Below, one piece after another: positions 1 to 64,000 of a stretch of 64,000 nucleotides of DNA. The DNA is taken from positions 192,001 to 256,000 of IMG/VR virus record IMGVR_UViG_3300028886_000028; one strand, given 5' to 3'. The notes beneath the pieces were generated by a model. The model worked only from the letters and a program-made list of their open reading frames with translations. It was not told the DNA's origin and did not search any database. The position numbers and the translations under genes were made by a program. How positions within the stretch are numbered: the stretch's first letter is position 1; the number at the start of each line of letters is the position of its first letter. The DNA comes from a virus (taxonomy: Duplodnaviria; Caudoviricetes).

Positions 1-66
1 CCTAGTAGAACCTATTTTAAACCTACCAGGATTTTCTTTTTCACCTATCAAATATACATATCCCAT
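1..66 (-). CDS. GIY-YIG/T5orf172-like nuclease, N-terminus only (runs off window)
   Basis: ATG at 66-64 gives MGYVYLIGEKENPGRFKIGSTR, matching the GYVYLI...KIG.T opening of this family; not in ORF track. Confidence 0.65.
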   Translation of the reverse strand, partial: MGYVYLIGEKENPGRFKIGSTR

Positions 67-168
67 ACATATAAAATATAATGTTTTTTATTTTTGTTTC
101 AACGTTTATAAATAAAAAACGGAAAGCCAAATTTAGGAAAAAATGTTGATATTATCGGATAAGTTTGC

Positions 169-200
169 AAAAGAGCACTAGAAATAGTGCTCTTTTTTTT
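169..200. terminator. Intrinsic terminator-like hairpin
   Basis: AAAAGAGCACTA-GAAA-TAGTGCTCTTTT plus T run. Confidence 0.75.
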
Positions 201-208
201 GGTTAATT

Positions 209-216
209 ATATTTAT
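209..216 (+). promoter_or_regulatory. Putative phage late promoter ATATTTAT
   Basis: Same motif recurs upstream of ~10 structural or packaged-type genes. Confidence 0.55.
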
Positions 217-283
217 TATTAAATAACATTTAAGCAGGTCTTTACTTGCTTTTCTTTAATAATCTATTTAGATAAATAAAATT

Positions 284-3200
284 ATGGCAAAAGACAGAAA
301 AAAGCTGCAACATATTCACAGCAGTATTGCTGATAAGCAGCCAACACCAGCCACACTTGAGGTTGGAGAAATAGCGGTTAATAATGCCGCAGGACAAGAG
401 TTCCTTTCAGTTAAAAATTCTCGTGACAAAGTAGTTAGATTTTCTTCAGATGAACAAATTGTTACAATCATGGAGAAAAAAGAAGTTATGCCTTATAAAG
501 GCTATGTAAGAGGTGCTGAAGGCCCTGCTTCCACAAGCGCAGACACATATGGCTCTTATGGTATTACAAATCAAGACCTTATTGAAAATAAATCTAATAT
601 CATTGTTAAATTAAACCAAGTTGCTGCTGGTAATACAGCAAAACATGGCGAAGTCAATGGAGCAAGAGACGCATATGATTTGTTAGTAAATCCAACATCT
701 GATGGAGGTTTGACTGATGGAGCCGGATTCTTTATTGATATGTCACGTTATGCAATGCAAGGTGCAAACCCATCATTTAGTTCAGTTACAACTAATTGCC
801 ACGCAGTACTCAACGGAACAACCGAAGTAAAAGGCACTGATGGAGAATGTGGTAGCAAACTTGATATTGATGTAAATGAGATTGAAGCAAGTGCTAATAC
901 TATTATTAATATTGCTGACACAAGCATCATCAATTCTACAGATTTATTTGAAATTTCAGAAAATATAAGTGGTGGTACTGTTAATATTAACACTACAAAT
1001 GTAAACGTTAGTGCTGATACTACTGATATTAAATCTTGTGATAAAGTAAAAACAAGCACTAATGATTTTGAAATTGTTGAGTGTGAAGATGGCGGCCATG
1101 TTTTAGTTGATGTTACTAACGTTGGAATATCCGCAAGTAGCACAAATATTGAGTCTTGTGATGGTATTAAAGCAGAAACAAATAAATTTGAAATTGTTGA
1201 ATGCGGCGATGGACAAATTATTGTAGATGTTACTAATGTTAATATTAGTGCAGATACAGAAGAAATTAAAGCTTGTGATAGTTTTAAACTTGGCACAAAC
1301 AATTTTGAGTTAAATGAATGCGAAAATGGTAGCGGTAATACAATTGTAAATACAACAAATGTAAGCATATCCGCAAACACTGCTAATATTAAGTCTTGTG
1401 GAGAAATTATAAATGAAACAGACAAGTTTGAAATAAAAGAATGCAATGATGGTGGACAAGTTGTTATAGATAGTACAAATGTTATCATTAGTGCAGCAAC
1501 AACAGATGTAAATTCTTGTGAAGCAGTAAATACGTTCACTAATAAGTTTAACGTAAATGAATGTGGTGAGAACGGAGAAGTTTCGTTTAACACAACTAAT
1601 ATGAATGTAAGTGCTGACACGACTGGCATTAAATCTTGTCAGGAAGTTAAAGCAGAAACAAATAGTTTTAAAGTAGTTCAATGTAACGAAGGTGGTGAAG
1701 TTGAATTAAACACTACAGATGTAAATATTAGTGCTGATACTACTGATATTAAATCTTGCCAATCTATAAATGCCAACACAGATAATTTTAACATCAATCA
1801 ATGTAATGCGGAAAGTGGCAATGTTATTATCAATACAACAAATGTATCTACTTCTGCAAAAATAGTTAGTGTAGATGCTTGCGATAACGTTGAAATTAAA
1901 TCTGACAATATTGAATTAACTCAATGTGGAGAAGATGGAATAGTTAAAATTGATTCTAGTAAAACTAATATTAAGTCTTGCGATGAAATTAAACTTGAAT
2001 CTATGAATATAATTTTGACTGATGGGGAATGCGGCGATGGCCAAATTACAATTTCAGTCGATGATTTGTGTTTAATTGGCGAATCAAAAGTTAACGTATA
2101 TGGTGACGAAACAAATGTAGGATTGGATTGCATTGATGAACAAATTGCAAGTAATACTAACATATACGGTAATACTACTTTAATCACAACAAATATCAAT
2201 AAAAGCGGTAGTACTAATGAGGGAGATATTAGTGTATATGCAGACGGTAATATTAATATTGAAGCAAGTGGCGCTACTAATTTAACTAGTGATGGTATTG
2301 TTGTACGTTCAGAAGAAGATGTTTGCGTAGAAGCAAATAATAACGCAACATTGTTTGGACAAGATAATACTAAAATAGGCGTTTCTTGTTATGACAATAC
2401 AGTATCTGAAAATACTACAATCAATGGAAATAATATAGCAATTAGTGGTACTGGAATAAATGTAGATGCTTTAAATAACACTAATATTAATTCTTGTAAC
2501 GAAATTAATGTTAATACTAATAATTTAAATATCAACGAATGCGATAATGGTGGTAATATTGCTATTAATACCACTAATGTAAAAGCATCAGCAGCTACAG
2601 TATCAGTTAAATCTTGTGATAAGATTTCTAATGAAACAAATGAATTTGAAATTGTTAGTTGTGGTAGCGCAGATAGTAAAGTTTCAATTATCACCGATAA
2701 TACAGTTATTTATTCTTGTTCTGGAATAAGCGCAAGCACAAATGATTTGTTTATTAAATCATGTAATGATGGTGATGGAAATGCTCGTGTAGAATTTAAT
2801 AATGTTAATATTGATTCTTGCGGCCATAACTACATCAACACTGATGATTTTAAAATTACAGAATGTACAGAAGGAAACGGTAGTGTAACCATTACTACAA
2901 CTAATACAGATATTAATTCTTGCAATGGTGTTAATATTAATACTGATGAATTAGTTGTTGCTAATTGTAGTGGTAATAGTAATGTTGTAGTTGGAACTGA
3001 TAACGTAAGCATTTCATCTGATACTACAAACATAAACTCTTGTGATGGTATTAATGCAAGCACAAATGAATTTGTTATTGCAAAATGTGATGACTCAAAT
3101 AGTGGTAGCGTTATCGTTAATACTAACAATGTAAGTATTTCGTCTAATACAACTGATATTAACTCTTGTGATAGAATAAGTTTAAAATCTGATGATATAG

Positions 3201-5704
3201 AAATAGGCGAGTGTAGTGATGGCAATGGTAAAGTTGACATCAAAGGATGCAGTGGAATTACGTTAGAATCTGATAACATTGTATTAAAAGAATGTGAAAG
3301 AGGAAAAATTACCATTTCAGCTAGTGACCTTTGCCTTGCAGGTGATGACAAAGCAAACTTATATGGCGTAGAAACAAATGTAGGTTTGGATTGTAATTGT
3401 AATAGCGGAGCAACAATAGCAGAAACTACAAGAGTATTTGGACAAGGTATATTAATTACCAATGAAGAAAATTGCAGTGCTACAACATCTGTTGATAACA
3501 TCAACATTAAGGCAAAAGAAAATATAATAAGCCAAGGTGTTAACATATTTAGCAATGCTGTTAGCGGAATTAATTTTGTTCAAGGTGATGAATATGTCCA
3601 GTTAAAAGGCGGTGATATTGATGAAGAAAACGCAGTGTCTGGAAATGGTGTTAGTGTAAAACTTAATTCTGATGGTAATTTAAAAGAAATAGCATCAGAT
3701 AGCATTGAAAAAATCGCAATTAACAATATAGTTGAAATTGCTGATAGTATTAATAATACCGCATCTTCTAGCATATGTTATGAATCTGAAAGTGCTGCCA
3801 CAATATTTGGTGCTTCAAATACAAACGTAGGTGTAAATTGTGAAAATACTGTTACAGCCGATACTACTAACGTAAAAGGTGGAAAAGTAATTATTCATGC
3901 AGCAGAAACTAATCTTGGTTTAACAGCAAAACAAGATATAATTGAATCATCAGAGAATGACATTATAATTACTGCAAATGATAAAATATGTGAACAAGCC
4001 GGTGATACAGCATCATTCTATGGTAAAAATACCACTAAGATTGGCGTAAATTGTAATGGCGATGTCACTAAAGAATTAGTAATAGAAGCAGAAAATGCTT
4101 GCGTAAATGGAGAAGATAGAGCAACAGTATTTGGATTCACTTATTCAGATTTAGGTATTAATTGCGAAGAAAATAATATTTCAATTAATACACGAGTTAG
4201 TGGCTTTACTACTGATATTGGTGGTGCGGCTGGCGTAAACATATTAGGAGCAATTAATGACGTGAATATTACTAATTTATATGGTAATGTCAATATAAGT
4301 GGAGGCACTTCTATAAATGTAGATTCAGAAGAAATTAATGAGAATGGAACAACTATTAATATAGAAGCAAGTGATGAACTTTTTGAAAGCGGAAATAATG
4401 TATCTCTATTCGCCGCTGAAAGACTTTGTGAAAGTGGTAATAATGTATCTATTTTCGCTAATTCTAATTTACACATAGGTGGAAGTGATTGCACTACATC
4501 AGGTGGCAGCGGAACTATCGTTATTGAGAGAAGACCTACTTATATAACATCAATTTCTTCTACTACTGTTGACTTAGCTTTAGATGAAGTATATGATAGA
4601 AGTAAAGTTTACATGACGGTTTCTCCTAATCCAAGTGGAGATAGCGCAGATACATTAATAACTTATACATTATGGCAAGATAGTGGTGCTACCAATCCAA
4701 GAAAAATTGGTGACATTAATTTACCGAAAGACCATTTGATTAAAGATGCAAGAGTTGTTTATGGTGTTGTATCAGAAAACGCTAGTACTGGCGAACAAAC
4801 TTTCTCTTCATGCAGCACTCAATCAAATAACTGTAGATGGTATATTGAAATGGAGTGGTTTACTTGGGATGGAACGCAGCATAGTAAATTTACTTATATT
4901 CCGGCAGACAGTTTAGTTAAAGACATTAAAGCTGAAAATCCATCAAATAGAGGTGTTACTGTTGATGTGCAGTATAATAGTACAAGCGGAATAAATTTGG
5001 TTTCTGCTGATACGACAATTAGTGTTTCACATAATAACTCAGCAACAACATTTACAAAAAATGATGGAATCCATTCAATAACTTCACATGTTCTTACAGT
5101 TAAAGAAAACGGTTCATCAATTGGTCAATTTGACCCATTTAGCGCTGATAGTGAGATTAATGTAACTATTCCTACTTGCGTTAGTGGGTTTGGAAGAGCA
5201 ACACTTGATTATCAATATTTAGGAACTGGATACACTGTAACCGATAAAACTAATGGTAATTATGACCCAGGTTCGGCTTGCACAAATGATGTAATTAATA
5301 CAATATATATTCCTACAAGTCTCGATAATTTAGCAGAATATAATGGTAATTGTTACGAGTTTGAACACGATGTATGTATGGGCAGAAATAAAATTGTTGC
5401 TAACGCATTTTACAATAGCTCAGATTTAAAATTAAAAGAGAATATAAAAACAATTGACGATGAAACACTTGAAAAAGTAAATGCAATTGATTTAAAATCA
5501 TTTAACTTTAAGTCAGACGCAGAAAAAGAGAAAAAATATGGAGTTATTGCACAAGATGTTGAAAATGCTGGTTTGAATGAAATTGTTCATAAAAACGAAA
5601 ATGGCATATTGAGCGTAGATTATGTCCAGTTATTGATATTGAAACTTGCAAGTTTGGAGAAAGAAGTTAAATCACTTAAAGAAGAATTGAAAAACAAGCA
5701 ATAA
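284..5704 (+). CDS. Long tail fibre with C-terminal peptidase S74 intramolecular chaperone
   Basis: N-terminal P....L..GEIAVN fibre-docking motif; ~40-aa beta-rich repeats with two Cys; C-terminal SSDLKLKENIK...YGVIAQDV...VDY plus coiled coil. Confidence 0.85.
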   Translation: MAKDRKKLQHIHSSIADKQPTPATLEVGEIAVNNAAGQEFLSVKNSRDKVVRFSSDEQIVTIMEKKEVMPYKGYVRGAEGPASTSADTYGSYGITNQDLIENKSNIIVKLNQVAAGNTAKHGEVNGARDAYDLLVNPTSDGGLTDGAGFFIDMSRYAMQGANPSFSSVTTNCHAVLNGTTEVKGTDGECGSKLDIDVNEIEASANTIINIADTSIINSTDLFEISENISGGTVNINTTNVNVSADTTDIKSCDKVKTSTNDFEIVECEDGGHVLVDVTNVGISASSTNIESCDGIKAETNKFEIVECGDGQIIVDVTNVNISADTEEIKACDSFKLGTNNFELNECENGSGNTIVNTTNVSISANTANIKSCGEIINETDKFEIKECNDGGQVVIDSTNVIISAATTDVNSCEAVNTFTNKFNVNECGENGEVSFNTTNMNVSADTTGIKSCQEVKAETNSFKVVQCNEGGEVELNTTDVNISADTTDIKSCQSINANTDNFNINQCNAESGNVIINTTNVSTSAKIVSVDACDNVEIKSDNIELTQCGEDGIVKIDSSKTNIKSCDEIKLESMNIILTDGECGDGQITISVDDLCLIGESKVNVYGDETNVGLDCIDEQIASNTNIYGNTTLITTNINKSGSTNEGDISVYADGNINIEASGATNLTSDGIVVRSEEDVCVEANNNATLFGQDNTKIGVSCYDNTVSENTTINGNNIAISGTGINVDALNNTNINSCNEINVNTNNLNINECDNGGNIAINTTNVKASAATVSVKSCDKISNETNEFEIVSCGSADSKVSIITDNTVIYSCSGISASTNDLFIKSCNDGDGNARVEFNNVNIDSCGHNYINTDDFKITECTEGNGSVTITTTNTDINSCNGVNINTDELVVANCSGNSNVVVGTDNVSISSDTTNINSCDGINASTNEFVIAKCDDSNSGSVIVNTNNVSISSNTTDINSCDRISLKSDDIEIGECSDGNGKVDIKGCSGITLESDNIVLKECERGKITISASDLCLAGDDKANLYGVETNVGLDCNCNSGATIAETTRVFGQGILITNEENCSATTSVDNINIKAKENIISQGVNIFSNAVSGINFVQGDEYVQLKGGDIDEENAVSGNGVSVKLNSDGNLKEIASDSIEKIAINNIVEIADSINNTASSSICYESESAATIFGASNTNVGVNCENTVTADTTNVKGGKVIIHAAETNLGLTAKQDIIESSENDIIITANDKICEQAGDTASFYGKNTTKIGVNCNGDVTKELVIEAENACVNGEDRATVFGFTYSDLGINCEENNISINTRVSGFTTDIGGAAGVNILGAINDVNITNLYGNVNISGGTSINVDSEEINENGTTINIEASDELFESGNNVSLFAAERLCESGNNVSIFANSNLHIGGSDCTTSGGSGTIVIERRPTYITSISSTTVDLALDEVYDRSKVYMTVSPNPSGDSADTLITYTLWQDSGATNPRKIGDINLPKDHLIKDARVVYGVVSENASTGEQTFSSCSTQSNNCRWYIEMEWFTWDGTQHSKFTYIPADSLVKDIKAENPSNRGVTVDVQYNSTSGINLVSADTTISVSHNNSATTFTKNDGIHSITSHVLTVKENGSSIGQFDPFSADSEINVTIPTCVSGFGRATLDYQYLGTGYTVTDKTNGNYDPGSACTNDVINTIYIPTSLDNLAEYNGNCYEFEHDVCMGRNKIVANAFYNSSDLKLKENIKTIDDETLEKVNAIDLKSFNFKSDAEKEKKYGVIAQDVENAGLNEIVHKNENGILSVDYVQLLILKLASLEKEVKSLKEELKNKQ

Positions 5705-5714
5705 ATTAAATAAT

Positions 5715-5747
5715 AGGGTAATATCCTAAAAAAATATTACCCTTTTT
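5715..5747 (+). terminator. Intrinsic terminator
   Basis: AGGGTAATAT/ATATTACCCT stem followed by Ts. Confidence 0.75.
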
Positions 5748-5768
5748 AATAAATTAAAATAAACAAAT

Positions 5769-6968
5769 ATGGCAGAAATAACATGTTGTTCAAGTGCTAC
5801 TTGTGATGGTTTATTAACCGTTGGGTATATGGAAGACATTATATCTCAAAATTCGCAAAACACTTGTTTCAGTCTTGAAAGAGGTGGTACTGCATATAAT
5901 GAATGCTGTAATGCTCCAAGTTCTTCAACAGTGGTAAATTATTCTCAAGCTATCAGTGGGTATTATGCTAAAAATAGGGTGATTGATAATGATGACCCAA
6001 ATAATGATGAAACTGGATTTGTATTTGTAACTCCATCTAGGAGTTATAATGGCTGTTGTAGTCAAAGTACAATTGGAGTAGGAAATACTATATTAAAAAA
6101 ATCAGAAGTATATTTTGATTATACAAAAGCAGAAAATAATGACGTAACAGCCAATGAAGAACCTGGTATATGCGACTTAAATTATAGTGTAACAGAAACA
6201 AAAACTTATACCAGATATCATAAAGGATGTGATGGCAATGATGGTCAGCCACAAACTATTTCTGTAAGTAAAACTCACAATCAAAACACTGATGGAGTAA
6301 TACAAAAGATTTTTACACGAAACAATAATTATACAAATGCTTGGACTGTTTCATTTAGCCCTAGCATTAAAGAAATAACAGGATTAACAAGAGATTGTAA
6401 AACTTCTATATCAGATTTTGTAAGATGGAAATTCCCAGAATATACTGTAGGGTATAATTTTGAAACGTCACAATTAAGTTCAGAAATACCTTGCGATGGA
6501 ACCAGCGTAACTCTTACCTTTTCTTCTAATACCGAATGCGATAAAGATTTTAATATTGCTGTTACTGCAAAGAGTAGAAGAAGCGAATTGGAAGAAGTTG
6601 ATGATGATACAATAGTTATAACTACTACTTGTCAGCCATTGCAAAGTGTAACCCCTATTGGAGAAGATAGTGGAAGGCAGGCTATTATACCTATATGTAC
6701 TGTTAACATAAATATCGGTACTAATATAAATGGATATGAAAGTGGTACAGTGTACGTTTCAATAAGTGCTAATGATGGAGAAATTACTGGAACAACAGGG
6801 TATACTTTTGAAAGGTCATTGTGTTCTTGGTACGCAGGTACAGTTGAAAGCCCTGGTTGTGACGAATATTGGCCAAAAGTAAATTGGACGAATCCACCGG
6901 GTAATGATGGACAACCAAAAGACGTTCAACAAATTGAAAAAAATTGTAATAATAGTAAATTAAATTAA
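5769..6968 (+). CDS. Cys/Thr-rich hypothetical protein, probably tail-associated
   Basis: 399-aa ORF in fibre cluster, beta-rich composition; no recognisable family. Confidence 0.6.
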   Translation: MAEITCCSSATCDGLLTVGYMEDIISQNSQNTCFSLERGGTAYNECCNAPSSSTVVNYSQAISGYYAKNRVIDNDDPNNDETGFVFVTPSRSYNGCCSQSTIGVGNTILKKSEVYFDYTKAENNDVTANEEPGICDLNYSVTETKTYTRYHKGCDGNDGQPQTISVSKTHNQNTDGVIQKIFTRNNNYTNAWTVSFSPSIKEITGLTRDCKTSISDFVRWKFPEYTVGYNFETSQLSSEIPCDGTSVTLTFSSNTECDKDFNIAVTAKSRRSELEEVDDDTIVITTTCQPLQSVTPIGEDSGRQAIIPICTVNINIGTNINGYESGTVYVSISANDGEITGTTGYTFERSLCSWYAGTVESPGCDEYWPKVNWTNPPGNDGQPKDVQQIEKNCNNSKLN

Positions 6969-6977
6969 TGATATAAT

Positions 6978-9900
6978 ATGGCTAATGGAATAGGTATTGC
7001 ATATTGTGGCGGCATAATGACTTGTAGCGGTTATTCAGAGCCAAAAGCCTCAAATCTACTATTAGATAACCCAAGGCTTTATGAAGAGCCAAATAGTGCC
7101 AGTACAATAATAAATAATACAGATGCAGATGCGTTTGTATATACTTACTGTGACAGAGACAAACCTAACTCTGGTTCATGCGTGAATGATAGCCCAACAT
7201 CAAAATTGTATGTCATAAAATCATGTTGTTCCCCCAAAATGCCTTGCACATATTATGACGATGTGGATGGAATTGAATGCCCAAAAATAATTAATGATAA
7301 TACAAATATTTGGGCAAAAGAAGTAGAAGCAAGATATGATATACCTTTTGCTCATGGAGATTATGAACTATATGAATATAGCGCTGAAAAACTAAAAAAT
7401 ATGTTGGGTGTAAACACAACAAAAGTAACTTATTTTTCAGGTGATACTAGTTATGATTTAGAACAGTTTAAAGAAAACTTATGTGATAAACGTTATAATG
7501 CTATTAAAAATTACCTAGTTAGTTTGGGGGCAATGGAATATAGGATAAGACGTGATGGAGGAATATTAGAAAACAACTCGCAAGCTTATAATTATTCTAC
7601 TCATGTTATTGCTAATGTTAGTTTTTTACCATTTACTGATAATTTCTCTGGTGGTTCTGAAGCTAATTTAGATACTATTGTGAGACAGCAGTATAATGAT
7701 TTTATTCATGTTACTCCAAACATTACACAATCTGAAGATAACGAAAACACATTTTCAGAATACATCAAAACAAAACGTTTGGCTGAAATAAACAATATTT
7801 TTGGTGATATTAGCAATATTGGATTTTCTGCTAACACTAGAGGTAGTCATGCGTATCCTAAAATTTCTTTTTATGCGAAGAAATCAATATTTTCAGAATA
7901 TGATGATATGACAGGCAATAACACTACCAGGATTACAAATTATGATGCTAATGAACCTTATCATTATTTTACAAATGGTGTTGTAAGTGCTGAATTTTCA
8001 TTTATAAATGACGAAAATTCAAAATGGTATAGCAGTGGAAGAAGTGAATCATATGCTGACGTACCAAGTGCAACAACAGTTGGTATGTTTAAAGATTGCC
8101 CAACATTGGTAACTTGTGATATTCCAGGACAAATGAGATACATTAGTCCACAAACATTTATGGAATGTGGCAAGTTGTCAAGTTATACAACAAATCCTGA
8201 TACTATTGATGTAATTGATGCTGAAGCGTTTAGTGCTAGTGGCATTAAAACTGGAATTATAGGTAGATACACTGTATTGAAGAATCGAGCGTTTAGTGGA
8301 GCAACACAAATGGACACTATCTATTGGCATAATTATATCCCACTTAACAACAGCTTTAGTGGTAATGTATTTGGATATAGTGGAGAACCTAGATGTAGAT
8401 TGGATAGCGGATATACATACTTCTGGGATGATGAAGATATAGACTGGGGAAGAACTGGATATACAATACCAAAAGAAGCATTCAAAGATTGTCATGCATT
8501 AAAACATAGTAAATTCGCTAAAGGAAGTGCTCATACAGAGACAATTACATTGACAGATACGTTATATATACCAAGCGGATTTACAACTATTGGTAAAAGT
8601 GCATTTGAAAACTGTAGTGGGTTAACTGACATATATCTTAATGGAGTTAAATTTGTTAAAGAAAAGGCATTTAATAATTGTAAAAACATGAATGTACACG
8701 ATACTGAGAATGTAATTTATGTTGGAACTGATGCATTTAATAGAGGTAATAATGATTCACGTGAAGTCACAGTTTATGGTGGTGAAAATGCTTGGAAAGA
8801 ACTCGTACAAATTGACAAAAATGCATTTTATGATAAAAACATAAAAAACGGTAATCCATATCCTTCTTCTGATGCTGAAAAAATATTATCTTTGCCAAAA
8901 GTTGTAAGTATTGGGGAAAACGCATTTAGTGGGGCAACAATAGATGGATATTTAAAAATAACCAATAATGTTAGTGCTAAAACAATTTATAACGCTGCTT
9001 TTAACAGTTGTACAATATCTGATAGCACAAGTGATGGTTGGGGATTGATTATAAGTGGAGATACAACAAGATTAAATAGATATTATGTTTTCAGCGGACT
9101 TCATACAGATAAAGGCGGTGTATATTTACGTAATGTTGATATGTCAGATAACTCCAATCCTTTTGCTAATTCTGTAATAAATGGTAATGTTGATATTAGT
9201 GCTTGTACGTTAAGCTTATATGCTTTTAATCGTGCGCATATGAGTGGTTTAACACTTTATCATGAAGGAAAAGAAGTCAACGATTTTGCGTTTGCGGGAG
9301 CAGAAATGAGTGGTAATTGCAATGTTACTGCAAAAACATTTCAAACTCAATCATTTTGGAAAGCTAATATAAGTGGAGATTGTTCAATCTCAGCAAATAC
9401 AATTGGAAAGCAGGCATTCTTTTCGGCATCAGCTAGCACTTTAAATTTATATCCGATAAGTGAAAGTAATTGTATTTCTATAAGTGAATATGCCTTTCAA
9501 AATTTTGTATTAACTTCTAGTAATAGTATTAATTTGAATAAAGTTGGGACGTTTGGAAATTATGCATTTTTAGAGTCTCAAATAAGTTCAGTTATTCTAC
9601 CTTTAGGGGTAGATATAAGTGATAGTTGTTTTGAACGTTCGTCATTATCAAGTGTATCGTTTAATAATTATACAAATTGTTCATCAAACGATGGAAAGTT
9701 TGAAATTAAAGATTATGCGTTTGAACACTGTAGTAATCTTACGTCTATAAATATTCCAAGCGGTGTAACAAAAATTGGTAGTTATAGCTTCGGTGAATGT
9801 ACTAGCCTCTCAAATGTAACTTTTAATAATAATTCACAACTAACAAGTATTAGTGATGGTGCTTTTGATAGCAATACTAGTTTATTAAGTATTACACTTC

Positions 9901-10346
9901 CAAATAGCGTTACAAGTATTGGCATTAACACTTTTAATGGTTGCACTAGCCTTACAAGTATAGATATACCTAGTAGCGTATCAAGTATTGGTATTGGCGC
10001 TTTTAATGGCTGCGCTAGCCTTACAAGTATTACTTTGGGTAATAATGTTACAAGTATAAATTATATTACATTCCAAAATTGTACTAGCCTTACAAGTATT
10101 ACTTTGGGTAATAATGTTTCAAGTATTCAAGTTGACGCTTTTAATGGTTGTACTAGTCTTGTAGAGATAAAGTGTTATTCACAAACAGCCCCAGAACTTG
10201 TTAACGAATCTAGTCAAAATATAAACATAGCAACTGGTGGTACAGTGCATGTCCCAAGTGGATGCGCGGCTCAATATAGATATAGGTGGTCTTATTTAAT
10301 AGATAGCACAGATTATGGTTGGAATGTGGAAGAAGATTTACAATAA
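6978..10346 (+). CDS. BspA-type (LRR_5) leucine-rich repeat protein
   Basis: Repeats such as SVTSIGINTFNGCTSLTSIDIP; C-cap TAPEL...GGTVHVPSG...W. Confidence 0.85.
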   Translation: MANGIGIAYCGGIMTCSGYSEPKASNLLLDNPRLYEEPNSASTIINNTDADAFVYTYCDRDKPNSGSCVNDSPTSKLYVIKSCCSPKMPCTYYDDVDGIECPKIINDNTNIWAKEVEARYDIPFAHGDYELYEYSAEKLKNMLGVNTTKVTYFSGDTSYDLEQFKENLCDKRYNAIKNYLVSLGAMEYRIRRDGGILENNSQAYNYSTHVIANVSFLPFTDNFSGGSEANLDTIVRQQYNDFIHVTPNITQSEDNENTFSEYIKTKRLAEINNIFGDISNIGFSANTRGSHAYPKISFYAKKSIFSEYDDMTGNNTTRITNYDANEPYHYFTNGVVSAEFSFINDENSKWYSSGRSESYADVPSATTVGMFKDCPTLVTCDIPGQMRYISPQTFMECGKLSSYTTNPDTIDVIDAEAFSASGIKTGIIGRYTVLKNRAFSGATQMDTIYWHNYIPLNNSFSGNVFGYSGEPRCRLDSGYTYFWDDEDIDWGRTGYTIPKEAFKDCHALKHSKFAKGSAHTETITLTDTLYIPSGFTTIGKSAFENCSGLTDIYLNGVKFVKEKAFNNCKNMNVHDTENVIYVGTDAFNRGNNDSREVTVYGGENAWKELVQIDKNAFYDKNIKNGNPYPSSDAEKILSLPKVVSIGENAFSGATIDGYLKITNNVSAKTIYNAAFNSCTISDSTSDGWGLIISGDTTRLNRYYVFSGLHTDKGGVYLRNVDMSDNSNPFANSVINGNVDISACTLSLYAFNRAHMSGLTLYHEGKEVNDFAFAGAEMSGNCNVTAKTFQTQSFWKANISGDCSISANTIGKQAFFSASASTLNLYPISESNCISISEYAFQNFVLTSSNSINLNKVGTFGNYAFLESQISSVILPLGVDISDSCFERSSLSSVSFNNYTNCSSNDGKFEIKDYAFEHCSNLTSINIPSGVTKIGSYSFGECTSLSNVTFNNNSQLTSISDGAFDSNTSLLSITLPNSVTSIGINTFNGCTSLTSIDIPSSVSSIGIGAFNGCASLTSITLGNNVTSINYITFQNCTSLTSITLGNNVSSIQVDAFNGCTSLVEIKCYSQTAPELVNESSQNINIATGGTVHVPSGCAAQYRYRWSYLIDSTDYGWNVEEDLQ

Positions 10347-10372
10347 TTTTTTAGTAAAATAATATTAGCAAT

Positions 10373-12391
10373 ATGGCTTGGAAAATAGATGATACAAAAT
10401 CTAGTGGTGTTATATCTAATGTACACCCTAATAGCGGTATAATAACATATAAAAAATATGGGTTTAAAACAGAAGCAAGCTGTTGTAATCCAGATACTAG
10501 TGGCCATACGGTTGTAAGTTTAGAGCGCGGTGAAGGATTTGATGACTTTACTAATGTTAGAGAAACCATCACATATTCATATGATATTGGGCCATGTAAC
10601 AAAGATGGATTTGTTACATGGTTTAATAATTCAGGCAATACATTTGAAGTTTTAAACAATAACAATGGCTTTGATGAAAAGGATGTTGATGAGGGTAAAC
10701 TTGTTATTAAAGGTGCGCCTATAATGGCAGGTTCTGGTCAAAATCAATATTTTGATGATGAGAGGTATGAAGATTCTGGCTTCCCAAATATTATTGAGTA
10801 TCCTTATGCGTTAAGTGCTACAAGTGCTACTTGTAACCCCCCAAATTCAGGTTGTAGTAAATATTATAGTACTAGAAAATGGAGAAATGTTTCTAGTGAT
10901 GCTTTCCATAAGATAAAATATCACACAAGTGAATCAACCAGTGGCACGATAAGAACTAATACAATTACAAATAATCAGGATTTGTTGGAATTATATTTTC
11001 CGCATTTATATGATAATAAAATTAGTTCTATTAATAACAACCACATTGTTTATTCAGAATTTGAAGGTTCTAATATTCATGTAATTGAAGATGCCGCATT
11101 TGAGAATAATACTAATTTAACCGCAATTACATTTAGTGCGGTTAGAGAAATTGGTAATAGTGCATTCACCAATTGCCACAGTCTTGTTGACATAGATTGG
11201 GGACACTGCGCATGTAATAATGAGTTTGAATATCCTCTTAATTGTAGTGATGACCATAATTATGATAATAATGGCGAAGCTGTAGATATAACATCAAAAC
11301 GCACATGGAGGGAAAGGAAAATAGGAGATTATGCTTTCTATAATTGTTATAGTCTTCCGGAATTACATTTAGATAGGCTTAAATGCTTAACAGAATTGGG
11401 AGCATATTCATTTTATGATTGTCATTCTTTAAAGGTTTTAACATTTCCGACTAATAGTGGTTTTAAAACCATTAATCCTTATACTTTCTGGAATTGTTAT
11501 TCTCTTTCAGGAGCAGTGAGTTTCCCTGACAATATTGAAAAGATTGACAGTTATGCTTTTGAAAATGGATATAGCCTTAGTGGTATAAATGTAGAACATA
11601 TATCAAGGTTTGGAGAAGGAGCATTTAAGAATTGTAGTGGGGCTTCGTGGGTTAAATTATCTAATAGTTGGTCTGCTATTTCTGAAAGTTGTTTTGAAAA
11701 TTGTACTTCATTGTCAGGAGTTACATTGAGCGGTTTTTATACTGCTTCTACTAGTTACAGTGGAAATACTGTTGGAAGAAGGGCATTCGCCAATTGTACT
11801 AATCTTGCGAAAGTAAACCTTGGAGTTCGCACTAAAAACATAGAAGAAGAGGCGTTTATTAATTGCACTAATTTAAAAGTCTTTGCTGTAAGTGGCTCTA
11901 GTACTGTAATAGGAGAAAGTGCGTTTGAAAACTGTACAAGCCTTAGTTCTGTAACAAATGCTGGATATATTAAAATAGTTTCAGGAAAATCTTTTTATAA
12001 TACAGATATACATACGTTAAGTATGTCTGATGTTGAAGATATAGGAAATGAAGCATTTGAGAAGTCATCATCTTTATCAAGTGTAACTATTGGTAATAAA
12101 ATAAAAGCAATAGGTGACGAAGCATTTAAAGATTCTAGAAATTTAAAAACAGTTAAAATTGGAACAGGAATAACTTCAATTGGAACTGAAGCGTTTATGG
12201 ATTGCCCTGTTTTAAGCAGCGTTACTATTAGTAGAAATATTTCTACCACCACACCTGTTCCTTCTTTGGGTGCTGATGCTTTTAAAAATAGTACCAATAA
12301 TTTAACAATATGGGTTCCAAGAACTTATGTAAATAATTATAAAAGTAGTTGGCCTGAGTACGAAAATAACATTAGTGGAACAACAACTTAA
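10373..12391 (+). CDS. BspA-type (LRR_5) leucine-rich repeat protein
   Basis: IGxxAFxNCxxL repeats; C-cap VPSLGADAF...IWVP...YKSSW. Confidence 0.85.
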   Translation: MAWKIDDTKSSGVISNVHPNSGIITYKKYGFKTEASCCNPDTSGHTVVSLERGEGFDDFTNVRETITYSYDIGPCNKDGFVTWFNNSGNTFEVLNNNNGFDEKDVDEGKLVIKGAPIMAGSGQNQYFDDERYEDSGFPNIIEYPYALSATSATCNPPNSGCSKYYSTRKWRNVSSDAFHKIKYHTSESTSGTIRTNTITNNQDLLELYFPHLYDNKISSINNNHIVYSEFEGSNIHVIEDAAFENNTNLTAITFSAVREIGNSAFTNCHSLVDIDWGHCACNNEFEYPLNCSDDHNYDNNGEAVDITSKRTWRERKIGDYAFYNCYSLPELHLDRLKCLTELGAYSFYDCHSLKVLTFPTNSGFKTINPYTFWNCYSLSGAVSFPDNIEKIDSYAFENGYSLSGINVEHISRFGEGAFKNCSGASWVKLSNSWSAISESCFENCTSLSGVTLSGFYTASTSYSGNTVGRRAFANCTNLAKVNLGVRTKNIEEEAFINCTNLKVFAVSGSSTVIGESAFENCTSLSSVTNAGYIKIVSGKSFYNTDIHTLSMSDVEDIGNEAFEKSSSLSSVTIGNKIKAIGDEAFKDSRNLKTVKIGTGITSIGTEAFMDCPVLSSVTISRNISTTTPVPSLGADAFKNSTNNLTIWVPRTYVNNYKSSWPEYENNISGTTT

Positions 12392-12416
12392 TATAAATCT
12401 TCTAATTTTTTAAAAA

Positions 12417-12677
12417 ATGGGAACTTGGTCAATACAGCCTAGCCATAGCGTGATAAATAAAAATAATGGCACTTTTATTTTTCCAAAAAATGTTAGCGAA
12501 GATAATGTAAATTATCGTATACAATATGAAAATAACGGAATAACATCAAATTATATAGCATATACTTTAAAAAAATGTGATTGCCCCGATTATACAATAA
12601 AATCTGTTATTGATGGACAAGTGATTTCTAAAATTCCTTATGAAGGAACAACAGTTAAGTTTGTGGCTGAAAAATAA
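12417..12677 (+). CDS. Hypothetical protein
   Basis: 86-aa ORF co-oriented in the operon, A-rich translation start. Confidence 0.55.
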   Translation: MGTWSIQPSHSVINKNNGTFIFPKNVSEDNVNYRIQYENNGITSNYIAYTLKKCDCPDYTIKSVIDGQVISKIPYEGTTVKFVAEK

Positions 12678-12721
12678 AAGCGTTTTTTTTACGTAAAATC
12701 ATAATTATGATAGGTTTCTAA

Positions 12722-12730
12722 ATATTTATA
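12722..12730 (+). promoter_or_regulatory. Putative late promoter ATATTTATA
   Basis: Recurrent motif, 53 nt upstream of ATG 12784. Confidence 0.6.
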
Positions 12731-12783
12731 AGTAATTGAAGCATTAAAAATTCATAATAATATAAATAATATAGATATAAGAT

Positions 12784-14154
12784 ATGGCTTTTAAAAGAAA
12801 AACTAGATTGTATGAGCCTTGGGGTTATAGGGAAGAAAATGACTATCAAAGTACCGAGTCTATACATAGGGATGATTTAGAAAAGTTTTTTGTCGATACA
12901 TCTTATAGTAGGGATGATAATAAAATTTACTTTACCAACCTAGACGAAAAAATAGTAGCATCTATTGATGTTTCTGAATTTATCAAATCAGATTCTATTA
13001 TAGAAAAGACAGAGTACAATGATGGCATTTTAACTATAACTTTTACAAATGGTGATGTTATTACAATAGACCTTACTGAACTTCTTGATGAAAATGAGTT
13101 TAAAGATGGGCTTGTTGTAGATGGCCACGTTGTTAAAGTACTTATTGACCCTGAGTCAGAGCCTTACATTAGCGTAAGTGAAAATGGAGTTAAAGTTTCT
13201 GGCATAGATGCAGCAATAAAAGTTGAAACTGACCGTGCTGAAGCTGAAGAACAAAGGATTGAAGAAAAACTTGACGAAGAAATTGCTAGAGCTAAAGCAG
13301 AAGAAGAAAGGATTGACGACAAACTTGATGAAGAAATTGCTAGAGCTAAAGCAGAAGAAGAAAGAATTGACGACAAACTTGATGAAGAAATTGTTCGTGC
13401 AACAAGGACGGAACAGGGCTTAAATCATAGAATTGACCTTGTAAATGATGAACTTGATAGTGAAGAATCACGCGCATTAGCAACAGAACAAGAACTTAGA
13501 AACCTTATCAATGGTGAATCTTCAGAAAGGGAAGCAGCTGATGCGGAATTGCAAAGAGCAATCAATAATTTAGTAAGCACTAAATTCGATGACGCAAATT
13601 ATGATGACTCTGCTAAAGCCATAAATTTTTATGCTGATGGTAATGTAGTAGCTTCAATTGATGCAACTCCGTTCTTAACAGGCGGAATGATTGAGGAGGC
13701 TTATTTTGACCCTGATACAAGAGAACTTGTTATAGTATGGAATACTTCATCAGGACAACAGGAAACAAGAATCCCTTTGTCAGACATTTTTAATCCTGAT
13801 GATTATTATACAAAAAATGAAGTTGATGAACTTTTAGAAAATGCCAATTCTGCTATTACAGAAGTTGAATCAACATTAGAAGAAAAAATAGCGCGATTAA
13901 GAGAATCACTTAATAGCGAAATAACAAGAGCAGAAAACGCAGAAACTACTCTTGAAGAAAAAATTGCGTTGCTAAGAGAATCACTAAATGGAGAAATAGA
14001 AAGAGCAACAGCAAAAGAAGAAGAATTAGAAGGAGCTGATGTTGCTAGTGGATTTGTTGATGAAAACGCTACAATTTCAGTAACCAAAAATAATGGAAGT
14101 GTAATTACATTTTCTTCAGCAGAGCAAATTAGTCTTGAAGCTGGAGAGTTCTAA
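12784..14154 (+). CDS. Coiled-coil tail fibre/whisker-like protein
   Basis: E..RA..AE coiled-coil repeats; IDAT.F..GGMI...LVIVWNT...YYTK domain shared with next two genes; ends LEAGEF. Confidence 0.7.
   Translation: MAFKRKTRLYEPWGYREENDYQSTESIHRDDLEKFFVDTSYSRDDNKIYFTNLDEKIVASIDVSEFIKSDSIIEKTEYNDGILTITFTNGDVITIDLTELLDENEFKDGLVVDGHVVKVLIDPESEPYISVSENGVKVSGIDAAIKVETDRAEAEEQRIEEKLDEEIARAKAEEERIDDKLDEEIARAKAEEERIDDKLDEEIVRATRTEQGLNHRIDLVNDELDSEESRALATEQELRNLINGESSEREAADAELQRAINNLVSTKFDDANYDDSAKAINFYADGNVVASIDATPFLTGGMIEEAYFDPDTRELVIVWNTSSGQQETRIPLSDIFNPDDYYTKNEVDELLENANSAITEVESTLEEKIARLRESLNSEITRAENAETTLEEKIALLRESLNGEIERATAKEEELEGADVASGFVDENATISVTKNNGSVITFSSAEQISLEAGEF
13255..13393 (+). repeat. 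54-bp intragenic tandem repeat (~2.6 copies; RI(E/D)(E/D)KLDEEIARAKAEEE)
   Basis: Near-identical units begin at 13255, 13309 and 13363. Confidence 0.85.
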
Positions 14155-14186
14155 AGAAAATAAATTATTAATATTTAAAAACTAAT

Positions 14187-15479
14187 ATGGCAAATTTTAG
14201 GTATTCACATTTATTTACCACTAAGATTGGTAATGAAGCGATTCAAGCAGCTGCTGCAAAGTTAAACGCTGCTGAAATAGCACTTGCTATTGCTGATGGA
14301 GAAGAGAAGATTCTTTTCAAGAATGAGAGTGGTGATGTAGTTTCTGTTGCTACTGAGGAACAAATTTCAACATTACTTTCAAGTGTAACTCAATCAATTA
14401 CTAATGAGGTAGCAAGAGCAATATCTGCTGAGACCGAACTTGGAAACTTGATTGAAGCTGTTGATGACAAGGTAGACCAGGAGATTGCTGATAGAGCTGC
14501 TGATGTTGATGCAGAAGAGGCTCGTGCAATATCTGCTGAAACAGAATTGCAAACTGCAATTGAGGATGAAGTAACTCGTGCGACAGGTGCAGAGGAAGCA
14601 CTTAGCGACAGAATAAGCGCAATTGAGAGTGGTTCTACTCAAGCACTTGAAGATGAAATTGCTAGAGCAGAAGCTGCTGAAGAAGCACTTGATGCAAAGA
14701 TTGATGCTGAAAAGCAAAGAGCATTGAGCGCAGAGACAGACATTCTTGATGTGATTGAAGATGAGATTACAAATCGTAAAGCAAATGCTGTAGCTAGCGT
14801 TGATTATGATGAGAGTGGAAAGACTATCGACTTCTACAATGCTAACAATGTAAAGATTGACTCTATTGACGCAACTGCATTCATCAAGGATGGTATGATT
14901 GACAGTGTTACACTTGAGACAACTGGTGACACAACTTATCTTGTAATCGTTTGGAATACAGACGCCGGTAAGGAAACCACTAATATTGACCTTGGTGACT
15001 TGTTCGATGCTGACAATTACTACACAAAGGCTGAAACTGATGACCTTCTTGCAAATAAAACCGATTATGTAGTTAATGGCACTAACGGTAGAGCACTTAT
15101 GTTCAATGAAACTGATGGCGGTGGCGCTAAATTTGAACATAACGATGGTACTTGGTCTTTCGCCGGCGTAAATGATGGCGGTAAGAATGGCCTTGCTGGA
15201 CAGATTTATGCAATTGACCATAATAATGGTAATAAAGGCGTTAAACTTGATGTTACTGTAGGCGGCTTATACTACACTAAAGGTGATGAGAGCGGAAAAG
15301 CAGTTGCAGAAAGAGACGTTGAAGCTAATGAAGTTGCAACTAAAGGTAATGTTGCAGGCACAAAAGTTGCAGCAGTAAATGTTGGCTCAGATGCAGGTAT
15401 CACACTTACACTTGGAGACGGTACTGAAATCGTTGCAACTGAAGCAGAAGAAATTACACTTTCAGCTGGAGAATTTTAA
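14187..15479 (+). CDS. Coiled-coil tail fibre-like protein
   Basis: N-terminal EIALAIADGEEKILFKN variant of docking motif; E..RA..AE repeats; FIKDGMIDSV domain; ends LSAGEF. Confidence 0.7.
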   Translation: MANFRYSHLFTTKIGNEAIQAAAAKLNAAEIALAIADGEEKILFKNESGDVVSVATEEQISTLLSSVTQSITNEVARAISAETELGNLIEAVDDKVDQEIADRAADVDAEEARAISAETELQTAIEDEVTRATGAEEALSDRISAIESGSTQALEDEIARAEAAEEALDAKIDAEKQRALSAETDILDVIEDEITNRKANAVASVDYDESGKTIDFYNANNVKIDSIDATAFIKDGMIDSVTLETTGDTTYLVIVWNTDAGKETTNIDLGDLFDADNYYTKAETDDLLANKTDYVVNGTNGRALMFNETDGGGAKFEHNDGTWSFAGVNDGGKNGLAGQIYAIDHNNGNKGVKLDVTVGGLYYTKGDESGKAVAERDVEANEVATKGNVAGTKVAAVNVGSDAGITLTLGDGTEIVATEAEEITLSAGEF

Positions 15480-15505
15480 TTTAATATAAAAAAATAAAAT
15501 TTCAT

Positions 15506-15543
15506 AAAGGTGGTGGATGAAAAATTACCACCACCTTTTTTTT
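15506..15543 (+). terminator. Intrinsic terminator
   Basis: AAAGGTGGTGG/CCACCACCTTT stem plus T run. Confidence 0.8.
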
Positions 15544-15574
15544 AAAAATAATAATAGAATTTATATTCAAAATT

Positions 15575-18500
15575 ATGGCAAAATTTAGGTATCAACACAT
15601 TAAAAGTAGTGTAGAAGGCAAAGCACCAAGTTCAGAGAAAATAAAGGTTGGTGAAATAGCAGTAAATGACTTTGCCGGTGATGAGAAACTTTTTATTAAA
15701 AATAGCGAAGGGACTGTAGTAGATTTTCCACGCGGGTATTCAAGGGATGATATTGATGGAATTGAGAGAATTTTATCAGAATCATTAAATGACTTAAATA
15801 GCAGAAAACTAGATGCTAGCGCATATACTCCAACAGACCTTTCAAATTATTACACAAAGGATGAAACAAGTGGAGCAAGTGAGATTAACAGCGCCTTAAA
15901 CGAAATTGATGGCTCGTTTGACGAAATCAGTGATTTAATTGAAGCTCTTGACGAAAAGAAATTAGATGCTAGTGCTTATACGGAAACAGATTTAACTGAT
16001 TATTACAAAAAAGAAGAAACCAGTGGCGCAAGCGAAATACAAAGTGCATTAGATGGAATTGATGACTTAATTGAAGCACTTGACGAAAAGAAACTTGATG
16101 CTAGCGCATATACTCCGGTTGATTTATCTCTTTATTATACAAAAGATGAGATTGATGATTCAGGTACAGTAATCGCAGAGTCGTTAAATGACCTTAATAG
16201 TAGGAAACTTGACGCTAGCGCATATACTCCAACAGATTTAAGTAATTATTATACAAAGTCAGAGACTAGTGGAGCAAGTGAAATATCTACGGCTTTGTCA
16301 GACTATTACACAAAATCGGAAGTATATGCCAAATCTGAAGTTGATGATATTGTAGAAAGTATTGATGTAACAGACCAATTAAGCGGCTTCGCTGATTCTG
16401 TTATATATAACAGTACGACTAAATACGTAGAATTTTATCACGGAACAACAGCTGGTACAAAGGTATTTGAATTTGATGCAACTGATTTTATTAAAGACGG
16501 AATGATTGATTCCGTTAGTGTTGAAACAAGTGGTGATACATCTGTTCTTGTTATAACATGGAATACTGATGCAGGTAAGGAAGAAACCATTCTTAATATT
16601 GGTGACATTTTTGAAGCAGATAATTATTATACTAAGTCAGAAACAAGTGGTACAACTGAAATTCAAAATGCATTAGATGAAAAGGCTGATAAGGATGATT
16701 TAACACCAATTTATGAGGCTATTGAAGATTTAAGTGGGCAGAATGAAACCATTGCGGCTGCATTGGTAGATTTGGATAGCCAAAGCGAAACTGTTGCAGC
16801 AGCACTTGTTGATTTGGACAGCCAGCACGAAACAATAGCAGCAGCGCTTGTTGATTTAAATGATAGGAAACTTGACGCTACAGCTTATACTCCAGTTAAT
16901 TTATCTAACTACTATACAAAGTCAGAAACAAGTGGAGCAAGTGAAATTTCTACAGCTTTGTCAGGATATTACACAAAATCAGAAGTGTATACCAAATCTG
17001 AAGTTGATAATATTGTAGATAGTATTGACGTGTCTGGCCAATTAAGTGGTTATCTTACCACAAGCGCATTTACATCTTATAGCGCAAACGTAGATAACGA
17101 ATTAGATAGCATATTAGACGATATTAATGACACTATAGAAGCACTCGACGAAAAGAAATTAGATGCTAGCGCATATACTCCAACAGACCTTTCAAATTAT
17201 TACACTAAAGACGAAATTGATGATTCAGGTACAGTAATTGCAGAGTCGTTAAATGACCTTAATAGTAGGAAACTTGATGCAAGTGCGTATACTCCAACTG
17301 ATTTAAGTAATTACTACACAAAATCAGAAACAAGTGGAGCAAGTGAAATAGCTACAGCATTATCAGGTTATTACACAAAGTCAGAAACAAGTGGTGCAAC
17401 TGAAATTGCTAATGCATTATCAGGTTATTACACAAAGTCAGAAACAAGTGGAGCAAGTGAAATAGCTACAGCATTATCAGGTTATTACACAAAGTCAGAA
17501 ACAAGCGGCGCTACTGAAATTCAAAATGCACTAGATGAAATTAGTAATTCATTAAGTGGTGTTGATGATTCAATTGAAGAACTTGATGAGAAAAAACTTG
17601 ATGCAAGTGCGTACACCCCAATTGATTTAAGTAAGTATTATGAAAAAGAGTATATTGATGAAATTGAAGAAATTACTTCAGAATCATTAAATGATTTGAA
17701 TAGTAGGAAACTTGACGCTAGCGCATACACCCCAATAGATTTATCTGACTATTACACAAAATCTGAAGTGGATAATATAGCAGAAAGTATTGATGTATCT
17801 GACCAACTAAGCGGTTATGCTGATTCTGTCATATACAATAGTACAAGTAAATATGTCGAATTCTATCATGGAACAACAGCAGGAACAAAAGTATTTGAAT
17901 TCGATGCTGAACCATTTATCATTGATGGAATGGTAGAAGATGTTGCAATTGAAGATGTAGTGAGTGGAGCAAGCACTGTTAAATGCCTTGTAGTAAGTTT
18001 CAACACGGAAGCAGGAAAACAAGATATAACCATTCCTGTTGCTGATATATTTGATTCAAGTTCATATTACACAAAGGGAGAGATTGATGATGTTGAAAGA
18101 GTTATTTCAGAATCATTAAATGACCTAAATCTTAGAAAACTCGATGTTAGTGCATATACTCCAACTGATTTGTCTAATTATTATAACAAGACAGAAATTG
18201 ATGGAATTATAGAAAATATTGATGTATCTGACCAGTTAAGCGGTTATGTTATGACAAGCACATTCACTTCTTATAGCGCAAGCGTAGATAGTGAATTAGA
18301 TGCAATTGGTGATTTAATTGAGGCTCTTGATGAAAATAAGTTGGATGCTAGCGCATATACTCCAACTGATTTAAGTAATTACTACACAAAATCAGAAACA
18401 AGTGGTGCTACTGAAATTGAAAATGCATTAAACGATATTGTTAGTAGTTTAACAATTACTGTTGATACTGCAATAGATGAAAATTCTAGTAACCCAATTG

Positions 18501-19603
18501 CAAATAGCGCAATTACTACTGTTATATTCAATAATGAAAGAATAGTGGCAGAATCATTAAATGACCTTAATGAAAGAAAACTTGATGCTAGTGCATATAG
18601 TGAAACTGATTTGTCTAATTATTATACAAAAGATGAAACCAGTGGTGCAACTGAAATTTCAACCGCTTTGTCAGGATATTACACGAAAGGTGAAACAAGC
18701 GGAGCAAGTGAAATATCTTCTGCTTTATTAGAGTATTATACAAAGTCAGAAACAAGTGGCGCTACTGAATTGGAAGCAGCATTAAGTGGAAAAGTTGATA
18801 CAAATGATATTGCTGATTTCTTCGATAATGCCGTTTATGAGTTAAGTGGAACAACACATGTTATTAATTTCTATAATGGTAACACAATTAAAGCCACCAT
18901 TGATGCAACTGATTTCATCAAAGACGGAATGATTGATTCCGTTAGAGTTGAAACAAGTGGCGATACATCTGTTCTTGTTATAACATGGAATACTGATGCT
19001 GGCAAATCACAAACTATCCTTAACGTTGGCGACATCTTTGAGTCTGATAACTATTATACAAAGGATGAAACAAGTGGCGCAACTGAAATAACAGAAGCAT
19101 TAAGTGAAATTGACGATTTAATTGAGGCTCTTGATGAAAATAAGTTGGATGCTAGCGCATATACTCCAACTGATTTAAGCAATTACTATACAAAGTCAGA
19201 AACAAGTGGCGCTACTGAAATTGAAGACGCACTAAACGATATTGTTAGTAGTTTAACAATTACTGTTGATACTGCAATAGATGAAAATTCTAATAACCCA
19301 ATTGCAAATAGTGCAATTACTGCTGTTATATTAGATAATGAAAGAATAGTGGCAAAATCATTAAATGACCTTAATAGTAGGAAACTTGATGTTAGTGCAT
19401 ATTCAGAAACTGATTTATCTGATTATTATACAAAATCAGAAACAAGTGGTGCTACTGAAATTTCAACCGCAATATCAGACATGGCAACAAAGAGTGCAGA
19501 CCTTGATAATATAATGCTAAAGAAAATAACTCAAAGTGATTATGATGACCTTGTTTCAGGCGGAACAGTTAATCTTAACACGCTTTATATTATAATTGAT
19601 TAA
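15575..19603 (+). CDS. Long repetitive tail fibre (YYTK repeats)
   Basis: GEIAVN docking motif; many KLDASAYTPTDLSNYYTKSETSGASEI units; three DGM(I/V) domains; C-terminal ITQSDYDDL...NTLYII motif. Confidence 0.75.
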   Translation: MAKFRYQHIKSSVEGKAPSSEKIKVGEIAVNDFAGDEKLFIKNSEGTVVDFPRGYSRDDIDGIERILSESLNDLNSRKLDASAYTPTDLSNYYTKDETSGASEINSALNEIDGSFDEISDLIEALDEKKLDASAYTETDLTDYYKKEETSGASEIQSALDGIDDLIEALDEKKLDASAYTPVDLSLYYTKDEIDDSGTVIAESLNDLNSRKLDASAYTPTDLSNYYTKSETSGASEISTALSDYYTKSEVYAKSEVDDIVESIDVTDQLSGFADSVIYNSTTKYVEFYHGTTAGTKVFEFDATDFIKDGMIDSVSVETSGDTSVLVITWNTDAGKEETILNIGDIFEADNYYTKSETSGTTEIQNALDEKADKDDLTPIYEAIEDLSGQNETIAAALVDLDSQSETVAAALVDLDSQHETIAAALVDLNDRKLDATAYTPVNLSNYYTKSETSGASEISTALSGYYTKSEVYTKSEVDNIVDSIDVSGQLSGYLTTSAFTSYSANVDNELDSILDDINDTIEALDEKKLDASAYTPTDLSNYYTKDEIDDSGTVIAESLNDLNSRKLDASAYTPTDLSNYYTKSETSGASEIATALSGYYTKSETSGATEIANALSGYYTKSETSGASEIATALSGYYTKSETSGATEIQNALDEISNSLSGVDDSIEELDEKKLDASAYTPIDLSKYYEKEYIDEIEEITSESLNDLNSRKLDASAYTPIDLSDYYTKSEVDNIAESIDVSDQLSGYADSVIYNSTSKYVEFYHGTTAGTKVFEFDAEPFIIDGMVEDVAIEDVVSGASTVKCLVVSFNTEAGKQDITIPVADIFDSSSYYTKGEIDDVERVISESLNDLNLRKLDVSAYTPTDLSNYYNKTEIDGIIENIDVSDQLSGYVMTSTFTSYSASVDSELDAIGDLIEALDENKLDASAYTPTDLSNYYTKSETSGATEIENALNDIVSSLTITVDTAIDENSSNPIANSAITTVIFNNERIVAESLNDLNERKLDASAYSETDLSNYYTKDETSGATEISTALSGYYTKGETSGASEISSALLEYYTKSETSGATELEAALSGKVDTNDIADFFDNAVYELSGTTHVINFYNGNTIKATIDATDFIKDGMIDSVRVETSGDTSVLVITWNTDAGKSQTILNVGDIFESDNYYTKDETSGATEITEALSEIDDLIEALDENKLDASAYTPTDLSNYYTKSETSGATEIEDALNDIVSSLTITVDTAIDENSNNPIANSAITAVILDNERIVAKSLNDLNSRKLDVSAYSETDLSDYYTKSETSGATEISTAISDMATKSADLDNIMLKKITQSDYDDLVSGGTVNLNTLYIIID
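17311..17525 (+). repeat. 54-bp tandem repeat (~4 copies; YYTKSETSGA(S/T)EIA(T/N)ALSG)
   Basis: gcattatcaggttattacacaaagtcagaaacaag repeated at 54-nt period. Confidence 0.8.
18311..19469 (+). repeat. ~350-bp intragenic direct repeat (copies at ~18311-18665 and ~19115-19469)
   Basis: Both copies start gatttaattgaggctcttgatgaaaataagttggatgctagcgc and encode DLIEALDENK...LTITVDTAIDENS. Confidence 0.8.
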
Positions 19604-19608
19604 TACAT

Positions 19609-19737
19609 ATGGAAACAAATAAGTTATTTTTAAACGGAACAAACATTGGGAGTGTCAAACTTGGCACTTCCGATGTTAAGATTTATCTTGGAACAAAACT
19701 TATATATCCATTAGAGAGTGAACAATCAACTGAGTAG
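19609..19737 (+). CDS. 42-aa fibre-tip adaptor-like peptide
   Basis: METNKLFLNGTNIGSVKLGTSDVKIYLGTKLIYPLESEQSTE; starts 5 nt after fibre stop; below ORF-track cutoff. Confidence 0.65.
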   Translation: METNKLFLNGTNIGSVKLGTSDVKIYLGTKLIYPLESEQSTE

Positions 19738-19751
19738 TAGCATAATGATAT

Positions 19752-19928
19752 ATGAGCGATAATGTTATTAATTGGGAACAAGTAAGGATAGATGCATCCA
19801 TTAATATAATGAATGCAATATTATCTAATAGTATCATGGTATTTATTCTTCAATTTTTATTTAAAAAACAAATATCAGACATCGCTGTAAAATATGCTGA
19901 TAAATTGATTGAAGAATTAAAGAAATAA
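19752..19928 (+). CDS. 58-aa hypothetical protein (WEQ.R...AV.YAD.LI.ELKK type)
   Basis: MSDNVINWEQVRIDASINIMNAILSN...AVKYADKLIEELKK resembles a small family common in Bacteroidota phages. Confidence 0.65.
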   Translation: MSDNVINWEQVRIDASINIMNAILSNSIMVFILQFLFKKQISDIAVKYADKLIEELKK

Positions 19929-19938
19929 CATTAATCAA

Positions 19939-19947
19939 ATATTTATA
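19939..19947 (+). promoter_or_regulatory. Putative late promoter ATATTTATA
   Basis: Recurrent motif, 21 nt upstream of ATG 19969. Confidence 0.6.
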
Positions 19948-19968
19948 TATAAAAAACAATTAATTATT

Positions 19969-21438
19969 ATGGGAAGATTTATAAGTAATTTTCAAACAAC
20001 ATCTGAATTGATAGCCTTTTCTGGCACAACAATGTTTGGCAAACCTCATGTATCATTGACAAAAGATACGTCATCAGTACATTATTTCAAAAGTGGCGTT
20101 GTTCCGCCAACTCCGCAGTATAGGTTTGTTGATGATGAAGGGTACACTTGTGAAGGATATGATAAATACACAAAGAAAAAACAGCAAGTATCATATGATA
20201 ACGGTGCAACATGGACTGATACCGGAGTTGTTTCAGCCGGTACATTAATTGAAGCAAATTCAGAAGATTGTGGATATGTTCCGCCAACGCCTACTGAAAC
20301 AAGAGTTGTATGTAAGTATAATACTAGTTCTGAAGGAGAAATTTCATTATTCTATTATTTTGAAAGCGGAAGTGGCAGCGGAAGTGGTAGTGGTTCAGGC
20401 AGTGAGCCTCCATTCACATCTATGGAAGTAGATGGCGTTGAAGTAGAGGTGACTCCTACTTACACATTTGACACAACAGGCGAGCACATTGTTAAATTTA
20501 CGCTAGCAGACCCAACAAATATTGGTACGAGTGCTTTCACTCATTGTTATAAACTTACAAGTGTAACTATGCCAGATAGTGTGACAAATATTGGTGATTA
20601 TGCTTTCTTTTGGTGTGATGGCCTTACAAGTATAGACATTCCAAGCGGCGTTACAAGTATTGGTGATTATGCTTTCTATCAATGTTATGGCCTTACAAGT
20701 TGTACAATAGGTAGCGGTGTTACAAGTATTGGTGAGAATGCTTTCTATTATTGTACTGGTCTTACAAGTATAGTTATTCCTGATAACGTAACAACTATAA
20801 GTGAGAATGCTTTCTATGAATGTCATAGTCTTACAAGTTGTACAATAGGTAGTGGCGTTACAAGTATTGGTGGTGAAGCTTTCAGAGATTGTAGTGGCCT
20901 TACAAGTATAGTTATACCTGATAGTGTTATAAGTATAGGCAATAGTGCTTTCGGATGGTGTAGTAGCATTAGTAGTTGTACAATAGGTAGTGGCGTTACA
21001 AGTATTGGTTATGACGCTTTCATTGCTTGTAGCGGCCTTACAAGTATAAACATACCTGATAGTGTGACAATTATTGATAGTAACACTTTCAACGGTTGTA
21101 GAAGTGTTACAAGTTGTACAATAGGTAGTGGCGTTACAAATATTGGTACTTATGCTTTCGCTGATTGTAGAAGCCTTACAAGTATAACATCAAATGCTGT
21201 AACTGCACCTGAAATACAAATTAACACATTCCAAGGAATTGCAGAAAATGGTACATTATATGTTCCAGAAGATAGTACTAGTTATGATACCAATTGGTTG
21301 TCAAGTGAAGAATACTATTTAGGATATTACAGTTGGAATATAGAACATACACAGCCAAGTGGCTCAGGTAGCGGCTCAGGCAGTGGCTCAGATAGTGGTA
21401 CAGACAGTGGCTCAGGCAGTGGTTCTGGAAATGGTTAA
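19969..21438 (+). CDS. BspA-type LRR adhesin (10 x 23-aa units) with Ser-Gly tracts
   Basis: VTSIGxxAFxxCxxLTS units; N-terminal ~200 aa nearly identical to 23120 gene. Confidence 0.9.
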   Translation: MGRFISNFQTTSELIAFSGTTMFGKPHVSLTKDTSSVHYFKSGVVPPTPQYRFVDDEGYTCEGYDKYTKKKQQVSYDNGATWTDTGVVSAGTLIEANSEDCGYVPPTPTETRVVCKYNTSSEGEISLFYYFESGSGSGSGSGSGSEPPFTSMEVDGVEVEVTPTYTFDTTGEHIVKFTLADPTNIGTSAFTHCYKLTSVTMPDSVTNIGDYAFFWCDGLTSIDIPSGVTSIGDYAFYQCYGLTSCTIGSGVTSIGENAFYYCTGLTSIVIPDNVTTISENAFYECHSLTSCTIGSGVTSIGGEAFRDCSGLTSIVIPDSVISIGNSAFGWCSSISSCTIGSGVTSIGYDAFIACSGLTSINIPDSVTIIDSNTFNGCRSVTSCTIGSGVTNIGTYAFADCRSLTSITSNAVTAPEIQINTFQGIAENGTLYVPEDSTSYDTNWLSSEEYYLGYYSWNIEHTQPSGSGSGSGSGSDSGTDSGSGSGSGNG

Positions 21439-21454
21439 GAATAATAAATCTATA

Positions 21455-21488
21455 AAAAGGGGTAATCAGTTAAGATTACTCTTTTTTT
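21455..21488 (+). terminator. Intrinsic terminator
   Basis: AAAAGGGGTAATC/GATTACTCTTTT stem plus Ts. Confidence 0.7.
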
Positions 21489-21515
21489 ATTTGTTAATAC
21501 TTTTATTTTTTGTAT

Positions 21516-23066
21516 ATGAATAATAAATTTTGCATATTAACAGTTATAAAAAATGAACATGAATACCTAGATGAGTGGATAAAATATCACCTTGATTTAG
21601 GTATTAATCATATATTCATATTTGAGGATATTGACAGTGATTCGCATAAGGAAATATGTGAAAAATATGGCGATAAAATAACATTAAATAATATTGATGT
21701 GGTTCTAGATGAACAAAATAAGAAAAAAATAAGGGAACTGAAATTATCTAAAATAAAGAATCCTCAAGAAATATATTTTCCAAAGGCTTTAACGTGGATA
21801 CAGAAAAACTATAATTATAATTGGTGTTTTGTCATAGATTGTGATGAATTTATAACACTAAAAGATAAAACACTTGAAGATATATTAGAATTATATAAAG
21901 ATTATGATGCTTTTGTTTTGCAATGGAAAATATATGGAGCAAACGGTCATATAAACAAACAAGATTATTCTGATAAAGGATTAGTGGGAATATATACAAA
22001 AGAATCTCATTATCCTGGACACCATGTATTAGAATGGACAACTAAGACTTGTTATAATGTTAAAGCGTTCAAAGAATCATATTTGAAATGTTGCCATCAG
22101 CCTACAGATGAATGTAAGTGGTGTAAAACAGACTATTCAAATGATAGAAAAAAATTAGTATTTGATAACGTTTATCTAAGGCATTATATGACAAAATCTT
22201 GGGAAGAATACATTTCCAAAAGAAAGAGGGGATATTTTATGGGATTCGCAAGAACAAGTGATTTTTTCTTTAAAGTAAATCCAGATATGCTTTCTATGAG
22301 GGGTGAATTATTAAATCAAATTAAAAGTGAAACTTTAGTTGTATTACCATATAAACAAAGTAGTTCTCAAGGTAATGAGATTAGATTAAGTTTAAATGGA
22401 TGGAGAAAGTTCTGTAAATTCGAATATCATTTCATTGTTATTGGAGAATTTGATGAAAAATTAAAAAAAGACTTTCCTTGGGTTGAATTCATACATTGTC
22501 CAAGTAAAGAAAAGAAAAATGGACAGTATAATCCACATCTTGATATTCAGAATAAGTTTAAGATAATATCAAGAATGTATTCTCAAATGTATGATGGCTT
22601 TATTTACATAACTGATGACGAATATGCAGTAAAACCATTTGATTTGAGTGATATTAAAGCCACGTATTATCATTCATCAAGTTTTACTGGGTGTGAAAAA
22701 TGCCCAACATCATTCTGGAGGTATGATAAATGGAAAACAAGGCAATTATTGGATAAATACAATTTGCCGCATATAAATTACACAACGCATTATCCTTGTT
22801 ACTTTGAATTTAAAAAATTTGATGAAATACGTAAAAAGTTCAATATGCTTGAAGAAAGCTATGTGTTTGATGATGTGTATTTCAACTATTTCAAGCATGA
22901 AGAACCAATATTGGACAGTGAAATAAGACTAGGTATATGGAGCAATGACATATTCAAGAATGATTTCAAGAAAGCAGTTGAAAATCCAAATATTAAATTT
23001 ATGTGCAATAGTGTTGAAGGATGGAGCAAGGAATTAGAAAAAGATTTGGAAATTATAGTAAATTAA
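21516..23066 (+). CDS. Two-domain glycosyltransferase (GT2_4/GT92-like N-domain plus second GT-A-like domain)
   Basis: IKNEHEYLDEWIKYHLDLGINHIFIF, FVIDCDEFI, LRHYMTKSWEEY; second domain FIYITDDEY; ATG 21516 preferred to TTG 21510. Confidence 0.75.
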   Translation: MNNKFCILTVIKNEHEYLDEWIKYHLDLGINHIFIFEDIDSDSHKEICEKYGDKITLNNIDVVLDEQNKKKIRELKLSKIKNPQEIYFPKALTWIQKNYNYNWCFVIDCDEFITLKDKTLEDILELYKDYDAFVLQWKIYGANGHINKQDYSDKGLVGIYTKESHYPGHHVLEWTTKTCYNVKAFKESYLKCCHQPTDECKWCKTDYSNDRKKLVFDNVYLRHYMTKSWEEYISKRKRGYFMGFARTSDFFFKVNPDMLSMRGELLNQIKSETLVVLPYKQSSSQGNEIRLSLNGWRKFCKFEYHFIVIGEFDEKLKKDFPWVEFIHCPSKEKKNGQYNPHLDIQNKFKIISRMYSQMYDGFIYITDDEYAVKPFDLSDIKATYYHSSSFTGCEKCPTSFWRYDKWKTRQLLDKYNLPHINYTTHYPCYFEFKKFDEIRKKFNMLEESYVFDDVYFNYFKHEEPILDSEIRLGIWSNDIFKNDFKKAVENPNIKFMCNSVEGWSKELEKDLEIIVN

Positions 23067-23068
23067 AG

Positions 23069-23077
23069 ATATTTATA
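23069..23077 (+). promoter_or_regulatory. Putative late promoter ATATTTATA
   Basis: Recurrent motif immediately after upstream stop, 42 nt before ATG 23120. Confidence 0.6.
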
Positions 23078-23119
23078 TAATAGAAAAATAACAAAAAAAT
23101 TAAAAATTGTTTAATAATA

Positions 23120-24931
23120 ATGGGAAGATTTATAAGTAATTTCCAGACTACAGCAGAATTAATGGCTTTTTCTGGAACAACAGAATTTGGCAAGCCTCAT
23201 GTATCATTGACAAAAGATACATCGTTTGTATATTATTTTGCAAGTGGTGTTGTTCCACCAACTCCACAGTATAGGTTTGTGGATGACGGATACACTTGTA
23301 ATGGATTTGATAAATACACACAAATAAAGCAACAAGTGTCATATGATAATGGTGCAACATGGACTGATACGGGAATTGTTTCAGCTGGTACATTAATTGA
23401 AGCAAATTCAGAAGATTGTGGATATGTTCCGCCAACGCCTACTGAAACAAGAGTTGTATGTAAGTATAATACTAGTTCTTATGGACAAACTACTAAATTA
23501 TTCCATTTCGAAGGTGGAAGTGGTAGCGGTAGCGGAAGCGGTAGTGGTTCAGGTAGTGGAACCGGCGGTGATTTACCATTCAGTTCAATGGAAGTAGATG
23601 GCGTTGAAGTAGAGGTGGATTCTAATTACACATTCGACACAGCTGGTGAACACATAGTTAAATTTACATTAGTTGACCCAACAAATATTGGTACGAGTGC
23701 TTTCACTTATTGTTATAATCTTACAAGTGTAATTATACCAGATAGTGTGGCAAATATTGGTGATTATGCTTTCTATAGTTGCGACAGTATTACAAGTATA
23801 GTTATACCTGATAGTGTAACAAGTATTAGTAGTTATGCTTTCGCTGATTGTGGAAGCCTTAATAGCATATCCATACCTAATAGTGTAACAAGTATTGGTG
23901 AAAGTGCTTTCGCTGATTGCCATTGCCTTACAAGTGTAACAATTCCAAGTGGCGTTACAAGTATTGGTGATGTGGTTTTCAGCAATTGTAGAAGTCTTAC
24001 AAGTATAACTATACCAGATAGTGTTACAAGTATTGGCGATTATGCTTTCTATGATTGTAGAGGCCTTACAAGTATAGTTATACCTGATAGTGTAACAACG
24101 ATTGGTTATGAGGCTTTCTATGAATGTAATAGCCTTTCAAGTTGTACCATTGGAAGTGGTGTTACAAGTATTGGCAATGGTGCTTTCATGTTTTGTAGTG
24201 GACTTACAAGCATAGTTATACCTGATAGTGTTACAAGTATTGGCGATTATGTTTTCGAAGAATGTACAAGGCTTACAAGTTGTACCATAGGTAGCGGTGT
24301 AACAAGTATTGGTGAAAGCGCTTTTAAAATATGTACTAGTTTTACAAGTATAGATATACCTGATAGTGTTACAAGTATTGGTTATAATGCTTTCTATTAT
24401 TGTAGTGGCCTTACAAGTTGCACAATAGGTGATAGTGTTACAAGTATTGGTGATTATGCTTTCTATAAATGTAGTTGCCTTACAAGTATAGTTATACCTG
24501 ATAGTGTTACAAGTATTGGGGGACGTGCTTTCGCTGATTGTCACGGCCTTAGTAGTTGTACAATAGGTAGTGGGGTCACAAGTATTGGGGACGAAGGTTT
24601 CGGTAGGTGTACTAGCCTTACAAATATAGTTATACCTGATAGTGTAACAAGTATTGGTAATAGTGTTTTCAATTGTTGTAGTGGCCTTACAAGTTGTACA
24701 ATAGGTAGTGGCGTAACAAATATTGGCATTTACGTTTTTAGTGGCTGTTATAGTCTTAGTAGCATAGCATGCAATGCAATGACAGCACCTGCAATACAAA
24801 GTACCACATTCAATAACGTTAAAACTAATGGAACATTATACGTTCCGGCAAATAGTGTTGGCTATGATGTATGGATGCAGAGCGCCAATTATTATTTAGG
24901 ATTATATAATTGGGCAAAAGTTGAACAATAA
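23120..24931 (+). CDS. BspA-type LRR adhesin (16 x 23-aa units)
   Basis: Paralogue of 19969; C-cap TAPAI...GTLYVP...W. Confidence 0.9.
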   Translation: MGRFISNFQTTAELMAFSGTTEFGKPHVSLTKDTSFVYYFASGVVPPTPQYRFVDDGYTCNGFDKYTQIKQQVSYDNGATWTDTGIVSAGTLIEANSEDCGYVPPTPTETRVVCKYNTSSYGQTTKLFHFEGGSGSGSGSGSGSGSGTGGDLPFSSMEVDGVEVEVDSNYTFDTAGEHIVKFTLVDPTNIGTSAFTYCYNLTSVIIPDSVANIGDYAFYSCDSITSIVIPDSVTSISSYAFADCGSLNSISIPNSVTSIGESAFADCHCLTSVTIPSGVTSIGDVVFSNCRSLTSITIPDSVTSIGDYAFYDCRGLTSIVIPDSVTTIGYEAFYECNSLSSCTIGSGVTSIGNGAFMFCSGLTSIVIPDSVTSIGDYVFEECTRLTSCTIGSGVTSIGESAFKICTSFTSIDIPDSVTSIGYNAFYYCSGLTSCTIGDSVTSIGDYAFYKCSCLTSIVIPDSVTSIGGRAFADCHGLSSCTIGSGVTSIGDEGFGRCTSLTNIVIPDSVTSIGNSVFNCCSGLTSCTIGSGVTNIGIYVFSGCYSLSSIACNAMTAPAIQSTTFNNVKTNGTLYVPANSVGYDVWMQSANYYLGLYNWAKVEQ

Positions 24932-24959
24932 ATAAGCAATAAGAATTAAGAAAAAAATT

Positions 24960-26165
24960 ATGGCAAAATATTTAAGATTATTTGATGAACATACTGATTA
25001 TGAAGCAGCTGAGAGTAGCTTAGTATTACCGAACGTATCATTTTGTCTTGATACGCCTAATGATGTACATTATAAACCATATACTCCTCCAGCGTTAGTT
25101 GTTAAGTTTGATGTAACAGATACAAGTAGCCCAACAACAATTGCGAACAAAACAAGCGGATTTAATTCAATTGAGATAGATGGCGTTGTTCAACCATCAG
25201 TTGTTACTGAATATACATTTCCCACCACAGGCGAGCATACAGTTAAATATACATTAACAGACGAAACTATTATTGGAAATAGTGCTTTTACTGAATGCTA
25301 TAAAATTACAAGTATAGTTATACCTGATAGCGTAAAAACTATTGGCTACTATGCTTTTAGTAGTTGTAGCAGACTTACAAGTTGTACAATAGGAAGTGGA
25401 GTTACAAATATTGGTACTTGTGCTTTCAATCAATGTAGAAATCTTACAAGTATAGATATTCCTGATAGTATTACAAGTATTGGTACTTATGCTTTCCAAT
25501 ATTGTAGAAGTCTTACAAGTGTAAATATAGGTAGTGGAGTTATAAATATTGGCAATTTTGCTTTCGCTAATTGTAGCGGCCTTACAAGTATAGTTATCCC
25601 TGATAATGTAACAAGTATTGGAAGTGGCATGTGTAGCGGTTGTACAAACCTAACAAGTTGTACTATAGGTAGTGGTGTTACAAGTATTGGCAAAAGTGCT
25701 TTCAGAAATTGTAGTGGCATTACAAGTATAGTTATCCCTGATAGTGTTACAAGTATTGGAAATAACACTTTTACTTCTTGCTATAGCCTTACAAGTTGTA
25801 CAATAGGTAGTGGCGTTACAAGTATTAATAGCCAAACATTTGCTTATTGCAGTGGCCTTACAAGTATAAATATACCTGATAGCGTAACAAGAATTGAGAT
25901 ACAAGCTTTCGATGATTGTGATGCCCTTGCAAGCGTTACGATAGGTAGTGGCGTTACATATATTGGAGATGCATCTTTTGGGCGTTGTGATGGGCTACTT
26001 ACAATAATATCAAAAGCAACAGATGCGCCAACAATATTCAATAGCTTTTTATATGTTAGAAAAGGTGGCACATTATATGTTCCGGTAGGAAGTAGAGATA
26101 GTTACAATAATAAATGGGGTAGTGATTTACTAAGTAGTTACGAATGGACGTTAGAAGAACAATAA
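24960..26165 (+). CDS. BspA-type LRR adhesin (11 x 23-aa units)
   Basis: N-terminal KYLRLF...PNVS...VHY; YTF.TTGEH.VK.TL domain shared with both paralogues. Confidence 0.9.
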   Translation: MAKYLRLFDEHTDYEAAESSLVLPNVSFCLDTPNDVHYKPYTPPALVVKFDVTDTSSPTTIANKTSGFNSIEIDGVVQPSVVTEYTFPTTGEHTVKYTLTDETIIGNSAFTECYKITSIVIPDSVKTIGYYAFSSCSRLTSCTIGSGVTNIGTCAFNQCRNLTSIDIPDSITSIGTYAFQYCRSLTSVNIGSGVINIGNFAFANCSGLTSIVIPDNVTSIGSGMCSGCTNLTSCTIGSGVTSIGKSAFRNCSGITSIVIPDSVTSIGNNTFTSCYSLTSCTIGSGVTSINSQTFAYCSGLTSINIPDSVTRIEIQAFDDCDALASVTIGSGVTYIGDASFGRCDGLLTIISKATDAPTIFNSFLYVRKGGTLYVPVGSRDSYNNKWGSDLLSSYEWTLEEQ

Positions 26166-26194
26166 CAGTAAACTATTTTAAAACTAAATTATGT

Positions 26195-26228
26195 AAAAAG
26201 TTTCAGACGCAATATCTGAAACTTTTTT
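26195..26228. terminator. Intrinsic terminator closing the adhesin module
   Basis: AAAAAGTTTCAGA/TCTGAAACTTTTT. Confidence 0.8.
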
Positions 26229-26282
26229 GTTTTCTATTGATATACGTTTTTATTTTATTATTTTTTATAAAAAAAACAAAAA

Positions 26283-26978
26283 ATGGAAAATAGTATTGCA
26301 GTAGTAGTTTGTTCAAGGGACAACAATGAAATTAAAAAGAGAGTTGTAGAGCATATTAAAGACACTTGTGAATGTAATGCCCATACATATTATATGTATA
26401 ACCCTGAAGGTGTTGGTTTGTCTGAAATATATAATTCAATGCTTTCTCCGGAAAAAACTGAATATGATATTATTGTTTATATTCATGACGATATTGAATT
26501 TTTAAGAAAAGGTTGGGGAAGGGAAATATTACGATTATTTAATGAACATGAAGATTATGGAATTATAGGTGTAGCCGGTTCAGCACAATTTGATTCAAAT
26601 GGCGCATGGTGGCAATATGAAAAGAAATATGGTCAAGTTCTTCATAGGCATGATGGAAAATCATGGCTAACATCATTTTCTCCATTGTTGGATAAAGACT
26701 TACAGGAAGTGTGCGTTATTGATGGTTTATTTATGGCTGTTCATAGGAAAAGAATAAGTAAAGAGTTTGATGTAAACTGTAAGTTTGATTATTATGACAT
26801 TTCTTTTTGTTTAGACAATTATTTAGATGGTAAGACTAAAATAGGTGTAACTACCAATATTAGACTTGCCCATAATTCTATTGGCCAAATGAGAGAAGAT
26901 TGGTATACTACCAGAGAATATATAAATAAGAAATATGAAAATGTATTTCCAATTGATATTACGAAAAAGAAAAAATAA
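26283..26978 (+). CDS. Glycosyltransferase family 2-like (Glyco_tranf_2_5 type)
   Basis: GLSEIYN, IVYIHDDIEF, GIIGVAG, VIDGLFMA, FDYYDISFC. Confidence 0.75.
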   Translation: MENSIAVVVCSRDNNEIKKRVVEHIKDTCECNAHTYYMYNPEGVGLSEIYNSMLSPEKTEYDIIVYIHDDIEFLRKGWGREILRLFNEHEDYGIIGVAGSAQFDSNGAWWQYEKKYGQVLHRHDGKSWLTSFSPLLDKDLQEVCVIDGLFMAVHRKRISKEFDVNCKFDYYDISFCLDNYLDGKTKIGVTTNIRLAHNSIGQMREDWYTTREYINKKYENVFPIDITKKKK

Positions 26979-26981
26979 AAT

Positions 26982-27236
26982 ATGAATGATAAATTAAAAA
27001 AATATTTAAGTAATAAATCTCTTGAAAATTTAGCGTCTTTAAGGGGTTTAGTTTCTTCAATATGTAATGATTATGACAAAAATCTTACAACATATGCAAC
27101 AATAAATGATGATAAATCTTTTTTAAAAATGCCTCAAGATGTTAAAGAAATGCATGAGAGAAGGACAAAATTGTTTAGTTTGCTTATGAGTATAAATGCA
27201 ATGATTGAAGATAAATTATTTAATCTATATGAATAG
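26982..27236 (+). CDS. Hypothetical protein
   Basis: 84-aa ORF tightly packed in operon. Confidence 0.6.
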   Translation: MNDKLKKYLSNKSLENLASLRGLVSSICNDYDKNLTTYATINDDKSFLKMPQDVKEMHERRTKLFSLLMSINAMIEDKLFNLYE

Positions 27237-28218
27237 TTTTTTTAAAAAAGTAAAAGATTTTCTATATGCATTGCCATTTGGTTTAAAGGGTGCTGATACT
27301 GAAATAATGGGTTCTAATATATCAGGTGATGGAAACGATACTTCTATTAATCAACAGGTTAATGATAATAGAGTAGCGAAGCATTTATTAAAAGGCGAAA
27401 TAACCAAAGAAGTATCAGAATTAAGATATAGGACTTACAAAGTTGCAAGAGAAACTGACAATTATGAATATATAGGCAATGGTATAGCAACAAAAAAGGA
27501 AGAAAAAGAAAAAAACGATGTGATTAAGTTTTCTCAGGAAAATAAATTAATTTGTAATGATATTTTAACTGAATTAAACCATGTGGGTTCATATGGAGTT
27601 GAAAAATATACAGTTAATATAAATTATATTTCCCCGGTAAGATTTAAATTACAGGAGTTTTTAACATTTGTTGATGTTGTTATAGAAAAAGGAAAAGATG
27701 CAATAACGACGTTACGTTTTAATGATATTAGAAATCCTCAAGCATTTAAATCAAAGCCATTTATAACTGAACTTGAAAAATTGGAGCAGTTATTTATTAA
27801 TAACGATTCTTATGGCTTAAGCAGAAATGATTTTGCTGAATCCATATTATGTATGAATTTCACCACTTTTAAGGCTACTGATAGGCAACCGGATGTTGTT
27901 TCATATTCTTTTACATCCCCTAAATTGATTGATGTTAAACATGAAGATGGAGAATATAAATTAGTTTATAAATGGGACAGTTATAATCGTATAGACCTTA
28001 CTGATAAATTTTATGATGAAGAGCTTGAAAAAAAGTATGTAAATAAAGAAAGAAAATCCTTTTCCCCTGATGCCACAATAGAAGAAACAAAGCACAAGTG
28101 CAGCAAATGTGGTAAGGAAATAATTGCATATAAAGATGGATTTATTATAGATAAAGATTCAGGAGAGCCGGTTTGTATGGATTGTTATAGTAAATATTTA
28201 CTTAGTTTATCTAAATAA
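27229..28218 (+). CDS. Hypothetical protein with C-terminal zinc ribbon
   Basis: CSKC...CMDC; ATG 27229 overlaps upstream stop. Confidence 0.6.
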   Translation: MNSFFKKVKDFLYALPFGLKGADTEIMGSNISGDGNDTSINQQVNDNRVAKHLLKGEITKEVSELRYRTYKVARETDNYEYIGNGIATKKEEKEKNDVIKFSQENKLICNDILTELNHVGSYGVEKYTVNINYISPVRFKLQEFLTFVDVVIEKGKDAITTLRFNDIRNPQAFKSKPFITELEKLEQLFINNDSYGLSRNDFAESILCMNFTTFKATDRQPDVVSYSFTSPKLIDVKHEDGEYKLVYKWDSYNRIDLTDKFYDEELEKKYVNKERKSFSPDATIEETKHKCSKCGKEIIAYKDGFIIDKDSGEPVCMDCYSKYLLSLSK

Positions 28219-28245
28219 TATTTTTTATAAAATTAACATAAACAT

Positions 28246-28890
28246 ATGATTAAAATTGGTATAGAATTAAACCACGTAGTAAGAAATGTAAATAAACAAA
28301 TTCTTAAATATTATCAAAAAGATATAGACCCATCAATAGATTTAGATGAGATTGATGAAAAAGATGATGTTTTTAAATATGCTAAATTTGAAAGTTTAAC
28401 TGATAAAAACGAATTTATATATATTGATTATCCTTATGAGATATTTGGCGCAGCCAAGCCTATGGAAAAAAATTTACCTGCTGAAATAAATAATTGGCTA
28501 TCCGAGTTAACAAATTATGAAGATGATTATGTAGAGGTGTCGTTTTTTAGTCTTGATGAAGAAGCATTAACTATTCAATCAACTTATTTCTTTTTAAGTA
28601 AGATAGGTACAAGAGTAAGGAAAATCGTATTCCCAAAGCAAATAAATGAAATGGTAGGAGAATATGATGTTATAGTAACCGGTAATAAGCAAGTTATTTC
28701 TTATTTTTCAAAAGATGATGGGGTATATACAGTATATGTACCAAATGGTTCTGAAGGAGTATTGTGTAAGCACGATAAAGAATATGATTCTTTGAACGAT
28801 TTGATTAAAGATGAAAACTTTTTAAAAAATGTTCAAGAATTTGTTAATAATAAAAACAATAAAGAATTTACAGATGGCGAATCAAATTAA
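28246..28890 (+). CDS. HAD/5'(3')-deoxyribonucleotidase-like protein, degenerate motif I
   Basis: MIKIGIELNHVVRN resembles IGIDLDGVLRD but lacks DxD. Confidence 0.45.
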   Translation: MIKIGIELNHVVRNVNKQILKYYQKDIDPSIDLDEIDEKDDVFKYAKFESLTDKNEFIYIDYPYEIFGAAKPMEKNLPAEINNWLSELTNYEDDYVEVSFFSLDEEALTIQSTYFFLSKIGTRVRKIVFPKQINEMVGEYDVIVTGNKQVISYFSKDDGVYTVYVPNGSEGVLCKHDKEYDSLNDLIKDENFLKNVQEFVNNKNNKEFTDGESN

Positions 28891-29209
28891 TTCGGATTTA
28901 ATTTATGACCTTGATGGTATTAAAAATTTTATTTTTGGTGATGATGATGGTAGAAGTAGTGATGTTGAAATAACTGAGACTCAAACCAGAAATGAAAATG
29001 GTAAGTTAGAGACAGAAACAAGAGTTACAAGAGAAGTTAAAAGTACTGACAGTAATAAACAAACTATAAGATATGATATGATTAAAATGTTTATGGATGT
29101 ACTTGATAATGTTGAAATAGACCAAGAAATAGCCCCTTTATCACTAGGCCAAAAAATGGTTTTAAATACAATGGGTAGTTATGGATTAATTAAGCAAATT
29201 GAGCAATAA
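28874..29209 (+). CDS. Hypothetical protein
   Basis: In-frame ATG 28874 (MANQINSD) preferred. Confidence 0.6.
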   Translation: MANQINSDLIYDLDGIKNFIFGDDDGRSSDVEITETQTRNENGKLETETRVTREVKSTDSNKQTIRYDMIKMFMDVLDNVEIDQEIAPLSLGQKMVLNTMGSYGLIKQIEQ

Positions 29210-29214
29210 TAGTT

Positions 29215-30327
29215 ATGGAAGAAAAGAAAATTAAAGCACTTGATAGAGTAAAAAGTGAAATATCAAAAATTGACAATAAAGAAAATAACATATTTTTCTT
29301 TGTTTTAGATACTAAAGGCGTACCATCTGGCTCGTTGGAATACATTTATAAGCTTGCACTTATTGCAAAGAATGATGGGTATAATGTTGGTATGTTATAC
29401 CAATTGGAAAAAAACGATGAATTTGTAGGAGTAGCTGATTGGCTTGGAGAGACTTATGCTAACATACCTCACTATAATGTTTCAAAGGATGAGGTAGAAA
29501 TAACTCCTTCTGATATTGTTTTTATTCCTGAGATTTTTTCAACTGTTATGAATCAAACAAAAAAGTTGCCATGCAAGAGAGTTGCTATTTTGCAGAATTA
29601 TGACTATTTGGTTGAACAAATGCCTTTTGCAGCACAATGGGGTGACTTTGCTATTTTGGATTGTTTAACGAATACTGAATATAATGCTGAATTGATAAAA
29701 GATATATTCCCTTATATAAAAACTAAAACAGTCACGCCTTATATTGACAAAGTGTTTGGAAATACAATTGAACCTAAGAAAATGGTTATAAATATTGTTG
29801 CAAAAGACCAGTCAGACATTAATAAAATAATTAAGCCTTTTTACTGGAAGTATCCAACATTTAAATGGGTTTCATTCCGTGATTTAAGGGGATTTTCTAA
29901 AGAAGGGTTTGCAAATGCTTTAAGGGAGGCTGCTATTACTATTTGGGTTGACACAAATACAAGTTTTGGATATAGTGCAATTGAAGCTATGAAAAGTGGT
30001 TCTATAGTTATAGCAAAGGTGCCTGATACTACACTTGAATGGATTGATGCAGACGAAAATGATGGAACTTTAAGGAATTGTTGTGTATGGTTCGATAATT
30101 TTAATTCGATGCACAGACAGATTGCTAGTGTAGTTCGTTCTTGGATAACAGATAACGTGCCTTCAGAAGTGTCAGAAGAGGCTAAAAAGGTGACAGAGAA
30201 GTATTCTGAGGAAAAAACAACTAACGAGTTCAGAGAGGCTTTAAATGCGTATTTAGAGGGCAGGAAAAAAGAATTAGAGGCGTTAATTAGAAATGTTGAA
30301 AAGGAAGATAAAGAAAATAAAAAATAA
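29215..30327 (+). CDS. GT-B (GT4-like) glycosyltransferase
   Basis: DIVFIPE; SFGYSAIEAMKSGSIVI resembles the GT4 FG...EAMxxG.PV motif. Confidence 0.65.
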   Translation: MEEKKIKALDRVKSEISKIDNKENNIFFFVLDTKGVPSGSLEYIYKLALIAKNDGYNVGMLYQLEKNDEFVGVADWLGETYANIPHYNVSKDEVEITPSDIVFIPEIFSTVMNQTKKLPCKRVAILQNYDYLVEQMPFAAQWGDFAILDCLTNTEYNAELIKDIFPYIKTKTVTPYIDKVFGNTIEPKKMVINIVAKDQSDINKIIKPFYWKYPTFKWVSFRDLRGFSKEGFANALREAAITIWVDTNTSFGYSAIEAMKSGSIVIAKVPDTTLEWIDADENDGTLRNCCVWFDNFNSMHRQIASVVRSWITDNVPSEVSEEAKKVTEKYSEEKTTNEFREALNAYLEGRKKELEALIRNVEKEDKENKK

Positions 30328-30333
30328 TAGGCT

Positions 30334-30840
30334 ATGGAAGAATTGTTTAAAAAGATAGATGCTAATAATGCGACATCATTAAGATATGAAGAACTTTCTC
30401 AATGGGAAGTTGGAAGGGCTGTAATAAATGAAGCAATAAATCGTTGGGAGCAACTAGGCTTTTTGGCTTTAATTGACGATGATATTGTGAAGGAAAAAAT
30501 GGCTGTTGCTTTTGATAATATGGCTCTTGATTTGTTATACGAAAATGAAAGAGTTGTGAAGATTCAGAAAAGATACAATTTCAATTGTGCGCCTGACAAT
30601 GGATGCGATATGATATGCAGTTTTGATGTTATAGTATTTCCTATTTTAAGAAGAGTAATAAGCAAAGTTGACAATTTCAATTATGATAAGTTTTTAGACT
30701 ATCTTGAAAAATTATCATTTTTGGCAATTAACTATGATGGATATGAAATAGAAGAATGTGACATTGAGGCTGAATTTTGCGCATTGCTATCAACAGCAAT
30801 TGTAGAAATGTTTAAAAATGAAAAAGTTTCAAATAAATAA
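30334..30840 (+). CDS. Protein resembling the N-terminal region of gp23-type major capsid proteins
   Basis: INRWEQLGFL....KEKMA..FDN.A..LL.E...SFDVIVFPILRRVISK. Confidence 0.5.
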   Translation: MEELFKKIDANNATSLRYEELSQWEVGRAVINEAINRWEQLGFLALIDDDIVKEKMAVAFDNMALDLLYENERVVKIQKRYNFNCAPDNGCDMICSFDVIVFPILRRVISKVDNFNYDKFLDYLEKLSFLAINYDGYEIEECDIEAEFCALLSTAIVEMFKNEKVSNK

Positions 30841-30843
30841 TTT

Positions 30844-31632
30844 ATGAAAGATTTAATAATAATTATACCTTTACACGAATTTAATGAGTCAGTGGAAGCC
30901 TTACTTACAAAGGCGATAAATTCTGTGCCAAAAGATATGGAAATTAGGGTTTCTTGTAAAAATGGCCTTAGCGAAAAAATTAAAAAAACATATAAAAAGA
31001 ATAAAAACATTGTTATATACGAGAGCGAAGCAGTAGACTCACCTAGTGATTTCTGTAGCCTTGTAAATCAGGCTGTTGGGGATTCAAAGTGGTTCAGCAT
31101 TCTTGAATATGATGATGAATATACCCCAATTTGGTTTGACAATTTTAAAAAGTATGTTGATTTTTATTCTGATATTAGTGTATTTCTTCCATTAGAAGAT
31201 TTGATTGATGCTTCAGATAATAAATTTGCAGGTGTCGGAAATGAAGCTCCTTGGGCATCATCTTTTTCTAATGAAATAGGATATATTGATTTAGATTGTT
31301 TGCAAAATTTTTTTGATTTTTATTTAACCGGTTCTATTTTTAATACACAAGATTGGGAGGAAATAGGAGGTTTAAAGCCTTCTATAAAACTTACTTTTTG
31401 GTATGAATTTCTACTCAGGGCAACTCATAATGGTAAGAAAATATATGTAATTCCTAAAATAGGTTATTCTCATAAACTTGGAAGAGAGGGTTCATTAATT
31501 GAAGGTTATAAGAAAACAATTGATGAAAAAGAAAGTAATTTTTGGGTTAATGTGGCTCGTAAAGATTATTTTTATAAAAATCAAAGAGAAGAGTCTAAAT
31601 ACATATATAATGCCGATAAAGAGGCTGAATAA
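30844..31632 (+). CDS. GT-A (GT2-like) glycosyltransferase
   Basis: LIIIIPLH, WFSILEYDDEY, IGGLKPS, EFLLR, IYVIPKIGYSH. Confidence 0.65.
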   Translation: MKDLIIIIPLHEFNESVEALLTKAINSVPKDMEIRVSCKNGLSEKIKKTYKKNKNIVIYESEAVDSPSDFCSLVNQAVGDSKWFSILEYDDEYTPIWFDNFKKYVDFYSDISVFLPLEDLIDASDNKFAGVGNEAPWASSFSNEIGYIDLDCLQNFFDFYLTGSIFNTQDWEEIGGLKPSIKLTFWYEFLLRATHNGKKIYVIPKIGYSHKLGREGSLIEGYKKTIDEKESNFWVNVARKDYFYKNQREESKYIYNADKEAE

Positions 31633-31644
31633 TACTAAACAAAC

Positions 31645-31680
31645 AAATGGCATTAACAACAATTAATGCCATTTTATTTT
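31645..31680 (+). terminator. Intrinsic terminator
   Basis: AAATGGCATTAA/TTAATGCCATTT plus Ts. Confidence 0.7.
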
Positions 31681-31812
31681 GAACACAAGGCAACACAAAG
31701 TTTTTTTTGGAAAAAGTGTAGGTAAGTGTGTTGTAATTTCACAATTTTTGCCTTTGTTTAAATATTTAGTTATATTAATAATCTCATTTAAACATTTTAT
31801 CTAAATATAAAT

Positions 31813-32553
31813 ATGGCAAAACGTGGAAGAAAACCATCTGGTAAGAGAAAGGGGTATTTTTATGAAGAAGAAGAAAAGGCTTTTGTTGATTATTTAAATG
31901 CCACCGATAAAGAAGTTAAAGATTTAATATTTAATTCAAAACTTCTTCCGGCGTTTACAAAAATGACTGAATCAATAATCAGACGATATAATCTTTATCC
32001 ACCTGATGAAGAATTTAAAGAAACGTTTGATGATACAATGTCTTTTTTAATAACAAAAATTGAGAATTTTAATCCGGAATCTGGTTATAAGGCATATTCT
32101 TATTGCGGCACTATAATTAAAAATTATTTGATTTATAAAATTAATCAATTTGCTAAAAATCAAAAACGTAACACTTCTTATGATGCATACAATACAGAAG
32201 AATTAACAAATATAACAGATACTTTAAAATATTCTTATGATGGCAATTCAAACAACATAACCTTTTTAGGCGAATTAATGAAAAAAACTGCTTTTGATAT
32301 AAAAGAAATGGTGGATGACCCGGTAAAAAATAAACTTAATGAAAATCAAATTAAAGTTGGAAAAGCATTAATAGAAATATTAACAAACTGGGAAGAGTTA
32401 TTTGCTAGAATGGGAAGTGATAAGTTTAACAAAAGTTCAATATTACTTTTCCTAAAAGAAACCACTCTTTTATCAACAAAAGAGATAAGGGATTCAATGA
32501 AAAATTACAAATCGTTGTATTATCTTTTAAAGAAGACAATGCTAGAAGAATAA
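31813..32553 (+). CDS. T4 gp55-like late-transcription sigma factor
   Basis: KIENFNPESGYKAYSYCGTIIKNYLI resembles gp55 region 2 (NFDP.K..NPFAYFTQI); no obvious region 4. Confidence 0.65.
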   Translation: MAKRGRKPSGKRKGYFYEEEEKAFVDYLNATDKEVKDLIFNSKLLPAFTKMTESIIRRYNLYPPDEEFKETFDDTMSFLITKIENFNPESGYKAYSYCGTIIKNYLIYKINQFAKNQKRNTSYDAYNTEELTNITDTLKYSYDGNSNNITFLGELMKKTAFDIKEMVDDPVKNKLNENQIKVGKALIEILTNWEELFARMGSDKFNKSSILLFLKETTLLSTKEIRDSMKNYKSLYYLLKKTMLEE

Positions 32554-32566
32554 AATTTAAAACAAA

Positions 32567-32574
32567 ATATTTAT
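32567..32574 (+). promoter_or_regulatory. Putative late promoter ATATTTAT
   Basis: Heads the rmlC plus structural block; only 8 nt before ATG. Confidence 0.5.
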
Positions 32575-32582
32575 TATAAATT

Positions 32583-33137
32583 ATGGATGTTATAAAAACT
32601 GATATAGATGGTGTTGTTATTATAGAACCAAAAATATTTAAAGATTCTAGGGGATATTTTTTTGAATCATTTAATGAATTGGAATTCATAAACAAAGTAG
32701 GTATCGTTGAATTTGTTCAAGACAATGAAAGCAAATCATCTTATGGAGTAATGAGAGGCCTTCATTTCCAATTACCACCTTATACACAAGCAAAACTTGT
32801 AAGATGCGTAAAAGGCTCTGTATTAGATGTAGCCGTAGATATAAGAAAGGGAAGTCCTACATATGGAAAACATGTTGCTGTTGAACTGACAGAAGATAAT
32901 CATAGGCAGCTTTTCATCCCAAAAGGATTTGCTCATGGCTTCGCAGTATTAAGTGATGTTGCAGTATTCCAATACAAATGCGATAATTTTTACCATCCCG
33001 AATCAGATGGAGGTATTAGCATATTAGATGAATCTTTAAAAATAGATTGGAAAATACCGTTAGAAAAAGCAGTATTATCTGAAAAAGATACAAATCATCC
33101 ATTGTTAAAAGATTTTAATTCACCTTTTAAAATATAA
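32583..33137 (+). CDS. rmlC: dTDP-4-dehydrorhamnose 3,5-epimerase
   Basis: DSRGYFFESF, FVQDNES.S..GVMRGLHFQ, DVAVDIRKGSPTYG, GFAHGF. Confidence 0.95.
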   Translation: MDVIKTDIDGVVIIEPKIFKDSRGYFFESFNELEFINKVGIVEFVQDNESKSSYGVMRGLHFQLPPYTQAKLVRCVKGSVLDVAVDIRKGSPTYGKHVAVELTEDNHRQLFIPKGFAHGFAVLSDVAVFQYKCDNFYHPESDGGISILDESLKIDWKIPLEKAVLSEKDTNHPLLKDFNSPFKI

Positions 33138-33142
33138 AAAAC

Positions 33143-33544
33143 ATGGCTAAATTTAAAATTGAACTTAATGATTCTGGAAATGTTAGAGACGTACTTCAAC
33201 AAGCATACGACCTTTCTGATGCTCAAATAGTTCAAGCTCAAAATGAAATCAATAAGATGGCAACAGCTACAAGACTTCAAGATGAAGTAATGGAGTCAAA
33301 AAGCAAATATGGCAAAATTATTAACGATTATTTGAATATTATTGATAAATCTATTTCAAAAAAAGTTGAAATAGCAAAATTAATGACTGAAATATTGCAC
33401 CATAATGGTAACGTGTCAGGAATATCATCAGATTCTCAAATGCAAGGAAAGCAATCTTTTGACCTTTCAAAGATAAAAGAAATGGTTAAGAACATGCATG
33501 AAGAAAAAGAAAAAACTAAAACTATCGAATTGAACAAAAAGTAA
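33143..33544 (+). CDS. Hypothetical coiled-coil protein
   Basis: 133-aa ORF, TAATG-coupled to next gene. Confidence 0.65.
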   Translation: MAKFKIELNDSGNVRDVLQQAYDLSDAQIVQAQNEINKMATATRLQDEVMESKSKYGKIINDYLNIIDKSISKKVEIAKLMTEILHHNGNVSGISSDSQMQGKQSFDLSKIKEMVKNMHEEKEKTKTIELNKK

Positions 33545-36036
33545 TGGCTAATTCTCTTATAGACGGTAAAGGTAGGCTAAATGTTGGAAATTACAATGAA
33601 AAGGTAAGGAAGCAACGTGAAACTTTTAGTAGAATTGATTCAACTATGGCGATTTTAGAAAAATTGCCAGATTTTACTGATTCTACTCTAGATTATTTAA
33701 ATGCCAATTCATTTACTTTTTCAACAAGTCCGCTTGGCTTTATTTTTAATATTTTAAAGTCTCTTGGAGTAGATGAAGAAACTCTTAAAGAATGGATTGT
33801 TGAAATTTTAGTTTATGTTTTGCCTACGGTCGAAACTGGCGTTAAAGCAACTTTATTAGCCAACATTAAATCTCTTATTTCTTGTAATTCTGACCCAAGG
33901 ATACCCCTTAGAATGAGGAAAAAAATTTCTAATAGCGTATACACTAATATACTGACTGATGTAGAGCAAACCGGGCCAATAAGGGGTATTGATATTAATA
34001 TAGATGCTATAGACCCACAAGGGTTACTTGATTTATCTCCATTTACTGACCCAGGCAAATTGTATTATTTTGGCTGCACTGATGACTCTGAACTTGATTC
34101 ATCAATTAAAAAGGTTGTATCAAAGTATGGCGATGAGTTGTATTTAGATACAAAAAGTGTTGTTGGTGACGCTAATGCAAGGACAGCAAGACTAGTAAGG
34201 GCTGATGATTTTAATGCTTTTCTTTGGTATGTTATACATAAAGGCAATAAACAAAATCCGGCTAGAGTAACTATAAATGGTAATACATTTAAAGTTGAAG
34301 ATGACGATTTAGAATATAGCATAAAAACTGGTAATTTAGGTTTACTTGGAACTCTTGAAATAGAAGCACCAAGTGATAAAGAATCAAATATAGTTGCTGG
34401 TAACACATTTTATGACTCTAACAACGCTAACTATATAGGAATATGCATAGAAAGTAAAGTAAATGATGAAGGAATAGTTACCGGCAATACTATAGTTCCA
34501 ATATCTTCTGATTGGTATAGTTGTAATTGGTATGTTGATAAAACAAATTATTATAGTTCTAATTTAGGTATAAAAAAAAGAAAGCCTAGAAATTATTCTG
34601 AAGAAAAGGCAATATGTAATTTAAGATATTGCAAGCAATTTGACTATAGAGGGCGTGATATACCTAATTCTCCTAACAATCTGAGATTTACAATCTTGCC
34701 TAAACCTTACGTGTTTTTGCCTTCTGTTGGCTCTGAAGGTGGCGGTATAAATAAATTGCATGTGCAGTGGAGGCCAATAAGATTAATGTTTGATTATGAT
34801 GGTACGCCTAATCAAAAAGGGAAGTTTTCATTAATATCAGAAACTTATGATTTGCAACCAACATTAAGGAATAAAACAGTTAGCGGAGAGTATTTTATTT
34901 ATGATGTATATGGAATTGAAGAAAATGGCGTTCATTCTAAAGGTGCTGAACTTAGAGTTAATACAAAAACAGGAGATTATTCATTACAAAATATAACAAA
35001 TTTAACATCTGTGTTGGTAGAATGTTATCCTGGTTTAAGTGTATATGAATTTAACTATGATTATATAATGGGTATGAAATTATTTGACCCAAAAGTAGTG
35101 TGCCAAAAGATTTTAGACAACGCGGCAAATCCTGATTATAATGTTTCATTCCATTACACATTAAACAAAGAAAAAATGCCTTTCATAGAAAAAAAGCAAA
35201 GAATTATAGAAATTGTAAAATCTATACTTGAAGAAGATGAAGATGAAATAACAGATTGCTTTTATGCGTTTTCTAATATTCAATATGATGAAATGCTCAG
35301 GAAAACTGAGGAAATAAAATATAAACAACTACCATATAATCAGGGGTATAATAATGGAGAAACAATTGATTTTACAGAGGTAAGCAAAATATTAGAAACA
35401 TATCCAGAAAATGGAAGCTTAGAGGACCAGAAAAAAGTTATAAACCACGCTTTAACAAAGGCTTGTGATTTATTAGATGAAAGAAATAATATTACAATAC
35501 CAACAGATAAAAGCACAACTAAAAATGAGTTTTTAACTAATATTTTACAGCAATTAGTTGCAGCAATAGTTGATGCAGTTCTAAGCCCAAAAGTTCTTAT
35601 GCTTCTTATAGTAAATAGGGCTTTAATGGACACAGATACAGAAGAGCCATTAGATACTGAGGCGTTAATGAGAATGTTGAAAAATGTAGTTAAATCATTA
35701 GTAAGAGAAGTAAGAGACTTAATTATAAAAAAATTACTCGATTACATAATAAAGTATTTAACTCCATTAGCTTTACAATTGCAAGCTAAAATATTAAGTG
35801 AACAATTTGCTGCATATATGGCTATAATTAGGCTTTTACTTTCTTGGTTTAATAAGGGAGTTGAAGTAACTTCTAGATTAAATTCAGTTTTGTCTTCTAT
35901 GCTTAGTAAATTCAAGAAAAAAGGGTATGGAGATTTAACAGAAATTGATTTACCATCAATTTTGGATGATTTCACTTATGCTGATATTTACCCAATTGAT
36001 ACTAAAGATAAAGAACCAGTAAATAATAATTGTTAA
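33544..36036 (+). CDS. Large hypothetical protein, probably virion/baseplate
   Basis: 830 aa, directly upstream of spike-like gene. Confidence 0.55.
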   Translation: MANSLIDGKGRLNVGNYNEKVRKQRETFSRIDSTMAILEKLPDFTDSTLDYLNANSFTFSTSPLGFIFNILKSLGVDEETLKEWIVEILVYVLPTVETGVKATLLANIKSLISCNSDPRIPLRMRKKISNSVYTNILTDVEQTGPIRGIDINIDAIDPQGLLDLSPFTDPGKLYYFGCTDDSELDSSIKKVVSKYGDELYLDTKSVVGDANARTARLVRADDFNAFLWYVIHKGNKQNPARVTINGNTFKVEDDDLEYSIKTGNLGLLGTLEIEAPSDKESNIVAGNTFYDSNNANYIGICIESKVNDEGIVTGNTIVPISSDWYSCNWYVDKTNYYSSNLGIKKRKPRNYSEEKAICNLRYCKQFDYRGRDIPNSPNNLRFTILPKPYVFLPSVGSEGGGINKLHVQWRPIRLMFDYDGTPNQKGKFSLISETYDLQPTLRNKTVSGEYFIYDVYGIEENGVHSKGAELRVNTKTGDYSLQNITNLTSVLVECYPGLSVYEFNYDYIMGMKLFDPKVVCQKILDNAANPDYNVSFHYTLNKEKMPFIEKKQRIIEIVKSILEEDEDEITDCFYAFSNIQYDEMLRKTEEIKYKQLPYNQGYNNGETIDFTEVSKILETYPENGSLEDQKKVINHALTKACDLLDERNNITIPTDKSTTKNEFLTNILQQLVAAIVDAVLSPKVLMLLIVNRALMDTDTEEPLDTEALMRMLKNVVKSLVREVRDLIIKKLLDYIIKYLTPLALQLQAKILSEQFAAYMAIIRLLLSWFNKGVEVTSRLNSVLSSMLSKFKKKGYGDLTEIDLPSILDDFTYADIYPIDTKDKEPVNNNC

Positions 36037-36037
36037 T

Positions 36038-36430
36038 ATGAATATTTCAGATATATCAAATAGTATTAAATCTTTATTTAACATAACAAGACAGCCAGCC
36101 CCCGAAGTGCCTGGGATGCTAATGGCTATAGGCGGCACACAAAAGCCAGGTTTATCAACTGTTGTATCTGTTGGCAATATAGTTAAAGCACTAAGCAAAC
36201 ACAGTATACCAACAGAACCATTGCCAGATGGAACAGAAAATAAAACTGTGGCGTTGGTAATTGCTGTTGTTGAAGAAGTTTTTAGGGCAATAAGAGAAGA
36301 TGCAAATATACAAGTAGCGCACACACCTGGTGCCATTTCAGTATTAACTACAGGTGCTAATTCAGCAGGCCCTGTTGTTTCTCAAGGTATTAATATTAAT
36401 TTTAGTAAAGGTCAAGCAGTAGTACAATAA
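36038..36430 (+). CDS. Hypothetical protein, probably baseplate-associated
   Basis: Tightly coupled; Gly/Val-rich beta C-terminus. Confidence 0.55.
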   Translation: MNISDISNSIKSLFNITRQPAPEVPGMLMAIGGTQKPGLSTVVSVGNIVKALSKHSIPTEPLPDGTENKTVALVIAVVEEVFRAIREDANIQVAHTPGAISVLTTGANSAGPVVSQGININFSKGQAVVQ

Positions 36431-36639
36431 TGAGTAAAACAAATGTTGAAATAGTTGGTAAAACGGATTTTAAATCTATGTCAAATAATGACATAAAAAT
36501 AGAAATGAAAAATCTAGAAAATAAGTATGAAAGCGTGAAAAGCCAAATATTGAAATTAGTTAACAAAATGAAAGAACTTGACGCTTTATATATTGAAGGC
36601 AAAAAGGAACTAATAAACAGGAGTAAAGGAATATTCTAA
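36430..36639 (+). CDS. Small coiled-coil protein
   Basis: TAATG coupling; heptad pattern. Confidence 0.6.
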   Translation: MSKTNVEIVGKTDFKSMSNNDIKIEMKNLENKYESVKSQILKLVNKMKELDALYIEGKKELINRSKGIF

Positions 36640-36640
36640 A

Positions 36641-37561
36641 ATGGATAATGGAGAATCAATAATTAAGAAAGGGCAAGTTGAACTTATTGAAGATACTGCT
36701 GACGGCTTAAGAATTAAAGTTAGGATAGAACAAGATGGTACTACACCACTTGAAAACATTCCATATGCGTTTCCTTTATTACCTAAAACGTTTCAATCTG
36801 TTCCTAAACGTGGAGAAGGTGCTTTCATTATTACTACAATGTCAGATAGCAAAGAAAGCCAACGATATTATATAGGGCCAATTATATCGCAACCACAATT
36901 TCAAGAAAAATGCGATTATTCTTATGGTAGAGGAAATGCTTTATCTTTAATTAAAGGTGGAACAATAGAGCCGCTTGAAAAAATATCAAACTATAGAGAA
37001 ACTTTCGGAGCATTCCCTAATGTTGAAGATGTAGCTATGGTAGGTAGAGGAAGTCAAGACATTATAATGAAAAATATAAACGAAAGCAGTAATGAAATAG
37101 ATATTAGATGTGGCATAAGAAATGATTCAACTTTAGGAGATAAAAAAAATGGAGAAACTATGGTTGGAAAGGTTGTTTTCAATAAATTAGACCCTGCTTA
37201 TATACAATTGAAATATAAAAGAGGAATAACAAAAGAAACAGACCAAGAAGCCAATAGCGTTTTAAATATGGTTGCTGATAAAATAAACATAATTAGCAAT
37301 AAAGATGTTAATGGTTTTAATTTAACAGATTATGACCAACTCATTAAAGAAGAAGAACTTGATGATATAATGTCTAAATTGCATCAGATTCCTCATGGTG
37401 ATACGTTAATTAAACTGTTAAGAGTTATGATTTACGCTATTATAACACATATACATCCATATGCTGGCATACCGCCATCTATAGTAAGTTATACAAAAGA
37501 ATCAGCAGAATGGCTTGGAAATTTGGAAACAATTTTATCTAAACATGTCCGCATTTCATGA
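36641..37561 (+). CDS. Baseplate spike/hub protein (gp5/gpV-like OB fold, HxH tip)
   Basis: RIKVRI...YAFPLLP....VPKRGEGAFI...RYYIG N-terminus; C-terminal THIHP metal-binding motif. Confidence 0.65.
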   Translation: MDNGESIIKKGQVELIEDTADGLRIKVRIEQDGTTPLENIPYAFPLLPKTFQSVPKRGEGAFIITTMSDSKESQRYYIGPIISQPQFQEKCDYSYGRGNALSLIKGGTIEPLEKISNYRETFGAFPNVEDVAMVGRGSQDIIMKNINESSNEIDIRCGIRNDSTLGDKKNGETMVGKVVFNKLDPAYIQLKYKRGITKETDQEANSVLNMVADKINIISNKDVNGFNLTDYDQLIKEEELDDIMSKLHQIPHGDTLIKLLRVMIYAIITHIHPYAGIPPSIVSYTKESAEWLGNLETILSKHVRIS

Positions 37562-37569
37562 TATTTATA
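37561..37569 (+). promoter_or_regulatory. Putative late promoter ATATTTATA
   Basis: Overlaps upstream TGA; 33 nt before ATG 37603. Confidence 0.6.
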
Positions 37570-37602
37570 GTAAATTATAAATTTAGAATTTAAATAAAAA
37601 CC

Positions 37603-39108
37603 ATGTATTATAGAACATATGTTAGCAAAATGTGTAGTATAATTAAAGATTCAGATTTAAACACATCTTTAAATCCTGTATCTGAACTTTTATACGGAAA
37701 AAATACGTCAAGAGTACTTTTATATTTTGACCACTATAAAATAAAGCAAATGATGGAAGATGGCACAATGCCGGATAAATCAAAAATAAAACATATTCTT
37801 AAAATAACCAATGCAGGCTCTTTAGATTTTACTCTGTTAAATCATAAAGATACAAGTTCAGTTAATGGGTGCATTAGAAAAAGAGCATCATCATTTGATT
37901 TAATCTTTTTTTTAATACCAAAAACTTGGGATGCCGGTAAAGGATTTGATTATTCAAGAAGCATATTTCAAGAAGACTTTTATGATACAAAATCAGAAGG
38001 TTGGGGAAATAGACTTATATCAACAGATGGGTGTAATTGGTTTCAAAGAAGAAATGGGTTAAAATGGGATGAACCTGGGATTTATTCTAACAATAAATTA
38101 TCTGAAGAATATGATAATTTTTCATCAAAAAATGGAAGCGAAATTGTTTTTGCTAGGCAAAGATTTGAAGTTGGTGGGGAAAATATAAATCTTGATATAA
38201 CAGATATAGTTAACAAATTTGTTTCAGGGGAAATTCAAAACAATGGCATAGGCATAGCATTTACGCCTGCATTAGAACGCATAGGAGAAGATAAAAGAAG
38301 CCTATTAAGCAGCATAGAAAATTATCTTGGCTTATTTTCCAATAAAACAAATACGTTTTTTGAACCTTTTGTTGAAACCCATTATCAAGACTATATAAAT
38401 GATGATAGGGCAAATTTTGTTTTAAATAAAGACAATAAATTGTATTTGTACTGTAATTTAGGCGGTCAATTAACAGATTTAGACGAACTTCCTCTAGTCA
38501 CAGTAACAGATACAAATGAAGAAGTTGTAACTGATGCTAATGGAATGCTACTTGAAAATATTGAAGCAAAACATTTTTCTAAAGGCGTTTATTATTTAGA
38601 TTTAAAAATAACAGGAAGAGAAGCAGATACAATGTTATTTGATACATGGAGCAACATTAAGTATCAAGGAAGTGATTTAGATAATGTTGAACTAGATTTT
38701 ACTCTAAAAAATGTTAACATGTTCTTCAATATAGGAAATAAACTTGAATCTAATGAAAGATTTACTCCAAATACAAGTGGAATAAATGACAGTGAAGATA
38801 TTAAACGTGGAGATATTAGGAAACTTAAAATTACTGCTCGTGTACAGTATTCTACGCAAGATTATGAACTTATAAATGGCATAGAAACAAGATTGTATGT
38901 CAGAGACGGAACAAGAGAATTAGATGTTTTTCCTTGGGAACCTGTTAATAAAACTTTTTTGGAAAATTATGTGTTAATTGATACAAGCATTTTAATACCT
39001 CAAAGATATTATGTTGATATTAAAATAAAATACGGAATGGAAGAAATAATACATCATGATGTATTACATTTTAATATTGTGGATGATATTAATAATAAAT
39101 ACGCATAA
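37603..39108 (+). CDS. Probable virion structural protein
   Basis: 501 aa beta-rich with Ig-like strands (KGVYYLDL, RYYVDIKI); late motif upstream. Confidence 0.55.
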   Translation: MYYRTYVSKMCSIIKDSDLNTSLNPVSELLYGKNTSRVLLYFDHYKIKQMMEDGTMPDKSKIKHILKITNAGSLDFTLLNHKDTSSVNGCIRKRASSFDLIFFLIPKTWDAGKGFDYSRSIFQEDFYDTKSEGWGNRLISTDGCNWFQRRNGLKWDEPGIYSNNKLSEEYDNFSSKNGSEIVFARQRFEVGGENINLDITDIVNKFVSGEIQNNGIGIAFTPALERIGEDKRSLLSSIENYLGLFSNKTNTFFEPFVETHYQDYINDDRANFVLNKDNKLYLYCNLGGQLTDLDELPLVTVTDTNEEVVTDANGMLLENIEAKHFSKGVYYLDLKITGREADTMLFDTWSNIKYQGSDLDNVELDFTLKNVNMFFNIGNKLESNERFTPNTSGINDSEDIKRGDIRKLKITARVQYSTQDYELINGIETRLYVRDGTRELDVFPWEPVNKTFLENYVLIDTSILIPQRYYVDIKIKYGMEEIIHHDVLHFNIVDDINNKYA

Positions 39109-39136
39109 AAAATGCAGCTAGAAATAGCTGCATTTT
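39109..39136. terminator. Bidirectional terminator between convergent genes
   Basis: AAAATGCAGCTA-GAAA-TAGCTGCATTTT. Confidence 0.85.
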
Positions 39137-39149
39137 CTATTTAAAATTG

Positions 39150-39689
39150 TTAATTGTAATAAAATATATTATTGTAATTGAAATCTTTTAGTTCAGAATG
39201 ATAATCTTGTACTTCTACCATCATATTAGGTATAAGGTCAAGAGAATAATGCCTCATACAATATTCCAAATCGCTAGCAAATTGCCTATTACAATCATAT
39301 ATGTTTTCTCCTATAACATCAATACCTAACATATCTGCTTCGCTTTTTTCGCTAACTATCATTCCAGAAAACAATCCTTTTAGGTTATACTTTTCTGCAA
39401 ATTCATTAGCGTTGCACCATATGCCTATACATGTATGTTCTTTTAATAGATAAACAAGTCTATCGTCTACAATAGTTCTAGCAAACTGATTATCTCCATA
39501 TGGAGCAAATAAGCCTCCATTATAACCGTGCCCAAGCATCATTACTATTTCTTCTTTAGGGGCACTTCCAATAGCCTCTCTAATACTTCTATTATTCCAC
39601 GTTTCGTCTATTAAAGTAACGTCCTTCTTCCCGGCGTATATCTTCGTCAAAAAAGAAGTCGTTTTGTCTTTTGGATGAATCACTATCAT
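39150..39689 (-). CDS. Hypothetical protein, possible caspase/gingipain-like (clan CD) fold
   Basis: IVMMLGHG and CIGIWC strands spaced like a His-Cys dyad. Confidence 0.45.
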   Translation of the reverse strand: MIVIHPKDKTTSFLTKIYAGKKDVTLIDETWNNRSIREAIGSAPKEEIVMMLGHGYNGGLFAPYGDNQFARTIVDDRLVYLLKEHTCIGIWCNANEFAEKYNLKGLFSGMIVSEKSEADMLGIDVIGENIYDCNRQFASDLEYCMRHYSLDLIPNMMVEVQDYHSELKDFNYNNIFYYN

Positions 39690-39957
39690 TTTTAAAATAT
39701 TTTTTATTGTATTTTGAAATATATCCTAATGATAAGCCTATAAATATTAATAACATTATGCCGGTAGCATAATATCTTACAATTTCTTCTTCTTTTAACA
39801 ATTTTGCCGCAAAGTATGCTATTATACATAATAATGCAGCGATAAACAAATTGCAAATAACATATACTAACGTTTCTAAAGATACATATAGTACTTTTTT
39901 AACCTTCTCATATGTTAGCATTGCTTTTACCATAGTTTTTGTAAATATTTTTTTCAT
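39592..39957 (-). CDS. Small membrane protein (2 predicted TM segments)
   Basis: Two hydrophobic stretches; promoter at 39976-40006. Confidence 0.55.
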   Translation of the reverse strand: MKKIFTKTMVKAMLTYEKVKKVLYVSLETLVYVICNLFIAALLCIIAYFAAKLLKEEEIVRYYATGIMLLIFIGLSLGYISKYNKKYFKNDSDSSKRQNDFFFDEDIRREEGRYFNRRNVE

Positions 39958-39975
39958 ACCTCTTTTATTATGTTA

Positions 39976-40006
39976 CAAAGATACAAAAATATAATTAAAT
40001 GACAAA
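39976..40006 (-). promoter_or_regulatory. Bacteroidetes primary-sigma promoter
   Basis: TTTG-N19-TATCTTTG on minus strand. Confidence 0.75.
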
Positions 40007-40045
40007 AAAATGTTTTATTTTTTAACTTAGTTTAACATAAAAGAG

Positions 40046-40054
40046 ATATTTATA
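40046..40054 (+). promoter_or_regulatory. Putative late promoter ATATTTATA
   Basis: Recurrent motif upstream of phoH leader. Confidence 0.5.
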
Positions 40055-40156
40055 ATAAAAGTTAACACAAAATGAATTTTGATATAACTAATAATAATGA
40101 AGGCGAAAATATTCCAGTCTAAGGGATAATTTCGCCTTTTTTTAATTAAATTTAAC

Positions 40157-40957
40157 ATGGGTAAAAAAAAGAATTTAAAAGGATTAGATGAATTTGACCT
40201 AGATTTTATTAATGAAAAACTTGGCAAAAGTGTTACTGATTACATAAGTCCTGAAGATGTTGTGAGTGCTTCAGCATTAAAAACATTGAATTTTAAATTG
40301 GAAATAAAATGTAAAAACGAAAAGCAAAAAGAGTTTTTAAAAAGCCTTAAAGAAAAAAAGCATCAAATTTGTTTTGCAAGCGGAGCAGCCGGGGCAGGAA
40401 AGTCTTATATTAGTTTAGCTTATGCGTTAAGCGCTTTAAAAGATGGAGGAAATCAATTTGATAAGATAATAATAATAATTCCAACATGCCCGGCTGGAAA
40501 TATGGACATAGGCTTATTAAAAGGCACTTACGAAGATAAGATTAGACCTTATTTGGAAGCAGATACTTATACAATGGAAAAGATATTGAAAAACAGTGGA
40601 AATAATATACCAAGTGAAACAGTAAAAACATTAATTTCTCAAGGATATATAGACTACCAATTGGTCAATTTTGCGAGGGGAAAAACATTTGATAATTGCA
40701 TTGTGCTTATAAATGAAGCAGAAAACTATTCAAGAGAAGAAATGCTGTTACTTTTAACACGTATGGGAGAAAATTCAAAATTTATAATATCCGGAGACCC
40801 TATACAAAAAGATAGAAAAGATTTGAAAAAAAATGGCGATGGATTAACATATGCAATAGAACATTTAAAAAATTTGGAAGAAACAAGTATTACTACATTT
40901 ACAAATGATGACATTGTAAGAAACCCATTAATTTCTAAAATTCTAGAAAACTGGTAA
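40157..40957 (+). CDS. phoH: PhoH-like ATPase
   Basis: GAAGAGKSY, FARGKTFDN, INEAEN, LLTRMGENSK, SGDPIQKD, DDIVRNPLI. Confidence 0.9.
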   Translation: MGKKKNLKGLDEFDLDFINEKLGKSVTDYISPEDVVSASALKTLNFKLEIKCKNEKQKEFLKSLKEKKHQICFASGAAGAGKSYISLAYALSALKDGGNQFDKIIIIIPTCPAGNMDIGLLKGTYEDKIRPYLEADTYTMEKILKNSGNNIPSETVKTLISQGYIDYQLVNFARGKTFDNCIVLINEAENYSREEMLLLLTRMGENSKFIISGDPIQKDRKDLKKNGDGLTYAIEHLKNLEETSITTFTNDDIVRNPLISKILENW

Positions 40958-40966
40958 ATATTTATA
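40958..40966 (+). promoter_or_regulatory. Putative late promoter ATATTTATA
   Basis: Immediately after phoH stop, 28 nt before ATG 40995. Confidence 0.6.
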
Positions 40967-40994
40967 TTATAAATAATAATATATATATTATATC

Positions 40995-41414
40995 ATGAAT
41001 AATAAAAGATTTAATGAAATTATAAAAGAATCAATAGATTATGTAGTTAATTCAGCAATCCCAACATTTGTAAAGCCTAATACTACTTATGATTATTCTA
41101 CTGCTAATGATGAAGAAGAACTAAATGATTCTAATTCTTTAGTATTATCTTATAATGATGGTACTGTTAAAAAATGTAATATAAAATATATTCATGCTTT
41201 TAATAGCGGACATGACCATATGATAATTAATATGTTAGATGGGGCTATATTTTACCATTACATGGGAAAAAATATCGAAGTTAGCGAAAAAGAACACAAT
41301 CGTATAGTAAAAAAAATGAGATGGTGGGTTGAAGAATATAAAGGCGAAGAGTATAAAGGGTACGTTGAAGAGGTTGCAAAAATATTAAAATATGCAGAAA
41401 AATACAATAGATAA
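40995..41414 (+). CDS. Hypothetical protein with IxE leader (candidate internal head protein)
   Basis: MNNKRFNEIIKESID; own late motif and terminator. Confidence 0.6.
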   Translation: MNNKRFNEIIKESIDYVVNSAIPTFVKPNTTYDYSTANDEEELNDSNSLVLSYNDGTVKKCNIKYIHAFNSGHDHMIINMLDGAIFYHYMGKNIEVSEKEHNRIVKKMRWWVEEYKGEEYKGYVEEVAKILKYAEKYNR

Positions 41415-41417
41415 ATG

Positions 41418-41449
41418 AAGGGAACTATCAATTTGTGATAGTTCCTTTT
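41418..41449. terminator. Bidirectional terminator
   Basis: AAGGGAACTATCA/TGATAGTTCCTTT between convergent genes. Confidence 0.8.
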
Positions 41450-41828
41450 ATCTTTTTCTTCCACATTCGTCACCGCATAATCCGTTAATCTTACATTTTT
41501 TACAAGGATTTTCAACCGGATGAACTTCTCCTCCTATCTTTTCATATCCATTATTACCAGAATAATATCCTTTTACATGTGGTGGATTATAATCGTTTAT
41601 CGCTAGTTTATATCCATCATGCACTAATCTTGAAAACCACCTATACAATGAATCTTCAGGAAGCCTTGAAACATGGTAAACATTACTTAGTATTTTTTCA
41701 CTTGGCCCATTTGTTGGATACAAATAGCCATTTATTAATTGCATATAAATTGTTTTATCTGTTGATTCATTTATGGACTCAATTGCTTTTAAAAGTTTTG
41801 ATTCCGTTAATATTATAGTTTTTTTCAT
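41448..41828 (-). CDS. Hypothetical protein with LTES leader and C-terminal Cys4 motif (candidate internal head protein)
   Basis: MKKTIILTESKLLKAIESINES; CKKCKINGLCGDEC. Confidence 0.65.
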   Translation of the reverse strand: MKKTIILTESKLLKAIESINESTDKTIYMQLINGYLYPTNGPSEKILSNVYHVSRLPEDSLYRWFSRLVHDGYKLAINDYNPPHVKGYYSGNNGYEKIGGEVHPVENPCKKCKINGLCGDECGRKR

Positions 41829-41845
41829 TATGACGTTTTTATTTA

Positions 41846-41853
41846 ATAAATAT
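41846..41853 (-). promoter_or_regulatory. Putative late promoter ATATTTAT (minus strand)
   Basis: ATAAATAT on + strand, 17 nt from minus-strand ATG. Confidence 0.6.
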
Positions 41854-41884
41854 TTTGTTTTTTAATATTTTTTTTGTATATTTG
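41854..41884 (+). promoter_or_regulatory. Bacteroidetes primary-sigma promoter
   Basis: TTTG-N19-TATATTTG. Confidence 0.75.
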
Positions 41885-41901
41885 TAATAAAACATATAGA
41901 A

Positions 41902-42756
41902 ATGGATGAAAAAACTAACATAATTGTTGTACCTAATGAGCCGAAAGAAGTAACTGAAATAAGAAATAAAATATTAGATGAGTTTAAAGATTTAGTATTT
42001 GATGAAGAGCCTCATAAATATTACATAGGAGATAAAGAATTACCAAGTGTTTCTCATGTAACTCATAAATATCTTGTTCCGTTTGATAGTGATAATGTTG
42101 CTGAAAAATATGCAGAAAAAAATGGAATGACTAAAGAATATTGGCTTGACCAATGGAAATTCAATAATTTAAAGGCTACAACATCAGGAACATTGGTACA
42201 TGCATATGGAGAATCTTTGGGATGGTTAAAGAACGGGCATCCAGAAAAAATAACAGAAGAAAACATATGCAAATACATAAAAGAAAAGAATTGGTTAATT
42301 CCAACTAGGAAAAAAGAAGAAGCAATATTAAAATTTTATAACGAATTAAATGATAATCTTCATTTCGTTCTTGCTGAAACTAAAGTATATACAGGAAAAA
42401 ATAAAGAACTAACAAATCTCAAACAGGATTACGCAGGTACTTTTGATATTTTGTTTTATTATAAAGACCCAAAAGATGATTCAAAAAGTGGGCTTGTAAT
42501 AATGGATTTCAAAACAAATAAAGAGTTATATAAAGAATTCAATAGGTCAAATGGAATTATGATGTACGCTCCATTCACAGATATGTATTCAGAACCTTTT
42601 GGCGCGTATGTTTTACAGCTTTCAGCGTATCAACTACCATTAGAAGATATTGGGTTAAAAGTCATAGCAAGAAGAATTATACACCTTAAAGATGATGGAA
42701 CATATGAATTAATACCTGTAAAAGATGTTACAAAACAATTAAGAGAAGTGCTATAA
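41902..42756 (+). CDS. PD-(D/E)XK exonuclease (Cas4/RecB-like phage type)
   Basis: FDEEPHKY, LPSVS, GTLVH, YAGTFD, IMDFKT, LQLSAY. Confidence 0.8.
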   Translation: MDEKTNIIVVPNEPKEVTEIRNKILDEFKDLVFDEEPHKYYIGDKELPSVSHVTHKYLVPFDSDNVAEKYAEKNGMTKEYWLDQWKFNNLKATTSGTLVHAYGESLGWLKNGHPEKITEENICKYIKEKNWLIPTRKKEEAILKFYNELNDNLHFVLAETKVYTGKNKELTNLKQDYAGTFDILFYYKDPKDDSKSGLVIMDFKTNKELYKEFNRSNGIMMYAPFTDMYSEPFGAYVLQLSAYQLPLEDIGLKVIARRIIHLKDDGTYELIPVKDVTKQLREVL

Positions 42757-43475
42757 TGAAAGTCGGAGATATTGTATATTATAAAGGAAAAGAATACTAT
42801 CTCTATAGTTTATATAAAGGAGATTTGTGTAGAATAGTTAGACTCAGGGATGGCAAATATACTCATACTAAAAATGGCGAAGAATGTTTGAATGCTAATA
42901 TAGTTAATTTAAATATAAATGAATTAAAGTATATGCTTGATTGTAAAAAAGTTGAATCATTAGTTGAAGAAAAAATGAACAATAAAAAAACAATAACAGT
43001 ATTACCTCAACTGAAATTTGATGAGTATTGCATTAAAACTGGATTGGATGATTCTAATGTAGAGAATGCAAATGATAAGGCGTTTATCTCCATAATTGGA
43101 ACTCCTGAATGTTTAATCTATTATCTTGATGAGGGCGATACAAAGCATCATTTTAAGGGTAATCATTCAAATGTGTTGAACCTTGATTTTGATGATATAG
43201 GATATGATGAATTCGAATGGGAAGGCCATATTTTTAAGGGTATGTCAATGGAACAGGCGCAAGAGCTGTTTGAATTCATAGAGAAAAACATAGATAAATC
43301 ATTTATAATCCATTGTAGAGCAGGCTTTAGTAGAAGTCAGGCTGTAGGTAATTTTATAAATGATTTCTATAAGGGAGAATTTTATTCAGATACTCTTTTA
43401 TCGCATCCTAATAAGGATGTTTATAGGAAGCTAAGTAGGTGCTATTATAAAAAATATAGGCCTGACTATGAGTGA
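42756..43475 (+). CDS. Dual-specificity/tyrosine phosphatase-like protein
   Basis: IIHCRAGFSRS (HCX5R), LDFDDI, HPN. Confidence 0.8.
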   Translation: MKVGDIVYYKGKEYYLYSLYKGDLCRIVRLRDGKYTHTKNGEECLNANIVNLNINELKYMLDCKKVESLVEEKMNNKKTITVLPQLKFDEYCIKTGLDDSNVENANDKAFISIIGTPECLIYYLDEGDTKHHFKGNHSNVLNLDFDDIGYDEFEWEGHIFKGMSMEQAQELFEFIEKNIDKSFIIHCRAGFSRSQAVGNFINDFYKGEFYSDTLLSHPNKDVYRKLSRCYYKKYRPDYE

Positions 43476-43515
43476 TTTATTGATTTTATAGGAAAATAAT
43501 TTAATTTTTAAAAAG

Positions 43516-44067
43516 ATGAACGTTGACAAAATTTGCGAAGAAATAATATGGTATTCAAAAAAAGATGAAAAAACAGGAATGTGGATAATTCCTATTGTTA
43601 TTGATTTCGATTTTACTATTACAAAAGATTCTTCGTGGTTAAAAGGAACATTTACAGAAAATGACCATTGTATAGAAACAATGAAAAAATGGGAAAAAGA
43701 ATTTGGAGTCAAATTTATTCTTGAGACAATGCGTGGGGAAAAACATATTCAGCCAGCAATTGATTTTTGCAATTCAAAAGGGATAGGATTTTTTGGAATA
43801 GGAAGAAACCCTTTGCAAGACGCAGATGGGGACACCACATGTAAATGTTGGGGTATATGGGACATTGATGATAGGAATGCCGGAGTTTTTCTTGAAACTC
43901 CCAAAAATGGAAGACCTTATATTAATTGGATTTTGTTAGATATGTACCTTACTCCAATTTTGAAAAATGTAGTTAAGAGAATTTCAGAAGTTGAAGAAAG
44001 AGTTCTTGAGGCTAAAAGACTGGCAACAGAAGAAAATAAATATGTAGAAATAGATTATAGTTATTAA
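43516..44067 (+). CDS. HAD-superfamily hydrolase
   Basis: IVIDFDFTI, ILETMR, IDDRNAG. Confidence 0.7.
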   Translation: MNVDKICEEIIWYSKKDEKTGMWIIPIVIDFDFTITKDSSWLKGTFTENDHCIETMKKWEKEFGVKFILETMRGEKHIQPAIDFCNSKGIGFFGIGRNPLQDADGDTTCKCWGIWDIDDRNAGVFLETPKNGRPYINWILLDMYLTPILKNVVKRISEVEERVLEAKRLATEENKYVEIDYSY

Positions 44068-44070
44068 ATC

Positions 44071-44289
44071 ATGGATGAAACAAACGTATACATTTTTAAA
44101 AAGAAATATGAGTGCCAATTAGGCAAAATAGATGAAGGCAGAGCAATAACCACATTCAGGGGAATGATGTTTATTGATGGAGGTATGATTCCTGAACCTT
44201 ATGCCTCGGATATAAAAAAACTTTTTACAGATGACAAGTTTGTAAAAGAATATATCAGGGTTGAAAAAGCAATTAAAAATAAAGTATAA
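44071..44289 (+). CDS. Hypothetical protein
   Basis: 72-aa ORF in operon. Confidence 0.55.
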   Translation: MDETNVYIFKKKYECQLGKIDEGRAITTFRGMMFIDGGMIPEPYASDIKKLFTDDKFVKEYIRVEKAIKNKV

Positions 44290-44302
44290 AATATAAAACA
44301 TT

Positions 44303-44716
44303 ATGAAAACAAAATTTTTTAGTTTGTGGGCAGAGGCCATAGATACAAACGGCGAGAAGCACTATGTTACAGTTGTTGGCAAGTTTACTCAAAATTATTT
44401 GCCGAAAGAAGTCACGCAGGAAGTTCCTGTGGAAATTAAGCCAGGAAGTGTTGTTAAAGGAAAATTATCATTCAATAAAAGAACTTTACACAGGGCTTTG
44501 ACGGTTGGAGTTTCAATTTGCCATCCTCTTGATGAATTTGACGAAGAGTTTGGAGTTGAACTAGCAAAAGCCCGTATTGAAAAAGGAGAAGATGCTGGAA
44601 CAATCGAAACAAATGATGTTACTATGTTAACTGAAGATTTGATTATGGCTGAACTGATTGGAAAACTTAGCTATATATGCAATAACATCGACAATTATTT
44701 AGGCAATAACATATAA
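44303..44716 (+). CDS. Phage hypothetical protein
   Basis: GVSICHPLDEFDEEFGVELAKAR motif common in phage small proteins. Confidence 0.65.
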   Translation: MKTKFFSLWAEAIDTNGEKHYVTVVGKFTQNYLPKEVTQEVPVEIKPGSVVKGKLSFNKRTLHRALTVGVSICHPLDEFDEEFGVELAKARIEKGEDAGTIETNDVTMLTEDLIMAELIGKLSYICNNIDNYLGNNI

Positions 44717-44735
44717 GTTGGCCCACAATAATTAT

Positions 44736-44770
44736 AAAATGCAGTCAGAAATGGCTGTATTTTTTTTTTT
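44736..44770 (+). terminator. Intrinsic terminator
   Basis: ATGCAGTCA-GAAA-TGGCTGTAT plus long T run. Confidence 0.75.
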
Positions 44771-44778
44771 GTTTACTG

Positions 44779-44786
44779 ATATTTAT
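44779..44786 (+). promoter_or_regulatory. Putative late promoter ATATTTAT
   Basis: After terminator, 22 nt before ATG 44809. Confidence 0.6.
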
Positions 44787-44808
44787 TAGAAAAAAATACG
44801 TATAGAAT

Positions 44809-45321
44809 ATGAATAAAAAACTTATAAGATTAACAGAGAATGACCTTCATAGTATCGTTAGAAAAGCTGTAAACAAAATCATTAGAGAATCACAAGGATA
44901 TGTTCCTAATGATGGAAATGGAATGGTTGGAGGTTCTTGGGGTAGTAGAACATTATCTGCCACATATTATTTATACAATTATATAGATGATGCTTTATAT
45001 GATGCTGGTGCATTTGAAAATGAAGAAGATGGCAACAAAATTGATGAATTTATTAAACGTTGTGATTCAGAAGGCATTTTCAATGTAAAAGTAAATGTTG
45101 TAGAATCGTATGACAATTCAGTTGGAATTGATTATGATGCAGAAATAGAAAATATTGATTATGATGCAATTGATAGGGTTGAAAAGGTACTAAAAAATTT
45201 ACCAACAAAAAATCTAAAATTCAAGAAGGCAGCTTTGAATGGTCTTAAAACAGGGGTTGATAGACTTGAATCAGATAAATCAGTTATCGAAGATTTAGAT
45301 ATTGATTATGGCGAATACTAG
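44809..45321 (+). CDS. Acidic protein with IRLTE leader (candidate internal head protein)
   Basis: MNKKLIRLTENDLHSIVRKAVNKIIRES followed by D/E-rich body. Confidence 0.65.
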   Translation: MNKKLIRLTENDLHSIVRKAVNKIIRESQGYVPNDGNGMVGGSWGSRTLSATYYLYNYIDDALYDAGAFENEEDGNKIDEFIKRCDSEGIFNVKVNVVESYDNSVGIDYDAEIENIDYDAIDRVEKVLKNLPTKNLKFKKAALNGLKTGVDRLESDKSVIEDLDIDYGEY

Positions 45322-45445
45322 TATTAGTAAAACATTTTGGGTCAACTTCTATGTTATTGCCATTATTTATAAAAAAGTTGATTTTTTCTTTCTGTAGCGA
45401 TATTTACTACGTCAAAAAGAGGATAGATATAGTAAAAATACATCC

Positions 45446-45501
45446 TTTAACATTATTTAACGCGGAATATTTGTTTATTCCGTGTTTTTTTTGTATCTTT
45501 G
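45446..45501 (+). promoter_or_regulatory. Bacteroidetes promoter with tandem TTTAAC upstream
   Basis: TTTAAC x2, TTTG-N20-TATCTTTG. Confidence 0.75.
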
Positions 45502-45531
45502 CTATAAATGTGTACATATGCTATGTTATTA

Positions 45532-45627
45532 TGACAAAATGGCAGAACAAGTTTGTCACATATGTTAAAAAAATGTTAAAAATTAACTGACAAAATGGCA
45601 TAAAACATTGTTTGGCACGTTATTTGT
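45532..45627 (+). promoter_or_regulatory. Sigma54-like -24/-12 element with two TGACAAAATGGCA boxes
   Basis: TGACAAAATGGCA at 45532 and 45588; TGGCACG-N4-TTGT at 45613-45627. Confidence 0.5.
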
Positions 45628-45630
45628 GAT

Positions 45631-45870
45631 ATGAAAGTATATAAATTTGATAAAGAAAGCAATATTTGTTACAATATTATAATAGAAGAAGATAGTGGAG
45701 AAATAAGAGTTGCTTTTGTTGGCAGCAAACACATCACTGAATATATAGCACACGTTGTTAAACCTGAATATGGTTTTTCAAGGTTAATATATGGAAGTGG
45801 GTCATCAATGCCGTATAAAGATAGTAATGGTAAGTTATGCGAAAAATATTTTTTGATATATGAAGATTGA
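45631..45870 (+). CDS. Hypothetical protein
   Basis: 79-aa ORF overlapping next start. Confidence 0.45.
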   Translation: MKVYKFDKESNICYNIIIEEDSGEIRVAFVGSKHITEYIAHVVKPEYGFSRLIYGSGSSMPYKDSNGKLCEKYFLIYED

Positions 45871-46162
45871 TAAAAAATATATTTTCAGACGCTTCTTTAA
45901 ACGCTTCTTTAAAGAAGAATTTCTTGAAATAGAGAATAAAAAACGGGCTATAAAGATTGCCAATGAAAATCTTCAATCTGTTAAAATAGAATTAAAAAAT
46001 TCTATTGAACGGGTAAATAAACTTATTGAAGAAAATACCATATTACGGCGTGAGAATGGTCAATTAAGAAACGAGGTAGATAAAACTAAAAAAGATATTA
46101 TTAATAGCAATGAATATAGAACGTTGCTTGAAAAATATAATGAATTATTATATAAAAAATAA
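45860..46162 (+). CDS. Coiled-coil hypothetical protein
   Basis: Heptad-rich 100 aa. Confidence 0.55.
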   Translation: MKIDKKYIFRRFFKRFFKEEFLEIENKKRAIKIANENLQSVKIELKNSIERVNKLIEENTILRRENGQLRNEVDKTKKDIINSNEYRTLLEKYNELLYKK

Positions 46163-46183
46163 ATTTTTAAAATAAAAACAATT

Positions 46184-48070
46184 ATGTCTAAAATTATTGG
46201 AATTGATTTAGGAACTGGTAACAGTTGTATTTCTGTTTTTGAAGGTGGAGCACCTGTTGTTGTAGTTAATTCTGAAGGAAAACGTACAACTCCTTCTGTA
46301 ATTGGTTTTGACAAGGGAGAAATTAAAGTTGGTGAAAGTGCAAAACGTCAGGCTGTAACTAATCCTAAGAACACCGTTCACTCAATTAAGCGTTTTATGG
46401 GTAACACCTATAAAGAATGTGAAGAAGAAGCTACAAGAGTTCAGTACGAAGTTGTTAATGACGGTGGCTTTCCTCGTGTAAATATTGACGGTAAAAAATA
46501 TACACCGCAGGAGTTATCTGCTATGATTCTTCAAAAAATGAAGAAAACAGCAGAAGACTATCTGGGAGAAGAAGTAAAAGAAGCAGTGATTACTGTTCCT
46601 GCATATTTTTCTGATTCTCAACGTCAAGCAACTAAAGAAGCAGGCGAAATTGCTGGGCTAAATGTGAAACGTATTATTAACGAGCCAACAGCAGCAGCAC
46701 TTGCATACGGTATTGATAAAGCAAATGAAGACCGCGTTGTTGCTGTAATTGACGCAGGTTGCGGAACATATGATGTTTCTATACTTTCTTTTGGCGGTGG
46801 TGTGTTTGAAGTTCTTTCTACCAATGGCAACACTCACCTTGGAGGTGATGATTTTGACCAGGTAATAATTGATTGGCTGGTTGATGAATTTATGCATAAA
46901 GAAGGGGTAGATATTTCAAAAGACCCAATGGCTATGCAGCGTTTGAAAGAAGCCGCTGAAAAGGCTAAGATTGAACTTTCAACCTCAAAAAGCACAGACA
47001 TTAGTCTTCCTTATATTGTGGCTGTTAGTGGAGAGCCAAAGCATCTTAATGAAACTCTAACTCGTGCTAAGTTTGAGCAACTTGCAAGTAAGTTAATTTC
47101 TCTGCATAGAGGCCCTATTATTGAAGCATTAAAGGCAGCATCATTGGACGCTAAAGATGTTAACGATGTAATACTTGTAGGAGGTACTACACGTATACCG
47201 GCTATTCAAAATCTTGTTAAAGATATATTTGGAAAAGAGCCATCACACGCAGTTAACCCTGATGAAGCAGTGGCTTTAGGGGCATCAATACAAGGCGCAG
47301 TTCTTAATAAAGAGTCTGGAGTGGGAGATATTGTTCTTCTTGATGTTACTCCACTTACGTTAGGAATTGAAACTATGGGTGGAGTAATGACAAAGTTGAT
47401 TGAAGCAAATACTACTATCCCATTTAAGAAAAGCGAAACATTCTCAACAGCAGCTGATAATCAAACTGAGGTAACAGTACATGTTTTGCAAGGTGAGCGT
47501 CCTATGGCGGCAGATAATAAGTCTATTGGAAAGTTCAATCTAACAGGAATCATACCAGCAAGGAGGGGAGTACCTCAGATTGAAGTAACATTCGACATTG
47601 ATGCAAATGGCATTCTCACTGTGTCTGCAAAGGATAAGGCTACTGGCCGTGAGCAGAAGATTCGTATTGAGGCTTCAAGTAATTTGTCGAAAGATGAAGT
47701 TGAGCGTATGAAAGCTGAAGCCGCTGCAAATGCTGATGCGGATAAAAAAGTACGTGAAACTGCTGACGCGATAAACAAGGGCGAATCTATTGCTTTCTCT
47801 AATGAAAAAATGCTAGAAGAACAAAAAGATAATGTCAACGAGGAAGAAAAATCTAAGATTGAAGGCCTTATAAAAGACATGAGAGAAGCAGTAGCAAATA
47901 AAGATGTAAAACGTATTGGAGAAATAGAAGAGGCATTTAAAACAGCTTGGAATTCTGTTTCAGAACGTGTATATAGCACTCAGTCAGCGCAGCCAAATGA
48001 TAGCACTGTTAATACAGAGCAGACTAACGCTGAAAATGTACAAGATGCTGAATATACAGAAGTTTCGTAA
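46184..48070 (+). CDS. dnaK: Chaperone Hsp70
   Basis: [67 protein letters not shown]. Confidence 0.97.
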
Positions 48071-48090
48071 ATTCAGTTACTAGCATAAAC

Positions 48091-48129
48091 GCCCCAAAAT
48101 GGTAAACTCTGTTTTGGGGCATTATTTTT
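48091..48129 (+). terminator. Terminator-like hairpin
   Basis: GCCCCAAAA/TTTTGGGGC. Confidence 0.65.
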
Positions 48130-48162
48130 AATGGAAAATTTCTTTTTTTCCAAAAAAAAGTG

Positions 48163-48170
48163 TATATTTG
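48163..48170 (+). promoter_or_regulatory. Bacteroidetes -7 element
   Basis: TATATTTG; -33 element degenerate. Confidence 0.55.
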
Positions 48171-48175
48171 TATAT

Positions 48176-48619
48176 ATGACATTAAAACAGTTATTGTTAA
48201 GGTATTTAAAAGAAAAAGGATTTTATAGCATTTTAAGCGAGAAAGCATATTCTAGCTTAGTTAGAAACAACATAAGAAATGGTAAAGAGTCTTTTTTTCT
48301 TGCTAATTTTATAATTGTGTTAAGTGATTCCATGAAACGTTATGAATGGCAGAAATATCAAAGTAATGTATTAAAATTTTTTAACGAATGGGCTAGAAAT
48401 GAATACAGCGTAAAATCAGGTGACACAATAACTGTTAATACAATTGATGGGAAGTATTCATATGATTTTATAGTTACATGCGTTAATGAATATACTTTAT
48501 CTGTTTTATTAGAAAATGGAAATTCAATAGATTTAGATAGAATTATTGCGGTTAATGGAAAGCCTACTGATTTTTTACATGGCTGGCATTTTAAAAAAAA
48601 TATTGATTACATATATTAG
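48176..48619 (+). CDS. Hypothetical protein
   Basis: ATG 48176 (MTLKQ) lies downstream of promoter, so preferred to 48131. Confidence 0.6.
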
Positions 48620-48621
48620 GA

Positions 48622-49704
48622 ATGAATAATATGAAAGATTATTACAATATATTAGGCATAACAGAAGAAGAAAAAAAATTGAGCAATGAAGAGTTTGCTA
48701 AAGTTTTAAAGAAAAAATATCGTTCAATCTGTTTGAAGTATCATCCTGACAAAAATCCTGGCAATAAGGAGGCAGAAGAAAAATTTAAAGAAGCAGCTGA
48801 AGCCTATTCTGTTCTTAGTGATGAAAAGAAAAGAAAAGAATATGACAATCCAGTAACAGGAGGAAACAATTTTAATTCAGGCTTCAATTTCAACGATTTC
48901 AATATTGATGAAATACTCAATAGCTTTGGGTTTGGTAGCATGGGTGGTTTCAGAAGCAGTGTGAAAACAGTGCAAATAGGAGGCAATATAAGACTTAGAA
49001 TGCGTTTATCGTTGAAAGAAATGTATGATGGCATAAAAAAGAAAATAAAATACCATAGAAATAATAAATGCACTGATTGTGATGGTAAAGGCACTACTAA
49101 AGATAGTAAAACAGAAAGATGCAAACATTGTGGAGGGACAGGCAGGCTTTATACCAATAATGGATTCTTCCAACAAATAACTACGTGTCATTATTGTGGC
49201 GGTAGTGGAAGTGTTACAACTAACCCTTGCCCTAGTTGTGGGGGAAATGGTATTGTTGATACCGTTCAAGAAATAGAAATTGATGTTCCAAAGGGGGCTT
49301 TCCAAGGTATGCAATTAACAGTACATGGTTATGGTCATGCTCCTAAAAATATGAACGGGCAATTTGGTGATTTAATAATTGAGATACTAGATAAAGAAAA
49401 TGATGAAAAATACGAAAGGGAAGGCAATGATTTAAAAATGGACATAGAAGTTCCAGTAATAGATGCTATACTTGGGTGTGATATTACAGTTGAAACCATT
49501 AACGGCAAAAAATTGAAAGCTAAAGTGCCAAGTGGTATTGAAGACGGATATACAATGCGTTTTTCTAAATATGGTATGCCCATATATGGAAGAAATGACT
49601 TCGGCGATTTGTACGGCGTTATAAAAATTAAAATGCCAAAAAAGATAAATGACGAAGAAAGAAAAGTTTTAGAAGGTTTAAAAAAGAATAATAATTTCGC
49701 GTAA
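48622..49704 (+). CDS. dnaJ: Chaperone DnaJ
   Basis: J domain with HPD; G/F region; four CxxCxGxG repeats; C-terminal domain. Confidence 0.95.
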
Positions 49705-49713
49705 AAATATATT

Positions 49714-50772
49714 ATGAGACAAGAAAAAAATAGTTCGTTTGAAAGATATTGTCAATATACTATAAAAGGCGATGGGTATTACCCCATGCACAGTACAGTA
49801 ACAATAATTCCTGCCGGCTTTTATAAACCTGCTCAGGATTCGTATAGTGGGGAATATTTTTTGCAGAAAAAAACGGTAATAACCCCCAAACTTTATCTTT
49901 TGCCAAATGAAGCAAAAGAGATTATTTTTAATGACATACAACGATTCTGGGAATCAGAAGAAAGGTATAGAAAATTTCAAAGTGTATACAAAAGGAATAT
50001 TTTGTTATACTCTATACCAGGTAACGGAAAAACTTGTCTTATTAATTTAATGTGTAAAGAACTTATTGAAAAATATGATGGCATAATTATTTGCATTGAT
50101 ACACATAAAGAGTTGGATTATTACACTAAAGTAATGAGTAAATTTAGACAAGTAGAGCCTAATAGGAAAATTATAACTATAATAGAGGATTTTGAAAGGC
50201 TTGCAAAGGACGATTATTATTCTGCTCTTCTTTTACAAATATTAGATGGTAATGAACAATTGGATAGTATTGTTACTATTGCTACTACAAATTACCCTGA
50301 GAATTTGGAAAAAAGATGGACATGTAGGCCAAGCAGATTCAATCTAATTCTTGAATATAAAAAGCCTGATGCTAAAGTAAGGGAATATTACATATATAAT
50401 AAACTTAAAGACGGGGGTATTAACGTTGAATCCGATGAAGTTAAAAACGACATACGACGTTATGTAGAAAAAACAGAAGGCTTTACTTTCGACTTTGTTA
50501 AAGAGGCTATACAAGGTATATATGTAGATAACATATCAGAAGAAGAAATATTCGAAAGAATCGAAAAATCAAGGAAAAATAATGGCTCTTATAAAATAAC
50601 AGAAGACGATGGGAGGCAAATTGGTTTCCATGATGAAGGAGAATGTTGTTGCAATGAAGGAGTGATAACTCATACAGAGCATGGGCCAATAATTTATCCT
50701 GAAGAATATGAGGAATATGATGATATGTATGAGAGAGACGATGTTATCATAAAACCATTGCATGAACATTGA
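49714..50772 (+). CDS. AAA+ ATPase
   Basis: LLYSIPGNGKT, IIEDFE, ATTNYPE, RPSRF. Confidence 0.85.
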   Translation: MRQEKNSSFERYCQYTIKGDGYYPMHSTVTIIPAGFYKPAQDSYSGEYFLQKKTVITPKLYLLPNEAKEIIFNDIQRFWESEERYRKFQSVYKRNILLYSIPGNGKTCLINLMCKELIEKYDGIIICIDTHKELDYYTKVMSKFRQVEPNRKIITIIEDFERLAKDDYYSALLLQILDGNEQLDSIVTIATTNYPENLEKRWTCRPSRFNLILEYKKPDAKVREYYIYNKLKDGGINVESDEVKNDIRRYVEKTEGFTFDFVKEAIQGIYVDNISEEEIFERIEKSRKNNGSYKITEDDGRQIGFHDEGECCCNEGVITHTEHGPIIYPEEYEEYDDMYERDDVIIKPLHEH

Positions 50773-50777
50773 AAAAT

Positions 50778-51383
50778 ATGATTAAAATTATAAGTGATAC
50801 TGATTTATATGAAGATATTGATAAATATGATGTAATTTTAATAGGGACAAATATATACTGTAGTATGTCTCAGGGGTTTCAGAGGAAAATAATGTTAAAT
50901 TTTCCATATGTTCAAGATAAAAATATGAGTACAAAGTATGGCGATGAAGCTAAACTAGGAACAATAATTGAATGTAAAAAAGAAGGAAACCCAACATTTG
51001 TATTACTATATATAAATAAAGGAAATTTTAGGCCGGATTTAAAAAAAGATTATTTATCATATGAATCACTTGAAAAAGTATTAAAAATAATTAATATTTT
51101 ATACAAAGGAAAAAAAGTGGCCAGCACCATAATAGGCGCAAGTAAATTTGACGGAAATGGAGACAAAGATAAAATATTAAATATAATTTCTAATAATACA
51201 TCAAATATTGATTTAACTTTATATGATTATGTTCAATTAAGCCGTTCGGAAGAATTAAAAAAAATAAGAACGAATGAGTTGAAAATTAAAGAAACAGATT
51301 TAGATGCTTATTATGATGCAGTCAAAAAAAGGAAAGAAGAGGCAAACAAAAGAATAAAAAATAATGGACACGCTAGATATTAA
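50778..51383 (+). CDS. Divergent macro-domain protein
   Basis: DL...DVILIGTNIYCSMSQG...GDEAKLG...SYESL..VL...IIGASKFDG follows the macrodomain layout. Confidence 0.55.
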   Translation: MIKIISDTDLYEDIDKYDVILIGTNIYCSMSQGFQRKIMLNFPYVQDKNMSTKYGDEAKLGTIIECKKEGNPTFVLLYINKGNFRPDLKKDYLSYESLEKVLKIINILYKGKKVASTIIGASKFDGNGDKDKILNIISNNTSNIDLTLYDYVQLSRSEELKKIRTNELKIKETDLDAYYDAVKKRKEEANKRIKNNGHARY

Positions 51384-51388
51384 GAATT

Positions 51389-51766
51389 ATGATTAAAAGA
51401 ATTGAAATTACAGAAGATATTTTAAAAGTTATACCTATTATATTTTTACAAGAAAAAGTTGGACTTGATGGTAGTAAAGAAGTAAATATTGATTCGAATC
51501 ATTTATATAGTATAGGATTTGGATTAATTGAAGATTTGGCTATGGCTTTAGGAATATATGATAGGGCAATAAAAGGTACAGAAGATGACCCCGAAGGTAG
51601 AGCCTTTAGCGAAGAAGATACGAACTATATATTGTCGCTTCATAAGTATGTTTCTGATAACATATATTATATAGAATCTCTTATACATCAATTTGTGGTT
51701 AAAGGCGGCTTGGAGGTAGGAGTATATAAAACAAAGGATAATGAATTAATTTGGCTACGAGAGTAG
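51389..51766 (+). CDS. Hypothetical protein
   Basis: 125-aa ORF in operon. Confidence 0.6.
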   Translation: MIKRIEITEDILKVIPIIFLQEKVGLDGSKEVNIDSNHLYSIGFGLIEDLAMALGIYDRAIKGTEDDPEGRAFSEEDTNYILSLHKYVSDNIYYIESLIHQFVVKGGLEVGVYKTKDNELIWLRE

Positions 51767-51769
51767 ACT

Positions 51770-51825
51770 TTTAACATTTTTTAACTGAAAATATTTGTTT
51801 ATGTCAAAAAAAAGCAGTACCTTTG
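51770..51825 (+). promoter_or_regulatory. Bacteroidetes promoter with tandem TTTAAC
   Basis: TTTAAC x2, TTTG-N20-TACCTTTG. Confidence 0.8.
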
Positions 51826-51848
51826 CAAACGATTATGAAGAACCAACA

Positions 51849-52094
51849 GTGTTAGCAACATATCCTAAAAAAGGAATACCTGTGCTTACTGGGGAAGCAG
51901 CAGAGAGATTTATAAAGATTGCTGAAGAAAATGAAAGAAAGGCTAAAGAAAGAGAAAATAGGCCCGTAACAAAAGAAGAGGCTAAAAAAATTATAGGCTT
52001 CAAAAAAGTAATGCTAGAGTATGAAAAAAACAATATTGAAAAATTAGAAAAGGAAATAAAAAAATTAGAAGAAATTATTAATTCACATAATTAA
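51849..52094 (+). CDS. Small hypothetical protein (IPVLTGEAAERF motif)
   Basis: Track start 51795 lies inside the promoter; first in-frame start downstream is GTG 51849. Confidence 0.5.
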   Translation: MLATYPKKGIPVLTGEAAERFIKIAEENERKAKERENRPVTKEEAKKIIGFKKVMLEYEKNNIEKLEKEIKKLEEIINSHN

Positions 52095-52621
52095 TGGCAA
52101 AAAACAAAAACATTTTAAACACGCCAAAATTTCGTATCAATGACGAAATAACAGGCTACAATGATGTAAGAATCGTTGGAGAAGGAATTGAAAGTAAAGT
52201 TGTTGGACTATCTGAGGCTAAAAAAATAGCCGATGAAATGGAAATGGATTTAATTGAAATTAATTCATCGTCCAAGCCTCCAATTCTTAAAATTGCTTCT
52301 TATGAAAAAATGATTTATGAATTAAAAAAAGCCGCTAAAAAAAACAAGCAAGCATCAAAGCCATTAAAGGAAGTACAGTTATCAGTAAATATTACTGACC
52401 ATGACTTAGCGACAAAGGCTAATAATGCAAGGAAATTCATTGAAAGTGGTAGCAAGGTTAAAGTTACACTAACAATGAAGGGACGAGAATTGGCTAGAAG
52501 GGATGACAATAAACGTTCTATACTTGAATTTATTGTAATGCTTGAAGATGTTGCAGTACCAGAGTCACAACCACGCGATGATGGTAATAAAACAATTGTT
52601 ATACTTAAAAAGAAAGGTTAA
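52094..52621 (+). CDS. infC: Translation initiation factor IF-3
   Basis: RINDEI...VRIVG, DLIEI...KPPILKI..Y.K..YE.KK, KEVQLS.NI.DHDL.TK, F...GSKVKV....KGRE. Confidence 0.92.
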   Translation: MAKNKNILNTPKFRINDEITGYNDVRIVGEGIESKVVGLSEAKKIADEMEMDLIEINSSSKPPILKIASYEKMIYELKKAAKKNKQASKPLKEVQLSVNITDHDLATKANNARKFIESGSKVKVTLTMKGRELARRDDNKRSILEFIVMLEDVAVPESQPRDDGNKTIVILKKKG

Positions 52622-52629
52622 ATTAAAAT

Positions 52630-53589
52630 ATGGCAGTTACACCTAACATTAAAACAACAAACAACTATTTTGAGAGGACTGAAACTCTTGTAAAATACTA
52701 TCATGATGCTAACGAGTATGATGTGATGGATGCCGATAAAGAAAAAGAAGTTTTTATGCTTCTTGATGAAGGCAAGAAAAACATCAAAAAAGCGCATGAT
52801 ATTGGCGATAAAAAACTAGAGGCAGAATATAAAAAAGAAGTTGCGTCTCTTCGTGACTTTATCATAAATTCAAACCTTCGTTTTGTTATTTCCGTCGCAA
52901 GAGTGTATGCCACAAATAATAACATTCTTGATTTAATTGACGAAGGTAATATTGGCCTCATTGAGGCAGTTGACACTTTCGATGTGAGCCTTGGCAATCG
53001 TTTCCAAACTCATGCAATTTATCTAATTAGGCAGAAAATAAATTTGTTCCGCCAAAATGATGATTTGCTTATCCGGAAAAATAACGAGTCTAAAACTTAT
53101 CATATTATTTCTAATATGACTAACAAGTTCATACAAGAGTTCCACAGAGAGCCTAATAGTGATGAATTGAAGGACTATATTAATAAGCATTATCCTAACG
53201 CGAAAATTAAAGATTCGGCTGACGTTCTTAATGTAAGAGTTTCTTCAATTGATGAACCAGTTAGTTCTGATGATGATGATGCTAATATTGGTAACATAAC
53301 AGCATTTAATGCTTACAGCGCTTCAGCAAATGATTATGAGAATAGAGTGGAAATTGAACACCTTAGTTCTCTAGTCAATACTTTAATGAGAAATTTATCC
53401 GAAAGGGATAAAAAAATTATTAAGATGTATTTTGGAATAGAACAGAAATTTAACGCACCCTGTCCTGTTTCAGAAATTGCTGAAAAAACAGACCTTACAA
53501 AAGAACGTGTTCGTCAAATTGTGGCAGATGTGCAGAAGAAAATGAGAGACGAATATGAAAAGAATATTGAAAGGTTTTTAAATAATTAA
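52630..53589 (+). CDS. RpoD/SigA-family RNA polymerase sigma factor (no region 1.1)
   Basis: SNLRFVISVAR.Y, DLIDEGNIGLIEAV..FD, LSERDKKII.MYFG, LTKERVRQI. Confidence 0.9.
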   Translation: MAVTPNIKTTNNYFERTETLVKYYHDANEYDVMDADKEKEVFMLLDEGKKNIKKAHDIGDKKLEAEYKKEVASLRDFIINSNLRFVISVARVYATNNNILDLIDEGNIGLIEAVDTFDVSLGNRFQTHAIYLIRQKINLFRQNDDLLIRKNNESKTYHIISNMTNKFIQEFHREPNSDELKDYINKHYPNAKIKDSADVLNVRVSSIDEPVSSDDDDANIGNITAFNAYSASANDYENRVEIEHLSSLVNTLMRNLSERDKKIIKMYFGIEQKFNAPCPVSEIAEKTDLTKERVRQIVADVQKKMRDEYEKNIERFLNN

Positions 53590-53615
53590 AGGGCAACAAA
53601 AGTTGCCCTTTTTTT
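53588..53615. terminator. Bidirectional terminator
   Basis: AAAGGGCAAC-AAAA-GTTGCCCTTT between convergent genes. Confidence 0.85.
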
Positions 53616-54141
53616 ATATTTGTTCTTTCGCTAGTTCTCTACGTATTTTATATGCTTCTTTTTTCTTAAGCCTATATTTAGAACCATTATCATTTCTAAG
53701 ACCCTTAATCTTTTTTCTTAACTGTGATTGAGCACCTTGAGGCGTATGCCCAGGATAAACACGTTTAGCTAATGCAGCAACATCAATCAAATCGCTGTCA
53801 ATGATGTCAGCCAAATCTTCTGCGTCCTGGTTGTTAAGGTTTGGGTTAGTTTCTCTATCAAGTTTTGCATTGAAATCAGTCCTTAAACCATTTTTAAGTT
53901 TTTTACCATTCTTAATTATATCCTTTGCCTTTTTCACCTTTTCTTTTGCTGTTTTCTTTCCTTTTTTCGCAGCATCCCTAACATCTTTTTTAAGCCTTTT
54001 AACGTCTTTTTTCTCTTTTTTTTCTTTTTTACTTATTTCTGAAATGATGCATTCATCAATAATAGAATCCATTCTATTTTCATTAACTATATCATATATG
54101 TAATTGTTGATGCTTTCAGCTATAATTTTGTTTATATTCAT
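53614..54141 (-). CDS. Lys-rich protein with IAE leader and possible C-terminal HTH (candidate internal head protein)
   Basis: MNINKIIAESIN; KKEKKEKK... tract; IDVAALAKRVY....AQSQLRKKIKG. Confidence 0.65.
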   Translation of the reverse strand: MNINKIIAESINNYIYDIVNENRMDSIIDECIISEISKKEKKEKKDVKRLKKDVRDAAKKGKKTAKEKVKKAKDIIKNGKKLKNGLRTDFNAKLDRETNPNLNNQDAEDLADIIDSDLIDVAALAKRVYPGHTPQGAQSQLRKKIKGLRNDNGSKYRLKKKEAYKIRRELAKEQI

Positions 54142-54159
54142 AATGTTTTTATATTTTTA

Positions 54160-54168
54160 TATAAATAT
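54160..54168 (-). promoter_or_regulatory. Putative late promoter ATATTTATA (minus strand)
   Basis: TATAAATAT on + strand, 18 nt from minus-strand ATG. Confidence 0.6.
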
Positions 54169-54170
54169 CT

Positions 54171-54237
54171 TTTAACATCAATTTAACATTTTTTTACAAA
54201 TAAAATTTTTTTATTTGATTTTTTTCTTGTATATTTG
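54171..54237 (+). promoter_or_regulatory. Bacteroidetes promoter with upstream TTTAAC repeats
   Basis: TTTAAC, TTTAAC, TTTTAC then TATATTTG at 54230. Confidence 0.7.
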
Positions 54238-54259
54238 CATAAATCAAAAAGACAAAAAT

Positions 54260-55882
54260 ATGATGGAAAAGGAAAAGCATAGTTTCGTACCTAATTTTGC
54301 TAACATAGCATTTACTGAAAATGGCGCAATATCTAAGTTTACAACTGGCAAGGTTATTACCGACCAATTCGGTAAGGCCGCTAACTATCGTGGACGTGAA
54401 ATTAGTGACGTTTTTAAAGACCAGGAATTACTTTGGCTTGAAAATAAAGAACAAGCAGTTCGTTTCCCGTTCTATTTGAGAATGGTGACTCGTAAGGTAA
54501 AGGTTAACGATAAAAACACCACTGATAAAGTTCAGAAAGGACAAGGCGTTCGTGACGAATCCTTTAAGCGTTTGCTTTGGCTTGCTGCCAATCAGCCGGA
54601 TTCGTTTTATAAGAACATATGGGTGTTACCTATGGTTGGCTGCTGGAAGGATTTGTGGACTTTGATGTATTACGATGTAATTCTCAAAACAAATGCCATT
54701 GACCGTTCCATAATCTTCGACCTTATTAATCAAGGTTTGAAGTGTTCTTCCCATATGGAATTGATTAAGAAGTTTATGCCTCGTGTTAAGACTAACACTA
54801 AGTGCAAAACTGATTGGACCCAGATTACAAACTCTCTTGCTCGTGAATTCGCAAATTATAACGGAATGTCATACAAGGATTATAACCATTTGAAGACAAG
54901 TGGCACAGCCCATGACTTTCAGAAACTTATTTGCAGCGGTCGTTTCAACGACATCAATTGGAATTTAATTCCAGGACGCGCTCTTAGCAAGATAACTACT
55001 CAGAAGTTCTTGTCAAAGCATGACCTTGAAAAAGGTTACACAGAATGGGTAATTTCTCAGCCTACTGTGAAATATACTGGCTATGTGTATGAATTGGCAA
55101 AGGAAGTGATAACTTCAGTCGGTTGGAGCGCAAGGGCCAATAAAATGCCTATTTTCAAGAAAATAACTATTGATAAACAGTTCGATGAATTAGTTAAAAA
55201 GGCAGTAGAAGACGGCAATGTTCTTGGAAACGTATGGTGCGCACTTGACACCAGTGGCTCAATGGGCGCTAGAGTTGTGGGAGATATAAGTGCATACGAT
55301 ATTTGTGTATCGTTGGGAGTATTCTTTTCTACAATTAACACAGGCGCATTCCATAAAAATGTAATAATGTTTGACAACACTTCGCAGGTTAAACAACTCA
55401 AAGGTGGTTTCTGCGATATGATTAATGACATTATTCATTCTAAAACTGCTTGGGGAGGTACTAACTTCCAAAGTGTCATAGACGAAATTGTAAGGGTTCG
55501 TAAAGAAAACCCTAGCATTCCTCTTGAAGATTATCCTCAGACATTGCTTATAGTTAGTGATATGCAATTCAATCCGGTTGGAGGCAACGAAGATACTAAT
55601 TATCAAGCAATGAAAAAGAAACTCTATACTGTTTTCCCAGAGGAATTTGTTAACAGTATGAAGTTTATTTGGTGGCAGGTAACTGGCCGTACAAATGATG
55701 CCCCTGCTACACTCGATGATAATGGATGCTATTTCTTTAGCGGATTCGATGGAAGCATAGTTTCTCTTCTTCTTGGTGGAGAAATGGCAGAAACTGAGGC
55801 TGAAACGAAAGTAAAGCCAACAATGGAGGAAATGATTAACGCCGCACTAGGACAAGAAATATTATCTTATGTAATAGCATAA
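54260..55882 (+). CDS. DUF2828-type TROVE/Ro-like protein with vWA domain
   Basis: FTENGA..TTG, G.GVR, GCWKDL, ALDTSGSM (MIDAS), GGTNFQSV, IVSDMQFN, FSGFD; ATG 54260 follows promoter. Confidence 0.8.
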   Translation: MMEKEKHSFVPNFANIAFTENGAISKFTTGKVITDQFGKAANYRGREISDVFKDQELLWLENKEQAVRFPFYLRMVTRKVKVNDKNTTDKVQKGQGVRDESFKRLLWLAANQPDSFYKNIWVLPMVGCWKDLWTLMYYDVILKTNAIDRSIIFDLINQGLKCSSHMELIKKFMPRVKTNTKCKTDWTQITNSLAREFANYNGMSYKDYNHLKTSGTAHDFQKLICSGRFNDINWNLIPGRALSKITTQKFLSKHDLEKGYTEWVISQPTVKYTGYVYELAKEVITSVGWSARANKMPIFKKITIDKQFDELVKKAVEDGNVLGNVWCALDTSGSMGARVVGDISAYDICVSLGVFFSTINTGAFHKNVIMFDNTSQVKQLKGGFCDMINDIIHSKTAWGGTNFQSVIDEIVRVRKENPSIPLEDYPQTLLIVSDMQFNPVGGNEDTNYQAMKKKLYTVFPEEFVNSMKFIWWQVTGRTNDAPATLDDNGCYFFSGFDGSIVSLLLGGEMAETEAETKVKPTMEEMINAALGQEILSYVIA

Positions 55883-55901
55883 GACAAATAACACTAAACG
55901 G

Positions 55902-55938
55902 AAATGGGTGGTGCTACATTGTAGTGCTACCCATTTTT
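55902..55938 (+). terminator. Intrinsic terminator
   Basis: AAATGGGTGGTGCTAC/GTAGTGCTACCCATTT imperfect stem plus Ts. Confidence 0.7.
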
Positions 55939-55946
55939 AAGTTTAA

Positions 55947-55991
55947 TTAACTAAACTTTTTTTCCATTGACACTTTTTTTTTGTATATTTG
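55947..55991 (+). promoter_or_regulatory. Bacteroidetes promoter
   Basis: TTAAC then TATATTTG at 55984. Confidence 0.7.
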
Positions 55992-56023
55992 CAATATAAA
56001 TGTTTTAAAAGAAATTACATATT

Positions 56024-56200
56024 ATGATGTTTTTTTACAAAAAGAAGAAACATAAGAAGCATAAGAACAAAGGGAATTGCTATAATACAAGTGGTAGCAT
56101 GAAAGAAAAAAAACGCTTTGGGCTTACTAATGCTGAAATGGATGGGCTTATTTTGCAAATGATATGTAAGCCTAAAATACCTATTGAATCTGTAAATTAA
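56024..56200 (+). CDS. 58-aa basic small protein
   Basis: MMFFYKKKKHKKHKNKGNCYN...PIESVN fills the gap between promoter and tyrS; below track cutoff. Confidence 0.5.
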   Translation: MMFFYKKKKHKKHKNKGNCYNTSGSMKEKKRFGLTNAEMDGLILQMICKPKIPIESVN

Positions 56201-56212
56201 ACTTATATAAAA

Positions 56213-57490
56213 ATGACATTATTAGAAGAACTAAATTTTAGAGGGCTAATTGCCAGTACGTCAGGTAATCTTACAGAATTACTTAGTAAACCAACTGTTT
56301 TTTATGTAGGAACAGACCCTACTGCCGATAGCCTTCATCTAGGGCATTTGCTTGCGTTTACAACTGCTAAACTGTTGCAAAGTTATGGGCACAAACCAAT
56401 TGTTCTTTTAGGCGGAGCAACAGCATTTATTGGCGACCCATCATTCAAATCAGAAGAGCGTAAACTGCTTAGTGCTGATGTTGTTTCCCACAATATTGAT
56501 GGTATTCGTGCTCAGGTTTCAAAATTGCTTGATTTTAATTCAACTGCTGATAATGCCGCAATAATGGTAAACAATTACGATTGGATGAAAGATATGTCTT
56601 TCATAGATTTTGCCCGTGAAGTAGGAAAATGTATTACCGTTAATTATATGATGGCAAAAGATTCTGTTAAGAAACGTTTGGAGCGTGAAGGTAGCGGAAT
56701 GTCATTTACTGAATTCACATATCAACTTATTCAAGGCAATGACTTTGTTGAGCTTTACAAAAAGTATGGCTGTAAGTTGCAAATAGGTGGCAGCGACCAG
56801 TACGGAAATGGAACAACAGGTATTGAACTTATACATAAGATGTTGAAAAAAGATGACGCTTGTGTTCTCACTTGGCCGCTTGTTACAAAGGCTGATGGCA
56901 CAAAGTTTGGTAAATCTGAAAAAGGTAATATTTGGTTAGATGCAAGTAAGACTTCTCCTTATGAATTTTATCAGTTCTGGCTCAACCAATCTGATGATGA
57001 TTCAGAACGTTTCATTAAGTTGTTTACTCTTATCCCTCTTGATAACATAAAGTCAATTATTGAGCAGCATCGTGAAGACCCTGGTAAAAGATATTTACAA
57101 ACTGTGTTAGCAGAGTATATGACAGAAATGATTCATGGCAGAGAAGCTTTGCAAGGAGTTAAGCAAGCCACTTCATTTTTGTTCGGCGGTGGTGACATTA
57201 ATAAAATGGATGAAAACGGGTGGAAGTACGTAGAATCTGAGGTAACTACTGTTGAAGTAAGTAAAGATGTTTTTGAAAATACAAATATGCCTGTTATTGA
57301 ATTGGCTATAATGCACGATAAAGTGCCTTCAAAATCAGAAGCACGTAAGCTCATTAAAAGTAATGGCTTTTCAGTAAATAAAACTAAAGTTAGTGAAAAA
57401 GATACTGTTGATGCATCTAGTCTTATAAACGGCAAATATCTTCTTTTACAAAAAGGTAAAAAAGACTATACGTTGGTTATCTGTAAATGA
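56213..57490 (+). CDS. tyrS: Tyrosine--tRNA ligase
   Basis: DPTADSLHLGH (HIGH), EFTYQLIQG.DF, LQIGGSDQ.GN, KFGKS (KMSKS), S4-like C-terminus KGKK. Confidence 0.97.
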   Translation: MTLLEELNFRGLIASTSGNLTELLSKPTVFYVGTDPTADSLHLGHLLAFTTAKLLQSYGHKPIVLLGGATAFIGDPSFKSEERKLLSADVVSHNIDGIRAQVSKLLDFNSTADNAAIMVNNYDWMKDMSFIDFAREVGKCITVNYMMAKDSVKKRLEREGSGMSFTEFTYQLIQGNDFVELYKKYGCKLQIGGSDQYGNGTTGIELIHKMLKKDDACVLTWPLVTKADGTKFGKSEKGNIWLDASKTSPYEFYQFWLNQSDDDSERFIKLFTLIPLDNIKSIIEQHREDPGKRYLQTVLAEYMTEMIHGREALQGVKQATSFLFGGGDINKMDENGWKYVESEVTTVEVSKDVFENTNMPVIELAIMHDKVPSKSEARKLIKSNGFSVNKTKVSEKDTVDASSLINGKYLLLQKGKKDYTLVICK

Positions 57491-57494
57491 TATA

Positions 57495-57522
57495 GTGGGA
57501 TGGGAAAACCATCCCACATTTT
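57495..57522 (+). terminator. Intrinsic terminator
   Basis: GTGGGATGG-GAAAA-CCATCCCAC then ATTTT. Confidence 0.75.
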
Positions 57523-57566
57523 CGTTTAATATACCAATAGTAAAAATAAACAATCAATTAATATTT

Positions 57567-57612
57567 TTTAACTCAATTTTTTTGCATACGTCAAAAAAAA
57601 ATATTACCTTTG
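57567..57612 (+). promoter_or_regulatory. Bacteroidetes promoter with TTTAAC
   Basis: TTTAAC-N8-TTTG-N20-TACCTTTG. Confidence 0.8.
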
Positions 57613-57640
57613 CAGCGAAATAATTTAAGCATAAAATATT

Positions 57641-58531
57641 ATGGAAAAAAAAGTTTTTAAAGATTGTGAAGTAGGAGATAAATTATATCTAATAGAGTTT
57701 AATAATAATTTAAACATTAAAGAAACTACGTTTAAAAGTAAAACACATTATTGGCATGAAGCAAGTTATACCATTTATTTAGAAAATGAAACGCCTTCTA
57801 CGGGCTGTATAGATGCCAGAAGTAGAAATAAAAATCTATTCACCACTAAAGAAGAAGCTGAAGAATTTAGGAATGAAATTATTAACGGCAAAAAAGTTTT
57901 TCTTACCGCCAAAAAAGGCGATACTGTTTATATAGTTGTACGTGGGGAATCAGACATTTTAAAGTCTAAGCTAGATTATGATTATGATAGAAGTACTCCT
58001 ACTGAGCGAGTAAGATTTTATTTTTGTAAATATAAAAAATATATAACTGATTTTCCAAGCGAACTAGAAGATAAAGCAGAAATTTCTTTTTATAATGATG
58101 CTTATAAACGTGTAATTGTAAAATATTTTTTAAACGAAAAAGATGCTATAAATTACATCAAATATTCAGAAAGAAGGAAGAAGAAAAACGCAACAGATAA
58201 ATACATAAAGTCAATTGAAAATCATGATGGAAAGCCTATTTCATTAAAAGATAACGCAGGAAATGATTTACACTATGGCGACACTGTTGTTTATATAAGG
58301 AGAATTGGGTACAACGCCCATCCAGAATTAAGGAAAGGTGTTATAATTGGTGAGTCAAAAACCACGATAAGAGTGCTTGACGAATGTGAAAAGAAAAATG
58401 GTATACCGATGGGATTTCGAGGAGAAAGAACTAAGGAATCTGATGGAACGCATTCTGTGCAGTCTCAAAGCGTTATGCTGTTTAAAACAGCCGAGGTTAA
58501 TACCAAAAGTGGATTTGTTTTTACAAAATAA
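57641..58531 (+). CDS. Hypothetical protein with repeated GD.VY (SH3-like) modules
   Basis: VGDKLY...FTTKEEA; KGDTVY...FLNEKDA; YGDTVVY. Confidence 0.6.
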   Translation: MEKKVFKDCEVGDKLYLIEFNNNLNIKETTFKSKTHYWHEASYTIYLENETPSTGCIDARSRNKNLFTTKEEAEEFRNEIINGKKVFLTAKKGDTVYIVVRGESDILKSKLDYDYDRSTPTERVRFYFCKYKKYITDFPSELEDKAEISFYNDAYKRVIVKYFLNEKDAINYIKYSERRKKKNATDKYIKSIENHDGKPISLKDNAGNDLHYGDTVVYIRRIGYNAHPELRKGVIIGESKTTIRVLDECEKKNGIPMGFRGERTKESDGTHSVQSQSVMLFKTAEVNTKSGFVFTK

Positions 58532-58534
58532 TAT

Positions 58535-58792
58535 ATGGAAGAATTACTAGAAAATACATGGTATTTAATTTTGTTTCTCATAGAAATAGCAGTAGTACTT
58601 GTTATAATTGATGCTATTATGAGCATTATAGGGAGTATGCTAGGTTTTTCTTGGAAAAAAGTATTAATGTGGGCAGCAACCGTGTTTGGAATTTTATGGT
58701 TAAGAGACTTCATTAAAAAACGCAAGCAAAAAGCACAGAAAGAGATAGTGCAAGAGTTAACAGAAGATGATTTTGAAACAATTAATAATTAA
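58535..58792 (+). CDS. Small membrane protein
   Basis: Two hydrophobic segments followed by basic tail. Confidence 0.6.
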   Translation: MEELLENTWYLILFLIEIAVVLVIIDAIMSIIGSMLGFSWKKVLMWAATVFGILWLRDFIKKRKQKAQKEIVQELTEDDFETINN

Positions 58793-58800
58793 ATAAAAAA

Positions 58801-59712
58801 ATGATTATAGGAAGAAATGAGCCTCTTGATTACAAGAGTGTATTTGAAACAATTGTAAATACGACTGCTGAATATATTAAGTCGTGTAAGTTAGAAACAA
58901 TGGTACTAGGCTTAAGCGGTGGGCTGGATTCTACAGTTTGCGCTGCCATTTGCAGCAAGGTCGCTGAAAAAACTGGCGCTGTGCTATATGGCGTAAATTT
59001 ACCGTGCTCTACAAATAAAGAAGATGAAAACAATTCTGCTGATTTGGCAGGACAAGAATTTTGTAATGCATATGTTAAAGCGGGGATTCAAGAAACGTTT
59101 GAGTGCGTTGAAAAGTTATGCGATACTGTATCTACTTTACCAAGTACTAAAATATCACAAGGTAATATAAAAGCTCGTCTGAGGATGATTACTCTATATG
59201 ACATTGCAAGTAAAATGCATGGTATTGTAATAGACACAGATAATTTAACAGAACATTTCCTTTCTTTCTTCACCATAAATGGCGATGTTGGAGATTTAAA
59301 CCCAATAGGTAATCTTTGGAAAACTGAAGTATATGGGTTGGCTGAGTATATGTGTAAAGAAGTGTTCAATGATTCTGCCGCATTGAGAGCCGCTATTGAA
59401 ATAACTCCTACTGATGGCAATGGCGTGTCTAATTCAGATTTAGACCAAATCATGCCGGGTTATACATATGATGATGTTGACTCAATTCTTATGCCTTGGG
59501 TTACTCTTGATAATCGTATTAAAGAGTCTTTTTTAAAGAATGGCTTTAATCAAAAAGGTACTGTATTTGCTAAATTGGTTGAAAAATATGGAGAAGATAA
59601 CGTGAAACGTGTTATTATGCGTTCTGTTACATCTGAATTTAAAAGATTTCCACACCCAACACCAATTGATGTGTTTAGAGGGCAAATAGTTAAGAAATAT
59701 ACTATCGAATAA
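58801..59712 (+). CDS. nadE: NH3-dependent NAD+ synthetase
   Basis: VLGLSGGLDS, GNIKARLRM..LY, TDNLTE, FT..GD.GD..PI..LWKTEV. Confidence 0.9.
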   Translation: MIIGRNEPLDYKSVFETIVNTTAEYIKSCKLETMVLGLSGGLDSTVCAAICSKVAEKTGAVLYGVNLPCSTNKEDENNSADLAGQEFCNAYVKAGIQETFECVEKLCDTVSTLPSTKISQGNIKARLRMITLYDIASKMHGIVIDTDNLTEHFLSFFTINGDVGDLNPIGNLWKTEVYGLAEYMCKEVFNDSAALRAAIEITPTDGNGVSNSDLDQIMPGYTYDDVDSILMPWVTLDNRIKESFLKNGFNQKGTVFAKLVEKYGEDNVKRVIMRSVTSEFKRFPHPTPIDVFRGQIVKKYTIE

Positions 59713-59743
59713 AAATATTTTTTTAAAAAAATTGGAGAATAAT

Positions 59744-59773
59744 TTTGTTCTTCAATTTTTTTTTGTATATTTG
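59744..59773 (+). promoter_or_regulatory. Bacteroidetes promoter
   Basis: TTTG-N18-TATATTTG. Confidence 0.65.
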
Positions 59774-59794
59774 CGATAGTTAAAATATTTGAAA

Positions 59795-60043
59795 ATGAAT
59801 ATACATGAAATTAAAACGTTGATAAGAGGCAGCACAAAAAAAAATGATACGTTACCTCTTTCTGATTTAGCAGAACTTAAATCTATTGCAAATGTTACAT
59901 TAGAAATAGACAGGGAAACAAATGATTATTATTACAAAGTTGATATTAACGATTTAATTGATAAAGAATTTAACACTACTATAATAACAGATAATGGATG
60001 GGAATTATCACTAGATGAACAATATATATATTTATTTATTTAA
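59795..60043 (+). CDS. Hypothetical protein
   Basis: ATG 59795 preferred to TTG 59789. Confidence 0.6.
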   Translation: MNIHEIKTLIRGSTKKNDTLPLSDLAELKSIANVTLEIDRETNDYYYKVDINDLIDKEFNTTIITDNGWELSLDEQYIYLFI

Positions 60044-60055
60044 TTTTTATAAAAT

Positions 60056-60490
60056 ATGATAAACATAAACGTATACGGTAGATTAGGCGCAGATGCCGAA
60101 CTTATAAATGGAAAAAATGGTCAATTTGCATCTTTTCGTTTAGCAGTTGATGACAGAAAAAACAGTGAAAAAACGACAACATGGTTCAGGGTGACTCTTA
60201 ATGGAGATAGAGCCGGAAAAATTGTAGAGTATTTAACCAAAGGAAAACTTGTATATGTTACAGGAACAGAAACGGTAGGGACATATCAAGCAAAAGACGG
60301 CTCAATACAGGTATCAAGAGATATTAGCGCCACAAATATAGAATTTATATCTGTTGGCAGTGGAGCAACAGCATCAGAAACAACAGTGGAAAAATCTGAG
60401 CCTGCTGTTTCAACTGGCACATTGAAAAAACCTTCTGAAGTAAAAGTACCAGTTACAGCAGCAGAGCCTGAAGATGATTTACCATTTTAA
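60056..60490 (+). CDS. ssb: Single-stranded DNA-binding protein
   Basis: GRLGADAE, F.LAV, TTWFRV, YLTKGKLVYV.G, C-terminal DDLPF. Confidence 0.93.
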   Translation: MININVYGRLGADAELINGKNGQFASFRLAVDDRKNSEKTTTWFRVTLNGDRAGKIVEYLTKGKLVYVTGTETVGTYQAKDGSIQVSRDISATNIEFISVGSGATASETTVEKSEPAVSTGTLKKPSEVKVPVTAAEPEDDLPF

Positions 60491-60506
60491 ATGGTACTAT
60501 TTTAGT

Positions 60507-60533
60507 AAAAGCAGTCAGTAATGGCTGCTTTTT
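60507..60533 (+). terminator. Intrinsic terminator
   Basis: AAAAGCAGTCA-GTAA-TGGCTGCTTTT. Confidence 0.8.
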
Positions 60534-60540
60534 ATATTTT

Positions 60541-60665
60541 TTTAACACAAAATATTTGCCTATATGCAATTTTTTTATTACCTTTGCAGTATGAAAAATC
60601 AAATAATACATTAACTTTATTTAACATAAATAATTTTGTTTTATTAGATTAATTTTGTATATTTG
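60541..60665 (+). promoter_or_regulatory. Two tandem Bacteroidetes promoters
   Basis: TTTAAC-N8-TTTG-N20-TACCTTTG (60541-60586) and TTTAAC-N9-TTTG-N19-TATATTTG (60620-60665). Confidence 0.8.
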
Positions 60666-60697
60666 TAACAAGTGTTCATTACTAAATAAAAAAGAAT

Positions 60698-62041
60698 ATG
60701 GCAAATAATAAGAAAAATGAATCTCCTATTGTAGAGGTTTCAGTATGTACTACTCAGGTGGCAGAAAAGCCAAAAAGGTCAAGAAAGAAGTCAGCAACAT
60801 CTACTAGGGGGGTTGAGGCTGTAATCAGTGAAATTACTGAAAGGAAAGGCACTGTTGGAGAAACAACCACTGCCATTGCTAACATTTTAAAAGATAAGGA
60901 GCAGAAAGAAGTCAGTACGTTCAGAAGAATTAACGATGATGGAATGGTTAATATGTCTGAATTTACTCAAAAAGAACTTGATGAATACCATGCCATTGGT
61001 AAGAAATTGAACGTCCATGATAAGATGTCAATATCTAATTATGGTTCTGAATTAAGTGAGCAACTTAACCGCAGCACGAAGGAACTGATGGCTCGTGGCT
61101 CTACCACAAAACTGGGTGACGAAACTAAATCCATAATGAAAGAAATAAGTTCAAAACTTACCAATATAGATTTGGATGAAATTAAACGCCCCAATTGGTT
61201 TGTTAGAACTATTCGTGAGATTCCTCTTCTTAATAAAATGTTTTTCTCAATTAAAGCATTCATCAATAAATGCGAAAGCCTTGAGAAAGATGTTGAATTG
61301 ATGCAAGAAAAACTACACGCCGCACAGGCAATTGCCCTTCGTGATAACACAGAATTAGAGCAAAGATTTCAAGAAACTATATCATATATAGAAGTATTGG
61401 AGAAGTTAATTATTGCAGCAAAGCTTAAGTCAGAAGAGTATGGCAAGGCGCTTGAGGTGATGGAATCACAGCCAGAAAAATACTCAGCTATTGATATACA
61501 TGATACAAGAAACTTTAAGCACGAACTTGACAAGAGAGTGGAGGCTATGCTTACTTGGCACTTATCATTTAATCAGTCTTTGTTCCGCATCCGTGATATC
61601 CAGGATGCTAACATTGCTCATAGCAATTCAATTTCACAAGACATTGATAACATGATGCCAATGCTTCGTGACCAGTTACAGCAAGCAGTGTATTTGTATA
61701 ATCTTGAACAAGGTCTAAAGGCGCATGAAGTTATGATAAATGGCTTCAATGAAATACTGGCACACAATGCGGATGCAACGCACGACCTTAAAGTTCGTGT
61801 TACTAAGATGACTGAAAGCCCATCAATTAAGCTTGAAACTCTTAAGCATAACCAAGAAAAAATCAAAGAAACTACCCGTGATTGCTTGCGCATTATTGAC
61901 GAAGCAGCTAAAGAACGCTTGAATAACGAGCGAGAAATGGCTAAAATGAGGGCTGAACTTGATTCTATGATGTCAGGCATTTCTGTTGATAGTAATACTA
62001 AAAGTGCTGCTGCAATAGAGGCTAAATATTCTACAGACTAA
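60698..62041 (+). CDS. Toxic anion resistance protein (TelA/KlaB-like)
   Basis: SISNYG.E, L..ID.DE, L.RDN..LE, Q....IR.IQ.AN, ...MP....Q helical pattern. Confidence 0.7.
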   Translation: MANNKKNESPIVEVSVCTTQVAEKPKRSRKKSATSTRGVEAVISEITERKGTVGETTTAIANILKDKEQKEVSTFRRINDDGMVNMSEFTQKELDEYHAIGKKLNVHDKMSISNYGSELSEQLNRSTKELMARGSTTKLGDETKSIMKEISSKLTNIDLDEIKRPNWFVRTIREIPLLNKMFFSIKAFINKCESLEKDVELMQEKLHAAQAIALRDNTELEQRFQETISYIEVLEKLIIAAKLKSEEYGKALEVMESQPEKYSAIDIHDTRNFKHELDKRVEAMLTWHLSFNQSLFRIRDIQDANIAHSNSISQDIDNMMPMLRDQLQQAVYLYNLEQGLKAHEVMINGFNEILAHNADATHDLKVRVTKMTESPSIKLETLKHNQEKIKETTRDCLRIIDEAAKERLNNEREMAKMRAELDSMMSGISVDSNTKSAAAIEAKYSTD

Positions 62042-62049
62042 AAAATTAA

Positions 62050-62087
62050 ATATGCTAAACCATTCTAAAATGTTTGGTTTAGCATAT
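62050..62087. repeat. 13-bp perfect inverted repeat without U tract
   Basis: ATATGCTAAACCA-N12-TGGTTTAGCATAT. Confidence 0.8.
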
Positions 62088-62122
62088 GATTATAAACAAA
62101 CAAATTATGATAAAAATTTCGT

Positions 62123-63220
62123 ATGCGAATAAAATTTGAAAATGAAACAAATTCCATAGGCTTGCAACTGGGACTTCCTATTGATTCAATTATAAGAGAT
62201 TTAAATGAATTTTCGCCGTTAACTAAAGTTGCTCCAAAATGGGTGTCTCTTTCGAACGATAACATTTCTTTGATGCAACTGTTAGACGTTGACGTAGAAA
62301 TGCTTAAAGGAGGGAAAACCAATGGTAATAGTGATGGAGAAAATTTTATTCCTGGAGAAATATATTCTATTAGCAAAGAATCAGTAGAAGGAGTCGAATT
62401 TGGGCGTTTATATTTTAGATTGTATGGGCTAATCAAAGAATATAAAGGGGTAAATCTAGATTCTTTAATTGTAAAAGAAGTAAGTATAAATGATAAAGGA
62501 GAAATAATAGAGGGTGTAAACGTGTCTGGTAGGCGAACATTCTCCATGTCTCCGTCGATGTGCAAAATGATGGGCATTAAATACAGCCCTGGATTTGAAC
62601 TTTGGCCAATAAACAGTGGATTTGAAAAGGTAGAACTTAAGCCAAGCAATTATCATGACGTTAGTAGAATTAATTATGGTAATATGTTAACGTATCCTAC
62701 TTCTGAAATAGATGGAACAATAAGGAAAATTATAGTAGAGTTGCATGGCTTTTCACCATTCAATAATTCTCATATTATTACTCCAACCGGGGCACTGATA
62801 CCTACTAATGAGTTTGTTTCCTCTCTAACAATATTTGCTAGGCAAAACATATCAACAGATAACGGCTGTGCCGGATTTAAAAAAGGGGAAACATTGCCAT
62901 TTAAAATTGTTTCTAGACAGGATGACGATAGGCCAATTTCTATTTGTGACGAAAAGCATAATATTTATGCAGAAGTGTCGCTAACAAAGCAGTCGTTTAA
63001 TGTAACAACACCGGATGGTATAATAGGAGTGTCCCCTACAGCATTAGATGGCAAAGATATTGATGATGTGATTGGCGTTAAATGGGACGAATCTAGTGAC
63101 GAAAGTAATAAAAACCCAAGCGAACATTTAACAGCAAATTTATCTGCTGAAAATATAGAAAACGTATTCAAAGCGTTAGATAGACATTTTTGCAAAACAC
63201 GATTTAATAGACTTTTTTAA
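62123..63220 (+). CDS. Hypothetical protein
   Basis: 365-aa ORF; no recognisable motif. Confidence 0.65.
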   Translation: MRIKFENETNSIGLQLGLPIDSIIRDLNEFSPLTKVAPKWVSLSNDNISLMQLLDVDVEMLKGGKTNGNSDGENFIPGEIYSISKESVEGVEFGRLYFRLYGLIKEYKGVNLDSLIVKEVSINDKGEIIEGVNVSGRRTFSMSPSMCKMMGIKYSPGFELWPINSGFEKVELKPSNYHDVSRINYGNMLTYPTSEIDGTIRKIIVELHGFSPFNNSHIITPTGALIPTNEFVSSLTIFARQNISTDNGCAGFKKGETLPFKIVSRQDDDRPISICDEKHNIYAEVSLTKQSFNVTTPDGIIGVSPTALDGKDIDDVIGVKWDESSDESNKNPSEHLTANLSAENIENVFKALDRHFCKTRFNRLF

Positions 63221-63222
63221 AA

Positions 63223-63663
63223 ATGAAAAAAGAAATTGTTAATGAACCAAAAGAAATTAATTCTTATAGAGTTGTTCAAGACGGAAAAGAAATAATGGAC
63301 GCTCTTAAAAGTGGAGAAACAGTAATGCATTGGGAAAGCGGTTATTCTATGCACCCAATCATTAGCCATATGGAATATTGTAAAATAACTCCTTTGGAAA
63401 AAGTATTTGAAAGAATTAATGCTAAAGGTTGGGATTATTTTGTTGGCAAACCAGTGTTTTGCCATTTTGTTTATCCTCTTAAAGAAGGTGGGCATGGAGA
63501 TTTCTATATGGTTCATCGTTGCACAGAGGTATATGAACGTGATGGCGAAATATATTATAGAATTGATAGTACCGATGGAACATGTTTTGGATGGACAAAA
63601 GATGTATATGGCATAGCAGAAAGTACAGGTATATTTCAAAACGAAGAAATACTATGGAGTTAA
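63223..63663 (+). CDS. S24/S26 peptidase-like protein
   Basis: GYSMHPII (GxSMxP) and VGKPVFC...MVHR. Confidence 0.55.
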   Translation: MKKEIVNEPKEINSYRVVQDGKEIMDALKSGETVMHWESGYSMHPIISHMEYCKITPLEKVFERINAKGWDYFVGKPVFCHFVYPLKEGGHGDFYMVHRCTEVYERDGEIYYRIDSTDGTCFGWTKDVYGIAESTGIFQNEEILWS

Positions 63664-64000
63664 CAAAAGTTTTAGACGTTATTAACTACACAGGTAGAAT
63701 ATATTATATAAGGCCATATATTTGGGATGGCAAAATTGTAAGAAACACTGTTGGCACTGCTATCAAAGAAACAACTAAGTATAATAATTTTGGTAGGACG
63801 TATTCACTTGGAAGATTAGGTAGTTTACATTGGGACGATACAATTTTTCACCATATCAATGAAGGCGAAACTGTAGACGAAAATACAGTTATAAACAACG
63901 GTGGCGCATTAAGATTTTTTACAGATAGAGAAAGTGCAAAAAAAGCACTTGAAGATTATAGGGCACAACATGTTTATAAACTAAATGAGTCAATAGAAAA
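63654..64000 (+). CDS. Hypothetical protein, truncated by window end
   Basis: Open frame MELTKVLDVINYTGRIYY...FFTDRESAKKAL... to the last base. Confidence 0.6.
   Translation, partial: MELTKVLDVINYTGRIYYIRPYIWDGKIVRNTVGTAIKETTKYNNFGRTYSLGRLGSLHWDDTIFHHINEGETVDENTVINNGGALRFFTDRESAKKALEDYRAQHVYKLNESIE

Follow-up and report, generated by a model that had tools for sequence, protein, structure and literature searches.

A conserved leader peptide on small late-type genes of a rumen jumbo phage as a candidate capsid-targeting tag, and its occurrence in an IS1595-type cassette

The 401-kb phage studied here comes from the cattle rumen, has a T4-type head and is a T4-like jumbo phage infecting rumen Prevotella. 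A preliminary description of part of its genome (a window of 64,000 nucleotides, by which the whole stretch of DNA that was analysed is meant) had grouped four small genes as one set with a common leader. As a set they do not hold together, the real leader being found in genes 2 and 3. These two belong to a large family of otherwise unrelated proteins that begin with a conserved helix, and we give roughly even credence to a reading in which the four are separate late-transcribed genes rather than one four-part system, and in which the leader is a capsid-targeting tag removed by a protease. Gene 3 is, in addition, the passenger of a cassette derived from IS1595, as judged from its ends, and a leader gene is likewise found in the parent insertion sequence on a Prevotella chromosome.

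The leader family

The leader is a conserved helix of about 26 residues with a consensus close to M-x-K-K-L-I-R-L-T-E-S-D-L-H-K-I-I-K-E-S-V-N-K-I-L-K-E, followed within the family by a flexible linker and then by an unrelated body. The helix is amphipathic, with a heptad-like spacing of its hydrophobic residues. Most leaders hold the tripeptide [L/I]-x-E at two or three fixed sites (around residues 10, 19 and 27), compared with a rate of 1.4 per 100 residues in the proteome; the glutamate of the first and the last site is invariant or nearly so, and the middle site is not constant. The conserved residues use varied synonymous codons, both serine codon families included, which shows selection to act on the leader peptide rather than on the DNA sequence. 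Several leader genes whose bodies differ share a near-identical 5' UTR, ending AATACGTATTATAAT, both in this phage and among Prevotella copies.

Gene 2 (41448..41828, - strand, 126 aa) is a member of this family with a Cys-rich C-terminus and a leader HMM E-value of 1e-11, and its homologues retain the N-terminus and the body alike. Gene 3 (44809..45321, + strand, 170 aa) is a canonical member (E 9e-19), whose structure model consists of a helix at residues 10-28, a disordered segment at 28-41 and a folded, compact body at 44-166. The claim of a shared leader is thus upheld for these two, while gene 4 has its second half only and gene 1 is weak. Scanning the genome and its relatives with a leader HMM, as had been proposed, brought out a family of 8-19 copies per complete genome: about 18 ORFs match at E < 1e-4 in this genome, and the four complete genomes hold 19, 8, 10 and 17 copies. 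In public data, 5,327 protein clusters match among 1.84 billion representatives. The leader lies at the very N-terminus in about 70% of the best 150 of these 5,327 clusters, many database proteins bear it internally or several times, and in one protein of a relative both ends bear a copy; being internal or repeated in so many proteins, it is not a strictly N-terminal signal.

No model in Pfam or PHROG covers the leader, and no paper describing it was found. Searched by tblastn, a set of 50,697 phage records that took in the T4-type phages gave one weak match, in an uncultured 484-kb phage; the leader is absent from related cultured phages and has no detectable similarity in cultured T4-type phages. 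The bodies of genes 1-4 have no Pfam or PHROG match over threshold and no recognisable function, and no likeness among them is apparent by inspection, without pairwise comparison. Nothing points to the anti-defence role that had been suggested for any of the four.

A late-type promoter box

On its own strand, each of the four genes is preceded by the octamer ATATTTAT, at 40958..40965 (+) for gene 1, 41846..41853 (-) for gene 2, 44779..44786 (+) for gene 3 and 54161..54168 (-) for gene 4, with 29, 17, 22 and 19 nt, respectively, between box and ATG. The four ORFs, their N-termini and these boxes (spacing 17-29 nt) are thus as first described, and so are the terminators abutting the genes. These include a bidirectional hairpin common to the convergent genes 1 and 2 (41415..41451), a hairpin within the cassette of gene 3 that belongs to a recurrent family in the genome (44736..44763, + strand), a terminator 3' of the cassette (45459..45486, + strand) and a terminator that acts in both directions and separates gene 4 from the sigma-factor gene (53588..53611).

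Across the whole window the octamer shows no overall enrichment (24 occurrences versus 19.5 expected), and genome-wide it is strongly biased in position. It lies 8-60 nt upstream in the sense orientation of 61 of the 459 genes, against 20 of 459 preceded by its reverse complement within the same range, and the distances peak at 22-33 nt ahead of the ATG; the form that is enriched has A or T directly after ATATTTAT. The genes that it precedes include those for portal, protease, scaffold-like, sheath, tail and Ig-domain structural proteins, whereas a host-type TAnnTTTG box precedes genes for ligase, exonuclease, ATPase and similar functions, and the two boxes occur together at just one gene in the genome. 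The distribution of ATATTTAT is that of a putative promoter for late or virion genes. The T4 late promoter TATAAATA was also considered and was rejected, as it precedes 24 genes, about the 20 of the reverse-complement control. Leader genes are associated with ATATTTAT throughout this genome (odds ratio 10.7, p 3e-6), in agreement with the co-occurrence that had been predicted.

The neighbours of the four genes encode PhoH, an exonuclease, DnaK and DnaJ (46184-49704), an AAA ATPase, IF3 and a sigma factor. By these identities, the placement of the four among early genes is roughly right; genes 1 and 2, however, lie at the margin of a block likewise bearing the late motif.

Genes 1 and 4

Gene 1 (40995..41414, + strand, 139 aa) has an N-terminus that weakly resembles half a leader. 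Its E-value against the leader HMM is 8.5, a position-specific matrix of the second half of the leader ranks it 19 of 459 (p 0.009, not significant after multiple testing), and a profile-profile alignment with the leader (hhalign) gives P 5e-4, weaker than for gene 4. Its one diverged homologue is 52% identical overall and wholly identical at residues 4-20. Its membership of the leader family, as judged from these comparisons, is doubtful.

Gene 4 (53614..54141, - strand, 175 aa, body pI 10) consists of a short half-leader, a Lys-rich helical stretch and a putative XRE-like HTH domain at residues 103-175. It also scores poorly against the leader HMM (E 1.4) and ranks 43 of 459 with the matrix of the second half (p 0.027, not significant after multiple testing), and the N-terminus of its family aligns to leader positions 13-29 in a profile-profile comparison (P 5e-5). 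Its orthologues keep the N-terminal pattern and the box alike, the latter being retained before two of them. In the HTH-like part, modelled with a pLDDT of about 85, VIA-align superposes the C-terminus on C.EcoT38IS with Z 5.9 and an rmsd of 2.1 A over 60 residues, and many XRE proteins score 5-5.7. More generally, the last 70 residues superpose on XRE or lambda-repressor-like HTH proteins (controller C, Aca) with Z 5.0-5.9 and rmsd 2.1-2.9 A over 56-60 residues, and this fold dominates the match list. Unlike those proteins, gene 4 adds a half-leader, a long Lys-rich helix and a late-type promoter, and the Z-scores are modest. Foldseek gave no match for the C-terminus, and Pfam gave NNH6 alone, under the cut-off, with no match to any Pfam HTH model. 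Gene 4 is kept in relatives, adjoining the IF3 and sigma genes; being conserved, basic, HTH-like and syntenic in this way, it is a core gene and not the interchangeable cargo that it had been taken for.

Gene 3 and its IS1595-type cassette

Gene 3 is the sole gene of a 660-bp cassette, which contains gene 3 and its signals alone and no transposase. The cassette ends in inverted repeats of 28 bp, and a target site of 8 bp is perfectly duplicated on either side of it. The left terminal inverted repeat (44702..44729, + strand) and the right one (45334..45361, - strand) match at 25 of 28 positions and are flanked by the two copies of the duplication ATTATTTA (44694..44701 and 45362..45369). The left repeat provides the final four codons and the stop of the upstream gene 44303-44716. 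A second insertion of the cassette is found in another phage with a different target duplication, TAATAATT, and the cassette has inserted independently in the two phages, having moved no fewer than two times. No exact match to the pattern of an empty site came up in scans of viral and metagenome contigs, which may omit records very close to this genome.

A full IS1595 bounded by the ends of the cassette and flanked by the 8-bp duplication TAAATAAT is present in a Prevotella MAG (contig L142, 448-2980). Its ORF at 1773-2747 matches DDE_Tnp_IS1595 (5.8e-45) and Zn_ribbon_IS1595, and the element carries a canonical leader gene as a passenger, beside a GH26 gene. L142 is the one host contig verified as chromosomal; other MAG contigs may be mis-binned phage DNA. 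In bacterial genome assemblies, at least 8 of 30 loci with the inverted end have leader genes nearby, most of them with a ATATTTAT-type box. The present genome holds one intact cassette and two solo ends for about 19 leader genes.

The cassette resembles IS1595-family elements that carry passenger genes, and transposase-less mobile insertion cassettes (MICs), in having imperfect ends of about 28 bp, an 8-bp duplication and no transposase, and in that the same ends also bound a full element encoding DDE_Tnp_IS1595 and Zn_ribbon_IS1595. It differs from them in its passenger, a phage late gene with a phage-type promoter and a shared leader, and in that the element here shuttles between jumbo phages and Prevotella chromosomes. 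The leader had been called portable, which finds direct support for gene 3, yet through transposition, as the inverted ends and target duplication indicate.

Head protease, capsid and comparison with known systems

The genome encodes a T4-type prohead protease (Peptidase_S77, PF03420, 5.8e-23) and a gp23-type capsid protein (PF07068, 4.7e-65). The protease is present in all three complete leader-bearing relatives, and leader genes cluster beside its gene in these complete relatives (G001, G015 and G029). Residues 58-61 of the capsid protein read I-Y-E and then A, and they lie upstream of the stretch aligning with residue 28 of mature T4 gp23. The T4-type protease and capsid, together with the position of the leader genes by the protease gene in relatives, make putative capsid targeting followed by cleavage the best reading of the leader. 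In the manner of the T4 capsid targeting sequence, the leader helix would dock the protein onto the prohead's scaffolding core. The S77 (gp21-type) protease would then remove the leader at [L/I]-x-E sites, and the body would stay in the head and be ejected with the DNA. Gene 4, with half a helix on a basic, HTH-like and putatively DNA-binding protein, may take the same route. Late timing, docking, cleavage, packaging and ejection of leader proteins are all steps that we infer. The proposal of a T4-like leader gains indirect support from the protease, the capsid, the [L/I]-x-E sites, the promoter link and the clustering; genes 1 and 4, on the other hand, lack a full leader. Two further points weigh on it: helices rich in Lys, Glu and Ile commonly contain the tripeptide [L/I]-x-E, and the occurrence of leader genes as IS1595 passengers in host chromosomes is not explained by a capsid tag alone.

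[quoted passage not shown] It is found on IPI, IPII, IPIII and Alt and is removed by the prohead protease gp21 (PMC3012670, PMC9026906); the internal proteins are diverse, the targeting sequence alone being conserved (PMC3012670). In the present phage, likewise, a short common N-terminal peptide with an L/I-x-E motif (a match in sequence) heads small late proteins that are unrelated over the rest of their length (genes 2 and 3, with about 17 more), a gp21-family protease and a gp23-type capsid are present, and the set of cargo is diverse with a quick turnover. The T4 tag, however, has 10 residues (PMC9026906) and one site, whereas the leader has about 26 residues and two or three candidate sites, shows no detectable similarity to cultured T4-type phage sequences, and also occurs internally, C-terminally and in tandem. 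Also unlike T4, carriers number about 19 per genome and form thousands of clusters in metagenomes, and some carriers have been moved by IS1595 cassettes.

In phiKZ, 201phi2-1 and SPN3US, the propeptides of head or inner-body proteins are cut after Glu by gp21-related proteases (PMC5694885, PMC7411985, PMC10052503, PMC9026906), and those of phiKZ hold several redundant cleavage sites (PMC9026906). The likeness to the present case lies in the jumbo genomes and would extend to the many head proteins processed after glutamate with redundant propeptide sites, and to a large bolus of ejected proteins. In those phages, by contrast, unrelated proteins do not share a single, strongly conserved propeptide and the cleavage motifs differ, and processing in the present phage is a prediction from sequence.

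Alternative explanations

We regard it as rather unlikely that the leader stays uncleaved and serves as a helix for assembly or oligomerisation, anchoring late proteins to another hub (capsid outside, neck, tail or a coiled-coil partner) so that they would be virion-associated or assembly factors and not internal, ejected cargo. Its amphipathic, heptad-like character, its company of late promoters near morphogenesis genes and its internal, C-terminal and repeated copies, which are more in keeping with a docking module than with a strictly N-terminal signal, all fit such a helix. The nearly invariant glutamates of the first and last [L/I]-x-E, the flexible linker behind the helix, the tight adjacency of leader genes to the protease gene and not to tail genes, and the T4 and phiKZ precedents favour a removable tag instead. 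It is quite improbable that the leader has no virion role and serves phage-chaperone recognition, regulation or degradation, or translation initiation, with promoter, 5' UTR and leader copied as a unit. The 5' UTR ending AATACGTATTATAAT ahead of different bodies and the phage DnaK and DnaJ encoded in the window would agree with this, as would the basic-hydrophobic start of the leader, which presumably resembles typical Hsp70-binding peptides. Against it, the synonymous codon variation indicates selection on the peptide, not the RNA, the leader co-occurs with the promoter class of virion genes and clusters by the prohead protease gene, and internal copies cannot serve translation initiation.

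Leader genes could also be mainly selfish or conflict cargo of IS1595, host copies being switched on by phage late transcription and loaded into heads to hitch-hike or sabotage. The IS1595 with a canonical leader gene beside a GH26 gene in a Prevotella chromosome, the leader genes close to the inverted end at 8 or more of 30 loci in bacterial assemblies and the repeated moves of the gene 3 cassette speak for this reading, which we hold very unlikely given the single intact cassette and two solo ends for about 19 leader genes, the stable place of leader genes next to the protease gene in several relatives and, among the MAG contigs, some of which are possibly mis-binned, the verification of L142 alone as chromosomal. 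Finally, there is scarcely any likelihood that the four genes are alike by chance, through N-termini that are rich in Lys, Ile and Glu, the genome being AT-rich, and through an upstream octamer that is common and likewise AT-rich. That the octamer is not enriched across the window and that genes 1 and 4 fail leader models built on this genome would be expected from chance, but the octamer is biased in orientation and distance, the leader recurs in thousands of proteins and the gene 4 orthologues retain N-terminal pattern and box. For genes 2 and 3, chance likeness is refuted by their leader HMM scores (1e-11 and 9e-19); for gene 1 it still stands.

Implications

If the leader loads heads, it would single out, by sequence alone, candidates for injected proteins by the thousand in uncultured jumbo phages of the rumen and the gut, would offer a catalogue in which to seek counter-defence and host-takeover factors, and would be a simple tag for packaging foreign proteins into Bacteroidota phages. 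If it is not a packaging tag, few other uncharacterised peptide modules of these phages are as widespread. Conceivably, though we consider it improbable, jumbo phages of the rumen and the Prevotella that they infect draw on a common pool of plug-and-play head cargo spread by transposons, in which the genes of IS1595 and of its transposase-less cassettes come with a late promoter, a conserved 5' UTR and a removable, capsid-loading leader, so that any such phage, or even a host chromosome during infection, could load virions with new proteins. No paper on IS1595 transfer of leader cargo genes was found in the literature. The link to IS1595 provides such cargo genes with a means of passing between phages and hosts, and the gene 3 cassette in the phage and its parent IS1595 in Prevotella are new here.

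The leader family

The four small ORFs of the window, namely gene 1 (40995-41414, plus strand), gene 2 (41448-41828, minus strand), gene 3 (44809-45321, plus strand) and gene 4 (53614-54141, minus strand), lie where the preliminary description had placed them and carry the N-termini quoted there. Their boxes and terminators also held up, but the claim that a single leader is common to all four did not. A regular-expression scan, followed by an HMM built from ten N-termini, places gene 3 (E 9e-19) and gene 2 (1e-11) in the leader family, but not gene 4 (1.4) or gene 1 (8.5). The description is partly confirmed and the proposal of a portable packaging tag partly supported; the four genes sort apart: genes 2 and 3 are members of the family, gene 4 is a core gene with half a leader and gene 1 shows a weak resemblance. 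Besides this sorting, the present analysis adds an intact cassette with target duplication around gene 3, the nature of gene 4 and the existence of two mutually exclusive promoter-like classes.

The source genome is one virus contig of 401,138 bp (31% G+C), of which the window represents bases 192001-256000. It contains about 18 ORFs matched by the leader HMM at E < 1e-4, all but one at the protein start, and a profile built from six leaders counts 19 copies in this genome and 8, 10 and 17 in its three complete leader-bearing relatives. Searched with that profile, 1.84 billion representative proteins yield 5,327 clusters at E <= 1e-3, of which 819 reach <= 1e-10, and all the family members looked up are unnamed metagenomic proteins. 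Pfam and PHROGs returned nothing above threshold for canonical leader proteins, and no model covers the leader; the literature searched for the leader peptide yielded nothing relevant, including a comparative paper on jumbo phages that does not mention it. In tblastn searches against cultured and deposited phages, gene 3 gave no match and the leader alone gave one weak match.

Synonymous codons vary at the conserved leader residues, with four Leu codons and serine encoded by both TCN and AGY, and therefore selection acts on the peptide. The tripeptide [L/I]-x-E, which is the motif of T4-type prohead proteases, occurs at leader residues ~10, 19 and 27, where the proteome mean is 1.4 such tripeptides per 100 residues; its Glu is invariant at the first site and nearly so at the last.

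As a separate observation, leader genes with unlike bodies are preceded by a near-identical 5' UTR ending in AATACGTATTATAAT, in this phage (upstream of genome positions 123720, 357795 and 386614 and of window position 44809), in other phages and in Prevotella copies (L142:1316-1341, in a Prevotella sp. contig). Given this common 5' UTR on different bodies, promoter, UTR and leader together seem to be the copied unit. Moreover, a leader-coding start is truncated by the contig end (genome 401070-401138) and another leader gene lies at genome 81-617, so the contig ends fall inside a leader-gene cluster.

Linkage to the phage head

All leader-bearing loci retrieved from IMG/VR (79/79) come from rumen-type samples, and the 31 longest leader-bearing contigs are nearly all fragments, whose completeness estimates imply genomes of ~300 kb. 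Each of the three complete genomes among these 31 encodes an S77 protease. In the relative G001, four leader genes stand between morphogenesis genes and the protease gene; in G015, the order is terminase, portal, a 537-residue protein, three leader genes interleaved with a conserved 145-residue gene, and protease; in G029, the protease gene is directly followed by a leader gene. In the genome studied here, the T4-type prohead protease is encoded at genome 25035-25733 on the minus strand (Peptidase_S77, E 5.8e-23) and the gp23-type major capsid protein at genome 27515-29551 (E 4.7e-65), with T4 gp23 and gp24 as its best solved relatives and with its closest deposited homologues in T4-like phages of Microcystis and Flavobacterium and in huge uncultured phages. 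Residues 58-61 of the capsid protein read I-Y-E followed by A, between a conserved N-terminal segment and one aligned to residue 28 of mature T4 gp23; a maturation cut like that of T4 would be expected in this region. Between the protease and capsid genes lies the gene of an acidic, scaffold-like protein of 521 aa (genome 25912-27477), whose N-terminus contains leader-like stretches of the form h-h-K-E-S/T-h that score below significance with the leader HMM.

The diverse internal proteins of T4 enter the head by means of a targeting sequence of 10 residues, which gp21 removes, and phages of the phiKZ type have redundant sites within their propeptides (PMC3012670, PMC9026906). Taken together, the linkage to head genes, the S77 protease, the capsid I-Y-E and these precedents make capsid targeting plus cleavage the best-supported reading of the leader, each functional step of which is inferred. 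The arrangement of leaders within proteins complicates this reading. The best-scoring leader match is internal in ~30% of the best 150 database matches, many database proteins have two to four matches, and a 667-residue protein of G029 has a copy at both ends, recalling T4 Alt with its propeptides at both termini (PMC9026906). Internal, repeated and two-ended leaders fit cleavable linkers, in which case proteins with multiple or internal leaders may be polyproteins, and they fit equally well a general docking helix. Such proteins, with two to four copies, a leader behind an N-terminal domain of 200 residues or one leader per end, comprise database proteins P0001-P0005, P0012, P0016, P0027 and P0070 and the product of locus L103:1463-3466. 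Under targeting plus cleavage, the principle would be the one known from the capsid targeting sequence of T4, applied on a far larger scale and with spread by IS1595 cassettes added.

Gene 3 and its IS1595-type cassette

For gene 3, structure prediction (mean pLDDT 79) gives a helix at residues 10-28, disorder from 28 to 41 and, at 44-166, a compact body modelled with confidence. Fold searches with gene 3 led to no clear match (best E 0.17 with Foldseek; best Z 6.1 with VIA, among mixed folds). Inverted repeats of 28 nt (44702-44729 and 45334-45361), matching at 25/28 positions, enclose the gene, its promoter box and a hairpin, and a perfect 8-bp duplication, ATTATTTA, stands on both sides of this transposase-less, 660-bp cassette. 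The gene upstream takes its last four codons and its stop from the left end, so the insertion occurred exactly at that stop codon; no empty site was found in the contigs scanned. A shorter copy of 609 bp, whose gene is 95% identical, is present in another phage contig, with different flanks and its own duplication, TAATAATT; the cassette studied here has 51 bases more, and within these lie the hairpin and the canonical box.

In bacterial genome assemblies, 30 stretches contain the same ends; nearly all come from rumen Prevotella or Prevotellaceae. Leader genes are found close to the end sequence in at least 8 of these 30 loci, mostly with a ATATTTAT-type box. A full IS1595 element of 2.5 kb is present in a Prevotella sp. 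MAG contig (JAEEXI010000015.1, L142:448-2980), with the duplication TAAATAAT and an adjoining GH26 glycosidase gene. It encodes an IS1595 transposase (DDE_Tnp_IS1595, 5.8e-45, plus Zn_ribbon_IS1595) and three passenger ORFs, one with a canonical leader, whose 5' UTR is that of several leader genes in this phage, and one with a short-leader-like start. The cassette of gene 3 is the only intact one in the phage genome; two further leader genes (genome 90888-91208 and 357795-358256) each adjoin one solo end, at genome 90789 and 358396, respectively, outside the window, and these look like decayed cassettes. Spread by IS1595 cassettes is an added route for leader genes, apparently absent from the literature.

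Gene 4 and its neighbourhood

The notion of gene 4 as an interchangeable cassette has to be abandoned in favour of a conserved core gene, probably encoding a DNA-binding protein with a half-leader, because its orthologues are syntenic and the protein combines an HTH-like domain, a half-leader and a basic mature part. Each of the three complete relatives has an orthologue, the ATATTTAT box is retained before two orthologues, and in 5/6 loci examined the gene is convergent to the sigma gene located after IF3. Compared by hhalign, the N-termini of the family match leader positions 13-29 (P 5e-5, probability 67%). The rank of gene 4 against a matrix of the second half of the leader (43/459) is not significant on its own. 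In a metagenomic protein, the start of the conserved C-terminal domain of gene 4 follows a canonical full leader (pairwise E 7e-8). Foldseek returned nothing for gene 4; residues 103-175 of the model (pLDDT ~85) superpose on the XRE/lambda-repressor-type HTH (Z 5.0-5.9, rmsd 2.1-2.9 A over 56-60 residues), which dominates the list of structural matches for this domain. The mature part is strongly basic, with a pI of 10 and 30% Lys plus Arg.

The non-structural neighbours of the four genes include PhoH, an exonuclease, DnaK, DnaJ, an AAA ATPase, IF3 and a sigma-70-family factor. Window 46184-49704 encodes full-length homologues of DnaK (628 aa) and DnaJ (360 aa) with an ORF of 162 aa between them. 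Window 52094-53589 encodes IF3 (both domains) and, directly after it, the sigma-70-family factor (regions 2 and 4), and this pair is kept in relatives together with the convergent gene 4.

Genes 1 and 2

Pfam and PHROGs gave nothing above threshold for any of the four proteins, and homologues of the bodies are few (one for gene 1, three for gene 2, four for gene 3 plus leader-only matches). The similarity of gene 1 to the leader is weak (P 5e-4), and its rank against the second-half matrix (19/459) is not significant on its own. No homologue appeared in 18 related phage records; its single diverged homologue is 52% identical overall and fully identical at residues 4-20, and the N-terminus is therefore constrained. 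No inverted ends were found around genes 1, 2 or 4. Genes 1 and 2 adjoin a block that also bears the late-type box. Compared with loci L099-L102, the stretch after the PhoH gene (window 40957-41900) differs in every relative examined, which makes it a variable spot in these genomes; as to a swap of cargo at the same locus, a leader gene is absent from this slot in every relative compared.

Promoter-like classes and terminators

The box ATATTTAT is on the coding strand of genes 1-4, with gaps to the ATG of 29, 17, 22 and 19 nt, respectively. Across the whole window it is not enriched (24 against 19.5 expected). Genome-wide, it lies 8-60 nt upstream in the sense orientation of 61/459 called genes, compared with 20/459 for its reverse complement, with distances peaking at 22-33 nt and an A-rich patch 12-14 nt past the box start. 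Genes downstream of it include those for portal, protease, the scaffold-like protein beside the capsid gene, tail sheath, a tail protein and an Ig-domain structural protein. A Bacteroidota-type TAnnTTTG box, often paired with an upstream TTTG, precedes 78 genes (18 for the reverse complement), among them DNA ligase, an exonuclease, ATPases and the large terminase. Along the genome, late boxes are found mainly in the first 240 kb and host-type boxes mainly beyond it. The two promoter-like classes, TTTG...TAnnTTTG and ATATTTAT, are mutually exclusive, with only one gene having both. Its biased position, the virion genes downstream and the location of the host-type box elsewhere suggest that ATATTTAT serves as a late promoter element of virion genes, and the sigma-70-family factor of window 52094-53589 is a candidate reader of it; the T4 late consensus TATAAATA is not enriched in this genome. 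The two boxes have the core ATATTT in common, TATATTTG against ATATTTAT; examples stand before window 41902 and 54260.

The terminators ascribed to the four genes are real, with hairpins located beside each: a bidirectional one at 41415-41451 common to the convergent genes 1 and 2, another at 53588-53611 common to gene 4 and the convergent sigma-factor gene, and those of gene 3 at 44736-44763 and 45459-45486. The first hairpin of gene 3 belongs to a recurrent family, ATGCAG...CTGCAT followed by a T run, with further members at genome 83334, 90090, 90827, 174914, 231113, 252510, 310058, 311887 and 327479, and a ATATTTAT box often follows such hairpins within ~15 nt.
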